From Candidatus Bathyarchaeota archaeon (GTDB taxonomy: Archaea; Thermoproteota; Bathyarchaeia; Bathyarchaeales; Bathycorpusculaceae): a DNA stretch of 64,000 nucleotides. The DNA lies in contig CAVTBV010000001.1 in the NCBI GenBank assembly GCA_963733095.1, positions 96,001-160,000 on the forward strand, written 5' to 3'. This document shows positions 1 through 64,000 of the stretch, piece after piece. The notes under the pieces are model-generated. The model had not been told where the DNA came from and searched no databases. It saw nothing but the letters and a program-made list of their open reading frames with translations. The first letter of the stretch is position 1. The number at the start of each line of letters is the position of its first letter. Position numbers and translations under genes: made by a program.

Positions 1-3000
1 GAAATTGAGTGCCAAGGTGCAAACGCCCTTCCAGTGTTCTTTAGCGGCTCAAAAAATGCCAACTTGGGAATGAACGGGTTAGAATGGGTAATTGAGCACT
101 ATTTTATGAAAGAAGGCAAGCCAACTGTTGATGTGGTTATAAGTGCCCTGTCTTTTTCTTTAACAACATCTTTATCTGGCGCTGACTCGGTAGCTGCCCT
201 CAAGAAACTAGGCGTTCCGATCATAAAGGCAATTACGACTTGTAACACGTTTGAAGAATGGCGCGATACGCTTCAAGGACTAAGCACTCTGGATATTCCT
301 GCAAACATAGTTATGCCTGAGTTCGACGGAGCCTTGATTACTGTGCCTATTGCCGCGATGGATTTTTCCCAGACAAATTCTTCGACAGGAACCCGAATAA
401 TCAAATATGAGCCTATCCCTGAAAGGGTTGCTAAACTGGTTCGTTTGAGCTTGAACTGGGGAAAGCTAAGGCGCCTTTCAAATAGTGAAAAGAAAGTTGC
501 CATAATTTTCCACAATTATCCGCCCAGAAACGACACCATCGGTCACGCATTTGGCCTCGATTCCTCAGCCTCGGTCATGAATATTCTGCGAGATTTGAAG
601 GAACAAGGCTACGTGTTAAATTGCATGCCTGAAAGCAGCCAGAAATTAATGGAAACCATAACTAATGGTTTGACAAATGACCGCAGGTGGGCAAGCTCAG
701 AAGAACTTGCAGAACGATCTGTAGCCAAAATCTCAGTTGAACAATATGCGAAATGGTTCAGCGAATTGCCAACTGATGTAAGAGGCAAGATGGAGAAGGC
801 TTGGGGGAAGCCGCCTGGCAAGCTTTTCAGCTACAACTGCAAGTTGCTGGTCGCTGGAATAATCAACGGCAATGTCTTCATTGGTCTGCAACCTCCTCGT
901 GGTTACTTAGACAGTCCCTCATCTATCTATCACAGCCCAGACCTTCCAATTCCGCACCATTACTATGCGTATTACCACTGGATTCGGGATGTATTCAAAG
1001 CTAACGTAATCATGCATATTGGCACACATGGCACGTTGGAGTGGCTGCCTGGTAAAACTGCGGGTCTCTCAGCCTCCTGCTTTCCCGATATAGCCATCTC
1101 CGATTTACCCAATATTTATCCTTACATAATAACCAATCCAGGAGAAGGCACTCAAGCAAAGAGGCGAAGTTACTGCTGCATAATCGAACATATGGTTCCG
1201 ATCATGCACAACGCTGACACATATGAAGAGTTAGCTAAGGTTGAGGTTCAGTTGCAGGAGTATTATCATGCAAAAAATATTGACAAAGGAAAACTGCCTG
1301 TTTTGCAAAAGCTAATCTGGGAACAAGTGGTTCAAGCAAAGCTCGACCACGACCTTGAAGCCACTCAAGAATCTGCTTTCGTTGATTTTGACAACTTCTT
1401 AGAACGGTTACATGCGTACATAAATGAGCTGTCGGATGCGCAGATTCGGGATGGCCTACACATTCTAGGTGAGCCCCCAACTGATTTGCCTCTAGAAGAG
1501 TTCTTAGTAACTTTGACTAGATTGAGTAACGGCTCTGTGCCTTCCCTAAGACAGTCAATCGCTGAACTGAAGGGTTACGACTATGAGTCTTTGCTTGCGA
1601 ACAGAGGCAAATTGAACAGTGACGGCAAAACTAACGGCGACATAATCAAAGAATTGAACAACCTGTCCATGGAAATGATTAAGAAGTTTAATGCCGCTGG
1701 TTTCAGAGAGCCAAGCATCGACACAATAGCTATTAACGTGCTCGGAGCGAGTAGCCCTAAGATACGGCGTTGTCTTTACTACGTTGGGACTTTTCTTGCT
1801 CCTGCTTTGGCTGCCACTACTGATGAGTTAACCAATACCCTGTCCGCTTGTAAAGGGGGTTATGTTCCTTCAGGACCTTCAGGTTCCATGACAAGAGGCA
1901 TGGCTGATATTTTGCCTACAGGAAGGAATTTCTATTCTGTCGATCCACGGTCTGTTCCCTCGACTGCTTCTTGGCAGGTCGGTGTTGCTTTAGCTGATGC
2001 TTTGTTGGAGCGATATCTGAAAGAGGAAGGGCAGTATCCTGAGAGCGTTGGCATCATTATCTGGGCTACTGATACAATTAAAACTAAGGGCGATGATATC
2101 GCTGAGATTCTTTATTTGATGGGTGTGAAGCCCGTGTGGGAGGAGTCTAGTGGTCGTGTCGTTGGGGTTGAAGCTATTCCCCTTGAGACTTTAAAGCGTC
2201 CCCGTGTAGATGTCACCTTACGCATCAGTGGAATGTTCAGAGACGCATTTCCAAATGTGGTTCACCTAATAGATGAAGCGGTGGCATTGGTTGCTGGGCT
2301 TAAGGAGTCTTCGGAGCAGAACTATGTTGCTAAACATGTGGAAACTGAAGTAAAAGAGCGCACTGTCCAAGGAGTTGATGCGGAGAAAGCACGAGAGGAG
2401 GCACATTACAGGATTTTTGGTGACCGCCCTGGCGCTTACGGCGATGGGGTCAGTGATGCAATAGATTCTAAGAACTGGAAGGACCAAAAGGACCTAAGCG
2501 ATATCTACGTCACTTGGGGAAGCTATGCCTACACCCGTAAAACCTATGGGCGCCAAGTACCTGAGCAGTTCAAACTGCGACTAAGCAAGATTAACCTAAC
2601 AGTGAAGAATCAGGATTCACGTGAATTCGACATACTAGACGGCGACGACTGGTATAGTGCTCACGGCGGAATGATCACTGCTGTCAAGACGTTAGGGGGG
2701 AAAGCTCCTCGGTCTTACTGTGGAGATAGTTCTGACCCCGACCGCGTGAAAGTTAGGAGTACCAAGGAGGAGACTAATCATGTTTTTCGCTCGCGTCTTC
2801 TTAACCCTAAGTGGATTCAAAGTATGAAACGGCATGGCTACCAAGGTGCCGCTGACCTTTCTAGAACACTTGATACCGTTTTCGGCTGGGATGCTACAGT
2901 GGAGGCTGTTGAGGACTGGATGTATGAGGATTTGGCTAAGAAGTATGTGCTGAACGCAGAGATGCAGCAGTGGCTAAAGGAAGTAAATCCTTATGCTCTT

Positions 3001-3135
3001 CAAAACATGGTCGAGCGGCTTTTGGAAGCTGTTGAACGAAAAATGTGGCAGGCATCGGAGGACATGCAGAAGCAGTTACAGCAGCTTTACTTGAGCGTTG
3101 AAGGGTTGCTGGAAGGCGCGGCTGAAAAGAAGTAA
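1..3135 (+). CDS. cobN: CobN/magnesium-chelatase family protein (cobaltochelatase large subunit-like), 5'-partial
   Basis: Frame open from base 1; motifs HNYPPRND, HIGTHGTLEWLPGK, LPTGRNFYS, DVTLRISGMFRD, LLNPKWI typical of CobN/ChlH. Confidence 0.9.
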   Translation, partial: EIECQGANALPVFFSGSKNANLGMNGLEWVIEHYFMKEGKPTVDVVISALSFSLTTSLSGADSVAALKKLGVPIIKAITTCNTFEEWRDTLQGLSTLDIPANIVMPEFDGALITVPIAAMDFSQTNSSTGTRIIKYEPIPERVAKLVRLSLNWGKLRRLSNSEKKVAIIFHNYPPRNDTIGHAFGLDSSASVMNILRDLKEQGYVLNCMPESSQKLMETITNGLTNDRRWASSEELAERSVAKISVEQYAKWFSELPTDVRGKMEKAWGKPPGKLFSYNCKLLVAGIINGNVFIGLQPPRGYLDSPSSIYHSPDLPIPHHYYAYYHWIRDVFKANVIMHIGTHGTLEWLPGKTAGLSASCFPDIAISDLPNIYPYIITNPGEGTQAKRRSYCCIIEHMVPIMHNADTYEELAKVEVQLQEYYHAKNIDKGKLPVLQKLIWEQVVQAKLDHDLEATQESAFVDFDNFLERLHAYINELSDAQIRDGLHILGEPPTDLPLEEFLVTLTRLSNGSVPSLRQSIAELKGYDYESLLANRGKLNSDGKTNGDIIKELNNLSMEMIKKFNAAGFREPSIDTIAINVLGASSPKIRRCLYYVGTFLAPALAATTDELTNTLSACKGGYVPSGPSGSMTRGMADILPTGRNFYSVDPRSVPSTASWQVGVALADALLERYLKEEGQYPESVGIIIWATDTIKTKGDDIAEILYLMGVKPVWEESSGRVVGVEAIPLETLKRPRVDVTLRISGMFRDAFPNVVHLIDEAVALVAGLKESSEQNYVAKHVETEVKERTVQGVDAEKAREEAHYRIFGDRPGAYGDGVSDAIDSKNWKDQKDLSDIYVTWGSYAYTRKTYGRQVPEQFKLRLSKINLTVKNQDSREFDILDGDDWYSAHGGMITAVKTLGGKAPRSYCGDSSDPDRVKVRSTKEETNHVFRSRLLNPKWIQSMKRHGYQGAADLSRTLDTVFGWDATVEAVEDWMYEDLAKKYVLNAEMQQWLKEVNPYALQNMVERLLEAVERKMWQASEDMQKQLQQLYLSVEGLLEGAAEKK

Positions 3136-3155
3136 AAAAATAAGGCGGAATATGA

Positions 3156-3908
3156 ATGAAAGAAATCAATGAAAAATTAAGTGAAAAGAAAATCAACATC
3201 TCGCTGGATGAAGTAGATGCCAAGGTAATTTACCACATCTATGAGGGTTTTAAGCTTAACACGTTACTCGTCTCTTTTGGAGAAAAGCGCCGAGTTCTCT
3301 CAACTCTGGACGGCTACAAAGAGGTACTTTATGTTGCTAACACTTACACGCCTCTTCAATTATCCCAGCGCACAATGAAAAACTATCAAGAATTTAAGCG
3401 AAATTTTCCTCTGGCACTAGGAATTGATCCAATGACAATTGCTTTTTTGAGCACTGGCGTTGACATGGACCAATTAGCTATCTGCGAGAAGTCTTACGAA
3501 GAATTCAAGGTTTGCTGTTTGGCTACAGCTGGGGCGAAAGGCAACGCTTTACGGACAGGTGTGGAAACTGCAAGTTATGTAGAGCGACCTGGGCACTTCG
3601 TGAGTACAATTGGTACTATTAACGTGATTCTTTTGACTAACGCTACTTTAAGTGAAGGCGCCATTGCTAGAGCCATTATCACGGTTACAGAGGCAAAGAC
3701 TGCTGCGCTCCAAGATTTAGATGTGAGAAGCACCTTTTCGCCTCAGTATCAAGCGACTGGTACAGGAACTGATAACATGATTGTTGTTTCTGGAAAAATG
3801 GGTAAGCCACTACTGTTAACCAGTGGTCACACCAAGATTGGTGAGTTGATTGGCAATTCAACTAAGATTGCGGTTACCGAGGCGTTAAAAAAACATGATG
3901 GTCTATGA
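3156..3908 (+). CDS. cbiZ: Adenosylcobinamide amidohydrolase
   Basis: ATAG..NA, GTINVILL, TVTEAKTAAL, ATGTGTD motifs; follows cobN. Confidence 0.85.
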   Translation: MKEINEKLSEKKINISLDEVDAKVIYHIYEGFKLNTLLVSFGEKRRVLSTLDGYKEVLYVANTYTPLQLSQRTMKNYQEFKRNFPLALGIDPMTIAFLSTGVDMDQLAICEKSYEEFKVCCLATAGAKGNALRTGVETASYVERPGHFVSTIGTINVILLTNATLSEGAIARAIITVTEAKTAALQDLDVRSTFSPQYQATGTGTDNMIVVSGKMGKPLLLTSGHTKIGELIGNSTKIAVTEALKKHDGL

Positions 3909-3966
3909 CGAGGCTGAAATGATGTATGCAACAATTGAAACAAAGAATCCATGGAGGTATTGAGGG

Positions 3967-4827
3967 TTGAAAGAATTTATTGTAACCGAAAAATTCACCA
4001 AAAACTATGGTAAAGTAAAAGCCGTTGAAAACTTGAACTTAACCGTTTATCAGGGGGAAATTTTTGGTTTCTTGGGACCTAACGGCGCTGGCAAGACTAC
4101 AACTATCCGCGTAATGACTACTTTAACGAAACCAACTTCAGGTTGTGTACGGATAAACGGTTTTGACGTAGTGAAAGAAGCGGAGAAAGTAAAGGAAGTT
4201 ATTGGCGTGGTGCAGCAGCATTTGACATTAGATCAAGATTTAACGCTACGGGAGAATATGGAGTTTCACGCGCGCCTGCATCACATTAATTCCGCTGAGC
4301 GTAAACGACGTATCAACGAGTTACTTGAATATGTTGAACTCACTGAGTATGCTGACCGTATGGTTAATACTCTTTCAGGTGGCATGAAAAAGCGTGCCGC
4401 AATTGTCAGTTCTTTGTTGCATGAACCTAAGGTTTTGTTTTTGGATGAGCCGACTGTTGGGTTGGATGCTCAGGGACGGCGCCGTTTGTGGGATCTGGTG
4501 CGCCGTTTGAACTTGGATGGCACCACGATTTTTCTTACTACGCATTATATTGAGGAGGCCGAGGCTTTGTGTGGGCGTGTGGGTGTTATGCATCATGGGC
4601 GGTTGATTGCTTTGGATACGCCTTTGGCGTTGCGTGAGAAGGTGGGGTCGGTTGTTGTGGAGTCTCTTGTGGATAAAGAGACACACTATAGGATTTTTGC
4701 TAATAGGGCGGCGGCGAATAGTTATGCGCAGACGTTACCGTCTGATGCTAGAACGGTTACTATTCGTGATTCAAATTTGGAGGATGTTTTTGTGGAGTTA
4801 ACTGGTCAAAAGGTTGGTGACGTCTAA
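3967..4827 (+). CDS. ABC-2/DrrA-type exporter ATP-binding subunit
   Basis: Walker A GPNGAGKTT, LSGGM signature, LFLDEPT, TTHY; TTG start. Confidence 0.92.
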   Translation: MKEFIVTEKFTKNYGKVKAVENLNLTVYQGEIFGFLGPNGAGKTTTIRVMTTLTKPTSGCVRINGFDVVKEAEKVKEVIGVVQQHLTLDQDLTLRENMEFHARLHHINSAERKRRINELLEYVELTEYADRMVNTLSGGMKKRAAIVSSLLHEPKVLFLDEPTVGLDAQGRRRLWDLVRRLNLDGTTIFLTTHYIEEAEALCGRVGVMHHGRLIALDTPLALREKVGSVVVESLVDKETHYRIFANRAAANSYAQTLPSDARTVTIRDSNLEDVFVELTGQKVGDV

Positions 4828-5576
4828 TGCTAAATGCGTTGAGTGATATTTCTTCTGTTTTGTATGCGGATTTACGGAATTTGAGACGCCACTTGCGCTC
4901 GCTGGTCGCCACAAGTCTTATTCAGCCTCTTCTGTATTTGGTAGCGTTTGGTTATGGTTTAGGTCAAGGCGTCAATATTGGCGGTGTTAGCTACTTAGCG
5001 TTTGTTATTCCGGGTATTATTGCATTGACCGCGTTTTCGACTAGTTTCTCCGGGGCTTCGGCGAAGCTGCAAGTGGACCGCTTATTTTACAAGACCTTTG
5101 ATGAATATTTGATGGCGCCTGTGAGCCTCTATTCGATTGTTGTAGGTAAGGCTTTGGTCGGTGTAGTGCGCAGCTTGATTACCTCTGTTGCTATACTGGT
5201 AGTTGGCCTCGTTCTTTCGCCTTTGCTGATAGTTAGTCCGTTGTTTGTGCTGGTTTTGTTTGTGTCGTGTTTTGTGTTTTCGTTATTCGGGGTGCTTGTT
5301 GCGTTTTTGATAAACTCCCATCAGAACATGAGCGCTTTTAGCAACCTAGTCATCTTGCCTATGACCTTTTTATGCGGCACTTTTTTTTCTTTTAGTGGGT
5401 TGCCTGTTGCGGCGCAGGGGGTGTTGTATGTTTTGCCTCTTACGCATGCGAGTCTGTGTTTGCGTGCAGCGGCTTTGGGGCAAGCGTTTCCATGGTTTTC
5501 TTTTGCAGTTCTTCTTGGCTTCGGAATGGCTTTCTTCTTAGGCTCCATGGTTGCCCTGAAAAAGAATAGTGTATGA
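4827..5576 (+). CDS. ABC-2 type exporter permease
   Basis: About six hydrophobic segments, YLAFVIPGII, PMTFLCGTFF, LPLTHA; TAATG overlap with ATPase. Confidence 0.9.
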   Translation: MLNALSDISSVLYADLRNLRRHLRSLVATSLIQPLLYLVAFGYGLGQGVNIGGVSYLAFVIPGIIALTAFSTSFSGASAKLQVDRLFYKTFDEYLMAPVSLYSIVVGKALVGVVRSLITSVAILVVGLVLSPLLIVSPLFVLVLFVSCFVFSLFGVLVAFLINSHQNMSAFSNLVILPMTFLCGTFFSFSGLPVAAQGVLYVLPLTHASLCLRAAALGQAFPWFSFAVLLGFGMAFFLGSMVALKKNSV

Positions 5577-5666
5577 GGGATCAATTGATGATAGCGGATA
5601 AAACTATGAAACAACTCAAAATGGCTTGTGTAATACGCTTGCTAAGTGAAATTGGAGTGGTGTAGT

Positions 5667-6191
5667 ATGAAACCAGTGTTGCTTGTGATTGATGCTCAAA
5701 ACGGGTGGCTGGGGATGTCTGAGGGGTTGAAAAGGTCGGTGGATGAACACGTCGGCAACATGTGCAAGGCAATCTCAATATTTCGCAAAGCTGGTGCACC
5801 CATAATTTTTACTTATCACTCCTGCAGCGCTAAAGAAATCATGCCTGGAACCAAAGAGTTTGAACTTTTCCCCAACATAGGTTTCGAGGCTATAGATGGA
5901 ATACTGGTGAAGACCTATGCCAACGCTTTTAATAAGACACAACTGGAAACTATGATTCGAGACAGAAAATGCGATACAGTTTTCCTTATTGGGCTTAGTG
6001 CCATGCATTGCGTTTTTGCTACTTATCACGGTGCGTATGATCATGACTTGATTCCCTATTTAGTAAGAGGTGCAGTGGCTGGGCCAGACGCGGAATCTAT
6101 TCAGACGGCGGAGAGGATCTGTGACACGCTGAGTTTGCGAGCGATATCGCAGATTTTGGAACAGGACCCGCAAGTTACAAGTATGGGCTAA
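5667..6191 (+). CDS. Isochorismatase-family cysteine hydrolase
   Basis: LLVIDAQN, K..ANAF, GLSAMHCV catalytic triad pattern; ATG at 5667 chosen over GTG 5646. Confidence 0.85.
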   Translation: MKPVLLVIDAQNGWLGMSEGLKRSVDEHVGNMCKAISIFRKAGAPIIFTYHSCSAKEIMPGTKEFELFPNIGFEAIDGILVKTYANAFNKTQLETMIRDRKCDTVFLIGLSAMHCVFATYHGAYDHDLIPYLVRGAVAGPDAESIQTAERICDTLSLRAISQILEQDPQVTSMG

Positions 6192-6368
6192 GGGCTAGGG
6201 GTAATGGGAGCCGTTGGGCGAGTAGTCCTAAATAAACTTGGGTTTAAAGCAGATTTTGAATTCGGCATAAGACCTCAATGTAATTAATCCAAAAATTGGC
6301 GAATAACTATGCGTGTTGCTGGTTTCTTGCATTTGAATCCTTTGTTATTTTATCCAAAAGTATGTTGT

Positions 6369-6491
6369 TGGCGCCGGGGAAGGGATTCGAACCCCTGCGA
6401 GCACGAAGCCCACCAGCTATCTTGCCTTTTGGCTAGCCCTCTTTTGTGTTTGATCTCGAGGCTGGCGCGATAACCACTCCGCCACCCCGGC
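6369..6491 (-). tRNA. tRNA-Ser(CGA) with 36-nt canonical (37/38) intron at 6419-6454, CCA encoded
   Basis: Minus strand GCCGGGGTGGCGGAGTGGTTATCGCG-CCAGC-CT-CGA-G[intron]A-GCTGG, long variable arm, GGTTCGAATCC, CCCCGGCGCCA. Confidence 0.93.
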
Positions 6492-7180
6492 TCCAGCCTA
6501 AACATTTGCATTGTGGCTAAAAGAGTTTTCAGTAGAAAACAAATATGCCTGTTCTTCTCCCGATTTCATCTGATTCCTCAGCAAACTTGAACAAATAAGA
6601 AGTATGGCTTTCAACATACCCATAACACCACAAACAACCAAAACTAACATGCCTCTCTTAACGATAGTAAAAACAATCTTCTCCTCAACGCTATGTAGTT
6701 GTAAATTTGCTTTCAAATCTGCCACAATAACGTCGAACTGCCAAGGTTGATGGCCAGAAGGAAGGACGGCGTGGACGGGAGGAAGTTGTTGTTGTTGCTG
6801 CTGCTGCAACTGCATTCTGCACACCAGTTGCAACAACAACCAAAGAAGGCTACATTTACGCCTAAAGACTTGACCGATAAAGTATGACAACAACTGAACC
6901 CAAAGAAGATACAACCACTGCTGCAACAACAGAATTTTGCACAAAGACTGTTGAATCTTTCAAGACTAACCTCAAATCAATCAGTTTAACCGTGCGTCTT
7001 GAAGATTTTTGATCAAACCAACTCACAACCGCAAAAAACGAAAATTTATTTTGGGAGCAGAAATCTTTATCCTTTGCAACGGAAGTTTACTATTAGGAAC
7101 TTTGACGTCACCTGCAACCTGAGGCTGGTTAATTTCTTTTCCACTGGATGCGCTCTACTTTTGAGTTCTTAACGGCAACA

Positions 7181-7187
7181 TTTATAA
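7181..7187 (+). promoter_or_regulatory. TATA box of ribosomal protein operon
   Basis: TTTATAA about 40 nt upstream of uL3 ATG. Confidence 0.55.
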
Positions 7188-7227
7188 CCCCTTTTACTAT
7201 TTGCTAAAGGCGCGAAGCGGAAGTACT

Positions 7228-8241
7228 ATGGGACATCGTAAAACTCATGCTCCAAAACATGGTTCATTAGCCTATTTGCCTAGGCACCGTGCAAAGAAAC
7301 CAACTGCACGAATCAGATACTGGCCAGAAACAACGTCAGATTCTCCTAAACTTTTAGGTTTCACATCCTACAAAGCAGGCATGACTTATATCTTCACCAT
7401 CGAAGACCATAAACGTTCTCCACACTTTGGAAAAGAAGTCATGCGGGCAGTAACCATTCTTGAAACTCCACCGATAATTATCTGTGGTATTAGAACTTAC
7501 ACTAAAACACCCTACGGGCTCCAAAACATCACTGAAGCCTGGATGAAAGATCCACCAGCAATCCTTGACAGATTGATGGTTTTACCGGATAACTTTGACA
7601 CTGAAGCAATGCTTCAGAAAATCCAAGAAAACCTCGAACACACAGACGTAGTTCGAGTCATAACCGCTACACAACCCAGTCAAACAAGCCTTTCAAAGAA
7701 GAAGCCTGAATCCTGCGAAATCCAAATCGGCGGCGGAACAATCCAGCAACAATTCGAATACGCCAAACAACTCTTGGGCAAAACAGTAACGCCCGAAGAA
7801 GTCTTCAAAGACGGCCAATACATCGACGTAGCCGGAATCACAGTCGGCAAGGGCTATCAGGGTCCAGTTAAACGCTGGGGAGTAACCTGCCTGCAGCATA
7901 AGGGCAGAAAAACCAAACGAGGCATCGCAACATTAGGTCCATGGAACCCCCACCACCTCATGTACAGCATCCCACGAGCAGGCCAGATGGGCTATCACCA
8001 ACGCATCGAATTCAACAAACGCATATTAAAAATCGGCAAAAACGGCAAAGAAGTCACCGTTAAAGGCGGATACATCCGTTACGGCGAAGTAAACGGACCC
8101 TACGTCCTAATCGAAGGAAGCGTACCCGGAACAGAAAAACGCCAAATCCGCCTAAGAGCTCCAGCACGTCCACCCACCGAAACACCCGAAGCAGCACCAC
8201 AAGTCACATATATCTCGCTGGAGTCCCCACAAGGAAAATAG
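7228..8241 (+). CDS. rpl3: 50S ribosomal protein uL3
   Basis: MGHRKTHAPKHGSLAYLPR, YKAGMT, GKGYQGPVKRWG, RAGQMGYHQR. Confidence 0.97.
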   Translation: MGHRKTHAPKHGSLAYLPRHRAKKPTARIRYWPETTSDSPKLLGFTSYKAGMTYIFTIEDHKRSPHFGKEVMRAVTILETPPIIICGIRTYTKTPYGLQNITEAWMKDPPAILDRLMVLPDNFDTEAMLQKIQENLEHTDVVRVITATQPSQTSLSKKKPESCEIQIGGGTIQQQFEYAKQLLGKTVTPEEVFKDGQYIDVAGITVGKGYQGPVKRWGVTCLQHKGRKTKRGIATLGPWNPHHLMYSIPRAGQMGYHQRIEFNKRILKIGKNGKEVTVKGGYIRYGEVNGPYVLIEGSVPGTEKRQIRLRAPARPPTETPEAAPQVTYISLESPQGK

Positions 8242-8253
8242 GAGAAATAAGCC

Positions 8254-9039
8254 ATGGCACAAAAAACAGCAGAAATCTTCGACTTACAGGGTAAAGCAAC
8301 AGGTAAAATTACACTTCCAAGCGTTTTCTCTACACCCCTAAGACCCGACGTTATAAAACGCGCCGTCTTAGCAATACAATCCAACCGAAGACAGCCACAA
8401 GGCAGAGACCCCATGGCTGGAAAGAAAACCACCGCAGAATCACGCGGAACCGGAAGTGCAACCGCAAGAGTTCCACGAATAAAAAGCGGCAGTGGAAGAG
8501 CAGCTTTTGCCCCAAGCACAGTTAAAGGAAGACAACCCCACCCGCCAAGAGCAGAAAAGAAAATACTGCGTGCCATTCCAAAGAAGGAAGCAAAACTCGC
8601 ATTAACTTCCGCAATCGCAGCAACTGCACAAAAAGAAACCGTAACTTCCAGAGGACACAAAATCGGAAATGCTCCAGCGTTTCCGTTGATAGTTGAAGAT
8701 GCCCTTGAAGGCTTAACCAAAGCAAAAGAAGTCGAAGACGCATTTACAAGCATAGGCATAAGCGAAGATCTAGTTAGAGTCCGTGACAGCCGCAACATCC
8801 GCGCTGGCAAAGGTAAACGACGAGGCAGAAAAATGAAGCAAGCCGTTGGACCACTCATCGTAGTTGTTGACGGTAAAACCTTAGTTAATGCCGCAAACAA
8901 CCTTCCAGGCGTAGAAGTAACCACAGTAGCTAACCTTAACACTGAAATGCTCGCACCCGGAACTCATGCAGGACGATTAACTGTTTGGACTAATGGCGCT
9001 ATCGAAAAATTAACCACTCTTTATGGAGAACAAATTTAA
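8254..9039 (+). CDS. rpl4: 50S ribosomal protein uL4
   Basis: RPDVIKRAV, AGKKTTAES, RAGKGKRRGR, LAPGTHAGRLT. Confidence 0.97.
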   Translation: MAQKTAEIFDLQGKATGKITLPSVFSTPLRPDVIKRAVLAIQSNRRQPQGRDPMAGKKTTAESRGTGSATARVPRIKSGSGRAAFAPSTVKGRQPHPPRAEKKILRAIPKKEAKLALTSAIAATAQKETVTSRGHKIGNAPAFPLIVEDALEGLTKAKEVEDAFTSIGISEDLVRVRDSRNIRAGKGKRRGRKMKQAVGPLIVVVDGKTLVNAANNLPGVEVTTVANLNTEMLAPGTHAGRLTVWTNGAIEKLTTLYGEQI

Positions 9040-9299
9040 TGGACATTAATGATATAATTTCTTTTCCGTTGATGACCGAATCCGCCAGCGTTATGGTTGA
9101 ACGAGACAACAAACTAATCTTCGTAGTTAACCTCAAAGCAGGCAAAACTGACGTTAAACGCGCCGTCGAGACACTCTACGAAGTAAAGGTTAGCAAGATA
9201 AACATGCTTATAACTCCTCAAGGCGTAAAGAAAGCGTTCGTGAAGCTAAAACCAGAATTTAGAGCTTCAGACGTTGCAATTAAACTTGGAATACTCTAA
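9039..9299 (+). CDS. rpl23: 50S ribosomal protein uL23
   Basis: PLMTES, NKLIFVV, KKAFVKL, ASDVAIKLGIL. Confidence 0.96.
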   Translation: MDINDIISFPLMTESASVMVERDNKLIFVVNLKAGKTDVKRAVETLYEVKVSKINMLITPQGVKKAFVKLKPEFRASDVAIKLGIL

Positions 9300-9318
9300 T
9301 TTAATGAAGGCATGACTT

Positions 9319-10059
9319 ATGGGAAAACGAATTCGTGTTCAAAGACGTGGTCGCGGTGGACGAAACTTCCGCGCCAACACTCACAAACGGGTTGCTCCAG
9401 CAAAGTATCCACCGATAGCACCAAAACAGTCTTTTGAAGCTTCAATAATGGGCACCATTACAGAACTTGTACATGACCCAGGTCGGGGTGCACCATTGTC
9501 GCTTGTTAAATTCGAGAACGGTTTATCAATCTATACTGTTGTCCCTGAAGGTGTTTTCACCGGGCAACAAATCTGTTATGGCGGGAAAGCTCCGGCTGAA
9601 ATAGGAAACATTATTCCTCTGGGAAGAGTTCCTGAAGGAACTATTGTTTGTGATCTTGAGCTTCGTCCAGGTGATGGAGGAAAGATGGCAAAGTCTTCAG
9701 GCGCTTATGCTACCGTTGTCGGTCACACTCCGCAGGGTACCATGGTCCGATTGCCTTCTGGGCGAACTCGATACGTTAACGATTACTGTTTATCTACTGT
9801 CGGCGTAATTTCCGCTTCTGGACGCATCGAGAAACCGTTCCTTAAGGCAGGCGAAAAATTCCACCAAATGAAAGCTAAAGGACATACCTATCCAAGAACT
9901 AGCGGTCGCAAAATGGTTCCAGCTGTTCACCCATTCGGAAGCAGCAAACGTAGCTCTCGCAGATGCACAACAACATCGCATGGCGCTCCACCAGGACAGA
10001 AAGTCGGATTAATCGCTGCTAGAGGTCCAGGACAGAAGAAGAAACGGGCAATACGCTAA
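9319..10059 (+). CDS. rpl2: 50S ribosomal protein uL2
   Basis: MGKRIRVQRRGRG, HDPGRGAP, PGDGGK, PPGQKVGLIAAR. Confidence 0.97.
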   Translation: MGKRIRVQRRGRGGRNFRANTHKRVAPAKYPPIAPKQSFEASIMGTITELVHDPGRGAPLSLVKFENGLSIYTVVPEGVFTGQQICYGGKAPAEIGNIIPLGRVPEGTIVCDLELRPGDGGKMAKSSGAYATVVGHTPQGTMVRLPSGRTRYVNDYCLSTVGVISASGRIEKPFLKAGEKFHQMKAKGHTYPRTSGRKMVPAVHPFGSSKRSSRRCTTTSHGAPPGQKVGLIAARGPGQKKKRAIR

Positions 10060-10104
10060 GGAAACTATAATAGAGGATAAAATTAAGTTTAGGAAAGATG
10101 AAAG

Positions 10105-10509
10105 ATGCCGAAAGAATTTAGCTACCGTGGACAAAGTCTTGCCAGTTTAACAGGCATGTCCATGGATGAATTCATCAACATGCTTCCCTCCCGTCAACGC
10201 AGAAGCCTACAACGAGGGCTAACACCAGAACAACGCATACTGCTTGAAAAACTGCGCGAAGCAAAAGAAGCCCAAAAACAAGGCAAAGACGTCAACATCA
10301 AAACACACGTCCGCGACCTAATCATTCTGCCAGAAATGGTTGGCGCAAAAATCGCCGTTCACAACGGCAAAGATTTTGTCGCCATGGAAATTAGGCCAGA
10401 AATGATCGGTCATTACCTTGGAGAATTCGCCATAACTAACAAGCCTGTTAGGCATGGAACTCCAGGTATCGGTGCGTCGCGTTCGTCAATGTATGTGCCG
10501 CTAAAATAA
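10105..10509 (+). CDS. rps19: 30S ribosomal protein uS19
   Basis: [36 protein letters not shown]. Confidence 0.97.
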
Positions 10510-10576
10510 CCTGTTTCTTTTCTTTATTTTCTTTGTTTTGTTGATGCTTTCACACACGGGAAACTTTGCCTACTTA

Positions 10577-10736
10577 TTTCAACATTTTAATAGCATTGAA
10601 GGGATCAATATGCTCTGTCCTCTTAGAGATTTCTTGACCCCTCTCTTGTTTCTGCAATGAGTTTTAATATTTTTCAAATAGGCGCCTTGCCCTCTATGGT
10701 TTGAACATAGAACCTCTATTAAGTCCTAATAGGTTC
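10577..10736 (+). repeat. Dispersed intergenic repeat, copy A
   Basis: Aligns by eye with 28515-28630 (AACAT..TAAT..CAATA..CTTAGAGA..CCCCTCT..GTTTCTGCAATG..CTATTA..TCCTAATA). Confidence 0.65.
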
Positions 10737-10933
10737 GTAAAAGCCTCCCATCTATGGGTGAGGTGAATAGATTGAAGATAGGATGCGAATAGAATATTGC
10801 AAGCTTTAACTGGATGCTCCGTTGGTGGTTTTGCCAATTTAGATAAACGTTAATAGTGCATCCAGTTAGTTTCTAGTGAGGCTTTTGGGCATGTTTAGTT
10901 TTCAGTCACGCGTATCGCGTTTTTGCAACTGTA

Positions 10934-11690
10934 GTGTCCAAAAGGACGTTTTGCTCGTTTTTCCCGGAAAATTCAAAGCACCCGACCCTCAAGTTCCCCT
11001 CGCCTTTTTACATATTGCAGCCTTAAGCGGGAAGGTTTTAGCACTCGAATTCTCGACATGCGCCTCGAAGACTACCGTCAAGTTCAGGTGGACAATCCAG
11101 TTTTGTGGACATAAGTTGCATGAGCGGTTTGCAAATCAAGTATGCCTTAGAATTTGCCAAATGTGCGAAATCAGAATCCTTCTTGCCCACTTGTTTGGGG
11201 CGGCGTTCACCCACCATTTGCTGCCCGAGCAGACAGCGATTAACGATTTTGTCGACATTATTGTGCGAGGCGAGGCGGTGATTATTTAGCAGAAACTTTC
11301 GATTTAATGGATAAGTTGCGCGAGGTAAACCCTAAAACACAGCATTACGGCATTTTCGTATATACACCATTCCCAAGCACAGTTATGCAGTATTTGCCAT
11401 CAGAGTTTATGCTTCCCCAATCGCTTGAAGAATGGGGCAGCGTACAAGTTTTCCATTTCAACCCAACATGGAATAGCAAAGAACAAAGCGAAAAATTGCA
11501 CGCCATCTCCGCAGTCTCCCGGCTAGCCTTTTATCCGGAGTCAAGAATCAAAGAACGTTATTTAGCATTTCAAGTTCGCTTGCGGTATAATGAATAGGCT
11601 TGAAAAATACCGTTGGCAACACAGAAACTTATGATTTTCCAGTTGAATTGAAAATGGCTGAGGCCATGGCAAGTTTAAGGGTTTTCTTTA
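10934..11690 (+). pseudogene. Decayed B12-binding-domain radical SAM gene (multiple frameshifts, core deleted)
   Basis: Fragments across frames: DVLLVFPGKFKAPDPQVPLAFLHIA / REGFSTRILDMR / ISCMSGLQIKYALEFAK / PLVWGGVHP / LPEQTAINDFVDIIVRGE, then C-terminal YTPFPST..PQSLEEWG; no CxxxCxxC left. Confidence 0.8.
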
Positions 11691-12116
11691 GGCGCTGTAG
11701 TCTCGTCCTTCAGGTTTTGTGCTTACGGGTTTTCCAGCTTCAGGAATCTGCGGCAGTGGAATAGGTGGCGGAATATTTAGTGTTCTTGAAATAAGCACCG
11801 ACTCGATGAATACAACGTTAGATACTGACTGGATTATTATCTGCGCTGGAGGCTTTTTCTGCTCGTAATCTTTTAGGACTTTGTCCACTTCATTTTTTTC
11901 GCCGTTTACATAGGCAATCCCCTTGATGCTCATTTGTGCAATTGAGGGGTTGTAGACGATAGACAAAACAAATGGCACCTCTAAGGATTCATCCTGCTTT
12001 TTTTCCATGCCAACAACATTAATATTAGTGTTAATCTGAATGGGCGGAATTGGTTTTCTGATGTCCCAGAAGCGTTCAGCAGAAACGCTAGTTATAACTA
12101 CGTTCACTCTAAGCAT
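11688..12116 (-). CDS. Conserved archaeal hypothetical protein (possible SecB-like fold)
   Basis: Beta-rich N-half, C-terminal helix and LNIPPPIPLP tail; last gene of the r-protein cluster. Confidence 0.6.
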   Translation of the reverse strand: MLRVNVVITSVSAERFWDIRKPIPPIQINTNINVVGMEKKQDESLEVPFVLSIVYNPSIAQMSIKGIAYVNGEKNEVDKVLKDYEQKKPPAQIIIQSVSNVVFIESVLISRTLNIPPPIPLPQIPEAGKPVSTKPEGRDYSA

Positions 12117-12167
12117 GACGGGTCAAAAAGAATAATTGCAGTTGGAAGATTTAAAACTGCTTACTGT

Positions 12168-12389
12168 TTACTTCTGCTTGTAGCGTGTAAAGCCACAGTG
12201 ACCGCAAGTGTACCTGTCATGGTGATCTCCCATGAAGTATCCTGGTCCACAACGCTCGCAAGTCGGGCGTGCCCGCGAGACTTTATCTCCTTCAGCCTTG
12301 TACATTACGCTAACACCTTTTTTGCCTTTGGGTTTTTTCTCACTTTTCTTCTCTGGCTTTGCTTCTTCTTTCTTTTGAGCAGCTGACAT
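12168..12389 (-). CDS. rps27ae: 30S ribosomal protein eS31 (S27ae)
   Basis: CERCGPGYFM..H.DRYTCGHCG zinc ribbon. Confidence 0.95.
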   Translation of the reverse strand: MSAAQKKEEAKPEKKSEKKPKGKKGVSVMYKAEGDKVSRARPTCERCGPGYFMGDHHDRYTCGHCGFTRYKQK

Positions 12390-12697
12390 TATGCGGTCGC
12401 CTCTTCCTTGGGTTTAGGTGGACTGTTACGTTTCCTGATGTATTCAGGTTCAACTATTTTTGCTTGATTAACGGATTGGTAAACGTTAGCAACTCCAACA
12501 GTTATGCTGGTTCCTGTTTTGGTGCGCATTCTTTTAATGAACACGACATCGTCGCCAAGTTTCATTTCGATAGCTACGGCTTTCTTTACCTCTAGCCTTG
12601 GAGGAGTTTTCTCTTTTGGACCCGAAACTATGGTGAAGCCGACTTCTTTCCGCTTCAGAAGCGGGTTATCCTTGGTTGAATCTATTTTGACTTGCAT
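12389..12697 (-). CDS. rps24e: 30S ribosomal protein eS24
   Basis: NPLLKRKEV, TPPR, EPEYIRKRN; conserved position. Confidence 0.93.
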   Translation of the reverse strand: MQVKIDSTKDNPLLKRKEVGFTIVSGPKEKTPPRLEVKKAVAIEMKLGDDVVFIKRMRTKTGTSITVGVANVYQSVNQAKIVEPEYIRKRNSPPKPKEEATA

Positions 12698-12740
12698 TAA
12701 TGTTCACTTAAGGCGTAGATTCATACAATAAGCTTCTTAT

Positions 12741-13283
12741 TTAGCTTTTCGAAGATTTCATGGCGTTTAAGAGCTCTTGAGCCCGAGCTTTCCTCTCAGA
12801 TGTTACTTTAACGACCACAATACCACAATGTGGCTGTCCGTAGACAACAAAAGCGGTTTCTGGCGCGTACAAAACAGCTATGAGAGTTAACAAGTCTTCT
12901 TCGCCCTCAACCACTATATGAGTGTGTTCATCTCTTTCTAAAGCTTCTTTGACAGCAAAGATTGCTTCTTGAGTTATCGTTCCCTGGGGATTACTCACTC
13001 GCACCGTTTTCTCAACAGGCTCTTCTTTGGGTACAGGCTGGGTTCTTAGTGAAATGTTGTCGATGATTGTTAACTGAGGATTGATGTTGTGTTTGTGGAG
13101 GTTACTGGAGACGATGTCGCCGACAGAAATTATCTTTGGCGGCCTTTCTTTTTCAACCATTTCCTTCATTTTAGCCATGGTTTCTTCAACAGTGCCCTGA
13201 ATTAAGCTGCCAAAGGGGGCTTTTAGTTTCATGCGCAGTTCAGGCGTTAGGATGTACGCTACTATCATCGTTTGAACCTGCAA
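12741..13283 (-). CDS. GTP-dependent dephospho-CoA kinase (DUF359)
   Basis: LKAPFG, VGDIVS, NPQGTIT, VEGEEDLL, YGQP; conserved position after spt4; start may be ATG 13268. Confidence 0.9.
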   Translation of the reverse strand: MQVQTMIVAYILTPELRMKLKAPFGSLIQGTVEETMAKMKEMVEKERPPKIISVGDIVSSNLHKHNINPQLTIIDNISLRTQPVPKEEPVEKTVRVSNPQGTITQEAIFAVKEALERDEHTHIVVEGEEDLLTLIAVLYAPETAFVVYGQPHCGIVVVKVTSERKARAQELLNAMKSSKS

Positions 13284-13328
13284 AATAGAAAATGCCCGGT
13301 AGGTTATGAAGCTACCGCGAACCAGGAA

Positions 13329-13514
13329 TTAACGAACTTTTAAGGCGTACCGGCCTTTTTCTTTGATGTTCATCGCTTTTGCAATGGCTGAAGTTTCTGG
13401 GTCAAACATAACTACTAAGCCACTGAAATCTTCACTAAAATTGGTTGATTTGCATCTTGAGCAAACGTTGTCTTTACCTATGTAATGGCAGTTTGTGCAT
13501 GCTTTTTCGCTCAT
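13329..13514 (-). CDS. spt4: Transcription elongation factor Spt4 (RpoE'')
   Basis: KACTNC..CSRC, SAIAK, GRYALKVR. Confidence 0.95.
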   Translation of the reverse strand: MSEKACTNCHYIGKDNVCSRCKSTNFSEDFSGLVVMFDPETSAIAKAMNIKEKGRYALKVR

Positions 13515-13528
13515 TCAAATCAATCCTC

Positions 13529-14119
13529 TTATGCAGCCTTTTCTGGGGTTTCCGCTACTTTCTTATCAGATGCATTCTTGGTTTGGTCAATCTTTAACCA
13601 GTCTAATTTGCCTAGGAATGGTTGCCTTGCGGTGACGCCGATTTTGCCTGAGCTTCCAATTCTGCCCAAAGACACTGCCGTAATCCTGACGCGCACTTGG
13701 TCGCCTGTTGTTAGTTTACGTTTGCTTTCTTTTCCCAAAAGGACGCCTTGTTTTTCGTCGTAGGAGATGTAGTCATCCATGAGTTGTGAAACGTGTAGCA
13801 ATGCGTCGACTGGTCCGATGCGTACAAAAGCGCCAAAATCTGCTATTTCAACCACATCGCCTTCCACGATTTCCTGAATTATAGGATAGAAGGCTAATAA
13901 AGAAAAGGTTACTTTGTGGAATGTTGCGCCGTCGCCAGGTATGATTTTGCCTATAGGGCTAACTTGTATACCTGTAACTGCTATGACGTATCCTAGTTCT
14001 TCATCCACGATTCCTTCATACTTCTGTTTGACCTGTTCGCGGCCAACTTTTTCAAGTGGCTTGCCGAAGGTTTCGGGTGGAATGCGGATAGTGTCTTGAA
14101 GAGTAATTAGTTTGAACAT
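13529..14119 (-). CDS. rpo7: RNA polymerase subunit Rpo7 (RpoE')
   Basis: IRIPPETFG, IIPGDG, FGAFVRIGPVDALLHVSQL, RQPFLGK. Confidence 0.96.
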   Translation of the reverse strand: MFKLITLQDTIRIPPETFGKPLEKVGREQVKQKYEGIVDEELGYVIAVTGIQVSPIGKIIPGDGATFHKVTFSLLAFYPIIQEIVEGDVVEIADFGAFVRIGPVDALLHVSQLMDDYISYDEKQGVLLGKESKRKLTTGDQVRVRITAVSLGRIGSSGKIGVTARQPFLGKLDWLKIDQTKNASDKKVAETPEKAA

Positions 14120-14548
14120 CTACGATATCATCCCGTCAATGTATAGACGCGATTTTTGTCTCACATAAATCACTGGCACACTTATATCTCTTAGCTTCTT
14201 CTTTAATTGTATATCGTTTGTAAACACAGTAGAATTCCAGTTTTTAGCAACCTTAACGATAGCATCGTCTGTAGTTAACTTTTCATCGTTTTCGACTGGC
14301 ACGTACTTGCATTTTTCAGCCAGCTTCAATGCAAAAGATGCTTCCCTGCGAATCTTCGGTGAATCCTTAGCTGCAAGAATTTCGAGTTCACGCTTAACAG
14401 TCGAGAGCAAAACAAACTCTACATTTCGATTCAAGAGCCTCCGAAGTTCTTCGAAAATGTCAATCTTAAACTCCAAAGGAACAAACAGGGCGTTGGAATC
14501 TAAAATTACCTTAAGTGGCTGGTTTTTTTTAGGCTGTGAAGCCGACAC
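14120..14548 (-). CDS. PIN-domain protein (Fcf1/Utp23-like rRNA processing)
   Basis: VILDSNAL, DDAIV, TND..LKKKL; conserved position before rpo7. Confidence 0.88.
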   Translation of the reverse strand: MSASQPKKNQPLKVILDSNALFVPLEFKIDIFEELRRLLNRNVEFVLLSTVKRELEILAAKDSPKIRREASFALKLAEKCKYVPVENDEKLTTDDAIVKVAKNWNSTVFTNDIQLKKKLRDISVPVIYVRQKSRLYIDGMIS

Positions 14549-14666
14549 TTGACAGGGCTCCTGGCTTGTAACGTTAATTTTGGAAGCTTAAAACATTTTG
14601 CGTTGCGGTTTAGGCTCAAGTTGCTTTAACTTTAAATAACCGAATAAACGAATTGAGAACAGCTAG

Positions 14667-15107
14667 GTGAATTTAGTGATTCGCGAGAAATCATGTGGTG
14701 CCGTCGTATTCCTCAAAAAAGAAGATCAGACAAAGTATCTTCTCCTCAATTATGCCGCAGGACATTGGGATTTTGTTAAAGGCAATGTTGAACCGGGAGA
14801 AACTGAAAAAGAAACAGTGCTCCGTGAACTTCAAGAGGAAACCGGAATAACAGACGCCACCTTCATAGATGACTTCAAAGAAACCATCGTTTACTTCTAC
14901 CGACGACAAGGTTTAACAGTTCACAAAGAAGTCGTGTTCTTCATAATCGAAACCCATACAGAAAAGGTAGAGTTGTCTTTCGAGCATGTGGGTTTTATTT
15001 GGCTTGATTATAACCGAGCAATGGAAATACTGAATTTCAAAAATGCTAAGGATGTGCTGAAGAAAGCATATGATTTCCTAAAGAAACAGGGCGCAATAAA
15101 AGACTAA
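14667..15107 (+). CDS. NUDIX hydrolase, Ap4A-hydrolase-like
   Basis: HWDFVKG.VEPGETEKETVLRELQEETG Nudix box; LSFEH. Confidence 0.9.
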   Translation: MNLVIREKSCGAVVFLKKEDQTKYLLLNYAAGHWDFVKGNVEPGETEKETVLRELQEETGITDATFIDDFKETIVYFYRRQGLTVHKEVVFFIIETHTEKVELSFEHVGFIWLDYNRAMEILNFKNAKDVLKKAYDFLKKQGAIKD

Positions 15108-15111
15108 GCCC

Positions 15112-16359
15112 TTATTTTACGAGTCCGTACCCGATGAGTCTCCATCGTGCAGTTATCTTTCTGCTGATGGCAACTCTTGAGCCTGGCAAGGCACAGATGG
15201 GTCTTGTCAACTTTACTTTTATTACGTTCTGCTTGATTGAGATAACTTTGCCAACGTTCACGGCGGAACCAACATGGAGCAATAGCGTTTCGTCTGGGTT
15301 GATTTTTTCAACCTTCAGGAGTTCTTTGGTTCCAACGGCACGTTCCAAAACATGGGTTTCCAACGTGAGCTCTGTTAATGTTGGGGGAAGTTGGCCTGTT
15401 TTTCCTGCGATGCTTCCCGTTAACCCGTCTGCTTTTGAGTAGGATGGGTCAAGGCATGTTCCAACACCGACCAATCCTCCGCATGTGGCTTCTTGGACAT
15501 CGTCATTGCCAGCTTGGAGGCTAACAATTTCGCTGATTAAAGGGTCGTAGACTGTTTTACCTTCTCGTTCAGCCATAACGCCCGGGCGGATTTCTATTTC
15601 TTCTCCAACCTCAAATTTTCCTTGTGCTATAGTTCCACCGATGATGCCGCCTTCCAACCCCTCAATAGTTGTTCCAGGTTTGTTAACATCAAAAGAGCGT
15701 ATGATGAACATCATTGGCGGTTTGGTTTCGTCCCGCTTTGGAGTGGGAATTATAGTTTGTATGGCGTTTAGAAGTACATCTATGTTTATTCCTCTTTGCG
15801 CTGAGATTGGAATAATTGGAGCGTTTTCAGCTACCGTGCCCTTGACGAACGCTTTTATTTCTTTGTAGCTCTCTATCGCTCTTTTCTCGTCTACGATGTC
15901 AATTTTGTTCTGGACTATAATTAGGTTTTTTATGCCGCTGACTTCTGCAGCCGCAAGGTGTTCTCGTGTCTGCGGTTGAGGACATGGTTCGTCGGCTGCT
16001 ATTACTAAGATTGCGCCGTCCATTATTGCTGCGCCAGAAAGCATCGTAGCCATCAAGGCCTCGTGACCTGGTGCGTCAACAAAGCTTATGGCCCGGACAA
16101 ATTCTGCTTCTGAATTGCAGTTTTCGCAGAAAGGTTTGATAGTAAAGTTTTTTGGTGGTTCACACTTGGGGCACTTGTAGATTGGCATGTCGGCGTAGCC
16201 GAGTTTTATGGTGATGCCCCTTTTGAGTTCTTCACTGTGTCGTGATGCCCAAGTTCCAGTTAACGATTGAACCAAAGTTGTTTTTCCATGGTCTACATGT
16301 CCGATGGTGCCAATGTTTACTTCTGGCTGTTTAGGCAAGGCTTTACTAGTGTTACTCAT
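15112..16359 (-). CDS. eif2g: Translation initiation factor aIF2 gamma
   Basis: GHVDHGKTT, SEELKRGITIKLGYA, DAPGHE, NKID, RWRLIGYG. Confidence 0.97.
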   Translation of the reverse strand: MSNTSKALPKQPEVNIGTIGHVDHGKTTLVQSLTGTWASRHSEELKRGITIKLGYADMPIYKCPKCEPPKNFTIKPFCENCNSEAEFVRAISFVDAPGHEALMATMLSGAAIMDGAILVIAADEPCPQPQTREHLAAAEVSGIKNLIIVQNKIDIVDEKRAIESYKEIKAFVKGTVAENAPIIPISAQRGINIDVLLNAIQTIIPTPKRDETKPPMMFIIRSFDVNKPGTTIEGLEGGIIGGTIAQGKFEVGEEIEIRPGVMAEREGKTVYDPLISEIVSLQAGNDDVQEATCGGLVGVGTCLDPSYSKADGLTGSIAGKTGQLPPTLTELTLETHVLERAVGTKELLKVEKINPDETLLLHVGSAVNVGKVISIKQNVIKVKLTRPICALPGSRVAISRKITARWRLIGYGLVK

Positions 16360-16455
16360 AGGATTCTTCTTCTTTCCAATAAATACTGACGAATAAAGGA
16401 TGAATTAATTATAGACGTTTATAAGGTTTAAGCATGCCCTCATGTAAAACCGCGT

Positions 16456-16845
16456 TTATTTTGTAGCTTGCTCTGGCTTGGCTTCTGCGGGCTTTGCTGG
16501 TCTTTCAACAATTTTCATGTTGATTTGAGCTATCTCATCGGTAATGATGTTTCCTCGTACAGTTTTGCGTCTTCTTTCGCCCTTTTTCTCTGCTTTAAAA
16601 CCTGCTCCGCCGCTTAACACAACTCTTCGTCGTACGCCGCCATGGACATTTCCCCTCATGGGAACACCGTCTTTGTCGGAACCGCCTAAGATTTGGACTG
16701 TGTGTGCTGGTAAATCTACTGCTGAGCCATCTAGTGTTTCGCCTAATCGTCTTCCTATGAAGGGTGCTGCGCGTGCTTCTTCAAGCTCTACTACTTTGGA
16801 TGTTCCAGCTTCGGGATCGGAAACTATTACCTTAAACTTTGCCAT
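16456..16845 (-). CDS. rps6e: 30S ribosomal protein eS6
   Basis: GGSDKDGVPMR, GERRRKTVRG. Confidence 0.96.
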   Translation of the reverse strand: MAKFKVIVSDPEAGTSKVVELEEARAAPFIGRRLGETLDGSAVDLPAHTVQILGGSDKDGVPMRGNVHGGVRRRVVLSGGAGFKAEKKGERRRKTVRGNIITDEIAQINMKIVERPAKPAEAKPEQATK

Positions 16846-17187
16846 GATTATCTCTCCAGCGGAGTATGAAATTGGGTGCTCTCTCTATTAAGGATTTATG
16901 CAGAGTTATTTTATTTAGAGAGATGTATTTAGTCCCTTGGTTGTTTTAGTTTGCGGTAAAGTTGTAGTTGTATTCGGTTATTTTTACTTCATTGTATTTT
17001 ACTCATCACGCCTTGTTTACTGCGGCTAAGTTCCAAGAGTATTTAATTGGATAACTTAGCTTGAAACTTGTTATAATCCCATAAACATAGTTTGTAGCTG
17101 CTGTATATGTGGTAATATTTTAAGTTATGTTGGAACATGTATGAAGCCAACATACGTTTTTATTACCTTTCCGAAGAGGTGTATGAC

Positions 17188-17209
17188 TTATACACACTTC
17201 TGTGTATAA
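17188..17209. promoter_or_regulatory. Perfect inverted repeat upstream of surface-protein gene
   Basis: TTATACACA-CTTC-TGTGTATAA directly before AGGAG and ATG 17228. Confidence 0.55.
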
Positions 17210-17227
17210 AAAAGGAGAAAAGAACAA

Positions 17228-19979
17228 ATGCTAAATCTAAAAAGTAAAAAAATGGCCATTTTCATTACAGCGATTTTAATCATTTCTATGGGAGCTTCAA
17301 TGGCACTAATACCAAACACTAACGGGCACACTCCACCATATCAGATTCAGCTGTTTGCATTCGTTAATGTTGCACCTAACCCTGCTGGGCTGGGTCAGAC
17401 TGTTACTGTTGGCTTTTGGCTAAACGCACCGCCAATGACTGCAGGCACTATCTATGGTGACAGGTATGGTCCATTCACCGTACATGTCATAAAGCCTGAT
17501 GGAACAAACGAGACATCTGGGTCCATTCACTTCTGACGATACTGGTGGAACAAGCACACACTATACACCTGACCAATTGGGCGAATACCAATTCCAGATG
17601 ACCTATCCAGGACAAACACTAAACGGTGGCCAATACGGCTTAACTGGCATTAGCAACCCAAACTACATCAACGACACTATTTTACCAGCTATAAGCGATG
17701 TTGCAACCTTAACTGTACAGCAAGAACCAGTATCCTCTATTCCGGGCACTCCGCTTCCAACTAGTTACTGGCAGACTCCGATCAACGCGATGAACGTTAA
17801 CAACTGGTACACTATCGGCGGTCCTTATCTTGGCCTCTACATCGGCTACAGCGCAGGTAAAGGCGCCTCCAACTACAACACAACCACAAACTTCAATCCC
17901 TACTCTACTGCGCCGCTTACATCTCACATCATTTGGACAAGGCCCATTACTTTTGGCGGTGTCATCGGCGGTGATGCAGGCGGAACGACGACTTACGGCA
18001 ACTATTATTCGACTGCTCAGTACGAACGGAAGTATAATCCGATTGTCATCAACGGCTACCTTTACTACACTCAAATCCCAGGCAGCTCAGCTAACCCTAC
18101 TGCCAACGTCTGCGTTGACTTATACACTGGACAAACAATATGGGTCGACGACTCAACCAACTTAGGCGGTGGTAGTCCAGCGCAAACTGCTCTAACATCA
18201 GCAGGCTTAGTTACTCCCCTAGTGAGCGGTCAAGTGCTAGATTACGTGTCACCCAACCAATACGGCGGAATTGCATACCTATGGACGAGCGGAACCCTTG
18301 ACGGAATATACACGCGGCCTGGAACGACTTGTTTGAACATGTTTGATGCTATGACTGGTAAGTATATTCTTAGCATTGTTAACGGTACGGGCTTTTCGTA
18401 TGGACACACTGTGGATGCATCAGGCGACTTCATTGATTACTACACTAACACTACTGTTGGGACACAAACAATCTACGGACAAATTCAGCCAGTCATTGGA
18501 CCAGAACCCACAAAAGTTACTAACACTGCGGGCAACGGGTTGCTTGAGGTTTGGAATTCAACACAGTGCATTATGCTAGGCGCAGGCTGGGCATCTTCAT
18601 CGGGTTCAGGATGGAATTGGAAACCTAACCAGAATCTTGTCATCGACTATTCAAAAGGCATAATGGCTGCGTATCAGCTACCTACGGGTCAACCGACAAG
18701 TTGGACAATTATGGGCGTTAACAGCGGTGTCGCAATTCTTTACTCGCTAAATAACGCAGGGCTTACAAACTACTTCCAAACAGGTTCTGACTGGTTTACT
18801 GGCTTTGACATGAACACTGGACAACAGCTATTCGTTAAGGAGATCGCTTTTACGCCTTACACTGCAGTTAACTTAGACAACTATGGCAACGTTGCCGATG
18901 GAGTTTTCACAACCATCATCAAAGAGACTGGCGAGGTATCTGCTTTCAGTGTCACTACAGGCAATCTAGTTTGGACGACGACTCTTAAGGGCGATAATGG
19001 TGCGGATATAAATGCTTATGATACTGTGGGCGGCATTAAGGGCAACATCTACGGTGGGAACTTCTATATCTTTGGCTTTGGCGGCGACATCTGGTCTTTG
19101 TCGATGGCGGATGGCTCTGTTAACTGGTACACGAACACTACAAAGATTACTGGTGAAGCTGGCGGTAATACACCGTATGGTGTTTGGCCTATTTGGGTGC
19201 AGACTGGCATCGGCGGTGGTGGTGGATTGATGTTCCTTGGTGAGGGACATGAGTATTCGCCTCCTCTGTTCATCGGTTCTCAGCAATTGGCGATTAACTG
19301 TACGACTGGTGATCTTGTGTGGGCGATTGATTCGTTTAATGTCAACAGCAATCCGGAGCTTGCGTATGGTATTATGACGAATTTGAATGCTTATGACAAC
19401 CAGATCTACGCTTATGGGCAGGGTCCGAGTGCTACTACTGTTAGTGCTCCTCAGGTAGGCGTTTCTACTGCTACTCCGATTACTATTACGGGTACTGTGA
19501 CGGATGTTTCTGCGGGTGCAAGGCAAGAAGCGGTTGCAGCGAACTATCCCAATGGGTTGCCGGTGGTTTCTGATGCTAGTATGAGCGCGTTTATGGAGAC
19601 GGTGTATATGCAGCAGCCGGATCCGCACAACGAGGTCGGTGTTTCTGTTACTCTTAGTGTTGTTGACTCTAATGGTAACTATCGATCTATTGGTTCTACT
19701 ACTACTGATGCTTCGGGTGCGTACGGTTTTACTTGGACTCCTGATATTGCGGGTGATTATACTTTGATTGCGACGTTTGCTGGTTCAGGTGGCTACTATG
19801 GTTCTTCGGCTCAGACTCATTTCTATGCTAGTGACGTGGTGGCTTCGACTTCGGCTCCTACATCATCGACAGGCAACTATGCTACGACTACTGACTTTGC
19901 GATCGGTATTGCAGCGATTATCGTTGTGCTGGTTATAATCGGCGCATTGATTATGATGATGCTAAGAAAACGACCATAA
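17228..19979 (+). CDS. Secreted, C-terminally anchored PQQ-like beta-propeller protein; one +1 frameshift near 17516
   Basis: Signal peptide ORF 17228-17536 joins 17499-19979 as KPDGTNET/LGPFTSD, matching paralog KPDGSTQKLGPFSSD at 40644; C-terminal TM plus RKRP. Confidence 0.82.
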
Positions 19980-20148
19980 ACGTTCCAGATAGGGAAAATC
20001 AAACTCCCCTTTTATTTTTTTTAATTTAAAATTAGCAGTTCTAATTTTTTAAATTTAAAAAGAATTTTATTATAAATGATGACTGTTATTACTCCAGTTT
20101 TAAGTAAGTTACGATTAAACAGGTAAAAGTTTTAATTCAACCTCTGAA

Positions 20149-21396
20149 GTGGTTTTGGCTATGTGGCGGCTAGGGTTCTTCTTTCATGAGATTGCGTTTG
20201 GATTACTTAGCGTTTTCATACCGCTCTACCTAGTAGCTTTCAAAGACACAAGTATTCTTGGCGGCCCACTGGTTGCTTTGGGTGTCATGACGTCAATCGC
20301 TATTTTCTGCTCTATCCCAGCCTCTTTCCTTTGGGGTTACCTCTGCGATGTCACACGCCACTACAAAGTGTTCATTCTTCTCTCGTTCATTTCCTCAGCC
20401 ATAATTCTCTTCTTGATGGCACTTCCCTTTGCACAAAACATCATCATGTTCGTTGTTTTGTACGTGGTTATGCAGGTGCTCCACATCTCACACGAGGCTC
20501 CAAAAAACGTTCTAATTGCCGAACACTACAGCCGCAACGAATGGGAACGATCATACGGCTTCTACGAGGGACTCACCGAAATCGGTTTTATAATTGGTTT
20601 AGCAGTTGGATTAGTGCTGAGTATTGGGTTATTCGCGTTTACGGCTTCCCTAAGTTCAGCTGTTTTGGCAACTTATACGTTGTACGTGTGTAGCGCTTTG
20701 AGTTTAGTTGCGTTCATCCTTTCCGTGGCTTTAATTGCTGATCCGCTGATGATTTTTGAGCGGCGTTTGGTAGGCATGGAGAGAACACTTGATTTCACCT
20801 CTCGCGGCGTTGAAGCATACAGTTTGGGGTGGAAAGGTTCACTTAAAAAAGAAAGCTTCCCCGGATTCGCCTTTGCAATAGTGATATTCTCTTTGGCAAC
20901 AAGCCTCTTCTTTACGCCCTTACCCATTTACCTCAAGACGATTTTCAATGGACAAACAAGCATGGTTTATGTTGCATATATCCTGAATTCGATTGGAGCA
21001 ACAATAGGTTACTTCTTGATTCGTAATCGTGCAAGGTCGCTGGATTTAAGAAAACAAATGCCTCGCTTCGTGCTTCTTCGCGGACTCCTCATATTCCTGT
21101 TGGTTGGGGTTATACAATTTGCTTTTTCACCAACCATAATGACTGGAGTAATGCTCGTTTTCATAGGCTTCGCATATGCCATGTACTATATAATGATGAT
21201 TTCCTTATCAATGGAACTTATCCCTGAAGGGAAATCAGGCTTTTTTGATGGGCTCGTTGGTTTAGGTGCAGCGGTTGGATCTTTTCTAGGACCCTTTTTA
21301 GCTGAGAAATTAAATTATGAGCCTACTTTTTTGATTGCGGCAGTAGCTTTTCTTTGTGCTTATTTAATACTGAAAATCGTTGCGATTAAAAAATAG
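20149..21396 (+). CDS. MFS transporter
   Basis: About 12 hydrophobic helices, WGYLCD motif A variant, GSFLGPFLA. Confidence 0.85.
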   Translation: MVLAMWRLGFFFHEIAFGLLSVFIPLYLVAFKDTSILGGPLVALGVMTSIAIFCSIPASFLWGYLCDVTRHYKVFILLSFISSAIILFLMALPFAQNIIMFVVLYVVMQVLHISHEAPKNVLIAEHYSRNEWERSYGFYEGLTEIGFIIGLAVGLVLSIGLFAFTASLSSAVLATYTLYVCSALSLVAFILSVALIADPLMIFERRLVGMERTLDFTSRGVEAYSLGWKGSLKKESFPGFAFAIVIFSLATSLFFTPLPIYLKTIFNGQTSMVYVAYILNSIGATIGYFLIRNRARSLDLRKQMPRFVLLRGLLIFLLVGVIQFAFSPTIMTGVMLVFIGFAYAMYYIMMISLSMELIPEGKSGFFDGLVGLGAAVGSFLGPFLAEKLNYEPTFLIAAVAFLCAYLILKIVAIKK

Positions 21397-21440
21397 AATA
21401 AAAAGAAAAGAGGTTTAGCGAGTTCTCGCTCGGGTTTTGT

Positions 21441-22880
21441 TTATTCTGTGTGGACTCTATATAAGTCTACGTCTTCGCGCATGCTGGGTGTCAGTTCTAA
21501 GAAGTCTCGTACTGATCGTTCGATGTCTTTAGATTGTGTAACGTATCTGCCGACGATGAGTATATCTGCGCCTTGATCTAATGCTTCTTTTGCTGTTTCT
21601 GGGACGATTCCGCCCGCGACTGCAATCAGCAACTTTTTGCCTGGGAAGGCTTGGCGTATCATCTTTATTCGTTCTAGTCCGCAGCTTCTACCGCTTTCTT
21701 GGTCGATTCCCCTGTGTAGGATGACGATGTCTGGAAATTCTTTGATTGATTTCAATTTGCCAAGGACATCTTCAACGTTTAGCATGTCGATGACTGCGTA
21801 GATTCCTAGACGTTTGGCTTCCTGTACCGTTGCATCTAACGTCTCTGGTGGTGCTAGGCCGGCTGCAACAACTGCATCTGCGGTGTCTTCGTATGCTATG
21901 TCTACTTCAACTTTGCCAACGTCAAGGGTTTTTAGGTCGGCTATGATGAATTTGTCTTTGGCTATTTTGCGTAGTTCGTTGATGCCTCTTGTGCCGTAGC
22001 GTTTGATTAGTGGGGTGCCGACTTCAAGGATGATTCTGTCGCTTCCTGGCAGTGCCTCGATGACTTTCTTTGCTCCTTCAAGTGAGGGTGCATCAAGTGC
22101 AATTTGGAGGTATGGTGGTCTCCATAGGCGTGGAACTTTGAAGCCCATGATTGGGTGCTTTGAGCGGTCTTTCTCGTAGATTATCTTTTCCAGCGTTGGA
22201 TATTGCTTTAGTGCACGTTTTAGAGCCATTTTTGTTGCGCCATAGTTGTACTGGTATATCTTGCGAAAATCGGCTGCTTTCGGATGGATGAAAACGCTAC
22301 AGATGATAACCCATTCGTCTAGTTTGTTTGCTGGAATGATTCCTTCTTCGGCTGAGTCAGCGATGGCTTTTGCAACTGCGGCTTGTGCTGGACCGAAAAT
22401 TTTGCCTGTGTCCTCCATGTTTTTGATGGTCACTTTTGGCACGATTAGTGTGTGGGGTTTTGGAGGCAAGTTAGGTCTGATTACTGCAAGGACTGGTGTG
22501 TGGCCGGCTGATAGTTGTGTCATGCCGTTTGCGAATGCTTGTCCGATGGGTCCGTTTTTGTCGCCTATCATGAGGTCAATGTGTGCAACTTCGTTTCCTT
22601 CTCCAAGAAGCGATTCACCGATTAGGTAGGTGGGTCCTGAATCTTCCTCTACATCGTCAGCTATTGTCGGCATATGGTCAGCAATCTCTTTGAAATCGAC
22701 ATTGAACTCCTTTAACCAGGAATAAAGTGTGTCTCTGTGAATATCCATTTCTTTCGCGGTTCCGATGACTGTCGGTTTTGTCGGCTTTCCTTTAGAGCCA
22801 ACCTCTTTTTTTGCGGCTTCTGTTAGCATTTTTATAAATATTTCACGTGTTTCTGGCTTTTTGATGTCTGTTCCCGACAT
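21441..22880 (-). CDS. fae-hps: Bifunctional formaldehyde-activating enzyme / 3-hexulose-6-phosphate synthase with extra N-terminal HTH
   Basis: Fae: GEGNEVAHIDL, GHTPVLAVIRPNL, GPAQAAVAKA, YNYGAT; Hps: LQIALD, EVGTPLIK, DLKTLD, HRGIDQE, VAGGI. Confidence 0.92.
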   Translation of the reverse strand: MSGTDIKKPETREIFIKMLTEAAKKEVGSKGKPTKPTVIGTAKEMDIHRDTLYSWLKEFNVDFKEIADHMPTIADDVEEDSGPTYLIGESLLGEGNEVAHIDLMIGDKNGPIGQAFANGMTQLSAGHTPVLAVIRPNLPPKPHTLIVPKVTIKNMEDTGKIFGPAQAAVAKAIADSAEEGIIPANKLDEWVIICSVFIHPKAADFRKIYQYNYGATKMALKRALKQYPTLEKIIYEKDRSKHPIMGFKVPRLWRPPYLQIALDAPSLEGAKKVIEALPGSDRIILEVGTPLIKRYGTRGINELRKIAKDKFIIADLKTLDVGKVEVDIAYEDTADAVVAAGLAPPETLDATVQEAKRLGIYAVIDMLNVEDVLGKLKSIKEFPDIVILHRGIDQESGRSCGLERIKMIRQAFPGKKLLIAVAGGIVPETAKEALDQGADILIVGRYVTQSKDIERSVRDFLELTPSMREDVDLYRVHTE

Positions 22881-22937
22881 TGTATTTTCCTCGGTCGCTC
22901 TTTGAGGGGTATGTTATATATAAAAATGTCGGATACA
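22869..22937. promoter_or_regulatory. fae-hps promoter: TATA box flanked by inverted AATGTCGGNNACA sites
   Basis: + AATGTCGGATACA 22925-22937 and - AATGTCGGGAACA 22881-22869 around TTATATATAA. Confidence 0.5.
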
Positions 22938-23085
22938 CTGTAAAATATTTAGGCTGGCTAAGAATGTTTTAGCGGAGGTTGCTGTTACGTGTTTGTTTTT
23001 GTGTGGCGATGACTTTTGCCGCATTTTCTTTTTCTAAATCTTTATATCTCAACATTGGTATTGAAGCCCTATTTAACGAGGAAAA

Positions 23086-23271
23086 TTGATGTCTTGGACT
23101 GACTGGACATTACTATGCTCATTATTGGTTGGTTTTTTGTTGTTCCTAGTTGGCGCCAACATATACAATGCAATCGTCGGGTACAGTGGCATATACCTGT
23201 CCATTGGTTCAATCGCAGCCTACCTTATCATCTACATCTACAAAGAACTAACAAAGAAACAGCCCGCTTAA
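23086..23271 (+). CDS. Small two-TM membrane protein
   Basis: Two hydrophobic helices, basic tail, GAGG upstream. Confidence 0.65.
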   Translation: MMSWTDWTLLCSLLVGFLLFLVGANIYNAIVGYSGIYLSIGSIAAYLIIYIYKELTKKQPA

Positions 23272-24818
23272 AACCCGTAGAGGCAGCTATATTTTTCGTT
23301 TAGGTAACGCAAGTATGGTTCTGAATCGAGGGTTTTGCCAGTTGCTAGCCTGATAAGTTCTTGAGGGTCATAGAGGTCGCCTTTGCTATGGATGTTAGTT
23401 TTTAACCAACCGTTGACATCATCGAGTTTTCCTTCTGCAAGCGCTTTGCGCCAGTCGGGCAAGTCTTTGATAAGGGCGGCAGTTATTTGTCCACTGTAGA
23501 TGTTACCCAACGCGTAGCTTGGGAAGTAACCGTAAAGTCCGCTTGCCCAATGTGTATCCTGCATAACACCCTCCGAATCATTCTCTGCTTTCACGCCAAG
23601 ATAATCCGAGTATTTCTGGTTCCAAGCCTCCGGCAACTCGTCGACTGCGATTTTGTCAGCGAAGAGGTCTCTTTCAAGCTCAAAGCGAATGATGATATGG
23701 AGGCTGTAAGTTACTTCGTCCGCTTCGATTCTTATTTTTGACCTTTCAACTTTGTTTATGGCTTGGACGAAGGGATCTAACTGGAGGCTATCTAAACTTG
23801 GGGCTGCATGTTTGATTTTGGGCAGAAAACCTGTCCAGAACTCTTTTGAGCGTCCCACGATGTTTTCGTAGAACCGCGACTGAGATTCGTGAATGCCGTA
23901 TGAGCAAGTTGAGCCTACGGGTTGATAGTACCAGTCTGGATCGAGGTTTTGCTCATATATCGCGTGCCCGCTTTCATGGAGTACTGAGAAGATTGAGCTG
24001 GCAAAATTGTCTGGGTAATAATGTGTTGTTATGCGCACGTCATCGTAGTAGCCCGTGGTGAATGGGTGTTCTGTCTCGTCAACTCTTCCCCCCGCATGCG
24101 GGGAAACCGTGTCGTAACCGAGGGTTTCCGTTATTAGTTGCGTGATTTTGCGTTGGTTCTCCACTGGCACTACTTGTTTGAGGATTTGCATGGGTGATTT
24201 AACTTGGCTGTCTTCAATTTTTGCGATTAGCGGCTTTAGACCTGCGAGTAACTGGTTGAATGTGGCTGTTATGGCATATGAAGGCATTTTTGGCTCAAAG
24301 CTATCAAGCAACGCATCGTAGGGAGTCTTGGTTTCTTTGACTTTCATTAGGATTTCGGCCGCTTGTTTGCTGAGATCCAAGAGTTTTTGCAAGTCACCTT
24401 TGAATATGGTATAGTCTTTTTTTGCCTTGGCTTTTTTCCAGGTGTTGACTGTTATAGCTTCTTGCCTAGCAAGGTCGGAGACGAGTTTTTCAGGAAGAGC
24501 ATTTTGTTCTTGGTAGGTTTTGTTGATTAGGTATACGTTACGTTTTGCTACTTGCTCCAGCGCTTGGTATTCTGCGCTTGTTTGGATGCTGGTTAAGAGT
24601 TTTCCTATTTCAGGATCTGTTCCCAGTTTATGGTGGATCCGGGTTAAGAGTGCCAGTTGTTGACTGCGCTGCTCTACAGCTTTTGGCGGCATGTAGATCT
24701 CCATGTCCCAGTGAATGATGCCTTCAGCGGTGGAGAGCACGACCAAGTCTTTGGTTTTAGATAAAAGTTCTTTATAAGCAGAATCCAGGTTTATTGTCAA
24801 AGATGCTTCTTCCTTCAT
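23268..24818 (-). CDS. Carboxypeptidase, M32 (Taq) family
   Basis: HPF, DVRITT, HESGH, HESQSRF, IRIEADE, QDTHW, GYFPSY. Confidence 0.95.
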   Translation of the reverse strand: MKEEASLTINLDSAYKELLSKTKDLVVLSTAEGIIHWDMEIYMPPKAVEQRSQQLALLTRIHHKLGTDPEIGKLLTSIQTSAEYQALEQVAKRNVYLINKTYQEQNALPEKLVSDLARQEAITVNTWKKAKAKKDYTIFKGDLQKLLDLSKQAAEILMKVKETKTPYDALLDSFEPKMPSYAITATFNQLLAGLKPLIAKIEDSQVKSPMQILKQVVPVENQRKITQLITETLGYDTVSPHAGGRVDETEHPFTTGYYDDVRITTHYYPDNFASSIFSVLHESGHAIYEQNLDPDWYYQPVGSTCSYGIHESQSRFYENIVGRSKEFWTGFLPKIKHAAPSLDSLQLDPFVQAINKVERSKIRIEADEVTYSLHIIIRFELERDLFADKIAVDELPEAWNQKYSDYLGVKAENDSEGVMQDTHWASGLYGYFPSYALGNIYSGQITAALIKDLPDWRKALAEGKLDDVNGWLKTNIHSKGDLYDPQELIRLATGKTLDSEPYLRYLNEKYSCLYGF

Positions 24819-24967
24819 GTTTCAATGTTAGCGTCCTTTTTTACTGTTAGGTTAAAGGTTTCTTCATGTGAGGAATCCCTGTTGATATTAAGTGAGTAAG
24901 CGGTAGTCTGATTGCAAAAGTTTTTATCTGCCGATCATACAGAGATGAGGTTTTGAGGTAACAAAAA

Positions 24968-25618
24968 ATGAGTAGCTTAGAATCTAGCAAGAACTTAGCA
25001 GGCATTGGCGCAATATTGCTCTTGTTCCCCTTCGTCAGCATTATCGGCATAATACTTGTTTTCGTAGGCATGAAAGGCTTAGCAGAATACTATAGAGATG
25101 ACAGCATCTACCGTGATGCTCTTAGAGGGCTTGTCTTTCTAATCATTGCAGTAGTCGCCATCGCAATCGCAGTACCCCTATTCGTAATCGGCGGCATGTT
25201 CAGCGCCTTTACCATAGGAGCCTTTGGGATTGGATTAGGATTAATATCTTTGATTTTGCTAGCAGTGATTGTTTTTGTTTTCTACGTGCTAGCCGCTATG
25301 AACCTAAGAAAAGCCTTCAATACTCTCGCACAGAAGTCAGGCGAACATATGTTTGAAGCAGCCGGGGCCGTCCTATTCGTAGGCGCCATACTCACGATAT
25401 TCTTCTTCATCGGCTTGCTGCTGATATTTGTTGCATGGATAATCGCAACAATCGCATTCTTCTCCATCAAAGTTCCCCCACAACCCTGCGCTTATGCACC
25501 ACCCCCAACAGCAGCCCCTTCTATGCAACCAACCCGTTTCTGTCCTAACTGCGGCGCACCCATCGAAGCAAACGCAACTTTCTGTCCCCACTGCGGAAGA
25601 CAACTTCCTCCACCCTAA
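24968..25618 (+). CDS. DUF996-like membrane protein with C-terminal double zinc ribbon
   Basis: LAGIGAIL, multiple TMs, Pro-rich linker, FCPNCG..FCPHCG. Confidence 0.75.
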   Translation: MSSLESSKNLAGIGAILLLFPFVSIIGIILVFVGMKGLAEYYRDDSIYRDALRGLVFLIIAVVAIAIAVPLFVIGGMFSAFTIGAFGIGLGLISLILLAVIVFVFYVLAAMNLRKAFNTLAQKSGEHMFEAAGAVLFVGAILTIFFFIGLLLIFVAWIIATIAFFSIKVPPQPCAYAPPPTAAPSMQPTRFCPNCGAPIEANATFCPHCGRQLPPP

Positions 25619-25787
25619 ACTTCTTTATTTTTATCTTGTTTTTGTCGGTCAAGCATGGCGGAAAGGTTACATTCCAAAAGGTTGGAACTTGCCTGAATGC
25701 TTCCTCAGACGGTACCATTCTATAACGGAGCAACTAAACTGAGTTATCTTAAAGCCAGAAAGCGTTGTCTGAAAATGATGTATAAGT

Positions 25788-25865
25788 TGGTGCTCCGGCC
25801 GGGATTTGGACCCGGGTCGCCGACTCGAAAGGCCAGTATACTTGACCGGACTATACTACCGGAGC
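25788..25865 (-). tRNA. tRNA-Glu(TTC), CCA encoded
   Basis: GCTCCGGTAGTATAGTCCGGTCAAGTATA-CTGGC-CT-TTC-GA-GTCGG-CGAC-CCGGG-TCCAAAT-CCCGG-CCGGAGC-ACCA. Confidence 0.93.
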
Positions 25866-25934
25866 GCTTTATGATAAAGCATCAAGCAGAATGCATTTTC
25901 CCTCGAATAAACCTTACCCTTCCAGAACCACAGT

Positions 25935-26453
25935 TTAGCTAACTGGCTTTCTTGCTTTAGATTTTTTTGGTGTAAACAAAAATGCAGTGATTTGTTCGAT
26001 AAGCTTGGTTTGGTTTGCGGCGGTTTTTTCTAGGTCTTGGATTCTTTTTTCAAGGTCGTTTGAGATGATTTTGCCTTCAATGCGGTTGGCGGAGCGGAAC
26101 ATGAGGAGCATCTTGAACACTTCATCAATCGCTCTCAGTTTTTCCTCGTTTGAAGCTGGCTTTGTTCCGGCGATAACTGATAGAAGGTCAACGTAGTGTT
26201 CTTTGATTTTTAGTTCGGCGTTGACTGAGGGGTCAGTTGGGAACGCTATGCTGAGCGGGGTTTTCTTCGCCAGTTCGGCGGCAGTTGGGAAACGGATGAT
26301 TATGTCGCCTCTTATCCATGAAGAAACAAATTCTGTAACGAAGCGGCGAATATCCTTTTCCGAATAGAGCAAAGTTGACGTTGGCTTTGGCTCAGGTTTT
26401 CTCTTGATTCGTACGCTGATAATTTTCTTGTCTTCTGCATTATCTTTCGACAT
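25935..26453 (-). CDS. Hypothetical protein with C-terminal coiled coil
   Basis: 172-aa ORF, GAAGG upstream, DLEKRIQDLEK heptads. Confidence 0.65.
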   Translation of the reverse strand: MSKDNAEDKKIISVRIKRKPEPKPTSTLLYSEKDIRRFVTEFVSSWIRGDIIIRFPTAAELAKKTPLSIAFPTDPSVNAELKIKEHYVDLLSVIAGTKPASNEEKLRAIDEVFKMLLMFRSANRIEGKIISNDLEKRIQDLEKTAANQTKLIEQITAFLFTPKKSKARKPVS

Positions 26454-26535
26454 TTAATTTCCTTCTATGCGCCTCTAAGCGTTCTTCGCGTTATTTTCTT
26501 AAGTACACCTAGTATTTAAGAAAAACATCTTTCTT

Positions 26536-27816
26536 TTAAAAAGAAATCTTTGCTGCCGAAGGAATCTTTCCCAGAATCTTCGCAGTTGCCTTCTCCACCT
26601 TCGCCCGGTCAGCCTCATCTGTGTAGACCCGAAGAATGTTCATGAAGCCCTTGAGGGTTTCAAAAATCTTGGAGCTCTCACTTAACCTCTGGAGCTTCTT
26701 TTCTCCCCCTGGACTTCTTGTAAAGACCGGAATCTCGGTTGATTCCATGAGCACCGCATGGTGATAGGGGACTGATGGGACCGTTGGCACATCGATTATA
26801 ACAGAGCCTAATTCAACTCCTGCCTCATTCGCAATTTCACTCTGTACTTGTTGTCGATAGGTCTCGCGACCGAACAGGTTAGAAATCATAGCGTCCTTTT
26901 CATAGAATGTCCGTTCGTAAGCGCATTTGAGCATGCGCCGATTTTCCAAGTTGCTGATGATTTCGTTGGATGCTTTGCATTTCCTGAGAGCAGCCCAAAC
27001 GGTGTAATCGTCCAACGCCATGTATTCTTCAGGGGTTTTAAACGCTGTTAAACCCAGTTCTTGGTTGGCTTTGTCCATGGCGGTAGCCAGCATAATCTGC
27101 GCGGCTCGTCCGACACGGTGGAAATAGATGCTCTTGAAAGACTCTATACGGGCAATAACAAACGCCTCCAAAGCTGACAACGCGCCTAATTCGACGGCTA
27201 AGTTTTCGCCGAAAACGTCGAGTGCATGTATTAAGCGGTAAACGTCTATGAAGCCGTATTCTGCACCTGTGTGGTAAGTGTCTCGCACAATGAAGTCTTG
27301 CTTGTCTACGTCGACGGCGCTACTAATTATCTGATTGAGAAACGCCCTGTCCTTTTTGTGTAGCTTTCCCACAGCTAATCCTGCGACCTCTTTTGGGTTG
27401 AAGCCCAGTTTGGATAATTTGTCGCTGAGTTCGCTTTCCTCTATAATCCATGAGGTAATGTCTTCATGGGTTTTCTCAAGGTCCTTGATTAGCAGGTGCT
27501 CAAAGACATGCGAGAAAGGTCCATGTCCGCAGTCATGGAGTAGTGCTGAAATGCGGCACATGTCCACCTCTTCGTCGTTGACGACACGTGAAATATTGGG
27601 GTTTTCCAAAACGTGGCCCGCGAGGTACATAACTCCTAGGCTGTGTTCGAAACGTGTGTGGTTAGCGCCTGGATAAACATATTCGGAGCCCGCCAGCTGC
27701 CTTAGTCTGCGTAGTCGCTGCATTGGGTAGGTGTCGATAACGTTCTTTTCAGCTTCAGTAATGTACACATATCCGTGTACTGGATCTTTGATTTCTCCCC
27801 AGTAAGCTTTAGGCAC
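26536..27816 (-). CDS. HD-domain phosphohydrolase (SAMHD1/dNTPase-like)
   Basis: IKDPVHG, QRLRRLRQL, HTRFEHSLG, LLHDCGHGPFSH, DVDKQD, IYFH. Confidence 0.92.
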   Translation of the reverse strand: MPKAYWGEIKDPVHGYVYITEAEKNVIDTYPMQRLRRLRQLAGSEYVYPGANHTRFEHSLGVMYLAGHVLENPNISRVVNDEEVDMCRISALLHDCGHGPFSHVFEHLLIKDLEKTHEDITSWIIEESELSDKLSKLGFNPKEVAGLAVGKLHKKDRAFLNQIISSAVDVDKQDFIVRDTYHTGAEYGFIDVYRLIHALDVFGENLAVELGALSALEAFVIARIESFKSIYFHRVGRAAQIMLATAMDKANQELGLTAFKTPEEYMALDDYTVWAALRKCKASNEIISNLENRRMLKCAYERTFYEKDAMISNLFGRETYRQQVQSEIANEAGVELGSVIIDVPTVPSVPYHHAVLMESTEIPVFTRSPGGEKKLQRLSESSKIFETLKGFMNILRVYTDEADRAKVEKATAKILGKIPSAAKISF

Positions 27817-27885
27817 AAGCGCAACCTCACAGTTGTAAGCTATATTTAGGTAACTTCCATTAATGTGTAACGCATACCAGCCGAG

Positions 27886-28506
27886 GTGACAAACATGGGC
27901 AAAAAAGGCATCTTCATCATTATAGAAGGCTTAGACGGAAGCGGCAAAACCACCCAGGCAACTTTGCTCGCACAAAAACTCTCTAAAAGCTTCAATGTTG
28001 TGTTGACCGCTGAGCCTAGCCGAGGCAAAATCGGCACTTTCATCCGCGAAGGCTGCCTATACGAAGACAAACGTTTGCCCACGGAAGCCGAAGCCCTGCT
28101 TTTCGCCGCCGACCGCATCGAACATATGTACAGCGAGGTAAAGCCGGCTTTAGATGAGGGCAAACTGGTAATATGTGACCGCTACATCTACTCGTCCTTA
28201 GCCTATCAGGGAAGCGCAGGCCTGAGTTTAGAGTGGATAAAAACCATCAATGCTCGCGCATTTCAGCCGGATTTCAGCATTTTCATCGATGTTGCGCCTG
28301 AGCGGGTGATTGAGCGTTTGCAGAGAAAGAAGTCTGTTATGGAGACTTTGGAGACGCAGCAGAAGGTTAGGCAGGTTTACATCAAGTATGTGGAGAAGGG
28401 TGAACTCGTCAGAATTAACGGTGACAGAGCCAAGGAAATTGTGGCTGACGATCTACATGTCAAGGTTTTGGGTTTGCTTAAGAAATGTCAGGATTTTGCT
28501 GTTTAA
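27886..28506 (+). CDS. tmk: Thymidylate kinase
   Basis: EGLDGSGKTT, LLFAADR, DRYIYSSLAYQG. Confidence 0.95.
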   Translation: MTNMGKKGIFIIIEGLDGSGKTTQATLLAQKLSKSFNVVLTAEPSRGKIGTFIREGCLYEDKRLPTEAEALLFAADRIEHMYSEVKPALDEGKLVICDRYIYSSLAYQGSAGLSLEWIKTINARAFQPDFSIFIDVAPERVIERLQRKKSVMETLETQQKVRQVYIKYVEKGELVRINGDRAKEIVADDLHVKVLGLLKKCQDFAV

Positions 28507-28514
28507 CTGCTAGT

Positions 28515-28630
28515 TTTTAACATGCTAATGGCTTCGGAAGCCGCCAATACTGACCTCCCCCTTAGAGAAAACGGTGGCACCTCCCCCCTCTATCGTTTCT
28601 GCAATGTACCACTATTAGGATCCTAATATG
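28515..28630 (+). repeat. Dispersed intergenic repeat, copy B, with perfect 16-bp palindrome at 28613-28628
   Basis: CCCCCCTCTATCGTTTCTGCAATG..TATTAGGATCCTAATA; similar to 10577-10736. Confidence 0.65.
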
Positions 28631-28672
28631 AATAAAAAAATTAGATTAAAAAATAAAGAAAGCGTTGAGTGG

Positions 28673-29803
28673 TTAGTCTTCTCTCCACTTGAACAGTTTC
28701 ACTGCCAAGACGAAGATAACCAATGTTATAATCCCCAGGACGGCAATGTCGACTATTATACCGCCTATGTTTCCGTAGACCATGGCGTTGTTTAAGCCTT
28801 CTGTAACGTAGAATAGCGGCAGGACATGAGCAAATGTCTGGAGGTATTGTGGCATGCTGCTTATGGGGAAGAAGGTGCCTGCGAGGAACATCATGGGGAA
28901 CGTTACGATGTTGCCTATGACTCCTGCGGTCTCAGGGTTCTTTGTTACTGTGCCAACCAGCATACCGAGCGATGCAAACAGCATTGGACCTAAGACTAGG
29001 AAGGGTATTAGCCAAGGCGTTATCGCCACGTGTGCGCCAAAAGCGAAGACTCCAACTCCAACCATCAGTAGAAAGCCAGCGATGGTTAAGACAATGTACC
29101 AAATCATCTTAGAGATTAGCCACTCCATCTTTGTCAGCGGTGTAAGTGAGAGTTGTTTGAACAGCTTTGTTTTCTTGTACTCGGAGGAAATGTTGACTAG
29201 TGAGAACATTGGGCTGGTAAGTATTGAGAAGCCGATTAAGCCTGGAATCAAGAAGTCAATGTACTTTGTTTGTTGAGTATTCACGGTCGCAGAGGTTATA
29301 CCTATGATTGCTGGAGTGGTGTCATTGTATTTTGTTTGGAAGTAGTTTAGATTAAAGTAGTTAGCGTACCCACCCACTGTTCCACCAACGATGCCGCTGG
29401 TGCTTGAGGTTGGATTACCGTAGACTGTCAAGTTTAATTGATGACCTGTAATATAGTTTACAGTGAAATTAGAGGGAATTATAATTCCATCTGAAGCTGA
29501 ATGATCTGCCAAGTACTTTGTGAAGTTCTTTGAAGGATCCACCGTTATTACTGTGATTGTGCTGGATTGGTTGAGTGCTATAAGGAAGCCTGTGCCGAGG
29601 TCTTGCCCAGTTGGGAATGGTCCGGTGTCTAGGTTTTGAGCGTAGACATTTACTTTTCCTGCGCTTCCTCCTGCAAAGATTGCGCCGAAAATCAAAATCA
29701 AGATTACTGGAAAGACTAATCCGAAGAATAATCCGAACTTGTTTCTGAGGTATCCGCGGCTGAAGACTTTGAAGTCGGAGTATATGCGTTTTCCACTGAT
29801 CAA
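28673..29803 (-). CDS. ABC-2 type exporter permease
   Basis: N-terminal TM, large extracellular loop, YIDFLIPG, FPMMFLAGTFFP. Confidence 0.9.
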   Translation of the reverse strand: MISGKRIYSDFKVFSRGYLRNKFGLFFGLVFPVILILIFGAIFAGGSAGKVNVYAQNLDTGPFPTGQDLGTGFLIALNQSSTITVITVDPSKNFTKYLADHSASDGIIIPSNFTVNYITGHQLNLTVYGNPTSSTSGIVGGTVGGYANYFNLNYFQTKYNDTTPAIIGITSATVNTQQTKYIDFLIPGLIGFSILTSPMFSLVNISSEYKKTKLFKQLSLTPLTKMEWLISKMIWYIVLTIAGFLLMVGVGVFAFGAHVAITPWLIPFLVLGPMLFASLGMLVGTVTKNPETAGVIGNIVTFPMMFLAGTFFPISSMPQYLQTFAHVLPLFYVTEGLNNAMVYGNIGGIIVDIAVLGIITLVIFVLAVKLFKWRED

Positions 29804-29805
29804 AC

Positions 29806-30771
29806 TTAGCCGCTCCGATTTTTGCCAGCTTTTCCTTCCACCGCTGCTTCTCCTTGCTCGCCGATGGGTTCGTTGACTAGCTTAACAAACACGTCATCTA
29901 AACTATCTTGGCGTGTCTGAATGTCGCCCCAATCCATTCCTGATTGCTCAGCTGCCGCAAGTGCTGCGAGAGCATCAATTTTCTTTTTCAGCGGTATGGT
30001 GATTTCGCCTTTAACTTTGTCATAGTCAACTTGCAATTCAGTATTTGATTTGATGTAATCGGCGAGTTTTTCGCTTCCGTGAATATCCAGTCGTTCGCCT
30101 GAGCCATGTTGTTGGATGATTTCTTCGGTAGTTCCCATGGCAACTATTTTTCCATGGTCCATGATGGCTACTCTGTCCGAGAGTTGCTGTGCCTCGTCGA
30201 GGTAATGGGTGGTTAAGATGATTGTTTTGCCCTTGGCTTTTAAGCTGCGTATGACTTCCCAGATGGCGCGTCTTGCGTTGGGGTCTAAACCTGTGGTTGG
30301 TTCGTCTAAGAAGAGTAGTTCAGGCGAGTTAACTAATGAAAGAGCAAGCCCTGTCTTCTGTTTCTGTCCGCCTGAAAGGCTGTCGAAGTTTACTTTGGCG
30401 GATTCCTCTAGCAGAACTTCTTTTAGGATATCGTCTGGGTTAACTTTTATGTCGAATAGGTCAGCGTAGTAAATGATGGCTTCTCTTGGGGTGGTTTTTT
30501 CAAAGAACGTGAATTCCTGTGGGATAACTCCGATTTTTTTGTGGAGTTCATACCCTTTTTTCCATGGGTCAAAGCCGAGAACTTTTACGTCGCCTCCGTC
30601 TCGCTCACGCAAGCCCTCCATGATTTCAATGGTGGTGGTTTTGCCTGCGCCGTTAGGCCCCAGAAGTCCAAAGACTTCACCCTCGTTTACTGTAAAGGAG
30701 ATTCCGTCCACGGCTTTTAAATCTCCATAGTGCTTTTTTAAGCCTGAAACTTCAATCGGTAACATACTCAA
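29806..30771 (-). CDS. ABC exporter ATP-binding subunit
   Basis: GPNGAGKTT, LSGGQ, FLDEPTTGLD, TTHY. Confidence 0.93.
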   Translation of the reverse strand: MSMLPIEVSGLKKHYGDLKAVDGISFTVNEGEVFGLLGPNGAGKTTTIEIMEGLRERDGGDVKVLGFDPWKKGYELHKKIGVIPQEFTFFEKTTPREAIIYYADLFDIKVNPDDILKEVLLEESAKVNFDSLSGGQKQKTGLALSLVNSPELLFLDEPTTGLDPNARRAIWEVIRSLKAKGKTIILTTHYLDEAQQLSDRVAIMDHGKIVAMGTTEEIIQQHGSGERLDIHGSEKLADYIKSNTELQVDYDKVKGEITIPLKKKIDALAALAAAEQSGMDWGDIQTRQDSLDDVFVKLVNEPIGEQGEAAVEGKAGKNRSG

Positions 30772-30881
30772 TTAGCTCCTTTGAAGATGTAAATTACTGC
30801 CCTTCCAATGTTAGAGTATGCCCAAAATATAACTTTCGGATATACTTTATCGATAAAATCAGCTTTGTTGAACTTTGGAAA

Positions 30882-31397
30882 CTAAATGCTTGCTTTCCTG
30901 AGAATTTTCCTGCTCCCACTCGAAGACTCATTTACCTTAGTGAAAATAACTGTTGTCAACTCTTCAGGTGAAATGTATCGTGGCCCTCGTTCATGGAACA
31001 TTTGAACCTCAAGCATATCCTTACTAAAGACGGTTCTAAGCATGTAATAATCAAACTTTAAAGCCGTTCTATTTTCGCCTGTGCCCTTGTAGTAGCGTAT
31101 GGAACAGAAAAAATCCATCGAAATCAACCGCTCCTTTGCCAGAAGACTTGTTGCTTTGTTGAGTTCCTCTTTATCGATAAAGTTAAAACCGTCAGCTTCT
31201 GCCAAGCCAAACTCAAAAATCACCCTCCCCTGTGGCACAGTGGGGTTGGTGACTTCTTCAAAACTAAATTCCTTGTAGTTCAAGTCATAGAACACTTTGA
31301 GGAGTTTTTGCTGGAGTTGCTTGATTGAAACCGAAGAATTGAAACTATCGATTCTATGGATGTTTGTGGGGAAATTTTCGTAAAGGCCCAGAGTCAA
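30882..31397 (-). CDS. Hypothetical protein
   Basis: 171-aa ORF in tandem with neighbour; protein-like composition (LKFDYY..R, GPRYISP). Confidence 0.7.
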   Translation of the reverse strand: MTLGLYENFPTNIHRIDSFNSSVSIKQLQQKLLKVFYDLNYKEFSFEEVTNPTVPQGRVIFEFGLAEADGFNFIDKEELNKATSLLAKERLISMDFFCSIRYYKGTGENRTALKFDYYMLRTVFSKDMLEVQMFHERGPRYISPEELTTVIFTKVNESSSGSRKILRKASI

Positions 31398-31408
31398 GTT
31401 GGCTCGGC

Positions 31409-31774
31409 TCAGGGCTTCATTTTTTTAATTTTTTCAACACTGTTCAGCAGTTGGTCGAGTGCAATGGTCAGTTTCTGCAGCTCATCCATGTCCTCGGTTT
31501 TTTCAATCTTGCCTTGAATTTCCTGTATCTTCGCCATCAATGTAGCTTCAAGCTTGTCATAGGCTGTGGTGGGTGCTGCAGCTTGTTTGGGTGGTTCTTC
31601 GCCTTCCTTTAAGACTATCACTTTTTTTTCGTCTTTGGCGCACCAGAGTGTTCCGTCTTTTAATCTGAAGAGTGGAGATGAGCAAACTGGGCATGAGAGG
31701 TCAGTTAAGGTGGCGCCTTGTAGTAGTAGGTTGGCTCCTCGTTTAACAAGTGTGTTATCTGTTCTTGGTTGCAT
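31409..31774 (-). CDS. UPF0148 / Sjogren's autoantigen-1 family zinc-ribbon protein
   Basis: LLLQGATLT..SCPVCSSPLF..G.LWC; divergent from UPF0147. Confidence 0.8.
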   Translation of the reverse strand: MQPRTDNTLVKRGANLLLQGATLTDLSCPVCSSPLFRLKDGTLWCAKDEKKVIVLKEGEEPPKQAAAPTTAYDKLEATLMAKIQEIQGKIEKTEDMDELQKLTIALDQLLNSVEKIKKMKP

Positions 31775-31851
31775 GTAGAACCCCAAAGTAAATACGTGTC
31801 AATACTTATATAACTTGGTCACTGCCATGGTGCATTAAAGGGGAACTGTTT

Positions 31852-32130
31852 ATGGTGCGGAAGAAAAAATCTGAAGAATACGAAGCCAAGATTCAGCAAG
31901 CATTAGTTGTGCTCGGCGAAGTCTCCGAAGACAGCACAACGCCAAGAAACATCCGTCGTTCTGCAAAAGATGCCATGAGTGCCCTGCAAAGTGCCGAATA
32001 TACTCCTGCGGTGAGAGCTTCAAACGCCGTGTCTATGCTGGATGAGATTCTGCAAGACCCCAACATGCCACCATATACCCGTGTTAAGCTCTGGAACGTT
32101 ATGAGCTTTATCGAAGCCATAAAAGATTAA
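31852..32130 (+). CDS. UPF0147 family protein
   Basis: DSTTPRNIRR, VRASNA, DPNMP..TR..LW. Confidence 0.88.
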   Translation: MVRKKKSEEYEAKIQQALVVLGEVSEDSTTPRNIRRSAKDAMSALQSAEYTPAVRASNAVSMLDEILQDPNMPPYTRVKLWNVMSFIEAIKD

Positions 32131-32149
32131 TTCTAATCTTGAATTTTTT

Positions 32150-32172
32150 TTAAGACTTTTGAAAAGTCTTAA
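32150..32172. terminator. Perfect palindrome between convergent genes
   Basis: TTAAGACTTTT-G-AAAAGTCTTAA preceded by a T-run. Confidence 0.5.
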
Positions 32173-32174
32173 TC

Positions 32175-32645
32175 TTATTTTACTTGCTTAGCTACCTTTT
32201 TGTATTCCTTGTATGAGGCAGCACAGTGCATACAGCAGAACGCTACCTCTTTTCCATCGATGGCTTCTCGGTAGCCGCCCTCGTAGACTTTGCATCCACA
32301 GTGAGCACAGACGTAGAGGCTTGGTTCTATAGCTATTGCGACTAGGGTGGCAAATCGTTTGAAGAGTCCAGTGCAAAGTTCTCTACCTTCCTCTGTGAGT
32401 TCAAAGATTTTTCGCTCTTTCTCGCCTACTGGTTTTTGGGTGTGTTTGACTAAGCCTTTTTCTTCTAGTTGCTGCAGAAAAGGGTATACTAGGCTTGGGC
32501 TGACTTCTTTTTTGACGCGTTTTTTGAATTGGTTGATTATGCTGTAGCCGTGGGCTGGTCCTTCGTAGAGTATAGTGAGTATGTAGAAGCGTGAGAAGTC
32601 GCTGATTAGATCGTCGATGTTTGCGGGTTCGGTTGGGTTTGCCAT
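32175..32645 (-). CDS. PadR-family regulator with C-terminal TRASH/YHS-like metal-binding domain
   Basis: GPAHGYSI, SLVYPFL..LE..G, RKIFELTEEG; CAHCG..FCCMHCA. Confidence 0.88.
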   Translation of the reverse strand: MANPTEPANIDDLISDFSRFYILTILYEGPAHGYSIINQFKKRVKKEVSPSLVYPFLQQLEEKGLVKHTQKPVGEKERKIFELTEEGRELCTGLFKRFATLVAIAIEPSLYVCAHCGCKVYEGGYREAIDGKEVAFCCMHCAASYKEYKKVAKQVK

Positions 32646-32780
32646 TGTGGTCTTGTTTATTAGGTGGCCTTGTTGTTATAAATGTTATTAAGATATATCT
32701 AAAAAATACCTATGCAATGTTTAAAATTCGAACTCTGCTCCAACTTACAAGTTTAACTGCACTAGAAATATATGCCACTT

Positions 32781-32792
32781 GTTACATGTAAC
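32781..32792. promoter_or_regulatory. Candidate operator palindrome
   Basis: GTTACATGTAAC between an AT-rich TATA-like stretch and the TTG start at 32819. Confidence 0.45.
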
Positions 32793-32818
32793 TTTGGGTT
32801 CCAAGGGGGAGAATTTCC

Positions 32819-34201
32819 TTGAAATATGACGTAATAATCGTGGGCGCAGGTCCAGCAGGCATCTTCTCAGCGTTAGAGCTAACCGAAAAAACAAACCTAA
32901 ACGTACTCGTCATCGATCGAGGTGCAGACATTGACAAACGCAAATGCCCCTCCAAACGAGGCTTTGAATGTGTCCACTGCGAACCATGCAGCGTACTTAG
33001 CGGTTGGGGCGGTGCAGGCGCCTACAGCGACGGCAAACTCACTTTATCAACTGAGGTTGGCGGCTGGCTCAACCTGTACGTTTCAACTAAAGAACTCGCT
33101 GAACTCGTCAAATATTGTGACGGCATCTACCTCAAGTTCGGCGCAAGCGAACAAGTCTACGGCGGAGAAAACAAAGAAATAGACGAAATCGAACGACAAG
33201 CCTCCCTTGCAGGCCTCAAACTAATCAAACAAGAAGTTCGCCACATGGGCACCGACAAGTGTCTTGAAACACTAATGCGCATGCGCAAATACCTCAACGA
33301 CAAAATAACTTTCATGCCCAAAACAGAAGTTAAAGGGCTAATAGCCGAAAACCGAACCATCCAAGGCGTCGAAACCGTCGACGGCGAGAAAATTATGGGC
33401 AAATACGTCATCATCGCACCCGGCAGAGGCGGTGCAGAGTGGCTTCAAACTGAAGCTCAAATCCGCGGCTTAAAGACCGTTAATAACCCCGTTGACATCG
33501 GTGTACGCGTGGAACTTTTAGCTTCCATAATGGAGAAACTGACCAAAGTTCTCTACGAACCTAAGCTTCTCTATTTCTCACGTTCATTCGACGACCAAGT
33601 ACGGACCTTCTGTGTGTCCCCCTACGGCGAAGTCACAACCGAATCCTACGATGGCGTCTTAACCGTCAACGGCGGCAGCCAAGCAGAAACAAAAACAGCC
33701 AACACAAACTTTGCCATACTCGTCAGCACCTCCTTCACAGAGCCGTTTAAGGAGCCAATCGCTTATGGCAAGTACATCGCTAGACTCTCGAATCTGCTCA
33801 GCGGAGGCGTCATGGTGCAACGGCTCGGCGACCTCAACCACGGCAGACGCAGCACTCCCGAGCGACTCGCCCACAGCGTCCTAACACCCACACTCAAAAA
33901 CGCCACCCCCGGAGACCTAAGCTTTGTCCTACCCTACCGCTACCTCACCGATATACGCGAAATGCTTGAAGCCCTCGACAAAATCGCCCCAGGCGTCGCT
34001 TCACCCGAAACCCTACTCTACGGCGTCGAAGTCAAATTCTACTCCTCACACCTACAACTCAACAATGCCTTGGAAAGCAAAATCCAAAACATGTTCACCA
34101 TCGGCGACGGAGCAGGCGTCACCCGTGGATTAATTCAGGCATCTGCTTCAGGAGTTATTGTTGCAAGAGAAATTCTCAAACGAGAAAAACTGAAGGATTA
34201 A
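32819..34201 (+). CDS. FAD-dependent oxidoreductase (uncharacterised FAD dehydrogenase family)
   Basis: GAGPAG, GWGGAGAYSDGKL, RHMGTD, DIGVRVE, VRTFC, GDGAGVTRG. Confidence 0.88.
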   Translation: MKYDVIIVGAGPAGIFSALELTEKTNLNVLVIDRGADIDKRKCPSKRGFECVHCEPCSVLSGWGGAGAYSDGKLTLSTEVGGWLNLYVSTKELAELVKYCDGIYLKFGASEQVYGGENKEIDEIERQASLAGLKLIKQEVRHMGTDKCLETLMRMRKYLNDKITFMPKTEVKGLIAENRTIQGVETVDGEKIMGKYVIIAPGRGGAEWLQTEAQIRGLKTVNNPVDIGVRVELLASIMEKLTKVLYEPKLLYFSRSFDDQVRTFCVSPYGEVTTESYDGVLTVNGGSQAETKTANTNFAILVSTSFTEPFKEPIAYGKYIARLSNLLSGGVMVQRLGDLNHGRRSTPERLAHSVLTPTLKNATPGDLSFVLPYRYLTDIREMLEALDKIAPGVASPETLLYGVEVKFYSSHLQLNNALESKIQNMFTIGDGAGVTRGLIQASASGVIVAREILKREKLKD

Positions 34202-34207
34202 ATAGCA

Positions 34208-34951
34208 ATGGCTATAGCTCAAAACATAAAGTGTTCACACTGCGGCGCCCCAGTTGATTTTAAACCAGGCGAGCTATTCGCCACTTGCAAGTACTGCGGC
34301 TTCACAACCGTAATCGAGACGGGACAAGCATTCACTTTTGAGCATTCGCTTCTGTTAAACAGCTACTCCGAAGAGCAGATCGAAAATTTAGTTCGTGACT
34401 GGATGCGCTCGGGATTTATGAAACCAGGCGATTTAGCTAAGAAATCAAAAATGACTGAGAAAAATCTGGTTTATCTGCCCTTTTGGATCGTTTCAGCTGA
34501 CGCCACAACCAAGTATAAAGGCATTTTCGAGCGCATGTCCCCCGCTATCGTTAAGGAAGGGCAAATTCAAAAAGAGTACAACTGGCTGGTTTTAGCCAGG
34601 GAAGCGTCAGGTTTTCCAACTCGAGAATATAATGTGCCCTTAACGGGCAAAATTCCGTATGATTTCAGGAAAATCGAGGGTTTTGCTAAACTACTCAACA
34701 GCGAAATGACTCGCGAGGAAGCCTTGGAGATTGCCAAGCAGCAGATTGAGGCGCTTCATCGGTTTCTGCTTCAGCAGGATATTGATAAAATCGTTGAAGC
34801 AACCACGACTGTAAACCTAAAGCAGATGGTTTACTTGCATGCGCCCGCCTGGTTCATCAAATATGAGTACAAGAACAACACTTACCAGATGATAGTTGAC
34901 GGTGCAGCAGGCATGGTTCTAAAGGGTGACATACCCTCTTCCAAGTTCTAG
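34208..34951 (+). CDS. Zinc-ribbon protein, YdjG-like
   Basis: CSHCGA..CKYCG, YLPFW, PAWFIKY.Y..Y..VDG..G..GDIP. Confidence 0.7.
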   Translation: MAIAQNIKCSHCGAPVDFKPGELFATCKYCGFTTVIETGQAFTFEHSLLLNSYSEEQIENLVRDWMRSGFMKPGDLAKKSKMTEKNLVYLPFWIVSADATTKYKGIFERMSPAIVKEGQIQKEYNWLVLAREASGFPTREYNVPLTGKIPYDFRKIEGFAKLLNSEMTREEALEIAKQQIEALHRFLLQQDIDKIVEATTTVNLKQMVYLHAPAWFIKYEYKNNTYQMIVDGAAGMVLKGDIPSSKF

Positions 34952-35020
34952 TTTGCTTTACGAAACTTTAAAAGTAAGCTCTTTTTTATAACGGAATATA
35001 AATATTGGAGGATTTAGGAA

Positions 35021-35560
35021 ATGAGCGAAAATAAAGATGTTTACGCCCAAGCAAAAAGCCAAATGAGACTTTCAGAACGCATAGCAGCGGCGCTTCCAGG
35101 GTTCCGAGGATACAAAGAGAAGGAACTTCGCCGCGAATCAGACAAGCTGATCAGGAATAATTTAACCCTCAAGCTCTCCAAAGACAAAGATAACGTCAGA
35201 AGCATCGCACAGCGCATAGCCGACAAACGCTATCTGGATGTTCTTCCAGATATCGACAGGCTAAACGCCAAAATGGATCGAATAACCGAAAAAGTAAACC
35301 ATGCCTCCTACGGTTACGCTGGCTTCTACGACATTGTGAAAATCAAAGAAGAAAACCTCGACAGAATGATAACCTTCGATAGCCAACTTCTCGACGAAGT
35401 TGACGCCTTAACAGCAAGCATTGACGACTTAAAAGCTCAGCTGCTGAGCGGAAACTACTCAAACCTCAAAGACAAAATACAAACTATCGCAGACAAGTTC
35501 GAATTGCTCGAGGACACCTTTGATAAAAGAGAACAAGTAATCTTAGGAGTGACCCAATAA
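35021..35560 (+). CDS. All-helical hypothetical protein
   Basis: PGFRGYKEKELRRESDKLIR, ASYGYAGF; GGAGG upstream. Confidence 0.75.
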   Translation: MSENKDVYAQAKSQMRLSERIAAALPGFRGYKEKELRRESDKLIRNNLTLKLSKDKDNVRSIAQRIADKRYLDVLPDIDRLNAKMDRITEKVNHASYGYAGFYDIVKIKEENLDRMITFDSQLLDEVDALTASIDDLKAQLLSGNYSNLKDKIQTIADKFELLEDTFDKREQVILGVTQ

Positions 35561-36540
35561 TGCCACAAATAATAGAATGGATAAACGCTGGGCCAGACGC
35601 CATAGTTTGGCGTTACCCAAGCGAAGACATCACCTGGGGAGCCCAACTAATAGTACACGAATATGAAATGGCAGTGTTCTTCCGCGACGGAAAAGCTTAT
35701 GACGTATTCGGACCAGGCAGACACACACTCACAACCCTGAACCTTCCAATACTGACCAGCCTGTTGACACGGTTAGCTGGTTTTGGAGGCAACAAACCCT
35801 TCAAAGCAGCAGTACTGTTTATCAGCACCAAAGTTTTCGCGGGCAAATGGGGCACCAAAGCACAAACCACCGAACTCGCACCTCTTCAGACGTATGGGCA
35901 ATTCTGGTTTAAAATCGGCGACGCATCTCTCTTCGTCAATGAAGTTGTCGGCGGACAAAACGCTTATGACACGAACGCAGTCAACGATTTCTTGCGCGGA
36001 TTCCTAAATGAGAAAATAATCGATGAACTCAGTCACTACGACCTTGTCACCGTTTTCACGCGCCTTGACGAAACTTCAGTAATCGTCAAAAACTCGCTGA
36101 TAGACTATTTCAAACGCGTCGGCGTCGAATTAACCGACCTCAGATTCGAAGGCATCGACACCACACCCGAATACCGAGAACGCCTATTCTGGCTCAAAAC
36201 AGGACAAACCCCCGCAGGAGACGTACTGCGCATGGAAACCGTGAAAAACGCGGCAGCAAGCCTCGGTCAAGGAGGCGGTTCAGGAGCCCTCGGAGCAGGC
36301 ATGGTTCTCATCCCACAAATCATGACACCCCAAGGAACAACACAGGCAGCACCCGCAGCCGCACTAGTAATCTGTCCCAAATGCGGAGAAAAAGTTCCAG
36401 CCACAAGCAAATTCTGCCCCAACTGCGGAACAAACCTAACCCCACCCTCAGAAGGCGCAATGAAGTGCCCCAACTGTGGCAAATCTATACCGGCCAACAG
36501 CAAGTTCTGTCCTGAATGCGGTTTCAAAATCGGCAGCTAG
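35560..36540 (+). CDS. SPFH/Band-7 domain protein (YdjI-like) with C-terminal double zinc ribbons
   Basis: AQLIVHEYEMAVFFRDG, GPGRHTL.T.NLP, KWGT; four CPxCG motifs; TAATG coupling. Confidence 0.85.
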   Translation: MPQIIEWINAGPDAIVWRYPSEDITWGAQLIVHEYEMAVFFRDGKAYDVFGPGRHTLTTLNLPILTSLLTRLAGFGGNKPFKAAVLFISTKVFAGKWGTKAQTTELAPLQTYGQFWFKIGDASLFVNEVVGGQNAYDTNAVNDFLRGFLNEKIIDELSHYDLVTVFTRLDETSVIVKNSLIDYFKRVGVELTDLRFEGIDTTPEYRERLFWLKTGQTPAGDVLRMETVKNAAASLGQGGGSGALGAGMVLIPQIMTPQGTTQAAPAAALVICPKCGEKVPATSKFCPNCGTNLTPPSEGAMKCPNCGKSIPANSKFCPECGFKIGS

Positions 36541-36552
36541 GAGGAACCAAAC

Positions 36553-36891
36553 ATGAGTGGTAGCGATCGTCAACTGCTAAGCTTTGGCGTATTCCTCATC
36601 ATCATAGTTGTTGGAATATTGCTAGTTGTTGCAGGAGTAATCGGTTGGGAACTGTTTGTTCCAGTCGTGGCAGTTCTTTGCGGTTGCTGGGCGATAGCTT
36701 TAGCGGGTATTCGAGCAAGTAAACCGCTGAAGTACGAACGCGGTACTTTCACCACGATGGCTGGAGGCTTAGGTTTAATCGTGTTCGGTTTTGCTTGGTA
36801 TCTATTCGGCATCAACTGGATCTACTCTCTGGTTGTAATCCTGCTGGCAATCGCAGCATTAGCAATTGCAGCTGCATTAAAACGTAAATAA
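36553..36891 (+). CDS. Small four-TM membrane protein
   Basis: Four hydrophobic segments, KRK tail, GGAGG upstream. Confidence 0.75.
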   Translation: MSGSDRQLLSFGVFLIIIVVGILLVVAGVIGWELFVPVVAVLCGCWAIALAGIRASKPLKYERGTFTTMAGGLGLIVFGFAWYLFGINWIYSLVVILLAIAALAIAAALKRK

Positions 36892-36964
36892 TCCAAATGA
36901 GCCGTTTTTGGCTCTAAACATTTTTCTATCCCCTCGCACAGTCATGATGCTGAAGGCAGAAGGT

Positions 36965-38584
36965 ATGAGTGAAGAAACTATCGGTCACGGCACATGGTAC
37001 GACATGATGGCAAAGAAGGTCATCGAACGAGAGCAATCCCTAAACCGAGACATGAGCAAAATCCGAACAGAGATGGGTCTTGGCGCCTCAGGGTTTCCCC
37101 ACATAGGCAGCCTAGGAGATGCCTCTCGTAGCTATGCAGTGACTTTGGCACTTAAGAACCTGAACTGCAATTCTGAACTCGTTGCCTTCTGCGATGACAA
37201 AGATGGCTTACGCAAAGTTCCCGCTGGGCTCTCAAAGGACATGGAAAAGTACCTTGGATACTCTGTCTCCAGCATACCTGACCCGTTTGGCTGCCATGAA
37301 AGCTACGGCAAACACATGAGTTCACTGTTGCTCGACGCGTTGGATAAGTGCGGTATCGAATACAAGTACTATTCAGCCCAGCAAGTCTACAAAGAAGGCT
37401 TACTTCTAAATGAGATTCGGACCATACTGGCCAACGCCAAAAAAGTCGGTGAAATCGTCAAAGAAGAAGTTGGACAAGAAACATATACCGAGGTCCTGCC
37501 ATTCTTTGCGGTTTGTGAGAAATGTGGTCACCTCTATACCACCAGAGCCTACAAATTTGATCCCAAAACGGACAAGGTCTCCTACAAATGTGAAGGATTA
37601 GAAATCCGAGGGAAACTCATCGCGGGTTGTGGCAACGAAGGCGAAGTGGATATAAAAAGTGGCGAAGGCAAACTAACTTGGAAAAGCGAATTCGCCGCAC
37701 GTTGGAAAGCCTTGGACATCAGGTTTGAAGCTTACGGCAAAGACATCGCTGACTCCGTGCGAATTAATGACCGTATTTGTCGCGAAGTGCTCTGCTTTGA
37801 GCCTCCGTCCCATGCCAAATACGAGATGTTTCTAGATAAAGGTGGAAAAAAAATCTCTAAATCAGCCGGCAACGTCTTCACGCCACAAGTCTGGTTCGAT
37901 TATGGCTCACCCCAATCGCTGCTTTTACTTATGCTTAAGCGGTTTGTGGGAACACGAACCTTGGACGTTTCAGACATTCCAGCCTACATGAATGAAATCG
38001 ACGGCCTCGAAGATGTTTACTTTGGCAAAAAACAGGTTAGTGAAAAAGAAGCGACCAAACTCAAAGGCTTATACCTCTACTGCTACGTCATGAAACCGCC
38101 AGTTAAACCCCGCATCCACGTGCCCTACAACCTCATGGCATTTCTAGTTAAGATGGCGCCCAAAGAATGCTTAAACGAATACGTCACCGAAAAACTGCAA
38201 AGCTACGGTTACCTGCAGAAAAACCAAACCTTAGACGCCAACCTTCAGCAACGCATCGAATACGCTTTGAACTGGACGCGTGACTTTGAAGAAATCAAAG
38301 AAACTGCCATCGAATTAACCGCTGAAGAAAAAAAAGCCGTCACTGAACTTCTTGCTAAACTACAGAGTGAGGACGACCCAGATAAAATCCAAAATGCCAT
38401 CTTTAACGCTGCCAAAGACAACGGCATAAAACCCGGTACCTTCTTCAAGGTGCTCTATCAGGTTTTGATGGGGGCACCGCAGGGTCCTCGTCTTGGTCCA
38501 TACGTGCTTGCAATGGGCAAACAAAACGTCATCGCCGCGTTGCAAAGAGTGCTTGGTAAAAGTCAGTCCCCCAATACCTCCTAA
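36965..38584 (+). CDS. lysS: Lysyl-tRNA synthetase, class I
   Basis: SGFPHIGS, DGLRKVP, GKD, KISKSAGN, QGPRLG; ATG 36965. Confidence 0.95.
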   Translation: MSEETIGHGTWYDMMAKKVIEREQSLNRDMSKIRTEMGLGASGFPHIGSLGDASRSYAVTLALKNLNCNSELVAFCDDKDGLRKVPAGLSKDMEKYLGYSVSSIPDPFGCHESYGKHMSSLLLDALDKCGIEYKYYSAQQVYKEGLLLNEIRTILANAKKVGEIVKEEVGQETYTEVLPFFAVCEKCGHLYTTRAYKFDPKTDKVSYKCEGLEIRGKLIAGCGNEGEVDIKSGEGKLTWKSEFAARWKALDIRFEAYGKDIADSVRINDRICREVLCFEPPSHAKYEMFLDKGGKKISKSAGNVFTPQVWFDYGSPQSLLLLMLKRFVGTRTLDVSDIPAYMNEIDGLEDVYFGKKQVSEKEATKLKGLYLYCYVMKPPVKPRIHVPYNLMAFLVKMAPKECLNEYVTEKLQSYGYLQKNQTLDANLQQRIEYALNWTRDFEEIKETAIELTAEEKKAVTELLAKLQSEDDPDKIQNAIFNAAKDNGIKPGTFFKVLYQVLMGAPQGPRLGPYVLAMGKQNVIAALQRVLGKSQSPNTS

Positions 38585-38661
38585 AAGGTATATTCTTCCA
38601 AGCAAAAGCCTTAACTTTCTTGTCTTGCTTAATTATATTTAAGGAAAATTGCTAGTTTTAC

Positions 38662-40305
38662 TTGGAGGAATTCATGGTTGAGGTTCAAAAAGACTCTACC
38701 ATCGTAGATCCAAAAAAAGGAGACGCCAACAAAATCATTGATAAAGATAATTTCCTAAAAGAAAGCTATTCACGTTGCGCCTTAATTTTAGGTGAAGAAC
38801 GCCTCCTAGATATTTTAGAGAATATTCCTTCAGCTGTGATGGTTGTTGAAAAACCCAATGCCAAAGTTACCTACGCCAATAAGCGAGCTATCGAACTTCT
38901 CGGTGCAAACCCCTGCAATGTAGAATTGAATAAGCAACCTACTAGTTTTAAAATATTGACGATGGATGGTAAGGTTTGCCCCACGGAAGAATTTTACATT
39001 TACAGGGCATTGTTTAATGAAGAAACCTTCAGAAACTCAACAGCAATTATTGAACAATCGTCAGGTAAACGGTTTACTGTGGTGGTGAGTGCAAAACCGC
39101 TGTATAATAAGGACTGCAAGGCTACTGCGGTAGTAGCTATTTTTGAGGATGTAACTGCTCACGTTAAAACTCAAAATTCACTTGAGGAAAGTGAGCAGCG
39201 GTTGAAAATGGCGCAGAGAATTGCCAATGTGGGAAGCTGGGAATACTTAGTTAAGGAGGACAAGGCAGTTTGGTCTGAAGAACTATTCCACATTTTTGGT
39301 TTACCCCCTCAGAAGAACGGTCCAAACACCACTGAATACGTGGCTAGGCTTTACCCTGAGGATAGAGAAGCGATAAACAAATCAATGGAACAAATGCTCT
39401 TTAAAGGCAAATTATCGACCAAAGCCAGTTTCGATTATCGCATAATCCATAAAGATGGCTCAATACGTACAATACATTCCGAACGAATCGTCCGAGAAGT
39501 TGGCGAAGATAACAAGCCCACAAGGATAGTCGGTATAGAACAGGACATAACTGAACGCAAACAGAATGAACAAAAACTCGAAGAATACGCAAAAAATTTA
39601 GAGCAACTTGTCGAGGACCGAACAAAACAGCTCAAGGATGCCGAACGGCTTGCGGCTATAGGGCAGACTGCCGGTATGATTGGCCATGACATCCGTAACC
39701 CCTTGCAGGCCATCGAAGGTGAACTCTACCTCATGAAGCAGGCTGTGGAAGGTTCGCCAGATAGCGAATGCAAACGCGACGTACAGGAAAGCATAGATTC
39801 TATTCAAGAACAAATAGATTACATTGACAAGATCATCTCTGATTTGCAAGACTTTGCAAAACCACTAAAGCCTGAGCTCGTGGAGGTTGATCTTTGCCGT
39901 ACCATACCCCAATTGATTGCAACCGTTAGTGTGCCCGATAACGTTCAAGCTATGGCAAAATGTGACACTGAATTGCCAAAAATCAAGCTTGACTTAACTT
40001 TCCTTAAGCGTATTCTGGTTAATTTGTCAACCAACGCCATTCAAGCCATGCCGGAGGGTGGCGAACTAATTATTAAAACATCTCAAGAAGCTAACACTGT
40101 TACCATTATTGTTTCTGATACGGGAGGGGGTATTCCAGAAGAAGTAAAACCAAAAATCTTCCAGCCCCTCATGACCACTAAATCTAAGGGTCAAGGTTTC
40201 GGATTAGCTGTCGTTAAACGTTTGGTCGAGGCTCAGGGTGGAACGATAACGTTTAAGAGTAAAGTTGGCAAAGGAACCCAATTCAAAATGACGTTTCCCA
40301 AATAA
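38662..40305 (+). CDS. Cytoplasmic PAS-PAS sensor histidine kinase
   Basis: Two PAS/PAC, GHDIRNPL, NLSTNAIQAM, DTGGGI, TTK, GQGFGL; start may be ATG 38674. Confidence 0.92.
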   Translation: MEEFMVEVQKDSTIVDPKKGDANKIIDKDNFLKESYSRCALILGEERLLDILENIPSAVMVVEKPNAKVTYANKRAIELLGANPCNVELNKQPTSFKILTMDGKVCPTEEFYIYRALFNEETFRNSTAIIEQSSGKRFTVVVSAKPLYNKDCKATAVVAIFEDVTAHVKTQNSLEESEQRLKMAQRIANVGSWEYLVKEDKAVWSEELFHIFGLPPQKNGPNTTEYVARLYPEDREAINKSMEQMLFKGKLSTKASFDYRIIHKDGSIRTIHSERIVREVGEDNKPTRIVGIEQDITERKQNEQKLEEYAKNLEQLVEDRTKQLKDAERLAAIGQTAGMIGHDIRNPLQAIEGELYLMKQAVEGSPDSECKRDVQESIDSIQEQIDYIDKIISDLQDFAKPLKPELVEVDLCRTIPQLIATVSVPDNVQAMAKCDTELPKIKLDLTFLKRILVNLSTNAIQAMPEGGELIIKTSQEANTVTIIVSDTGGGIPEEVKPKIFQPLMTTKSKGQGFGLAVVKRLVEAQGGTITFKSKVGKGTQFKMTFPK

Positions 40306-40643
40306 AGAAATAATATTCCAAATGCCTCGGATTTTATCCAATTAGTTAGTTTTCGACAAAAATGCTTCACTGTCTTCAGTGGACTTTTGGGGTCTCTAAA
40401 TGGTTCTGTGCTTTTTTTGTTCAAATCGTAATAAGGGATATGTATTAACATGATTATAGGTAGTTTTTGCGAATAGAATTTTACTTTTTTCCTTTTGTGG
40501 AATATGATAAAGTTGAGAGTTTCGAAAGTGTTATAAATTGAACTTGCCGATACAGCTAATTGGGCAAGGATACAGACATTCAAAATGCGAGAGTGATCTA
40601 TGTTTTTGCTCATTAAGACATAAATTAAGAGAGGAAAAGAAAA

Positions 40644-43238
40644 ATGCAAAAAATAAAAAACAGAACTATTGCTATTTTGATTGCAACAATTTTAACAATT
40701 TCGATGGCAGCTTCAGTTATGCTAGTACCAAATACTAGCGCTCATACACCTGCATGGCAGATTCCGACGTATATGTTTGTTAGCGTAGCACCGGACCCTA
40801 TAGGTGTTGGACAGACAGTCAACGTTAACTTTTGGTGTAACGCACCTCCACCAACCGCAAGCGCACAGTATGGTGACAGATGGACAAACTTGACAGTAGT
40901 AATCACTAAACCTGATGGAAGCACACAAAAATTAGGCCCATTCAGTTCTGACGCAACCGGCGGCACAGTCACAACCTTTACTCCTGAAGCGGTCGGAAAC
41001 TATACGTTCCAAAGTTTCTTTGGAGGAGAAGTGCTACCTGGATTAAACAATCCTGTTCCGGGAACTATTTCAAACAATGCATTCGTTAACGATACCTTCC
41101 TACCCAGTTCGAGCAGTAAATTTATTCTAACCGTTCAGCAAGATCCAATTCCATACGAATCAGCTGCACCACTACCAACCAACTATTGGACCCGTCCAAT
41201 CTACGGTGAGAACAACGCTTGGTATACAATTGCAGGTAACTGGCTTGGTCTATCAGCATCAACCTTTGCAGCAACCGGCATGTACAGCACAATGTCAAAC
41301 TATAACCCTTACACAACAGCTCCAAACACTGCCCACTTGCTCTGGACAAAACCAGTAGCTTTTGGCGGTATAATCGGAGGCGAATTCGGTGGCAGTGAAA
41401 CAGGCAACTACTATTCGACTTCTCAATACGAACCAAAGTTCGCTCCAATTATTATGCAAGGTATTCTCTACTACAGCTTATACCCTGGATCATCAACATA
41501 TCCCCAAGGATGGACCGCAGTAGACCTACATACTGGAGAAACGATATGGACCAAAAACATCAACACTGAAGTTCTAAAATGCGGACAAATACTTCAAATG
41601 ATTACTCCTAACCAGTACGGCGCCCTCGCATATCTCTGGACTATCCCGGTGGCCGCAGCAGGCTATCAAGCAGCAGGACAATACATGTCAATGTACGATG
41701 CGATGACAGGCAACTACATACTAACTATTAAAAACACACCATCAATGCAACTTATTGAAGATGAACGCGGAAACTTGATAGGCTACTATGTCAACTCAAG
41801 CCAAGGTCAACGTTCACTCTCGGTTTGGAACTCCACCAGATGCATTAACCTAGTCGGAGCCAACTACGGTGGCGGCGGAGCAGTTGCAGATCAATGGATG
41901 TGGAGACCTCCATACAACACAACAATCGACTTCCAATTAGGCATACAAGATTCATGGCCCATAGTAACCTCAATTGACGGTGCACCTATCTCTCTGGGGC
42001 TTTCTTCTATTACTGACGGAGTGGCACTCATGACACAAGCAAGCGTTGCAGGCAGCTCTTTCTTCCAGAATGGATGGATAATCGAAGCAGGCTACGACCT
42101 TAGCACGGGACAAAAACTCTGGGGACCATTAAACCGCACAGAAATAGTGGATTCAAGAGTAATCTACGGCTCAACCACAGCAGGGAATGGAGTATGGGTA
42201 GAATTCGACGCAGCAGCACTAACAGCAACTGGATACAACCTACGCACGGGTGAAAAGGTTTGGGGTCCCGAAGCACTTCCAAACGTTAGTCCATACTCAT
42301 CTCTAGGCCAAAACAACGTAGTTGCTGACGGAATAATCTATGATTGGACTTACGGAGGGGACGTCTACGCTATTGACTTGGCCACAGGAACTTTCCTTTG
42401 GGAATACCATACACCTCCGGGAGGCTACGAATCACCCTACGGAATTGAGCCCTTATGGACTTTCACAGTGGGAACAATAGCTGATGGAAAGCTCTTCCTT
42501 CCGGAAGGACACATGTACAGTCCGCCACTTTTCCACAACGCGCAGCAGTTAGCCTTGAACATCACCAACGGAGAGGTCGTTTGGAGCATCGATGCGTTCG
42601 ACGTCACCAGTGCACCTGCTATCTCTGACGGAATCATGACGACACTGAACGCTTATGACAACCAAATCTACACTTGGGGTAAAGGCCCAAGCGCTATGAC
42701 TGTTACTGCACCCGATGTCGGCGTTACGACTGAAACTCCCATAACCATCCGTGGAACAATCATTGACAAATCCGCAGGCACACAACAACAAGCCCAAGCA
42801 GCAAACTTCCCCAACGGTGTACCATGCATCTCTGACGAAAGCCAAAGCCTATGGATGGAATACGTCTACATGCAACAACCATGTCCAAACAACGCAACCG
42901 GTGTCCCACTCACAATCAGTGTCTTAGACTCTAACGGAAACTTTAGACAAATCGGCAGCACCACAAGCGACGCCAGCGGCATGTTCAGCTTCACATGGAC
43001 ACCTGACATAACAGGCGATTACACCGTAGTCGCTAACTTTGCAGGAACAGAATCATATTATCCCTCCTCTGCAGAAACATCATTCTATGCCGGTGACCCA
43101 GCAGCAACAGCATCACCATACCCACAGATAACTCTCCCACCAACTGAAATGTACATCGCAGCCGCAGCAGCTGCAATGATAGTTGCAATCGCCATCGTTG
43201 GCGTTGTAATTCTCATGGCAGTTAAGAAACGAGCATAA
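40644..43238 (+). CDS. Secreted, C-terminally anchored PQQ-like beta-propeller protein (paralog of 17228-19979)
   Basis: Signal peptide, PLPTNYWTRPI, YSPPLF, LNAYDNQIY..GKGPS, C-terminal TM plus KKRA. Confidence 0.85.
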   Translation: MQKIKNRTIAILIATILTISMAASVMLVPNTSAHTPAWQIPTYMFVSVAPDPIGVGQTVNVNFWCNAPPPTASAQYGDRWTNLTVVITKPDGSTQKLGPFSSDATGGTVTTFTPEAVGNYTFQSFFGGEVLPGLNNPVPGTISNNAFVNDTFLPSSSSKFILTVQQDPIPYESAAPLPTNYWTRPIYGENNAWYTIAGNWLGLSASTFAATGMYSTMSNYNPYTTAPNTAHLLWTKPVAFGGIIGGEFGGSETGNYYSTSQYEPKFAPIIMQGILYYSLYPGSSTYPQGWTAVDLHTGETIWTKNINTEVLKCGQILQMITPNQYGALAYLWTIPVAAAGYQAAGQYMSMYDAMTGNYILTIKNTPSMQLIEDERGNLIGYYVNSSQGQRSLSVWNSTRCINLVGANYGGGGAVADQWMWRPPYNTTIDFQLGIQDSWPIVTSIDGAPISLGLSSITDGVALMTQASVAGSSFFQNGWIIEAGYDLSTGQKLWGPLNRTEIVDSRVIYGSTTAGNGVWVEFDAAALTATGYNLRTGEKVWGPEALPNVSPYSSLGQNNVVADGIIYDWTYGGDVYAIDLATGTFLWEYHTPPGGYESPYGIEPLWTFTVGTIADGKLFLPEGHMYSPPLFHNAQQLALNITNGEVVWSIDAFDVTSAPAISDGIMTTLNAYDNQIYTWGKGPSAMTVTAPDVGVTTETPITIRGTIIDKSAGTQQQAQAANFPNGVPCISDESQSLWMEYVYMQQPCPNNATGVPLTISVLDSNGNFRQIGSTTSDASGMFSFTWTPDITGDYTVVANFAGTESYYPSSAETSFYAGDPAATASPYPQITLPPTEMYIAAAAAAMIVAIAIVGVVILMAVKKRA

Positions 43239-43381
43239 AAAACTACACAGCAAAAAACAATTTCCCTTTTCTTCTTTTTTTATTTTTCAAACAATCGATT
43301 CTTTAAGTTTGATTTGCGCAACAATTATTTTTCTGTAAGCATTAGCGTTTATATTGTGCGAATGGAGTAATCTCGTCGTAA

Positions 43382-43460
43382 GGGCTCGTCGTCTAGTACG
43401 GATTAGGGCACCGGCCTGCGGAGCCGGACGTCATGGGTTCAAATCCCATCGGGCCCGCCA
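43382..43460 (+). tRNA. tRNA-Arg(GCG), CCA encoded
   Basis: GGGCTCG..CCGGC-CT-GCG-GA-GCCGG..GGTTCAAATCC..CGGGCCCGCCA. Confidence 0.94.
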
Positions 43461-45847
43461 CCAACTTCTTTGAACTTTTTGTTTCTTAGGAGAAAGCGCC
43501 TTGAAGAAACCTGTATTTTCTTTGAAATTTGGTAGAGCAAACTGCTGATGGCGAGGGCGAAGGCTGGTAGAGCTGGCAGAATGTACCATGAAAGCTTCGT
43601 TTGCGCGAAAGTAAACACCAAAAGTACAATTAACATCCATACAAGAATTAATGCATCAGCCTTCACACGTTTAACAACCGCATTAAACACGCAAAGCCCT
43701 GCCGCAAAAGGCAAAAGAATAGCCCAAATAGCCTCATTTTTAGCTAAATAGGCAAAATAGAAAAAGTAGTTTCCAACGTGGCCCTCAATAGGGCTGACCG
43801 TTCGCATAAAGCCACAGTAAACGACAAACCAATGCCAGAAATTTGACCCAAAACTAAGAAACATGTAAACGAGCCAGGGAGAAAGAACCAGAAGCCCCAC
43901 CGCCCAAAAAAAGGTAAAATGCTTCGTGAAAACAAACCTTACACTTCTTTCCGTCACAATAAGATACCCAAAAACTATTAGCGGAATCAGCAAAGCCTCA
44001 ACCTGCTTTGTCAACAACGCCAAACCAAAAAATAATCCACCCAAAACCACATACCGCGTGGTTCTTTCAGCTTTCTCGCTTAAAACAAAAAAGTAAATGC
44101 TAGCCACGGTGAAAAAGACGAAGGGAACATCCGTCATAGCGTGCCTTGCAAACAAGTAGAATATGCTGAACGTTCCTAAAACTATAGCGGACACAAACCC
44201 AACGTAATTGTTGTAGAGTTTTTTTCCTAAAAGGAAAACCAAAATTAAAGTTAACGAGCCAAATATTGGACTCCATAGCCTTGTTGCAAAGTTGCTAACT
44301 CCGAAGGCTTGGTAGGCTAAAGACATCAACCACATAAACAGCGGAGGCTTCCCAACCCAAACTGCCAACCCCCCAAAAGCATACGGCGTAACATAATCTC
44401 CGCTCCTAACCATGTGGTACGCCCATTGCGAATATGTTTGCTCGTCAGCAGCCCAAAGAGGGCCTCTTCCAAGGTTTATGAAGAAAATGGTTGAAAAAGC
44501 TAGGAGTGCCAAAACGGCGAGAAAGTCGGTGTGAGCTGAAAACCAAGACTTCCAGTTGATTGGACCAATGTTGACTTGAGCCTTTCGTTTAGCCTGCCAA
44601 TTTAAGTAACCAAAACGTAGGATGACGAAAAAAATCGCTGCCGCCACTGCGAAGGCAATGGCGTCAAATGCAATTGAGGTCCAAGCTAATGTGTCAGTTG
44701 ATTGTAAGGGTAACTTTTCGGGGGCTGAGTCGGTTAGGGTTAAGGCGTAGATGTGGCAGTCGCTGGAGCCGATGAAAAGGGTGCCGTTTACGATGGCTGG
44801 CGATGAATCGACAATATTGCCCGTTGCGTAACTCCATGTTTTATTTCCTGTCAAAGCGTTGAAACAGTAAACGCGGTAGTCTTCAGAGCCCACATACACG
44901 TTACCGCCCCAAACTACAGGCGAGGACCGAACCCAATACCCAGTCGATGCCTGCCAAATTTTAAAGCCATTAGACGCATTAAGACAGTAAAGGTTGTTGT
45001 CTTCGGAGCCAACATAAATGCAACCATTAGCAGCGGCGGGGGAAGAATCCACGCAATCTTGGGTTTGGTAGCGCCAAATCTCGTTGCCGGTGGACGCGTT
45101 CAAGCTGCAAATGTACCCGTCGTATGAGCCTACATAAAGACATCCATTATAGATGCAGGGCGAGGAGATGACACTTCCTGTATGATACTTCCATAGTTCA
45201 TATCCTGTTGAAGCGTTTAGGGCATAAACACAAAAATCGTCTGTGGCAACATACACTATGCCTTCTGAGATAGCAGGCGATGAATCTGCACGTTTTGCTG
45301 TTGAAAAAGTCCAGATTAAACCACCATTTGAGGCGTTAAAACAAAAAATATCGTGCTTGCCAGAACCGATAAAGACGTGATCATCCACTACTGCTGGCGA
45401 AGAACGGACTTCCCCTCCAACAAACGATATCCAAACAGGCATTCCCGTGGCAATGTCCATGCAGTAAAGCCAGCCGTCGTTTGAACCCACATATACGTAT
45501 CCCTTGTAAATTGCGGGAGAAGAATCCACCTCACCCAAAGTTGTAAAGTTCCACAATAGATTCCCGTTGGAGGCGTTGAGACAATAAATTTGACCGTCCT
45601 TACCTCCTATAGCAACATAGCCGTCGACAACTGCTGGGGAAGACACCACGGGTGCTCTGGTAGAAAAATTCCAAATGAGACTGGGGTAATTTGCTGCATC
45701 GCCACCGGGTGCGTAGCCGGTGTGACTTGGGTCACGGCGGAACATCGACCAGTCGTCGGTGCTTGCCGCTGAGGCTACCGATAGGTAGTAAGCTTGAATA
45801 AGTAGCAATAAAATGAGTACAGTTAGTATCCACTTTGTTTTTATCAT
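43439..45847 (-). CDS. PQQ-like beta-propeller fused to GT-C (ArnT/PMT-like) glycosyltransferase
   Basis: Signal peptide, repeated V.SSPA..G.VYVGS.D..YCLNA..G..W; then WAADEQTY, KPPLFMWL, LLTK, TKLSWYILP. Confidence 0.85.
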   Translation of the reverse strand: MIKTKWILTVLILLLLIQAYYLSVASAASTDDWSMFRRDPSHTGYAPGGDAANYPSLIWNFSTRAPVVSSPAVVDGYVAIGGKDGQIYCLNASNGNLLWNFTTLGEVDSSPAIYKGYVYVGSNDGWLYCMDIATGMPVWISFVGGEVRSSPAVVDDHVFIGSGKHDIFCFNASNGGLIWTFSTAKRADSSPAISEGIVYVATDDFCVYALNASTGYELWKYHTGSVISSPCIYNGCLYVGSYDGYICSLNASTGNEIWRYQTQDCVDSSPAAANGCIYVGSEDNNLYCLNASNGFKIWQASTGYWVRSSPVVWGGNVYVGSEDYRVYCFNALTGNKTWSYATGNIVDSSPAIVNGTLFIGSSDCHIYALTLTDSAPEKLPLQSTDTLAWTSIAFDAIAFAVAAAIFFVILRFGYLNWQAKRKAQVNIGPINWKSWFSAHTDFLAVLALLAFSTIFFINLGRGPLWAADEQTYSQWAYHMVRSGDYVTPYAFGGLAVWVGKPPLFMWLMSLAYQAFGVSNFATRLWSPIFGSLTLILVFLLGKKLYNNYVGFVSAIVLGTFSIFYLFARHAMTDVPFVFFTVASIYFFVLSEKAERTTRYVVLGGLFFGLALLTKQVEALLIPLIVFGYLIVTERSVRFVFTKHFTFFWAVGLLVLSPWLVYMFLSFGSNFWHWFVVYCGFMRTVSPIEGHVGNYFFYFAYLAKNEAIWAILLPFAAGLCVFNAVVKRVKADALILVWMLIVLLVFTFAQTKLSWYILPALPAFALAISSLLYQISKKIQVSSRRFLLRNKKFKEVGGGPDGI

Positions 45848-46056
45848 TTCATAAGCAAATAATCTCTTTTGATGTGCAGAAATATATTAAACTATTGAAT
45901 TCAGCAATTATCGAACGATTCAGTTCCAAAATGCAATTATTTTTTTGTGATTAGAGACAGAGTAATTTGAGGTTTTCTCTGTTCTGTAACGTTCAACCTA
46001 AAGACTTCTATCAAGAATTGACAATTATTGTACAAATAAAATGAAGGATTGTGGTT

Positions 46057-46740
46057 TTATTCTCTGCTTGAGAGCACTATTATATAGTCTGCCGTGTCAG
46101 CACACATATCTGCTGCTTGCTCGATGAACTCGATTAAGTCGTCGAAGATTACCATTGCTCCACAGTTTATGCTTACGCCGTACTTGACGAATAGGCTTTT
46201 GGCTTTGAGGTATTCAACGTCGATTGCATGTTCGATGTCGCCGACGGCTTTTGCTTCTTTTATGGCTTCGTTGGGGTTGGATGAGATTTTTTCGATGGCG
46301 TTTCTTAGGGTTTGAGCTGTCTCCACTAGTTTGGACGTCATTAAAAAGGTCTTCTGAGAGAGTTCCTGGGGAATTTCGGCTTCGCCAAGCATTTCAAGGC
46401 ATCTGGCAGCATCTTTAGTGTGATCTGCCAATGTATCTAAACGCTTAACAAGATGCAATAGGTCTTCGCGATAATCAGAAACCAGTGCCGCTCCCTTAGA
46501 TAACTCCATGAAAGTGTCTGTTCTGAGTTGGTCAACTTCCTCTTCAGCTTTGTAGAGGTTTTCAATGTACTTTTTGGTTTCTTTAAAGTTCTTCTCCGAA
46601 AAGCTTTTAGTTGCTTTCTGAAGCCACGTTACCGTGTCAAAAGCCTTCGTTATTTGTTCGTGAGCAAGTTCTAAGCCTCTGGTCTTGCGGCGTTGTTCAA
46701 ACCAATCGTAACTTTTTTTCTCCACCAACAGCATCTCCAT
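46057..46740 (-). CDS. DUF47 / PhoU-like phosphate transport regulator
   Basis: EEEVDQLR, REDLLHLVKRLD.LAD, EHAID, EQAADMCAD. Confidence 0.85.
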   Translation of the reverse strand: MEMLLVEKKSYDWFEQRRKTRGLELAHEQITKAFDTVTWLQKATKSFSEKNFKETKKYIENLYKAEEEVDQLRTDTFMELSKGAALVSDYREDLLHLVKRLDTLADHTKDAARCLEMLGEAEIPQELSQKTFLMTSKLVETAQTLRNAIEKISSNPNEAIKEAKAVGDIEHAIDVEYLKAKSLFVKYGVSINCGAMVIFDDLIEFIEQAADMCADTADYIIVLSSRE

Positions 46741-47126
46741 TTGTTAAACGATAATTACTCAAGTTTGCAGATATAACCCTTCTCTTAATATGGCGTTCAC
46801 TAATTGCTTTAACAATCATTTCTTCACTGCCAATAGCTGTTTTTTGTTAGGTTAAGCAGACATCGATCGCTAAGAGCCAATCTAGAATGTCGGCTTTTTC
46901 AGCTTTCGCTTGCTTTTCACTATTTATCTTTTGTTTCAACATTTTTCCCTCAGACAACAAATCCTTGATTGTATGTGACTGAAGTACCCTGGCGTTTCCG
47001 GTTTTGGTTTTTGTTTTCTTGTTTCCTATTTTGCATAGACCGTACGCTCAAACAAGAACTTCTTTATCTACCTATTTAGAATATCCAATATACTCTAAAG
47101 AGAACACTTTAGACTATATTGCAGAT

Positions 47127-48044
47127 TTAATCTTCTAGAACAACTTTTGCCAACGCAACTTTGTCTTCTAAACTATTCATCACAGTATTAGTTACCTTTA
47201 CTTTGACCCCCAGTTTTTCAATTCTGCTCGTTTCACCGGAATCCTTTACGTCAATGATGAAGGTGTCGAGGAAATCGGAGTAAAACCTGGCAACCCCAAA
47301 CGCAGAAACCTCGACACCTAAAGCACGTAGCATCTTGTCCGCTGGACCCTTAATGGGCAGACCTGCAACAATGGGGCTAACTCCCACTACTCTGGCACTT
47401 GTCCGTCTCAACGCCTCTCTCACTCCATCAACTGACAAAATAGTGCCGATACTAACAATGGGGTTGCTGGGGCAAACAATAACCGTCTTTGCCTCCAGGA
47501 TTGCATTCAGGACTCCCGACGAAGGTTTCGCTGTAGTTGCACCGACAAACTCAATGCCTAATACCTCGTCTTTGCATTGCCTTCGAACGAAGTATTCTTC
47601 AAAATGCATCGCGCCATTGCTCGTAGTTACTCTTGTTTCAAACCTATCGTTGGACATCGGTAAAATTTTGGTTTTAATCCCTAAACTGCGGCAGACCTCC
47701 TCGGTGATTTGTGATAACATTGCGCCTTGCTTTAAGCGGTAAGTTCTGTACAGGTGAGTTGCTAAGTCCTTGTCCCCCAGGTTAAACCATGCGTCTAAGC
47801 CGCGGTTTTTTAGCATTTCGAGGCAATGGAAGGTATCTCCCTTTACTCCCCACCCTTTTGCTTCATCAACGATGCCAGCCAAAGTGTAAGTGACTATGTC
47901 TACATCAGGCGAAATGTGTAAACTGAACAGTTCAATGTCATCGCCCGTGTTCACAATAACCGACAAGTCTTCCTCTTTGATAATTTTTGTTAAGCCTGTT
48001 AGGAATCTAGCTGCGCCTACTCCCCCTGCCAAAGCCGCAATCAA
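47127..48044 (-). CDS. cofD: 2-phospho-L-lactate transferase (F420 biosynthesis)
   Basis: LAGGVGAARF, NTGDD, SPDVD, LGDKD, HFEEYFV, PSNP, KGPA. Confidence 0.94.
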   Translation of the reverse strand: MIAALAGGVGAARFLTGLTKIIKEEDLSVIVNTGDDIELFSLHISPDVDIVTYTLAGIVDEAKGWGVKGDTFHCLEMLKNRGLDAWFNLGDKDLATHLYRTYRLKQGAMLSQITEEVCRSLGIKTKILPMSNDRFETRVTTSNGAMHFEEYFVRRQCKDEVLGIEFVGATTAKPSSGVLNAILEAKTVIVCPSNPIVSIGTILSVDGVREALRRTSARVVGVSPIVAGLPIKGPADKMLRALGVEVSAFGVARFYSDFLDTFIIDVKDSGETSRIEKLGVKVKVTNTVMNSLEDKVALAKVVLED

Positions 48045-48059
48045 GATGTCACATCCAGT

Positions 48060-48527
48060 TTAGGGATGATGGCTTTCTTTTTCTGAAACCCAATATTCGG
48101 ATGCATCGCCTTGATTTGTGATTATGTGTTCTTTTTTGAAGACTGGCACTTCGCTCTTGTACCTCTCAACGGCTTCCCTCAAGACGGGAAAAACGTCTGT
48201 TCGGTGTGCACCTGCAACGGCAACATAAACCAAGTCATCGCCCACTTTGAATTCGCCGAGGAGATGATGGATTTGAACGTTTACGACTCCAGGTTTTTCA
48301 GATAATTCTTTACTTATTTTTGTAAGCACTTGGTCAGCTTTTTCCTCATAAGCTTCTATAGTGAGTTTTTCAACTTTTTCTTTTTCAGACTCAAGAGTCT
48401 CCCCCCGTACTACACCAATAAAAAGTCCGATGGCACCAGCTTTTGGGTAGTTGGGATCTTTTTTGATGTTATCTATAGCATCTTGGGCGTTGAAGGTTCC
48501 TTTTTCATGAACACCCGCATTGGTCAA
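48060..48527 (-). CDS. moaE: Molybdopterin synthase catalytic subunit
   Basis: GAIGLFIGVVR, EAY, GAHR, PVFKKE. Confidence 0.92.
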   Translation of the reverse strand: MTNAGVHEKGTFNAQDAIDNIKKDPNYPKAGAIGLFIGVVRGETLESEKEKVEKLTIEAYEEKADQVLTKISKELSEKPGVVNVQIHHLLGEFKVGDDLVYVAVAGAHRTDVFPVLREAVERYKSEVPVFKKEHIITNQGDASEYWVSEKESHHP

Positions 48528-48612
48528 AACTTGTGCTCTCCTGAATAGAAAATACTAAGAGTTCTATCTAAAACTGTTTACGGTTAAAAAAATAAAAATT
48601 AAAAAATTGTGT

Positions 48613-49254
48613 TTATGCTTCAGCTGCAACTGGTGCAGGTGCTGCTTCTACTGGTGCTTCTGGCAGTTTTGCTGGCGCAGAGATGAGCTTAGATTTTCTT
48701 ATGCCGACGTGTCTTAGTGGTGCAACGAGTTTAGCTTGGTTATAGATGTCTGAAGCGATTTTTCCGAGGACCATTTCCTGAACGAACTGGTCAAGGGTTA
48801 ATGCGGCAGCTTTTTCTTTGATGGTTTTCTGCATCATGTTGCGGATGATTTTTTCCTGCGAGGTCTTTATTCTTGAAAGCGTTAGGGCTGAAACTGCGAT
48901 TCTGAGTTTGTAACCGTCTTTTGTGGTTAAGTTGAATAACCCATCAACTTTAGTGGTTCTCCTTCTAACTAAACTGCGGAGGTAGTCTCGTGAGTATTCA
49001 TGACCCTTGAAGAGTGTTCTTGCGGATTTACCTTCTATCTCGTTTATCTGGAAGAACATTTTGAGGTAATGATGAGAAAAGTCACCTGTAATATCGTATA
49101 GGGTTGCTTCGACAACTCTGCCGATCATCTGTTGTTCTTCTTGTGCAGGTATCGAACCTAACTCTATGTTACCAAAGAACGATGGCGCAACTACCATGTA
49201 CCAGGATTTTCCACGCCACTTATCGCGTATATGCTTTGCTGATTTTGAAGACAA
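48613..49254 (-). CDS. rps3ae: 30S ribosomal protein eS1 (S3Ae)
   Basis: RDKW..K.WY, GRVVE.TL, RDYLRSLVRR, PLRHV.IRKSK. Confidence 0.96.
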   Translation of the reverse strand: MSSKSAKHIRDKWRGKSWYMVVAPSFFGNIELGSIPAQEEQQMIGRVVEATLYDITGDFSHHYLKMFFQINEIEGKSARTLFKGHEYSRDYLRSLVRRRTTKVDGLFNLTTKDGYKLRIAVSALTLSRIKTSQEKIIRNMMQKTIKEKAAALTLDQFVQEMVLGKIASDIYNQAKLVAPLRHVGIRKSKLISAPAKLPEAPVEAAPAPVAAEA

Positions 49255-49304
49255 GCTTATTTCTCCAAGCGTGCCACAAGATTCTCAACGAAATATTAAA
49301 AGGT

Positions 49305-50594
49305 TTATGGCTTTTTACTTATTTTCTCTCTGCCACCCATGTACTTTCTTAACGCTTCAGGTACGTTTACTGTTCCATCTTCATTCTGGTTGTTCTCCAA
49401 CAACGCAACAATGGTTCTACCGGTGGCAACAGCGGTCGAATTCAAAGTGTGCACAACGCCTTTGGGTGCAGCGCCTTCTTTTTCTCGATACTTGATTCCT
49501 AACCGTCTGCCCTGATAGTCAGTGCAGTTACTGCAGGAAACCACTTCGCGATAGCCATTCTGCGCTGGCATCCACGCTTCAATGTCATATTTTTTCGCTG
49601 CTACAGTCCCGATGTCACCTGTACAAACGTTTACAACCCTGTAGGGTAAACCGATTTTCTGCAGCAATTCTTCAGCGTTTTGGAGGAGTTCTTCGTGGAG
49701 TTTGGGTGAGTCTTCGGGTTTGCAGAAGATAAATTGCTCGATTTTGTTGAATTGGTGAGTGCGAAAGATGCCACGTGTATCTTTTCCGTGTGCACCTGCT
49801 TCTTTACGAAAACAAGTGCTTATGCCAGCAAGTTTTACGGGCATTTCTTGTTCTTTTAGGGTTTCATTCATGAGCATTGCTGCCATTGGATGCTCGGATG
49901 TGGCAATTAAGTAAAGGTCCTCATTTTCAACCTTGTAGAGGACTTCTTCAAAGTCTCCCAGTGCAGTGACTCCTTCGTAGGCTTCTCTTGTCATTAACAA
50001 TGGCGGAACAATTGCGGTGTATCCTTTTTTTGAGAGCTCTTCGATTGCAAAGACCATGAGAGCCATGTCTAACATTGCGACTTCGTTTTTTAGGTAGAAA
50101 AACCTTGAACCCGAGACTTTTCCAGCGCGGTCCATGTCGATTAAGTCAAGGTTTAGGGCTAAGTCGATGTGGTTTTTTATCGGAAAAGTAAACCCTGGGA
50201 TTGTTCCCCAAGTCTTTACCTGTACGTTATCGTTTGAGTCTTTTCCCACAGGAACTGAATCTTCCAGTAGGTTTGGTAATCGCATGAGGTAATCGTGGAT
50301 TTTCTGTTCTTGCTCGGCTACCTGTTTTTCCATCAACTTTATTTTTTGGTCGATGTCTTGTGCCCTTGTGAATTCGTCCGTGGCTTCTTTGCCAGTTTTT
50401 TTGAGTTTAGCGATTTCTATAGTGACTATTTTTCGGTCATGGCGCAGCTCGTTTAGTTTGGTGTTGTTCAACCGCCACTCCTTATCAACCACCGTCAACA
50501 TTTCGAGCATCTGGAGGACTTCGGGGTTGCCACGTTTGGCCAAATTAGCCTTTACAAGTTCAGGTTTCTCGCGGATAAGCTTGATATCTAACAT
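49305..50594 (-). CDS. serS: Seryl-tRNA synthetase
   Basis: LIATSEH, FRKEAG, GIFRTHQF.K.EQ, EVVSCSNC.DYQ.RRL, HTLNST. Confidence 0.97.
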   Translation of the reverse strand: MLDIKLIREKPELVKANLAKRGNPEVLQMLEMLTVVDKEWRLNNTKLNELRHDRKIVTIEIAKLKKTGKEATDEFTRAQDIDQKIKLMEKQVAEQEQKIHDYLMRLPNLLEDSVPVGKDSNDNVQVKTWGTIPGFTFPIKNHIDLALNLDLIDMDRAGKVSGSRFFYLKNEVAMLDMALMVFAIEELSKKGYTAIVPPLLMTREAYEGVTALGDFEEVLYKVENEDLYLIATSEHPMAAMLMNETLKEQEMPVKLAGISTCFRKEAGAHGKDTRGIFRTHQFNKIEQFIFCKPEDSPKLHEELLQNAEELLQKIGLPYRVVNVCTGDIGTVAAKKYDIEAWMPAQNGYREVVSCSNCTDYQGRRLGIKYREKEGAAPKGVVHTLNSTAVATGRTIVALLENNQNEDGTVNVPEALRKYMGGREKISKKP

Positions 50595-50746
50595 GTTCTC
50601 ACACGGGATAATTCTCTACTAACAAAAACAGCTATTTAACTTTACGATACAAACAACAATTCAAACAGTGATGTGTGAAAACACCGCGTAGTTACTAAAA
50701 AATGAAAGAAGATTGGGAAATGGTTTCTAAAATTTTGTTGTCCAGT

Positions 50747-51037
50747 CTATTTTTTGGATAGAGTTATCTCCATCGTGGAAACCATTCTGGACTTGTTCTC
50801 TCCCTCACGAGGTGGCATCTCGGCTGTCCCGATAGCAATCTTGCTAACTGTTAGGTCTTTAATGAACCGGTTCCTTGCGATTTCAGCTACGTCAACAGCG
50901 GTGGTTATGGCTTGGCCTCTTGCTTTCAGAGTGATTTCGTTTAGGTTTCCTGCAGAGAGGCTTGTGATGATTGCCAGAACATAACTCATTGGGGGTTTGT
51001 TTCCGACGAAGATTACGTCATTTGCTTTTTCCGTCAT
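50747..51037 (-). CDS. albA: DNA/RNA-binding protein Alba
   Basis: VGNKPPMSYVLA, KARGQAI..AVDVAE, VSTMEI. Confidence 0.95.
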   Translation of the reverse strand: MTEKANDVIFVGNKPPMSYVLAIITSLSAGNLNEITLKARGQAITTAVDVAEIARNRFIKDLTVSKIAIGTAEMPPREGENKSRMVSTMEITLSKK

Positions 51038-51212
51038 TTTGTTTTACTCCTTTTGTTTGCTTTGTGTAACGTTGCTGCTTTGCGCTCTGTGCGCGACAGA
51101 ACGTCACTGCCAAAATATGCAGATTCACCCTTATAAGTCCATTGAAAAACCCTCTTCAAGGAACAACCGTTCAACAAAAGAGTAAGAAAGGCTTTTCTAC
51201 AGCCACCCCCTA

Positions 51213-51878
51213 ATGAGCAATAACACTGCCCAGTTGAGAGTTAACTTGCTGACCAAACTCAAAAAGCAAATCCAGCAAATGCTTGCTTCACAAGCAAACG
51301 CCGCACACAAGATAGGCTTAACTCCCAACAAAATAAGCACAATTGGGTTTATACTCGCATTAGCTTCAGCGGTTACATACGGTCTAGCCTCGCCCCATTC
51401 TTTGTGGCTACTTATCTTGGCAGTTGTTTTTCTGTTAGCTTCAGGGTTCTGCGACACTCTCGACGGCATCGTAGCGCGGACTTTTGGGCAAACAACTGTT
51501 TTCGGTGGGTTCTTTGATTCAGTGCTTGACAGGTACGCTGACGCCGCAGTGTACACTGCCATAATCATCTCTGGGCTAAGCAATCCTGCTTGGGGCTCTA
51601 CTTGGGGACCCTTTTGGGGTTTAGCTGCTCTGGCTGGGTCCATGCTGGTGAGTTATACTCGGGCTAGAGCTGAAGCTGTAGGCATAAAAATGGAGTCCGT
51701 GGGTATAGCTGAACGCGCTGAACGCATGCTTATCTTGGCTGCTGTCAGCATAATTGGGTTCTTCTGGTTGCCAACATTAGGATACGGTATAGCCTTGTTA
51801 GCAGTACTTTCAAACATAACAGTTATACAAAGAGCAATTCACGTTTACAGAACATTAAAGAAAAAGGCAGCTGAATAG
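51213..51878 (+). CDS. CDP-alcohol phosphatidyltransferase (archaetidylinositol-phosphate synthase-like)
   Basis: TPN, DTLDG.VAR..GGFFDSVLDRYAD, SYTRARAE, ERAER. Confidence 0.9.
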   Translation: MSNNTAQLRVNLLTKLKKQIQQMLASQANAAHKIGLTPNKISTIGFILALASAVTYGLASPHSLWLLILAVVFLLASGFCDTLDGIVARTFGQTTVFGGFFDSVLDRYADAAVYTAIIISGLSNPAWGSTWGPFWGLAALAGSMLVSYTRARAEAVGIKMESVGIAERAERMLILAAVSIIGFFWLPTLGYGIALLAVLSNITVIQRAIHVYRTLKKKAAE

Positions 51879-51882
51879 CCGC

Positions 51883-52176
51883 TTAGTATCTTCTTTTATA
51901 GCCTTTTGAATGGCGTTCATTTTCTGCACGGACCTTAACGATGCCGCGGTGAACAGCGCAAGAAATACAGTAGTACTTTGTGTCTACCCAAGAGGCTAAA
52001 TATGTTCCGCTTTGTCTGAGTTCTTTAGCTAGTTGCGGCTCAACAAAGGAAACTCTGCGTGTCGACCTCTTCGCTTTGTCACGTGGCACTGAAGCCCCGC
52101 AATTTGCGCATTGAACAAGAGTGCTGCTTCCTTTGTTTCCTTTTGATCTTCCTCGGCTTTTTCGTTTAACGGGCAT
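51883..52176 (-). CDS. rps26e: 30S ribosomal protein eS26
   Basis: KRKSRGR, CANCG..VPRDKA, YCISCAVH..IVKVR. Confidence 0.95.
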   Translation of the reverse strand: MPVKRKSRGRSKGNKGSSTLVQCANCGASVPRDKAKRSTRRVSFVEPQLAKELRQSGTYLASWVDTKYYCISCAVHRGIVKVRAENERHSKGYKRRY

Positions 52177-52224
52177 TAATTTGACCTCTTTCTTTCCTAT
52201 TGTCCATTTATTGACTTCACTATC

Positions 52225-53112
52225 TTATATATCTGACCGTAATTTTAGCAAAGAAGCGATGTTTGCGTTTTGAGATATTTTGGGAACAATTTTTCCATTG
52301 GGTGAAGTCATCAAAGTTGTAACTCCAGGACCGTGTCCAGCAGTTACGCAGTTAGAGTGAACCACAACGCCCACCGAGATGGCGCCTTGACGATAAATTC
52401 TGCCAAACGAATGGTCCGCATCAATAATGGCAACTAAATCGCCAAGCCTCAAACTTCCAAGTCCATACTGCTCAACGACTGCTTCATCGAAGAGTTGAAT
52501 ATCATAGTCGCCTGAGTAAACTTGGTTTGCACCCAACCCTGAACCCATAATTGCTGCCGGGACGATATGTGTAACTGGTACTTCCAACTTGGCATTTTTG
52601 GGCTGTGGGTTCCATGCTTCAAGCAAACCAGGATCCATATTGATCACTTTAATGTCGGGAAAATCCAGAAGCTTCAAACCTGTTCCATAAGCTTTAACCA
52701 AAATCCTGTCCCCGAGAACAAGGCTCTCTAAAACCTCAGGAGAAAAATCAACCAAGACGTGCTCTATCCCCCCGTGTTTTCCCGTGACAACGCCTGTTGC
52801 ACCTTTCGCGTTTCCAATTGCTAAGGTTGCTTGGTTTCCAACGCATGAGAGCACGTTGAAGGCGGTGTTTGCGGCTTGGCCCGAGCGGGCATCGTTTTCC
52901 TTGTTCTCCACGCTGACGCCTGGCTCCACATGGTCTGCTTCCCAACCGCACGCCGAATCGCCAACCCGCAGGTTAAAGGTTATCCCTCCTACTCCTGGAA
53001 GCACCACGGGTTTTCCTGTTGCCGAGACATTATAGACTGAACGGATGGTTGGGCTGGCGATTTCGCCCATAACTGAGATTTTTATGAGTTTTTCGACGTT
53101 TGTTCTAAGCAT
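52225..53112 (-). CDS. DUF4438 family protein
   Basis: LPGVGGIT, DHVEPGVS, CVGN, GKHGG, GSGLG, GDYDI, HS..GHGPG. Confidence 0.8.
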   Translation of the reverse strand: MLRTNVEKLIKISVMGEIASPTIRSVYNVSATGKPVVLPGVGGITFNLRVGDSACGWEADHVEPGVSVENKENDARSGQAANTAFNVLSCVGNQATLAIGNAKGATGVVTGKHGGIEHVLVDFSPEVLESLVLGDRILVKAYGTGLKLLDFPDIKVINMDPGLLEAWNPQPKNAKLEVPVTHIVPAAIMGSGLGANQVYSGDYDIQLFDEAVVEQYGLGSLRLGDLVAIIDADHSFGRIYRQGAISVGVVVHSNCVTAGHGPGVTTLMTSPNGKIVPKISQNANIASLLKLRSDI

Positions 53113-53261
53113 AAAATGATCCTCTGAGATATTGTGGTCTAACGCGTGGGCTCTAATAAAACTTCACAGGTTCTTTTGGGGTTAAGATACTCTTAAATTA
53201 TGCTTTTCTTTTAATGTTCAATTGGAATCTAAGCTTCAAAAATTATCGGAAGTAAATAGCT

Positions 53262-53840
53262 ATGTCTGAACTTGGATTAAGACCTAAAATGTTGGTAAGA
53301 GACGTGATGAGCAGCCCAGTTGTGACGATGGATGAAGATGAAACTACAAACAAGGCTGCTAACAACATGGATATGCATGATTTAGGCGCTGTCATAGTTA
53401 CAAACAAAGCAGGAAAATCCATAGGCATCATAACTGAACGGGACTTAGTTATCAGGGTTATTGCCAAAAACCTCAAGCCAGACACTGTTAAGGCTAAAGA
53501 AATCATGACTACCCCTCTAGTCACCATAGAACCTGAAGCTACCATAAGCGATGCAGCAAGAAGAATGACAAGGCTCGACATCAGGCGACTGGTTGTGATC
53601 TACAAGGGCAACCTTGTGGGTATAATCTCGAGCAAAGACATCCTTGGAGTAATGCCGGAACTCATCGAGATAATGCAGGAACGCTCACGCATCGAAGGCG
53701 CGGCCCGAACTGAAGAGGACGCGGAAGTGCCGCTGTCTGGATACTGCGACAGTTGTGATGAATATTCTGAAAACCTAAAAGAACGCAACGGACAAAATAT
53801 CTGCGATGAATGCCGTATAGAACTCGACGAAGAAAAATAG
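53262..53840 (+). CDS. CBS-pair protein with C-terminal zinc finger
   Basis: GIITERD, IRRLVV, GIISSKD; GYCDSC..ICDEC. Confidence 0.88.
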   Translation: MSELGLRPKMLVRDVMSSPVVTMDEDETTNKAANNMDMHDLGAVIVTNKAGKSIGIITERDLVIRVIAKNLKPDTVKAKEIMTTPLVTIEPEATISDAARRMTRLDIRRLVVIYKGNLVGIISSKDILGVMPELIEIMQERSRIEGAARTEEDAEVPLSGYCDSCDEYSENLKERNGQNICDECRIELDEEK

Positions 53841-53883
53841 CCACTCATTGCTGTCTATTCTTTCGTTACCGCTAAAGGTAATT

Positions 53884-54129
53884 TTAAGACCAAACTGAAC
53901 CTTGAGAAGGTGGCCTCAACCTTTGCTCGACCACTTCTACGCCATAACGAACCAGACTTTTCACTGCACTTACTCTTTTTCTTGGAACAACTGCCACACT
54001 GTGAATTAAACCGTACAATGACAGAACAACCTTGGCCAAAAACGAAGACTTCGAGTAAACCACAGGCCTCAAAACCAAAAGAAAAAACTCTAAGAACCCA
54101 TCCTGCGCCCTCTTTTTAAAAGCCATCAC
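53884..54129 (-). CDS. Possible small hypothetical protein
   Basis: 81-aa ORF filling the gap between CBS gene and pyrC; no motif. Confidence 0.35.
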   Translation of the reverse strand: MMAFKKRAQDGFLEFFLLVLRPVVYSKSSFLAKVVLSLYGLIHSVAVVPRKRVSAVKSLVRYGVEVVEQRLRPPSQGSVWS

Positions 54130-54258
54130 GCCACTTCTGCAAGCACATAATCATCCCCATTAAAATTAAGGGTTTTGTTTAAATCTGCCAATTATTCCAT
54201 CCTGTATTGGCTTAAGATAAAACTTAAATTAACCAAACCACCCGCTATTTAATAGACC

Positions 54259-55614
54259 GTGACCCACTTGATTGTTGACTATGTTTTCACAAACGCCAAA
54301 GCCTACCTTGGCGGACAAATAGTTGACTGCAGTATAGCCCTCGAAGAAGGCAAAATCCAGAAAATCGGCAAAGAAACCCAAATGCCTAAAGCCGACCAAA
54401 AAACCGATTTGCACAACCTTTTGGTTTTGCCCGGCTTGATTGATGAACACGTTCACCTACGCGATGAAGGCAGGACGTACAAGGAAGACTTTTCCTCAGG
54501 AACCGCCGCTGCCGCTGTTGGGGGATTCACCACTGTTTTGGATATGCCAAACAACGACCCTGTCACCATGAGCGTTGAGACCCTGCCCAACCGCATACGA
54601 ATTGCACAAAGAAAAATCCTTGTAAACGTCGGCTTCCACTCGGAATTCCCAAAAAAGCTGAGTGAAATCGAAGTAATCATTCTTGAAGGTGCGGTTGGAT
54701 TCAAACTTTTCATGGGAAGCCAAATTGGCGGCTTAAACTTAGAGGATGACCAAGCCTTGGTGGAAGCCTTAAAAGAGGTCGCCAAGTTAAATGTACCAGT
54801 GGCAGTCCACGCCGAAGATAAAGCTACGTTGACAGGTAATGAGGAAAAACTCAAACAAGCCCAAAAAAATGGCGCCGCCGATTTTTTGAGGGCACACACC
54901 GAAACAGTCGAACTAAAAGCAATCCAGCGGCTCCTAAAACTAAGCGAGCCAACCGGAGTGCAGCTACATTTCTGCCATGTCACAAGCCAAGAAGGCTTAA
55001 GCGCGATTGCAGAAGCCAAAAAATATGGTAGAAAAGTAACCTGTGAAGTTACCCCAAATCACCTCTTGCTGACAAGCGAAGATGTTAAGCGTATTGGAAC
55101 CATGGCGATTATGGCGCCGCCGCTCCGTGGCAAAACCCACATGGAAGCGCTTTGGAAGGGTATTGAAAATGGTGTCGTCGATACGGTTGGCTCGGACCAT
55201 GCCCCTCATGCTTTAAGCGAAAAGTCAGCTGAGAGCGTGTGGGATGTAAAAGTTGGTGTACCAGGACTCGAAACCACTCTACCCCTCATCTTGACTCTTG
55301 TCAAGAAGAATCGATTAACACTTTCACAAACTGTTCAGCTATTAGCCGAGAAACCAGCAGAAATCTACGGTTTAAACGACTGTGGAAGCCTAGAACAGGG
55401 CAAAAACGCGGACATAACGATAGTAGATTTTAACCGTAAATTCAAAATCGATGCCTCTAAATTTAAGTCCAAAGCCAAGTTTTCACCTTACGACGGCTGG
55501 GATGTTCAAGGTAAAGTGGTAAAGACAATCGTGAACGGCCAATTGGTTTTTGATGAGGGTGAAATTGTTGCTAAAGGCGGCAGCGGTTTGATTGTTCGGA
55601 GAGGAAACGTGTGA
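54259..55614 (+). CDS. pyrC: Dihydroorotase (amidohydrolase family)
   Basis: PGLIDEHVHLR, GGFTT..DMPN, HAED, CHVT, EVTPNHL, GSDHAPH. Confidence 0.85.
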   Translation: MTHLIVDYVFTNAKAYLGGQIVDCSIALEEGKIQKIGKETQMPKADQKTDLHNLLVLPGLIDEHVHLRDEGRTYKEDFSSGTAAAAVGGFTTVLDMPNNDPVTMSVETLPNRIRIAQRKILVNVGFHSEFPKKLSEIEVIILEGAVGFKLFMGSQIGGLNLEDDQALVEALKEVAKLNVPVAVHAEDKATLTGNEEKLKQAQKNGAADFLRAHTETVELKAIQRLLKLSEPTGVQLHFCHVTSQEGLSAIAEAKKYGRKVTCEVTPNHLLLTSEDVKRIGTMAIMAPPLRGKTHMEALWKGIENGVVDTVGSDHAPHALSEKSAESVWDVKVGVPGLETTLPLILTLVKKNRLTLSQTVQLLAEKPAEIYGLNDCGSLEQGKNADITIVDFNRKFKIDASKFKSKAKFSPYDGWDVQGKVVKTIVNGQLVFDEGEIVAKGGSGLIVRRGNV

Positions 55615-56099
55615 AGTTCCTTGCAGATGGGATGCTTGGAAAACTGACGCGTTGGCTTCGCATGCTGGGGCAAGATGTACTGTACTCAGTGCAGTACGAT
55701 GATTCTGAGCTTTTAGAGTTGGCAAAGAAGGACGAGCGGGCTTTGTTGACGAAGGATTTTGAGCTCTACAAACGCGCCATCGGCAGAGGCATGGACGCGT
55801 ACTATTTTAAGGGCAAAACAGAGTCTGAGAGGCTGGCAGAAATTGCCAAACGATACGACCTGACGTTAACAATTGACATGAATAAGTCACACTGCCCCGT
55901 ATGCAACACCAAACTCCAATCAACCCCAAAAGATCAACTTAAAGATGAATTGGAAAAGAACACCTATACCTTTTATGACAATTTTTGGAAGTGCCCCAAC
56001 TGCAGAAAAATCTACTGGCAAGGAGCTCACTGGAAACAAATCACAGAAACACTGGACCAAGCGCAAGCAAAATTGCAAAAATTAAAAGAGAAAAATTGA
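55611..56099 (+). CDS. Mut7-C RNase (PIN-like) domain protein
   Basis: FLADGMLGKL.RWLR.LG, LTKD, CPVCN, CPNC.KIYWQGAHW; GTGA overlap. Confidence 0.9.
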   Translation: MKFLADGMLGKLTRWLRMLGQDVLYSVQYDDSELLELAKKDERALLTKDFELYKRAIGRGMDAYYFKGKTESERLAEIAKRYDLTLTIDMNKSHCPVCNTKLQSTPKDQLKDELEKNTYTFYDNFWKCPNCRKIYWQGAHWKQITETLDQAQAKLQKLKEKN

Positions 56100-56102
56100 G
56101 GC

Positions 56103-56345
56103 TTAAGATAGCCATTTTAGAGGAATATCTTGGAAAGTCCCGTCTGGCAGTGTTCTTCGAATAGTGATTGGCAATATTCCCGCGTCAAGTTCACTGAGTG
56201 CGATGTCGATCGGGTTTGTGTTTTCTTCTGCATCTACCAAGATTGGTGCTCCCATCGAGATTTGCAACGCGCGTGCGCCGACTATTCTTGCTTTCTCGAA
56301 GCGAGTAATTTTTGGGGGTCCAACATTTATTTTTTGTTCTGACAT
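56103..56345 (-). CDS. rpo6: RNA polymerase subunit Rpo6 (RpoK)
   Basis: [27 protein letters not shown]. Confidence 0.96.
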
Positions 56346-58007
56346 TTACATCATACCGCCGGGCATTCCACCCATACCGCCCATGCCCATTCCTCCCCCT
56401 GGTGGCATTGGAGAAGTCTTCATTTTTGCTGAGGATATTACGTCGTCGATTTTTAGAATCATGGATGCTGCTTCGTTTGCTGATTTGATAATTTGTTTTT
56501 TGACTGCTAATGGTTCGTAGACGTTTATTTTTGTCATGTCTTCGACTTTGCCTGCGAGAACATCTATGCCTGCCCATGTTTCGCCTTTTTGGTGTCGTGT
56601 CCGTAGTTCTGAAAGTATATCGACTGGATCTAAACCTGCGTTTTCCGCAAGCGTCACAGCAATAGCTTCAAGGGCCTCTGCGAATATTGTGATTGCGAGC
56701 TGCTCTCTTCCCTTAACGGTCTGAGCATATTTTTTTAGGACACTTGCCATCTCTAGTTCGGGAGCGCTTCCTCCAGCAACGATTTTTGGCTCTTCAATTA
56801 AGTCTTTAACAACGCAGAGTGCGTCATGAATGGAGCGTTCGGCTTCTGCAGTCATCCGCTGAGTTCCACCCCTGATTAAGAGTGTAACTGACTTAGGATT
56901 CTTGCAACCCTCTATGTAAGTCATCTTGTCCTCGCCTGTTCGGCGTTCCTCAACCACGGCTGCATAGCCAAGATCTGAGGCAGTGAGTGCGTCGATGTTG
57001 CTTATGATTTTTGCGCCTGTAGCTCTGGCGAGTTTTTCCATGTCAGATTTCTTTGCTCTGCGAATAGCTATTACCCCTTTTCTGGCAAGGAAGTGTTGAG
57101 CCATATCGTCGATGCCCTTCTGACATACTACGACGTTTGCGCCTGAAGAGAGGACTTTTTCAACCATGTCTTTTAGCATGGTTTCTTCCTGCTTTAGGAA
57201 CGCTTCTATCTGCTCGGGGCTCTCTATGTTAATTTTTGCATCCATCTCTGGTTTCTCGTTTTCCAACGACGCGTCAAGTAACGCAATCTTTGCTTTTTCC
57301 ATGCGTTTGGGCATGCCTGAATGGACGATTTCTTTGTCTAAAACTATGCCGTTGATTAGGCTTGTTTCTTTGAGGGATTCGCCTGTTTTCTTCTCAACCT
57401 TCACATCATCAACGTCTGCTTTGTAGCCGCCGTCTTGTTTTTCAGCTACTGCCAGCATGGCTCTGACGGCTAAGTCGGCTAAATAATCTTTGTATTCGGC
57501 TACGATTTTACTGCCCATGGCTGTTGAAGCTGCCTTTTTGAGGTAATCGTGTGATTTTAAATCGATTGGCAGAGCGATTTTCTCCAAAGTTTCTAGGGCT
57601 TTGTCCGCGGCTTTTCGGTAACCGTCAATGATGACTGTTGGATGAATGTTTTTGTCGATTAATTCCTCAGCTCTGCTCAGGAGTTCACCAGCAATTATGA
57701 CGGCTGATGTTGTTCCATCGCCAGCTTCTTTGTCCTGTGTTTTGGCGACTTCAACAAGCATTTTTGCCGCTGGATGCTGAACATCCATCTCATCAAGGAT
57801 GGTTCTGCCGTCGCTTGTTATTGTAACGTCTCCGAAGCTGTCAACGAGCATCTTATCCATGCCTCTCGGGCCCAATGCGCTTCGAACGCTTTCTGCAACA
57901 ACTTTAGCGGCCATAATGTTGCTGTGTTGTGCTTGTCTTCCGCGGGACCTATCTGAGCCTTCTTTCATAACCAGAATAGGTACTCCGCCAGCTTGTGAAT
58001 TTGACAA
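56346..58007 (-). CDS. ths: Thermosome (group II chaperonin) subunit
   Basis: [17 protein letters not shown]-rich tail. Confidence 0.96.
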
Positions 58008-58556
58008 ATCAAGTAACCTCCAATAATGCGAACAACAACAAAACGTTATTAACCATATAAGTTTTTCCTATTAACGCTATGTTGAACAAAGCCTCGGCAA
58101 GCAGTTTTTGCATCATAAACCAATTTTTTGGGTTATTTGGCCTTTCATTTTTGCAGGCGCTAACAGTTGCCTATCTATGTTTTTTCTTTAGTATTTGTTG
58201 CCGAAAACTCTCCATACCACAACAACAACCAACAGACTAAGATATCAAATGTATTTTGTGTTCTGCGTTAGCGGCGGGTTGCAGGCTGATTGTGAAAGCT
58301 ACCGCAAGTAGAACAGCCAGACCACAACAGAAAGCAGTGAAAGGCAGTGCAATCGGGCACCAGAATAACCCATTCAGCAAACCCTAGCTTTCCCATTGAA
58401 GCAAAACTTGGAACTATCAGACTTCTTCTCCTCATATTAAAGGACGAACAAACCTGATGAGTATTCATTTTTTCTATCAGGGGTAAAGTTAATTGTTATG
58501 AGCGACGGCGGCGTCAGCTCATCTTTATATTAGAAAGAGATTTGCCTGTCTTTTGT

Positions 58557-59060
58557 TCAATAAACTGAAACTTTGGCAACGCCCGAAATCTTTAGCAGTT
58601 CTGGGATGAGTTCTCCAGGGATTTTCTTCTCCACAATCAGTGTCAATTTTGGTTCTGGCGAGAGTTCTGGGTCGTCTACGATTGCTTGTCGTATGCTTAA
58701 GCCTGCTTTGTTTAGGAGCATTGCTGCGTTTGAGAGGATTCCTGGTGATTTTGCGTTTATTGGGGTTATTTCCAGTACGCCTAAGTTTAGATGTTTGGCG
58801 ATTTCCTTGAGCGAATGGCCTGCGGGTCGGATTTCTTCGAATATCATGCGTAGTTCGGGGTTGGCGTGGATGGTGTTGAGGGTTTCGTTGACGGTTCGTC
58901 TGTCGACGCCTGCGACTCTTGCGATGCGAACGGGTGGGATTTCGATTTGGTTTAAGTAGATTTTGTCGCCTTGGATGGATAGGCCGTTTTCTATTAGTAC
59001 GCGTGCTACTTTGAGGCGTTCGGGGTATTCTTGGAGTTGGGTTTTTATTTGGTTCCACAT
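58557..59060 (-). CDS. TrpY-like HTH-ACT amino-acid-sensing regulator
   Basis: IARVAGVDRRTV HTH, PGIL..IRQA..DDPEL ACT; ATG 59060; divergent from trpB2. Confidence 0.8.
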   Translation of the reverse strand: MWNQIKTQLQEYPERLKVARVLIENGLSIQGDKIYLNQIEIPPVRIARVAGVDRRTVNETLNTIHANPELRMIFEEIRPAGHSLKEIAKHLNLGVLEITPINAKSPGILSNAAMLLNKAGLSIRQAIVDDPELSPEPKLTLIVEKKIPGELIPELLKISGVAKVSVY

Positions 59061-59116
59061 TTTGGTTCGCTTGTGTGTGTTTCTGTGCGTTTGGGTATTA
59101 ATATGTTGTTTGGCTA

Positions 59117-59132
59117 TGTCCAAAAATGTACA
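59117..59132. promoter_or_regulatory. Paired TRP-box-like operator
   Basis: TGTCCA-AAAA-TGTACA between the divergent regulator and trpB2. Confidence 0.65.
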
Positions 59133-59187
59133 CAAAAGCCTTAAATAAAACTTTAAAGTACGGTTTATAACCTGAGAAGGCGAAAAA

Positions 59188-60611
59188 ATGCCAGACAGAA
59201 AAATTCTACTCAAAGAAAACGACATACCAAAACAATGGTACAACATCGTGCCCGACTTGCCTCATCCTCTCCCACCCTTCATAGATGTGGCGACTAAACA
59301 GCCAGGCGTCGGCATCGTCCCCCAGATTTTCCCCAAAGAAATCATCGGACAAGAAATCAGCCAAGAGCGCTGGATAAACATCCCTGACGAAGTCCGCGAA
59401 GTCTACAGAATCTGGCGCCCAAGCCCGCTCTTCCGAGCACTCGGCCTGAGAAAGCACTGAAAACTCCCGCTAAAATCTACTACAAGTATGAAGGCGTCAG
59501 TCCAGCCGGCAGCCACAAACCCAACACTGCCGTGCCGCAGGCGTTCTACAACATGAAGGAAGGAATCACAAGGGTAACAACAGAAACAGGGGCTGGACAA
59601 TGGGGTTCAGCTTTATCGTTCGCAGCAGGCGTCTTCGGATTAGAAGCTACCGTATACATGGTGCGCGCAAGCTTTGACCAAAAACCCTACCGCAAAATGA
59701 TGATGAACGCATACGGTGCAGAATGCATCGCAAGTCCCAGCAACCGAACCGAGGCAGGCAGAAAAATCCTTGCTGAAGACCCAAACAACAAGGGCAGCTT
59801 GGGCATCGCCATTAGCGAAGCCGTTGAAGACTCCTTAACCAGTCTGGAGAAAAACGGCAAAAAAGCCAACTATACCATAGGAAGTGTCTTTAACCACGTC
59901 TGCATGCACCAAACCGTCGAAGGTTTAGAAGCCAAAAAACAGCTCGAAATGGTCGACGACTACCCCGATGTGGTTTATGGTTGCATCGGCGGCGGAAGCA
60001 GTTATTCGGGTCTTATGTGGCCTTTCTACTATGACCAGGTCACCAAGAAGGCTCCGAAAGAAACCAAGTTTGTTGCCACGGAAGCGACGGCTTGCCCCAA
60101 AGTCACTAAAGGAATATACCAATATGACCACGGTGACACTGCCAAAATTACACCGCTCGTGCCCATGCACACCCTGGGGCATGACTTCATTCCCGCGCCC
60201 ATCCATGCGGGGGGACTCCGCTATCACGGTATCGCCCCAACCATCAGCGTATTGGTCCAGGAAAAGAAGATGACAACCGAAGCCTACAGCCAAATAGAAG
60301 TCTTCGACGCCGCCAAACTGTTTTTGCGAACCGAAGGCATAATCCCCGCACCCGAACCCTCCCATGCAATCAAAGGCGCCATTGACGAAGCCCTGCGATG
60401 TAAGCAAACTGGCGAAGCAAAAACCATCCTGTTTGTGCTCTGCGGACACGGCTTTTTTGACATGGCAGCGTATGATGAATACTTCAGCGGTAGACTCGAA
60501 CCTTACGAGTACCCGACAGAGAAAGTCGCTGAATCCATGGATAAACTACACAAACTCTACCCATGGCTAAACGATGTCAACAAGAAATACATCGGCTGCG
60601 AGACGTACTAG
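59188..60611 (+). CDS. trpB2: Tryptophan synthase beta-like TrpB2; one -1 frameshift near 59448
   Basis: WYNI..WRPSPL.RA.GL / [46 protein letters not shown]. Confidence 0.9.
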
Positions 60612-60683
60612 CTTCGCAGATCACATCTTTTCTTATTTTTGTTTTTATTTATCGCCCGCTTATACTAGACAAGGCTATCTACG

Positions 60684-61814
60684 TTGACTGAAAACTTGTT
60701 ACCGACAAAAACTGTCGGATTCATCATTAACCCAGTTGCAGGCATGGGTGGCGCTGTCGGATTAAAGGGCACAGACGGTATAGCAATCCTAAATCAAGCT
60801 ATAGCCCTTGGCGCCAAACCCATTGCAACGCAAAGAGCAGAAACCTTCCTTGCCATACTCAGCCCAATGAAGAACAGTCTCAACCTAATTGTTGGTGCAG
60901 GCGACATGGGGCAGAATCAAGCCGAAAAGTGTGGTTTCACCTTCAAAGTTGTCGGAGAAAATAAGAAAGAAACCTCATCCGAGGACACACAAACAGTTGC
61001 CAAAGATATGGCTGAAGCCAAAGTGGATTTGCTTGTTTATTGTGGCGGCGACGGAACAACTCGTGATATAATGAAAAGTGTCGGATTACGTGTTCCTGTA
61101 CTTGGAGTTCCGACAGGCGTCAAGATGCACAGTGCCCTTTTTGCCGTAAGCCCCCAAGCTGCCGCAAGAGTTTCCGTCACTTACCTTTGGAGTAACTTAC
61201 CGCTTCGAGAAGCAGAAGTCATGGATGTGGATGAGGTTGCGTTTAGGCAGGGGAATCTGTCGGCTGAACTCTATGGGTATCTGCTAAGCCCCTTTGAGCC
61301 TCACTTGATTCAGGGTAACAAGATGGCAAGCCCCATGACTGAAAACGAAGTGGAAAACCAAGCTGCCATCGCCATCAACATAATCGAAGAGATGAAACCC
61401 GACACGATCTACATCATAGGTCCAGGCACAACCACTCGAACCATCAGCGACCTCTTAGACCAGAAAAAAACCTTGTTAGGCGTTGACCTCTTCCAAACCA
61501 AAAAAATAATCCTGAGGGATGTTAGCGAAAAACAGATTCTGGAAGCCACAGAAGGAAAAACCGCCAAAATAATTGTGACGCCGATTGGAGGGCAGGGCTT
61601 TATTTTCGGCAGGGGCAACCAGCAGATAAGCTCCAAAGTGATCCGTCAAGTGGGCATGAACAATATCATCGTAATATCGACGAAGAGCAAGCTGGATCGG
61701 CTGGAAAGCTTAAGAGTCGACACTGGGGACCCAGAATTGGATGAGCAGTTTCGGACAAAGGGAACCATAGCCGTAGTTGACTACAAAACGATTAAGGAAA
61801 TGAAAATCGAATAA
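60684..61814 (+). CDS. ATP-NAD kinase-like family protein
   Basis: NPVAGMGG.VGLKGTDG, GGDGT.RD, GVKMHS, TLLGVD, GRGNQQ. Confidence 0.85.
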   Translation: MTENLLPTKTVGFIINPVAGMGGAVGLKGTDGIAILNQAIALGAKPIATQRAETFLAILSPMKNSLNLIVGAGDMGQNQAEKCGFTFKVVGENKKETSSEDTQTVAKDMAEAKVDLLVYCGGDGTTRDIMKSVGLRVPVLGVPTGVKMHSALFAVSPQAAARVSVTYLWSNLPLREAEVMDVDEVAFRQGNLSAELYGYLLSPFEPHLIQGNKMASPMTENEVENQAAIAINIIEEMKPDTIYIIGPGTTTRTISDLLDQKKTLLGVDLFQTKKIILRDVSEKQILEATEGKTAKIIVTPIGGQGFIFGRGNQQISSKVIRQVGMNNIIVISTKSKLDRLESLRVDTGDPELDEQFRTKGTIAVVDYKTIKEMKIE

Positions 61815-61900
61815 TCTTTCTTAAACATCCCGATAATAATAGGGTTTTGGTAACGGAAATATACCTGAAGTCCACCTATTCTAACAAACTGAGGCTGAAC

Positions 61901-63007
61901 GTGTTGATTCCCATTAACCTGCCAAAAATCGGAGAAGAAGAAGTGCAAGCAGTCTTAGATGTCATGCGAAAAGGACCATTAACTAACGCATTGGGCGCTG
62001 GACCAAAAGTGTTAGAGTTTGAGAGGGATTTTGCCAAAATGGCTGACGCCAAACACGCTGTTGCAGTTAATTCTGGCACTGCCGCCCTACATTCAGCCGT
62101 TATGGCTGTTGGTGCAAAGCATGGAGACGAAGTTATTCTGCCCAGCTTTACTTTCGTAGCCACCGCCGAAGCCGTCGTTTTGGCAGGCGCAAAACCAGTC
62201 TTCGCGGACATCGACCCAAAAACTTACAACCTATCCCCAGAAGCAGCAGAAAAAGTCATTACCAAAAAAACCAAGGCTATACTGCCCGTGGACTTGTACG
62301 GTTTTTCAGCCGACATGAAACCTCTAAAAGAGATAGCGGCAAATCATGGCTTAGCGTTGGTTGAGGATGCCGCTCAAGCACATGGAACAACATATGAAGG
62401 AAAGCCCGCGGGAGCCTTTGCTGATGCTGCATGTTGGAGTCTCTACGCAAGCAAAAACATGACCACAGGCGAAGGTGGAGTCGTAACGGCAAACAGCGAC
62501 CAAATCGCCGAAACCCTTCGCATGATAAGGACTCATGGCGAAAAAGCCAAGTACGCATCACTTATGCTGGGAACAAACTACCGCATGTCCGAAATACAAG
62601 CTGCAATAGGCAACGTGCAAATGAAAAAGTTGCCCTCATTTGTAGCTAAACGCCGCCAAAATGCTCAGCAGCTAACAAAGATTCTTGAGAAAAACAGTAG
62701 GCTCATTTTGCCCTACGAATCAAAAGATATGCTGCATAGTTGGTATCTCTATACTGCTAGGCTAAAAGATGGCGCTGAAACCGAACGCAATGGGCTTTTG
62801 CAAGAACTCAAAAATAAGGGAATTGGCGCTGAAGCATATTATGTTAACCCGGTGCATCTGATGCCGTTCTACCGGGAAAACTTTGGAAGCGCCCAACTTC
62901 CCGAAACGGAAAAGGCCTCAAAGCAGGTGTTCTCGTTGCCGATTCATCCCGGAGTCACCGAAGAGCAGGTTCGTTTTATCGGAGAGACTGTTTTGAGTCT
63001 GCTATAG
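61901..63007 (+). CDS. DegT/DnrJ/EryC1/StrS PLP-dependent aminotransferase
   Basis: NSGTAAL, FTFVATA, EDAAQAHG, SLYASKNMTTGEGG, NYRMSE; start approximate. Confidence 0.92.
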   Translation: MLIPINLPKIGEEEVQAVLDVMRKGPLTNALGAGPKVLEFERDFAKMADAKHAVAVNSGTAALHSAVMAVGAKHGDEVILPSFTFVATAEAVVLAGAKPVFADIDPKTYNLSPEAAEKVITKKTKAILPVDLYGFSADMKPLKEIAANHGLALVEDAAQAHGTTYEGKPAGAFADAACWSLYASKNMTTGEGGVVTANSDQIAETLRMIRTHGEKAKYASLMLGTNYRMSEIQAAIGNVQMKKLPSFVAKRRQNAQQLTKILEKNSRLILPYESKDMLHSWYLYTARLKDGAETERNGLLQELKNKGIGAEAYYVNPVHLMPFYRENFGSAQLPETEKASKQVFSLPIHPGVTEEQVRFIGETVLSLL

Positions 63008-63100
63008 ACTATTTTGCAAAATGTGATGGAGTGTAAGAGTTAAATTGCACTTCACGTACTATACCTTCTGATTCGCACTAGATGGTTTTCTTTAAGGGGT

Positions 63101-63496
63101 ATGAATACTTTGAGTAATGAAGAAGGCGTTTCCCGCATAAAAGTAAAGTTTCTCATCGAAGGCTTAGGGGAAGCTGAAGGTGAACTCGTCAGGTTCCTTG
63201 CACCAAGAACAATAGATTACATCGTCCGCAAACTTCCCCTCGAAGGCAGAGCGGCGCTCTGGAAAGAAGAAGTCTATTTTGAAATTCCCCTCAAGATGGG
63301 CGAGGAAAAAGCCAAGTCAACAGTTGAGGAAGGCACTATTGCTTTCTGGCCCATGGGTAGCGCCCTATGCGTCTTCTACGGCAAATCCCAACCCTACAGT
63401 CCAGTGAGCATACTGGGAAAGATTACAAGTAACCTTGAACTTTTCAAGCAAGTAAAAAGCGGCTTGACAATAAAAATCCAGTTAGTAACGGCTTAA
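63101..63496 (+). CDS. Cyclophilin-like fold protein
   Basis: APRT, WKEEVYF, G.IAFWP.G.ALC.FYG. Confidence 0.8.
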   Translation: MNTLSNEEGVSRIKVKFLIEGLGEAEGELVRFLAPRTIDYIVRKLPLEGRAALWKEEVYFEIPLKMGEEKAKSTVEEGTIAFWPMGSALCVFYGKSQPYSPVSILGKITSNLELFKQVKSGLTIKIQLVTA

Positions 63497-63497
63497 C

Positions 63498-63977
63498 CTA
63501 AAAAGCAAGTGAGCTATCTCTCCATAACTCAAGCAGCCGCACACATTCTTCTTTGATATCTTTATCCTCTGTTTTCTCTTTGAGGGTTTTTAAGAATTCG
63601 ATACGTTTTTCCACAGTCCGTTTTTCTGCGTTGCCGCCATAGTAGAGTTCCCCTTCTATGTACTCTTTCATTTGGTAGGCTTTTTGGATAAGCAGGCTGG
63701 CGGCATCCACGGGGTTTTCTACGGCGAACTTGTTTGCCCAGATGGCGACTTCGGTTTCTCGGAGCTGGGTTATGCCGTCGATTTCCATAATTTTGCGTAT
63801 GTAAGATTGCAGAAAGTCGTAGTATCCTGCGGTTTTGATTAGTTCAAGGCTCTGGTTGACCTGCTTTCTAAACTCTGGTGTACCCTCAACTATCACGTTG
63901 TGTTTGTGTCCTTGGTCAACTAGCATTTTTGCGGTTTTTACTTCTTCAGCTGTATAAACTCTCTCTGGAAAACTCAT
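63498..63977 (-). CDS. Hypothetical protein
   Basis: 159-aa ORF with AGGAG upstream. Confidence 0.7.
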   Translation of the reverse strand: MSFPERVYTAEEVKTAKMLVDQGHKHNVIVEGTPEFRKQVNQSLELIKTAGYYDFLQSYIRKIMEIDGITQLRETEVAIWANKFAVENPVDAASLLIQKAYQMKEYIEGELYYGGNAEKRTVEKRIEFLKTLKEKTEDKDIKEECVRLLELWRDSSLAF

Positions 63978-64000
63978 GAAAACAAACTCCTAATGTGAAT

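Follow-up and report, generated by a model that had tools for sequence, protein, structure and literature searches.

A conserved helix-turn-helix domain on the Fae-Hps enzyme of Bathyarchaeia and candidate binding sites at its own promoter

The gene described here lies on the minus strand of the window, that is, of the whole 64,000-nucleotide stretch of Bathyarchaeota DNA that was analysed. It encodes a protein in which a putative DNA-binding domain with a helix-turn-helix (HTH) precedes two enzyme domains, and candidate binding sites are located in and around its promoter. The features are as follows:

21441-22880, minus strand, stop codon included: coding sequence of the 479-residue HTH-Fae-Hps protein (open reading frame; Pfam/NCBIfam domains)
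21504-22115, minus strand: Hps domain (3-hexulose-6-phosphate synthase, OMPdecase fold), residues 256-459 (PF00215, E 1.6e-34; PDB Hps chains 9lj9, 3f4w, 3ajx)
22146-22628, minus strand: Fae domain (formaldehyde-activating enzyme), residues 85-245 (PF08714, E 1.1e-69; TIGR03126; PDB 1y5y, E 4e-42)
22629-22673, minus strand: variable acidic linker, residues 70-84, predicted to be disordered (pLDDT <50 at residues 71-81) and unconserved in alignment A1
22665-22670, minus strand: site 4, CCGACA formed by the linker codons for Met-Pro-Thr, 262 nt downstream of site 1
22674-22880, minus strand: putative DNA-binding domain, residues 1-69, with helices at 12-30, 38-44, 49-58 and 63-69 (AF2; alignment A1; pN/pS; hhalign)
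22707-22769, minus strand: HTH core, residues 38-58, putative recognition helix 49-58 (nearly invariant GTAK..IHRDTLY.W; AF2; weak Pfam HTH_28/29/23 matches at residues 41-60)
22770-22784, minus strand: sites 3a (22779-22784) and 3b (22770-22775), CCGACA twice, in the Pro-Thr codons of a KPTKPT peptide just before the HTH
22874-22879, minus strand: site 2, TGTCGG over the start codon (A-TGTCGG-G, Met-Ser-Gly), in the opposite orientation to site 1 and 53 nt away from it
22889-22892, minus strand: GAGG resembling a Shine-Dalgarno element, 9-12 nt ahead of the ATG (the anchored alignment has a G-rich block at this position)
22914-22926, minus strand: TATA box, a T5-ATATATAA run (in the anchored alignment, a conserved TTTATATA/TTTAAATA follows site 1 directly)
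22927-22932, minus strand: site 1, CCGACA immediately next to the TATA box, in the place of the TFB-recognition element (BRE)

In the protein, the Pfam match to Fae (residues 87-245) is followed by that to OMPdecase/Hps, and the NCBIfam model for Fae-Hps, NF009833, covers residues 85-478 with positions 2-390 of its 392 and 574 bits against a cut-off of 274. Because this match begins at residue 85, the 84 N-terminal residues are truly extra; they are conserved, and the protein does not begin at the Fae domain as expected of an NF009833 protein. The initial annotation had been right in describing an extension of about 80 residues, including the stretch that it quoted, joined by an acidic linker to Fae and Hps. 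Archaeal Fae-Hps converts hexulose-6-phosphate to ribulose-5-phosphate and formaldehyde, which is then loaded onto H4MPT. From its homology, the window protein is predicted to catalyse both the condensation of formaldehyde with H4MPT (Fae) and the hexulose-6-phosphate aldol reaction (Hps). The host genome also encodes a methenyl-H4MPT cyclohydrolase, and therefore the H4MPT route is present. A search of this 95%-complete genome with one model for a dedicated 6-phospho-3-hexuloisomerase gave a best score of 66.5 bits against a cut-off of 160. Full-length HTH-Fae-Hps orthologues were found in 127 of 401 Bathyarchaeia genomes.

Several lines of evidence agree with the proposal of the initial annotation that the N-terminus is an HTH, and residues 1-69 are a conserved three-helix HTH domain under purifying selection. 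The start and the N-terminal peptide are kept in the alignment of 29 orthologues, and among eight members of the genus pN/pS is 0.24 for codons 3-69 as compared to 0.11 for the enzyme part. AF2 returned the same four helices for the isolated domain and for the full-length protein, the core reaching a pLDDT of 81-90 in two independent runs and helices 2 and 3 being joined by a short turn as in a three-helix bundle. Moreover, contigs from RNA libraries of relatives at 85-99% likeness span the Fae-coding part, the HTH-coding part and the DNA up to 13 nt before the ATG; in the four runs there is no cover beyond 22896, which is uninformative on the transcript end. The window protein itself stays below the Pfam HTH gathering thresholds (best HTH_28, 18.0 bits against 25). 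The Foldseek matches listed for the PDB were mostly HTH DNA-binding proteins or sigma factors, none of them significant (E at least 0.67), and the HTH profile matched PDB chain sequences only at E>=0.17 (the phage protein 2ao9 and the NtrC-family HTH 4l5e). By contrast with HxlR and FrmR, the formaldehyde-responsive regulators discussed below, no conserved cysteine is present in the HTH (alignment A1), and thus any sensing would have to run through the enzyme domains.

A search of 1.84 billion representative sequences with the HTH profile yielded 108 matches at E<=1e-3, among them terminase small subunits of the gp3 type and proteins with several HTHs in tandem. An apparent stand-alone form of the HTH, an 89-residue frame in one genome (G025), was discarded because the frame is merely ended by the contig end. 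When the profile was aligned by hhalign with 12 gp3-type proteins (set A3), a probability of 98.9% and an E-value of 1.1e-17 were obtained over 44 columns comprising the HTH core and the preceding Pro-Thr; this test is partly circular because the A3 set was chosen among matches of the A1 profile. Three of the 12 proteins, those that were scanned (P0046, P0049 and P0056), exceed the GP3_package thresholds. Judged by these profile comparisons, the HTH is homologous to that of the gp3-type phage terminase small subunits.

Two exact copies of the 13-mer AATGTCGGNNACA, and no more, are present in the window, at 22869-22881 on the minus and at 22925-22937 on the plus strand, so inverted and flanking the TATA run; shuffled sequences gave an expectation of 0.02, and none of 100 shuffles contained two copies. 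Thus, the inverted sites bracketing the TATA box that had been proposed initially are borne out. Together with TGTCGG on the plus strand at 22770, 22779 and 22665, five hexamers lie within 268 nt. Other elements of the proposed motif fared unevenly when relatives were compared: conservation is confined to the core (T)CCGACA / TGTCGG(R), the NNACA tail is limited to close relatives, and an ATGTC-N7-GACAT palindrome over the start codon is lost outside them. The copies at 22770 and 22779 are indeed present, but they coincide with the Pro-Thr codons of KPTKPT.

A promoter site abutting the TATA box is present in 44 of 45 genus-level representatives (41 with CCGACA, three with ACGACA), although the promoter flanks are otherwise unalignable among these 45 loci in the anchored alignment. 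The three lineages with ACGACA carry TGTCGT as the upstream partner, a concordant change. At one locus (L022) the site next to the TATA box reads CCGGCA, yet the HTH has been kept. In 37 of the 44 loci TGTCGG follows 51-55 bp downstream on the start codon, and in seven it is absent; six more loci, which had been dropped by the locator script, have both sites by eye. Ser-2 of the window gene is encoded by TCG, a codon with a usage of 15% elsewhere in these genes. Within the coding sequence, CCG-ACA is found at the KPT codons in 25 of 45 loci as against 7.7% expected from codon usage, and 25 of 44 loci have linker hexamers at +240 to +310, which fall into three different reading phases. By this measure the copies in HTH-coding DNA exceed the codon-usage expectation, and part of the conservation of the coding sites is protein-level, because Pro-Thr before helix 2 is also conserved in the terminase relatives. 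Extra upstream sites are found as well, with CCGACA at -52 to -54 in 12 loci and TGTCGG at about -31 and -74 to -85 in others. All genomes are related metagenome assemblies, and counting per genus lessens the non-independence of these numbers but does not remove it.

The sites occur exclusively together with the domain. In a control comparison, the promoter site was present in none of 37 Fae-Hps loci without this HTH as opposed to 38 of 40 HTH-type loci, and the hexamer density was 0.34 per kb in the controls versus 6.2 per kb. Furthermore, three natural losses or decays of the HTH were found, and the sites are lost in all three. The sole copy of one member of the same genus (G159) carries an in-frame deletion of the HTH, and both sites are altered, to CCGGCA and ATGTCAGG. 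In the second copy of another genome (G006) the HTH is gone, and in the second copy of a third (G017) IHRD has become IQLD; neither has sites, and Ser-2 is TCT in both. A survey of the kind proposed in the initial annotation thus finds that motif and fusion go together in about 45 genera and that loci devoid of the HTH also lack the motif. Other Bathyarchaeia carry different DNA-binding domains on Fae-Hps. A ribbon-helix-helix (RHH) N-terminus is present in 40 of the 401 genomes (30 of 71 in family f24, five of six in f21), and GTGACAC/GTGTCAC/GGTCACA repeats precede the TATA box of these loci; in family f17 a second HTH type is accompanied by TGCGGCA promoter repeats. As far as the sequences tell, the RHH and second-HTH fusions with their own promoter repeats are a case of convergence.

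The pattern CCGACA-N1-3-TTWWATA was found at three places in the 2.8-Mb genome, the fae-hps promoter included, and zero to three times per genome in 40 relatives (overlapping matches at one site being counted separately); the place that recurs is the fae-hps promoter. The other two places do not qualify as members of a regulon: the second, common only to five close relatives, is followed by an open reading frame of just 61 residues, with a HisG-like one 220 nt further on, and the third lies at a contig start. Short-spacer palindromes (CCGACA-N3-7-TGTCGG) were rejected as well, as they occur in 11 of 41 genomes versus eight of 41 for a control pattern and at non-orthologous places. The same applies to an NAD-kinase-like gene in the window with eight hexamers, whose orthologues have six, six and then zero to three. 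The C1 regulon of the initial annotation is therefore not supported by these genome scans. The hexamer half-site of 6 bp occurs 1107 times in the genome, and a dense cluster of ten copies in about 500 nt is located on contig 9 of this assembly (G000). A terminase-like gene behind this cluster was sought with the HTH profile in the genome, the sole match being the fae-hps HTH, and a search of the cluster and of the second TATA-type site against Rfam gave no match at E<=0.1.

As in trigger enzymes, an enzyme and a DNA-binding domain are combined in one chain, and a candidate operator, recognised by comparative genomics (44/45 versus 0/37), lies at the gene's own promoter. It is probable that HTH-Fae-Hps binds the half-sites at this promoter and that the protein is an autoregulating enzyme-regulator fusion, presumably a repressor. 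The enzyme would thus very probably control its own production. Of the interpretation given initially, autoregulation is backed by strong comparative evidence (co-conservation and co-loss of motif and HTH), and the wider regulon is not. Each HTH would read one half-site of 6-7 bp, TGTCGG(R) / (Y)CCGACA. At the gene's own promoter, these half-sites would be offered at the BRE position against the TATA box and 53 bp, or five helical turns, downstream over the start codon. More of them would be available within the first ~270 bp of the coding sequence and, in other genera, also upstream, either at 53 bp or at about 31 and 75-85 bp. The Fae core is a textbook case of an oligomer and Hps folds are dimeric; the solved Fae entries have five chains each. 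One particle would therefore carry several HTHs and could hold several weak half-sites together. With 1107 half-sites in the genome, specificity would have to come from this multivalency. Occupation of the BRE/TATA flank and of the region just past the transcription start would most likely block TFB, TBP and RNA polymerase, resulting in negative autoregulation. Substrates or products held in the enzyme domains may in turn modulate the binding, which is where the initially proposed sensing of formaldehyde, H4MPT or sugar phosphates would come in. A spacing of 53 bp is unusual among HTH proteins; it corresponds to about 180 Å on straight DNA, and bridging would thus need bending or long linkers.

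The same binding could have the opposite sign. If the HTH-enzyme at the BRE-proximal site recruited or stabilised TFB/TBP, and the downstream sites only added affinity, autoregulation would be positive. Archaeal activators usually bind upstream of the BRE, and many genera do have extra sites there, namely the CCGACA and TGTCGG copies at the upstream positions given above; moreover, the CCGACA promoter lacks an obvious purine-rich BRE. However, the best conserved sites are the BRE position itself and the start codon, past any plausible transcription start, and sites over the BRE and past the transcription start are the repressor arrangement in known archaeal systems. Moreover, an enzyme by which a toxic intermediate is released and trapped would gain no homeostasis from positive feedback alone, and we consider activation unlikely. 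It is more improbable still that a separate, unlinked transcription factor binds CCGACA/TGTCGG and that the fused HTH has another task, such as holding the enzyme on the nucleoid or on a partner. The hexamer cluster on contig 9 would fit such a factor, but sites and HTH are gained and lost together, as seen in the control loci and in the in-frame deletion within the genus. Furthermore, two other DNA-binding N-termini occur on the same enzyme, each with a different promoter motif, which would hardly be expected of fused domains that have nothing to do with the promoters.

Control at the RNA level, in which AUGUCGG at the start codon would pair with a downstream CCGACA(U) and hide the start, the DNA words being by-products of the stem, appears very improbable. 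The start-codon and downstream coding words are indeed reverse complements in the same transcript. Against this, no plausible transcript would include the most conserved word (at the TATA box) or the upstream words, a stem of 6-7 bp would have to close a loop of 90-110 nt, and three loci with a changed start word (ATGTCGAG, ATGTCGAA and GTGTCGAG) keep the downstream CCGACA, with no compensating change. Hardly credible, finally, is an annotation artefact in which translation would really begin at Met-70 or further downstream, leaving the upstream "domain" as an untranslated leader. The public gene call of one relative is in its favour, since it gives 423 residues starting within the HTH region and thereby cuts off the domain. 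However, the open frame, the conserved peptide, the fixed start and the Shine-Dalgarno-like block are found in all orthologues examined, the low pN/pS speaks for a coding sequence, and the profile detects homologous HTH domains in other proteins. The upstream start is thus upheld against the downstream one that the initial annotation had named as a possible refutation.

Negative autoregulation by the fused HTH can be carried further, to a rather speculative picture that we would hold only tentatively: a self-wrapping "repressosome". A pentamer- or decamer-sized enzyme core with HTHs on flexible linkers, derived from a viral terminase small subunit, would hold monomeric half-sites at five-turn (53-bp) steps over ~340 bp that begin upstream of the promoter and reach into the HTH-coding DNA. 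Hexulose-6-phosphate, ribulose-5-phosphate, formaldehyde or H4MPT in the active sites might loosen the grip, and the same solution would have been reached three times with unrelated DNA-binding domains (HTH, RHH and second HTH). If this were true, the level of Fae-Hps would be a control point of the pentose/formaldehyde balance in an abundant uncultured class.

The Fae-Hps of Methanosarcina barkeri was reportedly the subject of Goenrich et al. 2005. Bifunctional Fae-Hps enzymes are known from methanogens such as this species (PMC5244752). The window protein shares with them (NF009833 / PRK13307) the two catalytic domains, their order and an end-to-end model match; in contrast, the 84-residue HTH plus linker and the operator-like sites are absent from the known family. 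A precedent in archaea is RbkR, a riboflavin kinase fused to a winged-HTH regulator, whose operators, that at its own gene included, were predicted by comparative genomics and whose DNA binding is tuned by ligands of the enzyme domain (PMC5397151). Both proteins are archaeal and combine an enzyme with a DNA-binding domain and a predicted operator at the own gene. RbkR differs in its enzyme, its DNA-binding fold and its multi-gene regulon, whereas the sites described here are found only on the own promoter and form half-sites at about 53-bp steps rather than one compact operator.

Among bacterial trigger enzymes, PutA (RHH plus proline dehydrogenase), BirA (HTH plus biotin ligase) and NadR repress their own operons by means of an N-terminal DNA-binding domain. 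HTH-Fae-Hps has such a domain on a metabolic enzyme in common with them, without relation in sequence, and the RHH-type Fae-Hps of other Bathyarchaeia families parallels the RHH of PutA. The setting differs, with an archaeal BRE/TATA promoter, a C1/pentose enzyme, and a control by ligands that is here a possibility. The gp3-type terminase small subunits (PF16677, GP3_package) bind DNA as oligomers; they share the HTH core and the preceding Pro-Thr, but their C-terminal part is missing here and the enzyme stands in its place. HxlR and FrmR respond to formaldehyde and control formaldehyde-handling genes, the target of HxlR in Bacillus being the hps-phi operon; both are stand-alone proteins and sense formaldehyde through cysteine, whereas the HTH described here is fused and matches neither family in Pfam/NCBIfam. 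A literature search found no published description of an HTH-Fae-Hps fusion.

In sediments, peat and soil, Bathyarchaeia rank among the most abundant uncultured archaea, and their gene regulation is almost unstudied. The locus provides a concrete candidate pair of regulator and operator, with a protein, a half-site and its placement with respect to BRE/TATA and start codon, together with natural loss controls and two independent analogues (the RHH type and the second HTH type). The few known enzyme-regulator fusions would be joined by a central C1/pentose enzyme, and an archaeal one. The locus also suggests that the formaldehyde release-and-trap step in pentose synthesis is under direct feedback. 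The array of widely spaced half-sites would be an unusual operator layout. Moreover, the annotation can be corrected, as public records label the relatives' proteins only as bifunctional enzyme and one gene call removes the domain altogether.

The candidate regulator is encoded by a single open reading frame of the window:

21441-22880, minus strand, HTH-Fae-Hps, 479 aa

According to Pfam, residues 87-245 form the Fae domain (E 1.1e-69) and residues 256-459 the OMPdecase/Hps fold (E 1.6e-34). Residues 85-478 match positions 2-390 of the 392 positions of NF009833, the NCBIfam model of bifunctional Fae-Hps, with 574 bits vs a cut-off of 274. Since this alignment begins at residue 85, the first 84 residues lie outside the known family. 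The roughly 80 extra N-terminal residues on Fae and Hps that the initial annotation had claimed were thus confirmed, and they are kept in orthologues. A search of 41 related genomes returned full-length matches including residues 1-84, both in the same genus and in other families of the order (64-71% identity). Moreover, 29 orthologues share a fixed N-terminal Met/Val-Ser start and the motif KKPxxxEEF ... KPT..GTAK....IHRDTLY.W.KEF.V.F. Among eight genus members, pN/pS is 0.24 in codons 3-69 vs 0.11 in the enzyme part, which is indicative of purifying selection. In RNA-library contigs of relatives (four runs), which attest presence and not a mapped transcript, the HTH-coding and Fae-coding parts are contiguous, and one contig extends to 22893, 13 nt before the ATG. 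Judged by these sequence data, the N-terminus forms a genuine domain and is translated. The relatives carry only the public name 'bifunctional 5,6,7,8-tetrahydromethanopterin hydro-lyase/3-hexulose-6-phosphate synthase'. Enzyme-regulator fusions are already known as a kind, and no description of a DNA-binding Fae-Hps, of either HTH or ribbon-helix-helix type, was found in searches of the main text of openly available articles.

The initial annotation had also assigned the N-terminus to the HTH type. Pfam gave sub-threshold matches at residues 41-60 to HTH_28 (18 bits vs a threshold of 25), HTH_29 and HTH_23. AlphaFold2, run on the alignment, predicted helices at residues 12-30, 38-44, 49-58 and 63-69 (mean pLDDT 75; core 81-90), and the full-length model left these helices unchanged, with residues 71-81 disordered. 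Comparison with PDB sequences yielded weak matches alone. Foldseek gave no significant match for the N-terminal model, and those that it listed below significance were for the most part sigma factors or DNA-binding proteins of the HTH type. With the profile, 108 matches at E<=1e-3 were obtained among 1.84 billion representative proteins, including fragments of the fusion and small proteins belonging to Pfam GP3_package (DNA-packaging/terminase small subunit). By using hhalign, the N-terminal alignment was matched to 12 GP3_package-type proteins with 98.9% probability (E 1e-17) over 44 columns spanning Pro-Thr, helix 2, the turn and helix 3, although the targets were taken from matches of the query profile and the test is not fully independent. 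The predicted helices and this alignment together argue for the HTH assignment. The library protein P0017 (153 aa) contains the domain (E 6.6e-23) with the KKP and KPT..GTA..HRDTLY motifs, and its C-terminus is unrelated and belongs to no Pfam family; thus, the domain has recombined at least once more. Several other matches, among them P0016, P0020, P0027 and P0029, are built from a related HTH unit that is repeated 6-8 times in tandem.

The inverted sites that had been described around the promoter TATA box and the start codon were recovered as well. The window has two copies of the 13-mer AATGTCGGNNACA, in inverted orientation, at 22925-22937 and 22869-22881, which bracket the TATA run at 22914-22926 (chance expectation 0.02 in shuffles). 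The hexamer CCGACA or its reverse complement TGTCGG, a putative half-site, is found five times inside 22665-22932. For comparison, one locus per genus from 40 further genera was combined with order-level loci and the window locus, and 45 loci were placed by script. In 44 of these, (C/A)CGACA stands one to four bases before the TATA box (41 CCGACA, 3 ACGACA). TGTCGG follows 51-55 nt downstream of this TATA-box site in 37 of the 44 loci (spacings of 51, 52, 53, 54 and 55 nt in 5, 5, 15, 11 and 1 loci) and always falls on the start codon, as (A/G)TG-TCG-G... Both sites are visible by eye in the six loci that the script dropped (L117, L120, L123, L126, L129, L142). In the anchored alignment, conservation is confined to the hexamers, the TATA box and a Shine-Dalgarno stretch rich in G. 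Counted from the TATA-box site, extra copies occur at -52..-54 (CCGACA, 12 loci of family f1) and at about -31 and -74..-85 (TGTCGG, families f6 and f7). Recurrent coding-side copies were found at +148..+171 (CCGACA) and at +262..+276 (CCGACA) or +285..+289 (TGTCGG). Where the TATA-box site is ACGACA (three lineages), its upstream partners have changed concordantly, to TGTCGT.

The coding-side copies at +148..+171 coincide with the Pro-Thr codons ahead of helix 2, where the pair CCG-ACA is used in 25/45 loci vs 7.7% expected from the Pro and Thr codon usage of the same genes. The Ser-2 codon is TCG, vs a TCG share of 15% at the remaining Ser positions in these genes. Copies at +240..+310 lie in the variable linker of 25/44 loci, with about 1.5 loci expected at random by arithmetic from hexamer odds, and span three reading phases, thereby encoding PT, SDT, (L/V/M)SE or xVG. 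The excess of CCG-ACA, the TCG codon and the linker copies in three phases thus indicate that the DNA words are kept at the nucleotide level.

Related loci (80) are labelled Candidatus Bathyarchaeota/Bathyarchaeia, some of them Bathy-6, and Candidatus Bathycorpusculum, and 341 loci were confirmed in the species-genome collection. The survey of fusion and motif across Bathyarchaeia that the initial annotation had proposed bore out both: of 401 genomes drawn evenly across the class, from which the family counts derive, 127 encode the domain (f1 94/103, f6 10/11, f7 18/18, f3 2/2, f2 1/1, f19 1/2), and in the genus-level loci the TATA-box site recurs as described. Fae-Hps itself scores above the model cut-off in 219 of the same 401 genomes. 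Nearly always there is one copy per genome, G017 having a second, degenerate one, and nearly all copies lie in open frames of ~480-610 aa that are Fae-Hps fusions. The shorter frames include one of 89 aa in G025, which ends at a contig edge.

The hexamer alone occurs 1107 times in the 2.8-Mb source genome, which is near the mononucleotide expectation. The pattern CCGACA-N1-3-TTWWATA is found at only 3 places in this genome. In each of 40 relatives it has 0-3 matches (overlapping matches at one site counted separately), the same range as the backwards-read control pattern. As controls served 35 Fae-Hps loci from families or genomes without the HTH, plus the two second copies in which the HTH is missing or degenerate. 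On neither strand of these 37 loci does a TATA-like run follow CCGACA or ACGACA, and they have 0.34 hexamers per kb vs 6.2 per kb in HTH-type loci, of which 38/40 have the site at the TATA box in the same comparison. The sites are exclusively associated with the HTH domain. Especially telling are three natural losses. In G159, a member of the window's own genus with a single Fae-Hps, an in-frame deletion has brought residue ~12 directly up to SGPTYLIGE, where Fae begins; the promoter carries CCGGCA ahead of the TATA box, and its start reads ATGTCAGG. The second copy of G006 has lost both HTH and sites, and that of G017 has IQLD instead of IHRD in helix 3 and no sites; both start with ATGTCT.

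In other families, open reading frames of 448-488 aa carry two more types of N-terminal extension:

L174, L175, L177-L181, L184, L186-L189: 12 loci of the ribbon-helix-helix (RHH) type
L162, L185: two loci of a second HTH type, family f17

The RHH type is a 55-aa domain (alignment A4) whose RHH_1 matches in Pfam (E 5e-4 and 1.5e-3; 20.3 and 18.9 bits vs a cut-off of 20.5) are just under threshold. It occurs in 40/401 genomes (f24 30/71, f21 5/6, also f15, f18, f33 and f34) and was not found in the HTH families searched, where one weak match was a 189-aa non-Fae-Hps frame. Seven of the eight f24 promoters inspected read GTGACAC - ~45 nt - GTG(T/A)CAC-N5-GGTCACA - 10-12 nt - TATA, whose third word is altered in L184, and f21 promoters read GTGACAC ... 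GTGTCC-N5-GTGTCC ... TATA. The second HTH type matches Sigma70_ECF region 4 above the cut-off (22.7 bits) and several HTH families below theirs, and both f17 loci have TGCGGCA/TGCCGCA repeats, one immediately after the TATA box. One and the same enzyme carries three DNA-binding domains that are unrelated or only distantly related, and each comes with its own promoter repeats. Nothing else argues as strongly that the fused domain reads the promoter.

HTH-Fae-Hps thus probably binds its own promoter. The autoregulation claimed in the initial annotation is strongly supported by comparative evidence: the sites are kept with the domain, absent in the 37 controls and altered in the natural losses. 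One HTH would read one half-site. Fae is a pentamer, and the solved entries 1y5y and 1y60 have five chains each. The oligomeric core may display several HTHs on flexible linkers of ~15 residues, by which several weak half-sites would be held together. The TATA-box site (22927-22932) would occupy the BRE position and, given the usual archaeal TATA-to-start distance, the start-codon site (22874-22879) would lie ~15-20 nt past the transcription start; binding should therefore repress, and repression is favoured over activation. The 53-bp steps up- and downstream of the TATA-box site would equal five helical turns and place the sites on one DNA face, with the TATA box between that site and the start-codon site.

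Substrates or products of Fae and Hps may modulate DNA binding, for which PutA and BirA are analogues. RbkR (PMC5397151) is another. The HTH has no conserved cysteine in the N-terminal alignment, so direct formaldehyde chemistry on it is unlikely. The pathway context is that of methanogens, for whose Fae/Hps fusion PMC5244752 (citing Goenrich et al. 2005) describes the conversion of formaldehyde to methylene-H4MPT and a proposed role in ribose-phosphate synthesis. The source genome encodes a methenyl-H4MPT cyclohydrolase. A 6-phospho-3-hexuloisomerase above the model cut-off was not found in this genome, which is 95% complete; the best match is a double-SIS frame of 398 aa (66.5 bits vs 160).

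Control of a wider C1 regulon, which had also been claimed, was not borne out: a conserved second target was not found in the genome and its relatives, the TATA-type site is confined to the 3 places, and short-spacer hexamer palindromes do not exceed the control level. Two places were inspected:

Source genome contig 9, 81235-81248 (= L193:736-749): sole further well-formed CCGACA-plus-TATA site of this genome
60684-61814, plus strand: ATP-NAD-kinase-family gene, 8 hexamers (window 60513-61404)

From the contig 9 site it is 40 nt to a 61-aa ORF and 220 nt to a 333-aa ORF that, judged by eye, resembles ATP phosphoribosyltransferase (HisG). Of the relatives, only 5 close ones share the same 14-mer. 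The NAD-kinase-like gene contains a perfect CCGACA-N5-TGTCGG palindrome at 60702-60718 (codons 7-12). Its orthologues have 6 hexamers each in the two closest genomes and 0-3 in all others, and thus the enrichment is lineage-specific.

Outside the window, an 830-nt stretch of contig 9 that contains no ORF has ten hexamers within ~500 nt (179718-180214 = L192:1719-2215), in the order one TGTCGG, one CCGACA, three TGTCGG and five CCGACA. The cluster shows no longer repeat unit around the hexamers and no Rfam match, and the stretch adjoins a 456-aa ORF with a weak Phage_integrase match (E 2e-4, under cut-off); a search of the genome for a terminase-like gene was negative. The cluster may represent a second array for binding or else an unrelated mobile-region element.

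A second Fae fusion was also observed, joining a DHDPS-family (dihydrodipicolinate synthase-like aldolase) domain (residues 6-292) to Fae (334-491):

L033:1489-2973, minus strand, DHDPS-Fae, genome G025

Similar frames of 493-544 aa occur in G026, G029, G032, G036, G037 and G039, and the genomes with such frames also contain HTH-Fae-Hps. Finally, the Fae domain matches residues 124-286 of PDB 8ub7 chain B ('Avd', 290 residues; E 8e-42); there are 45 such chains in 9 entries (8ub7 and 8 further), and a Fae segment seems to have been attached to Avd in them.
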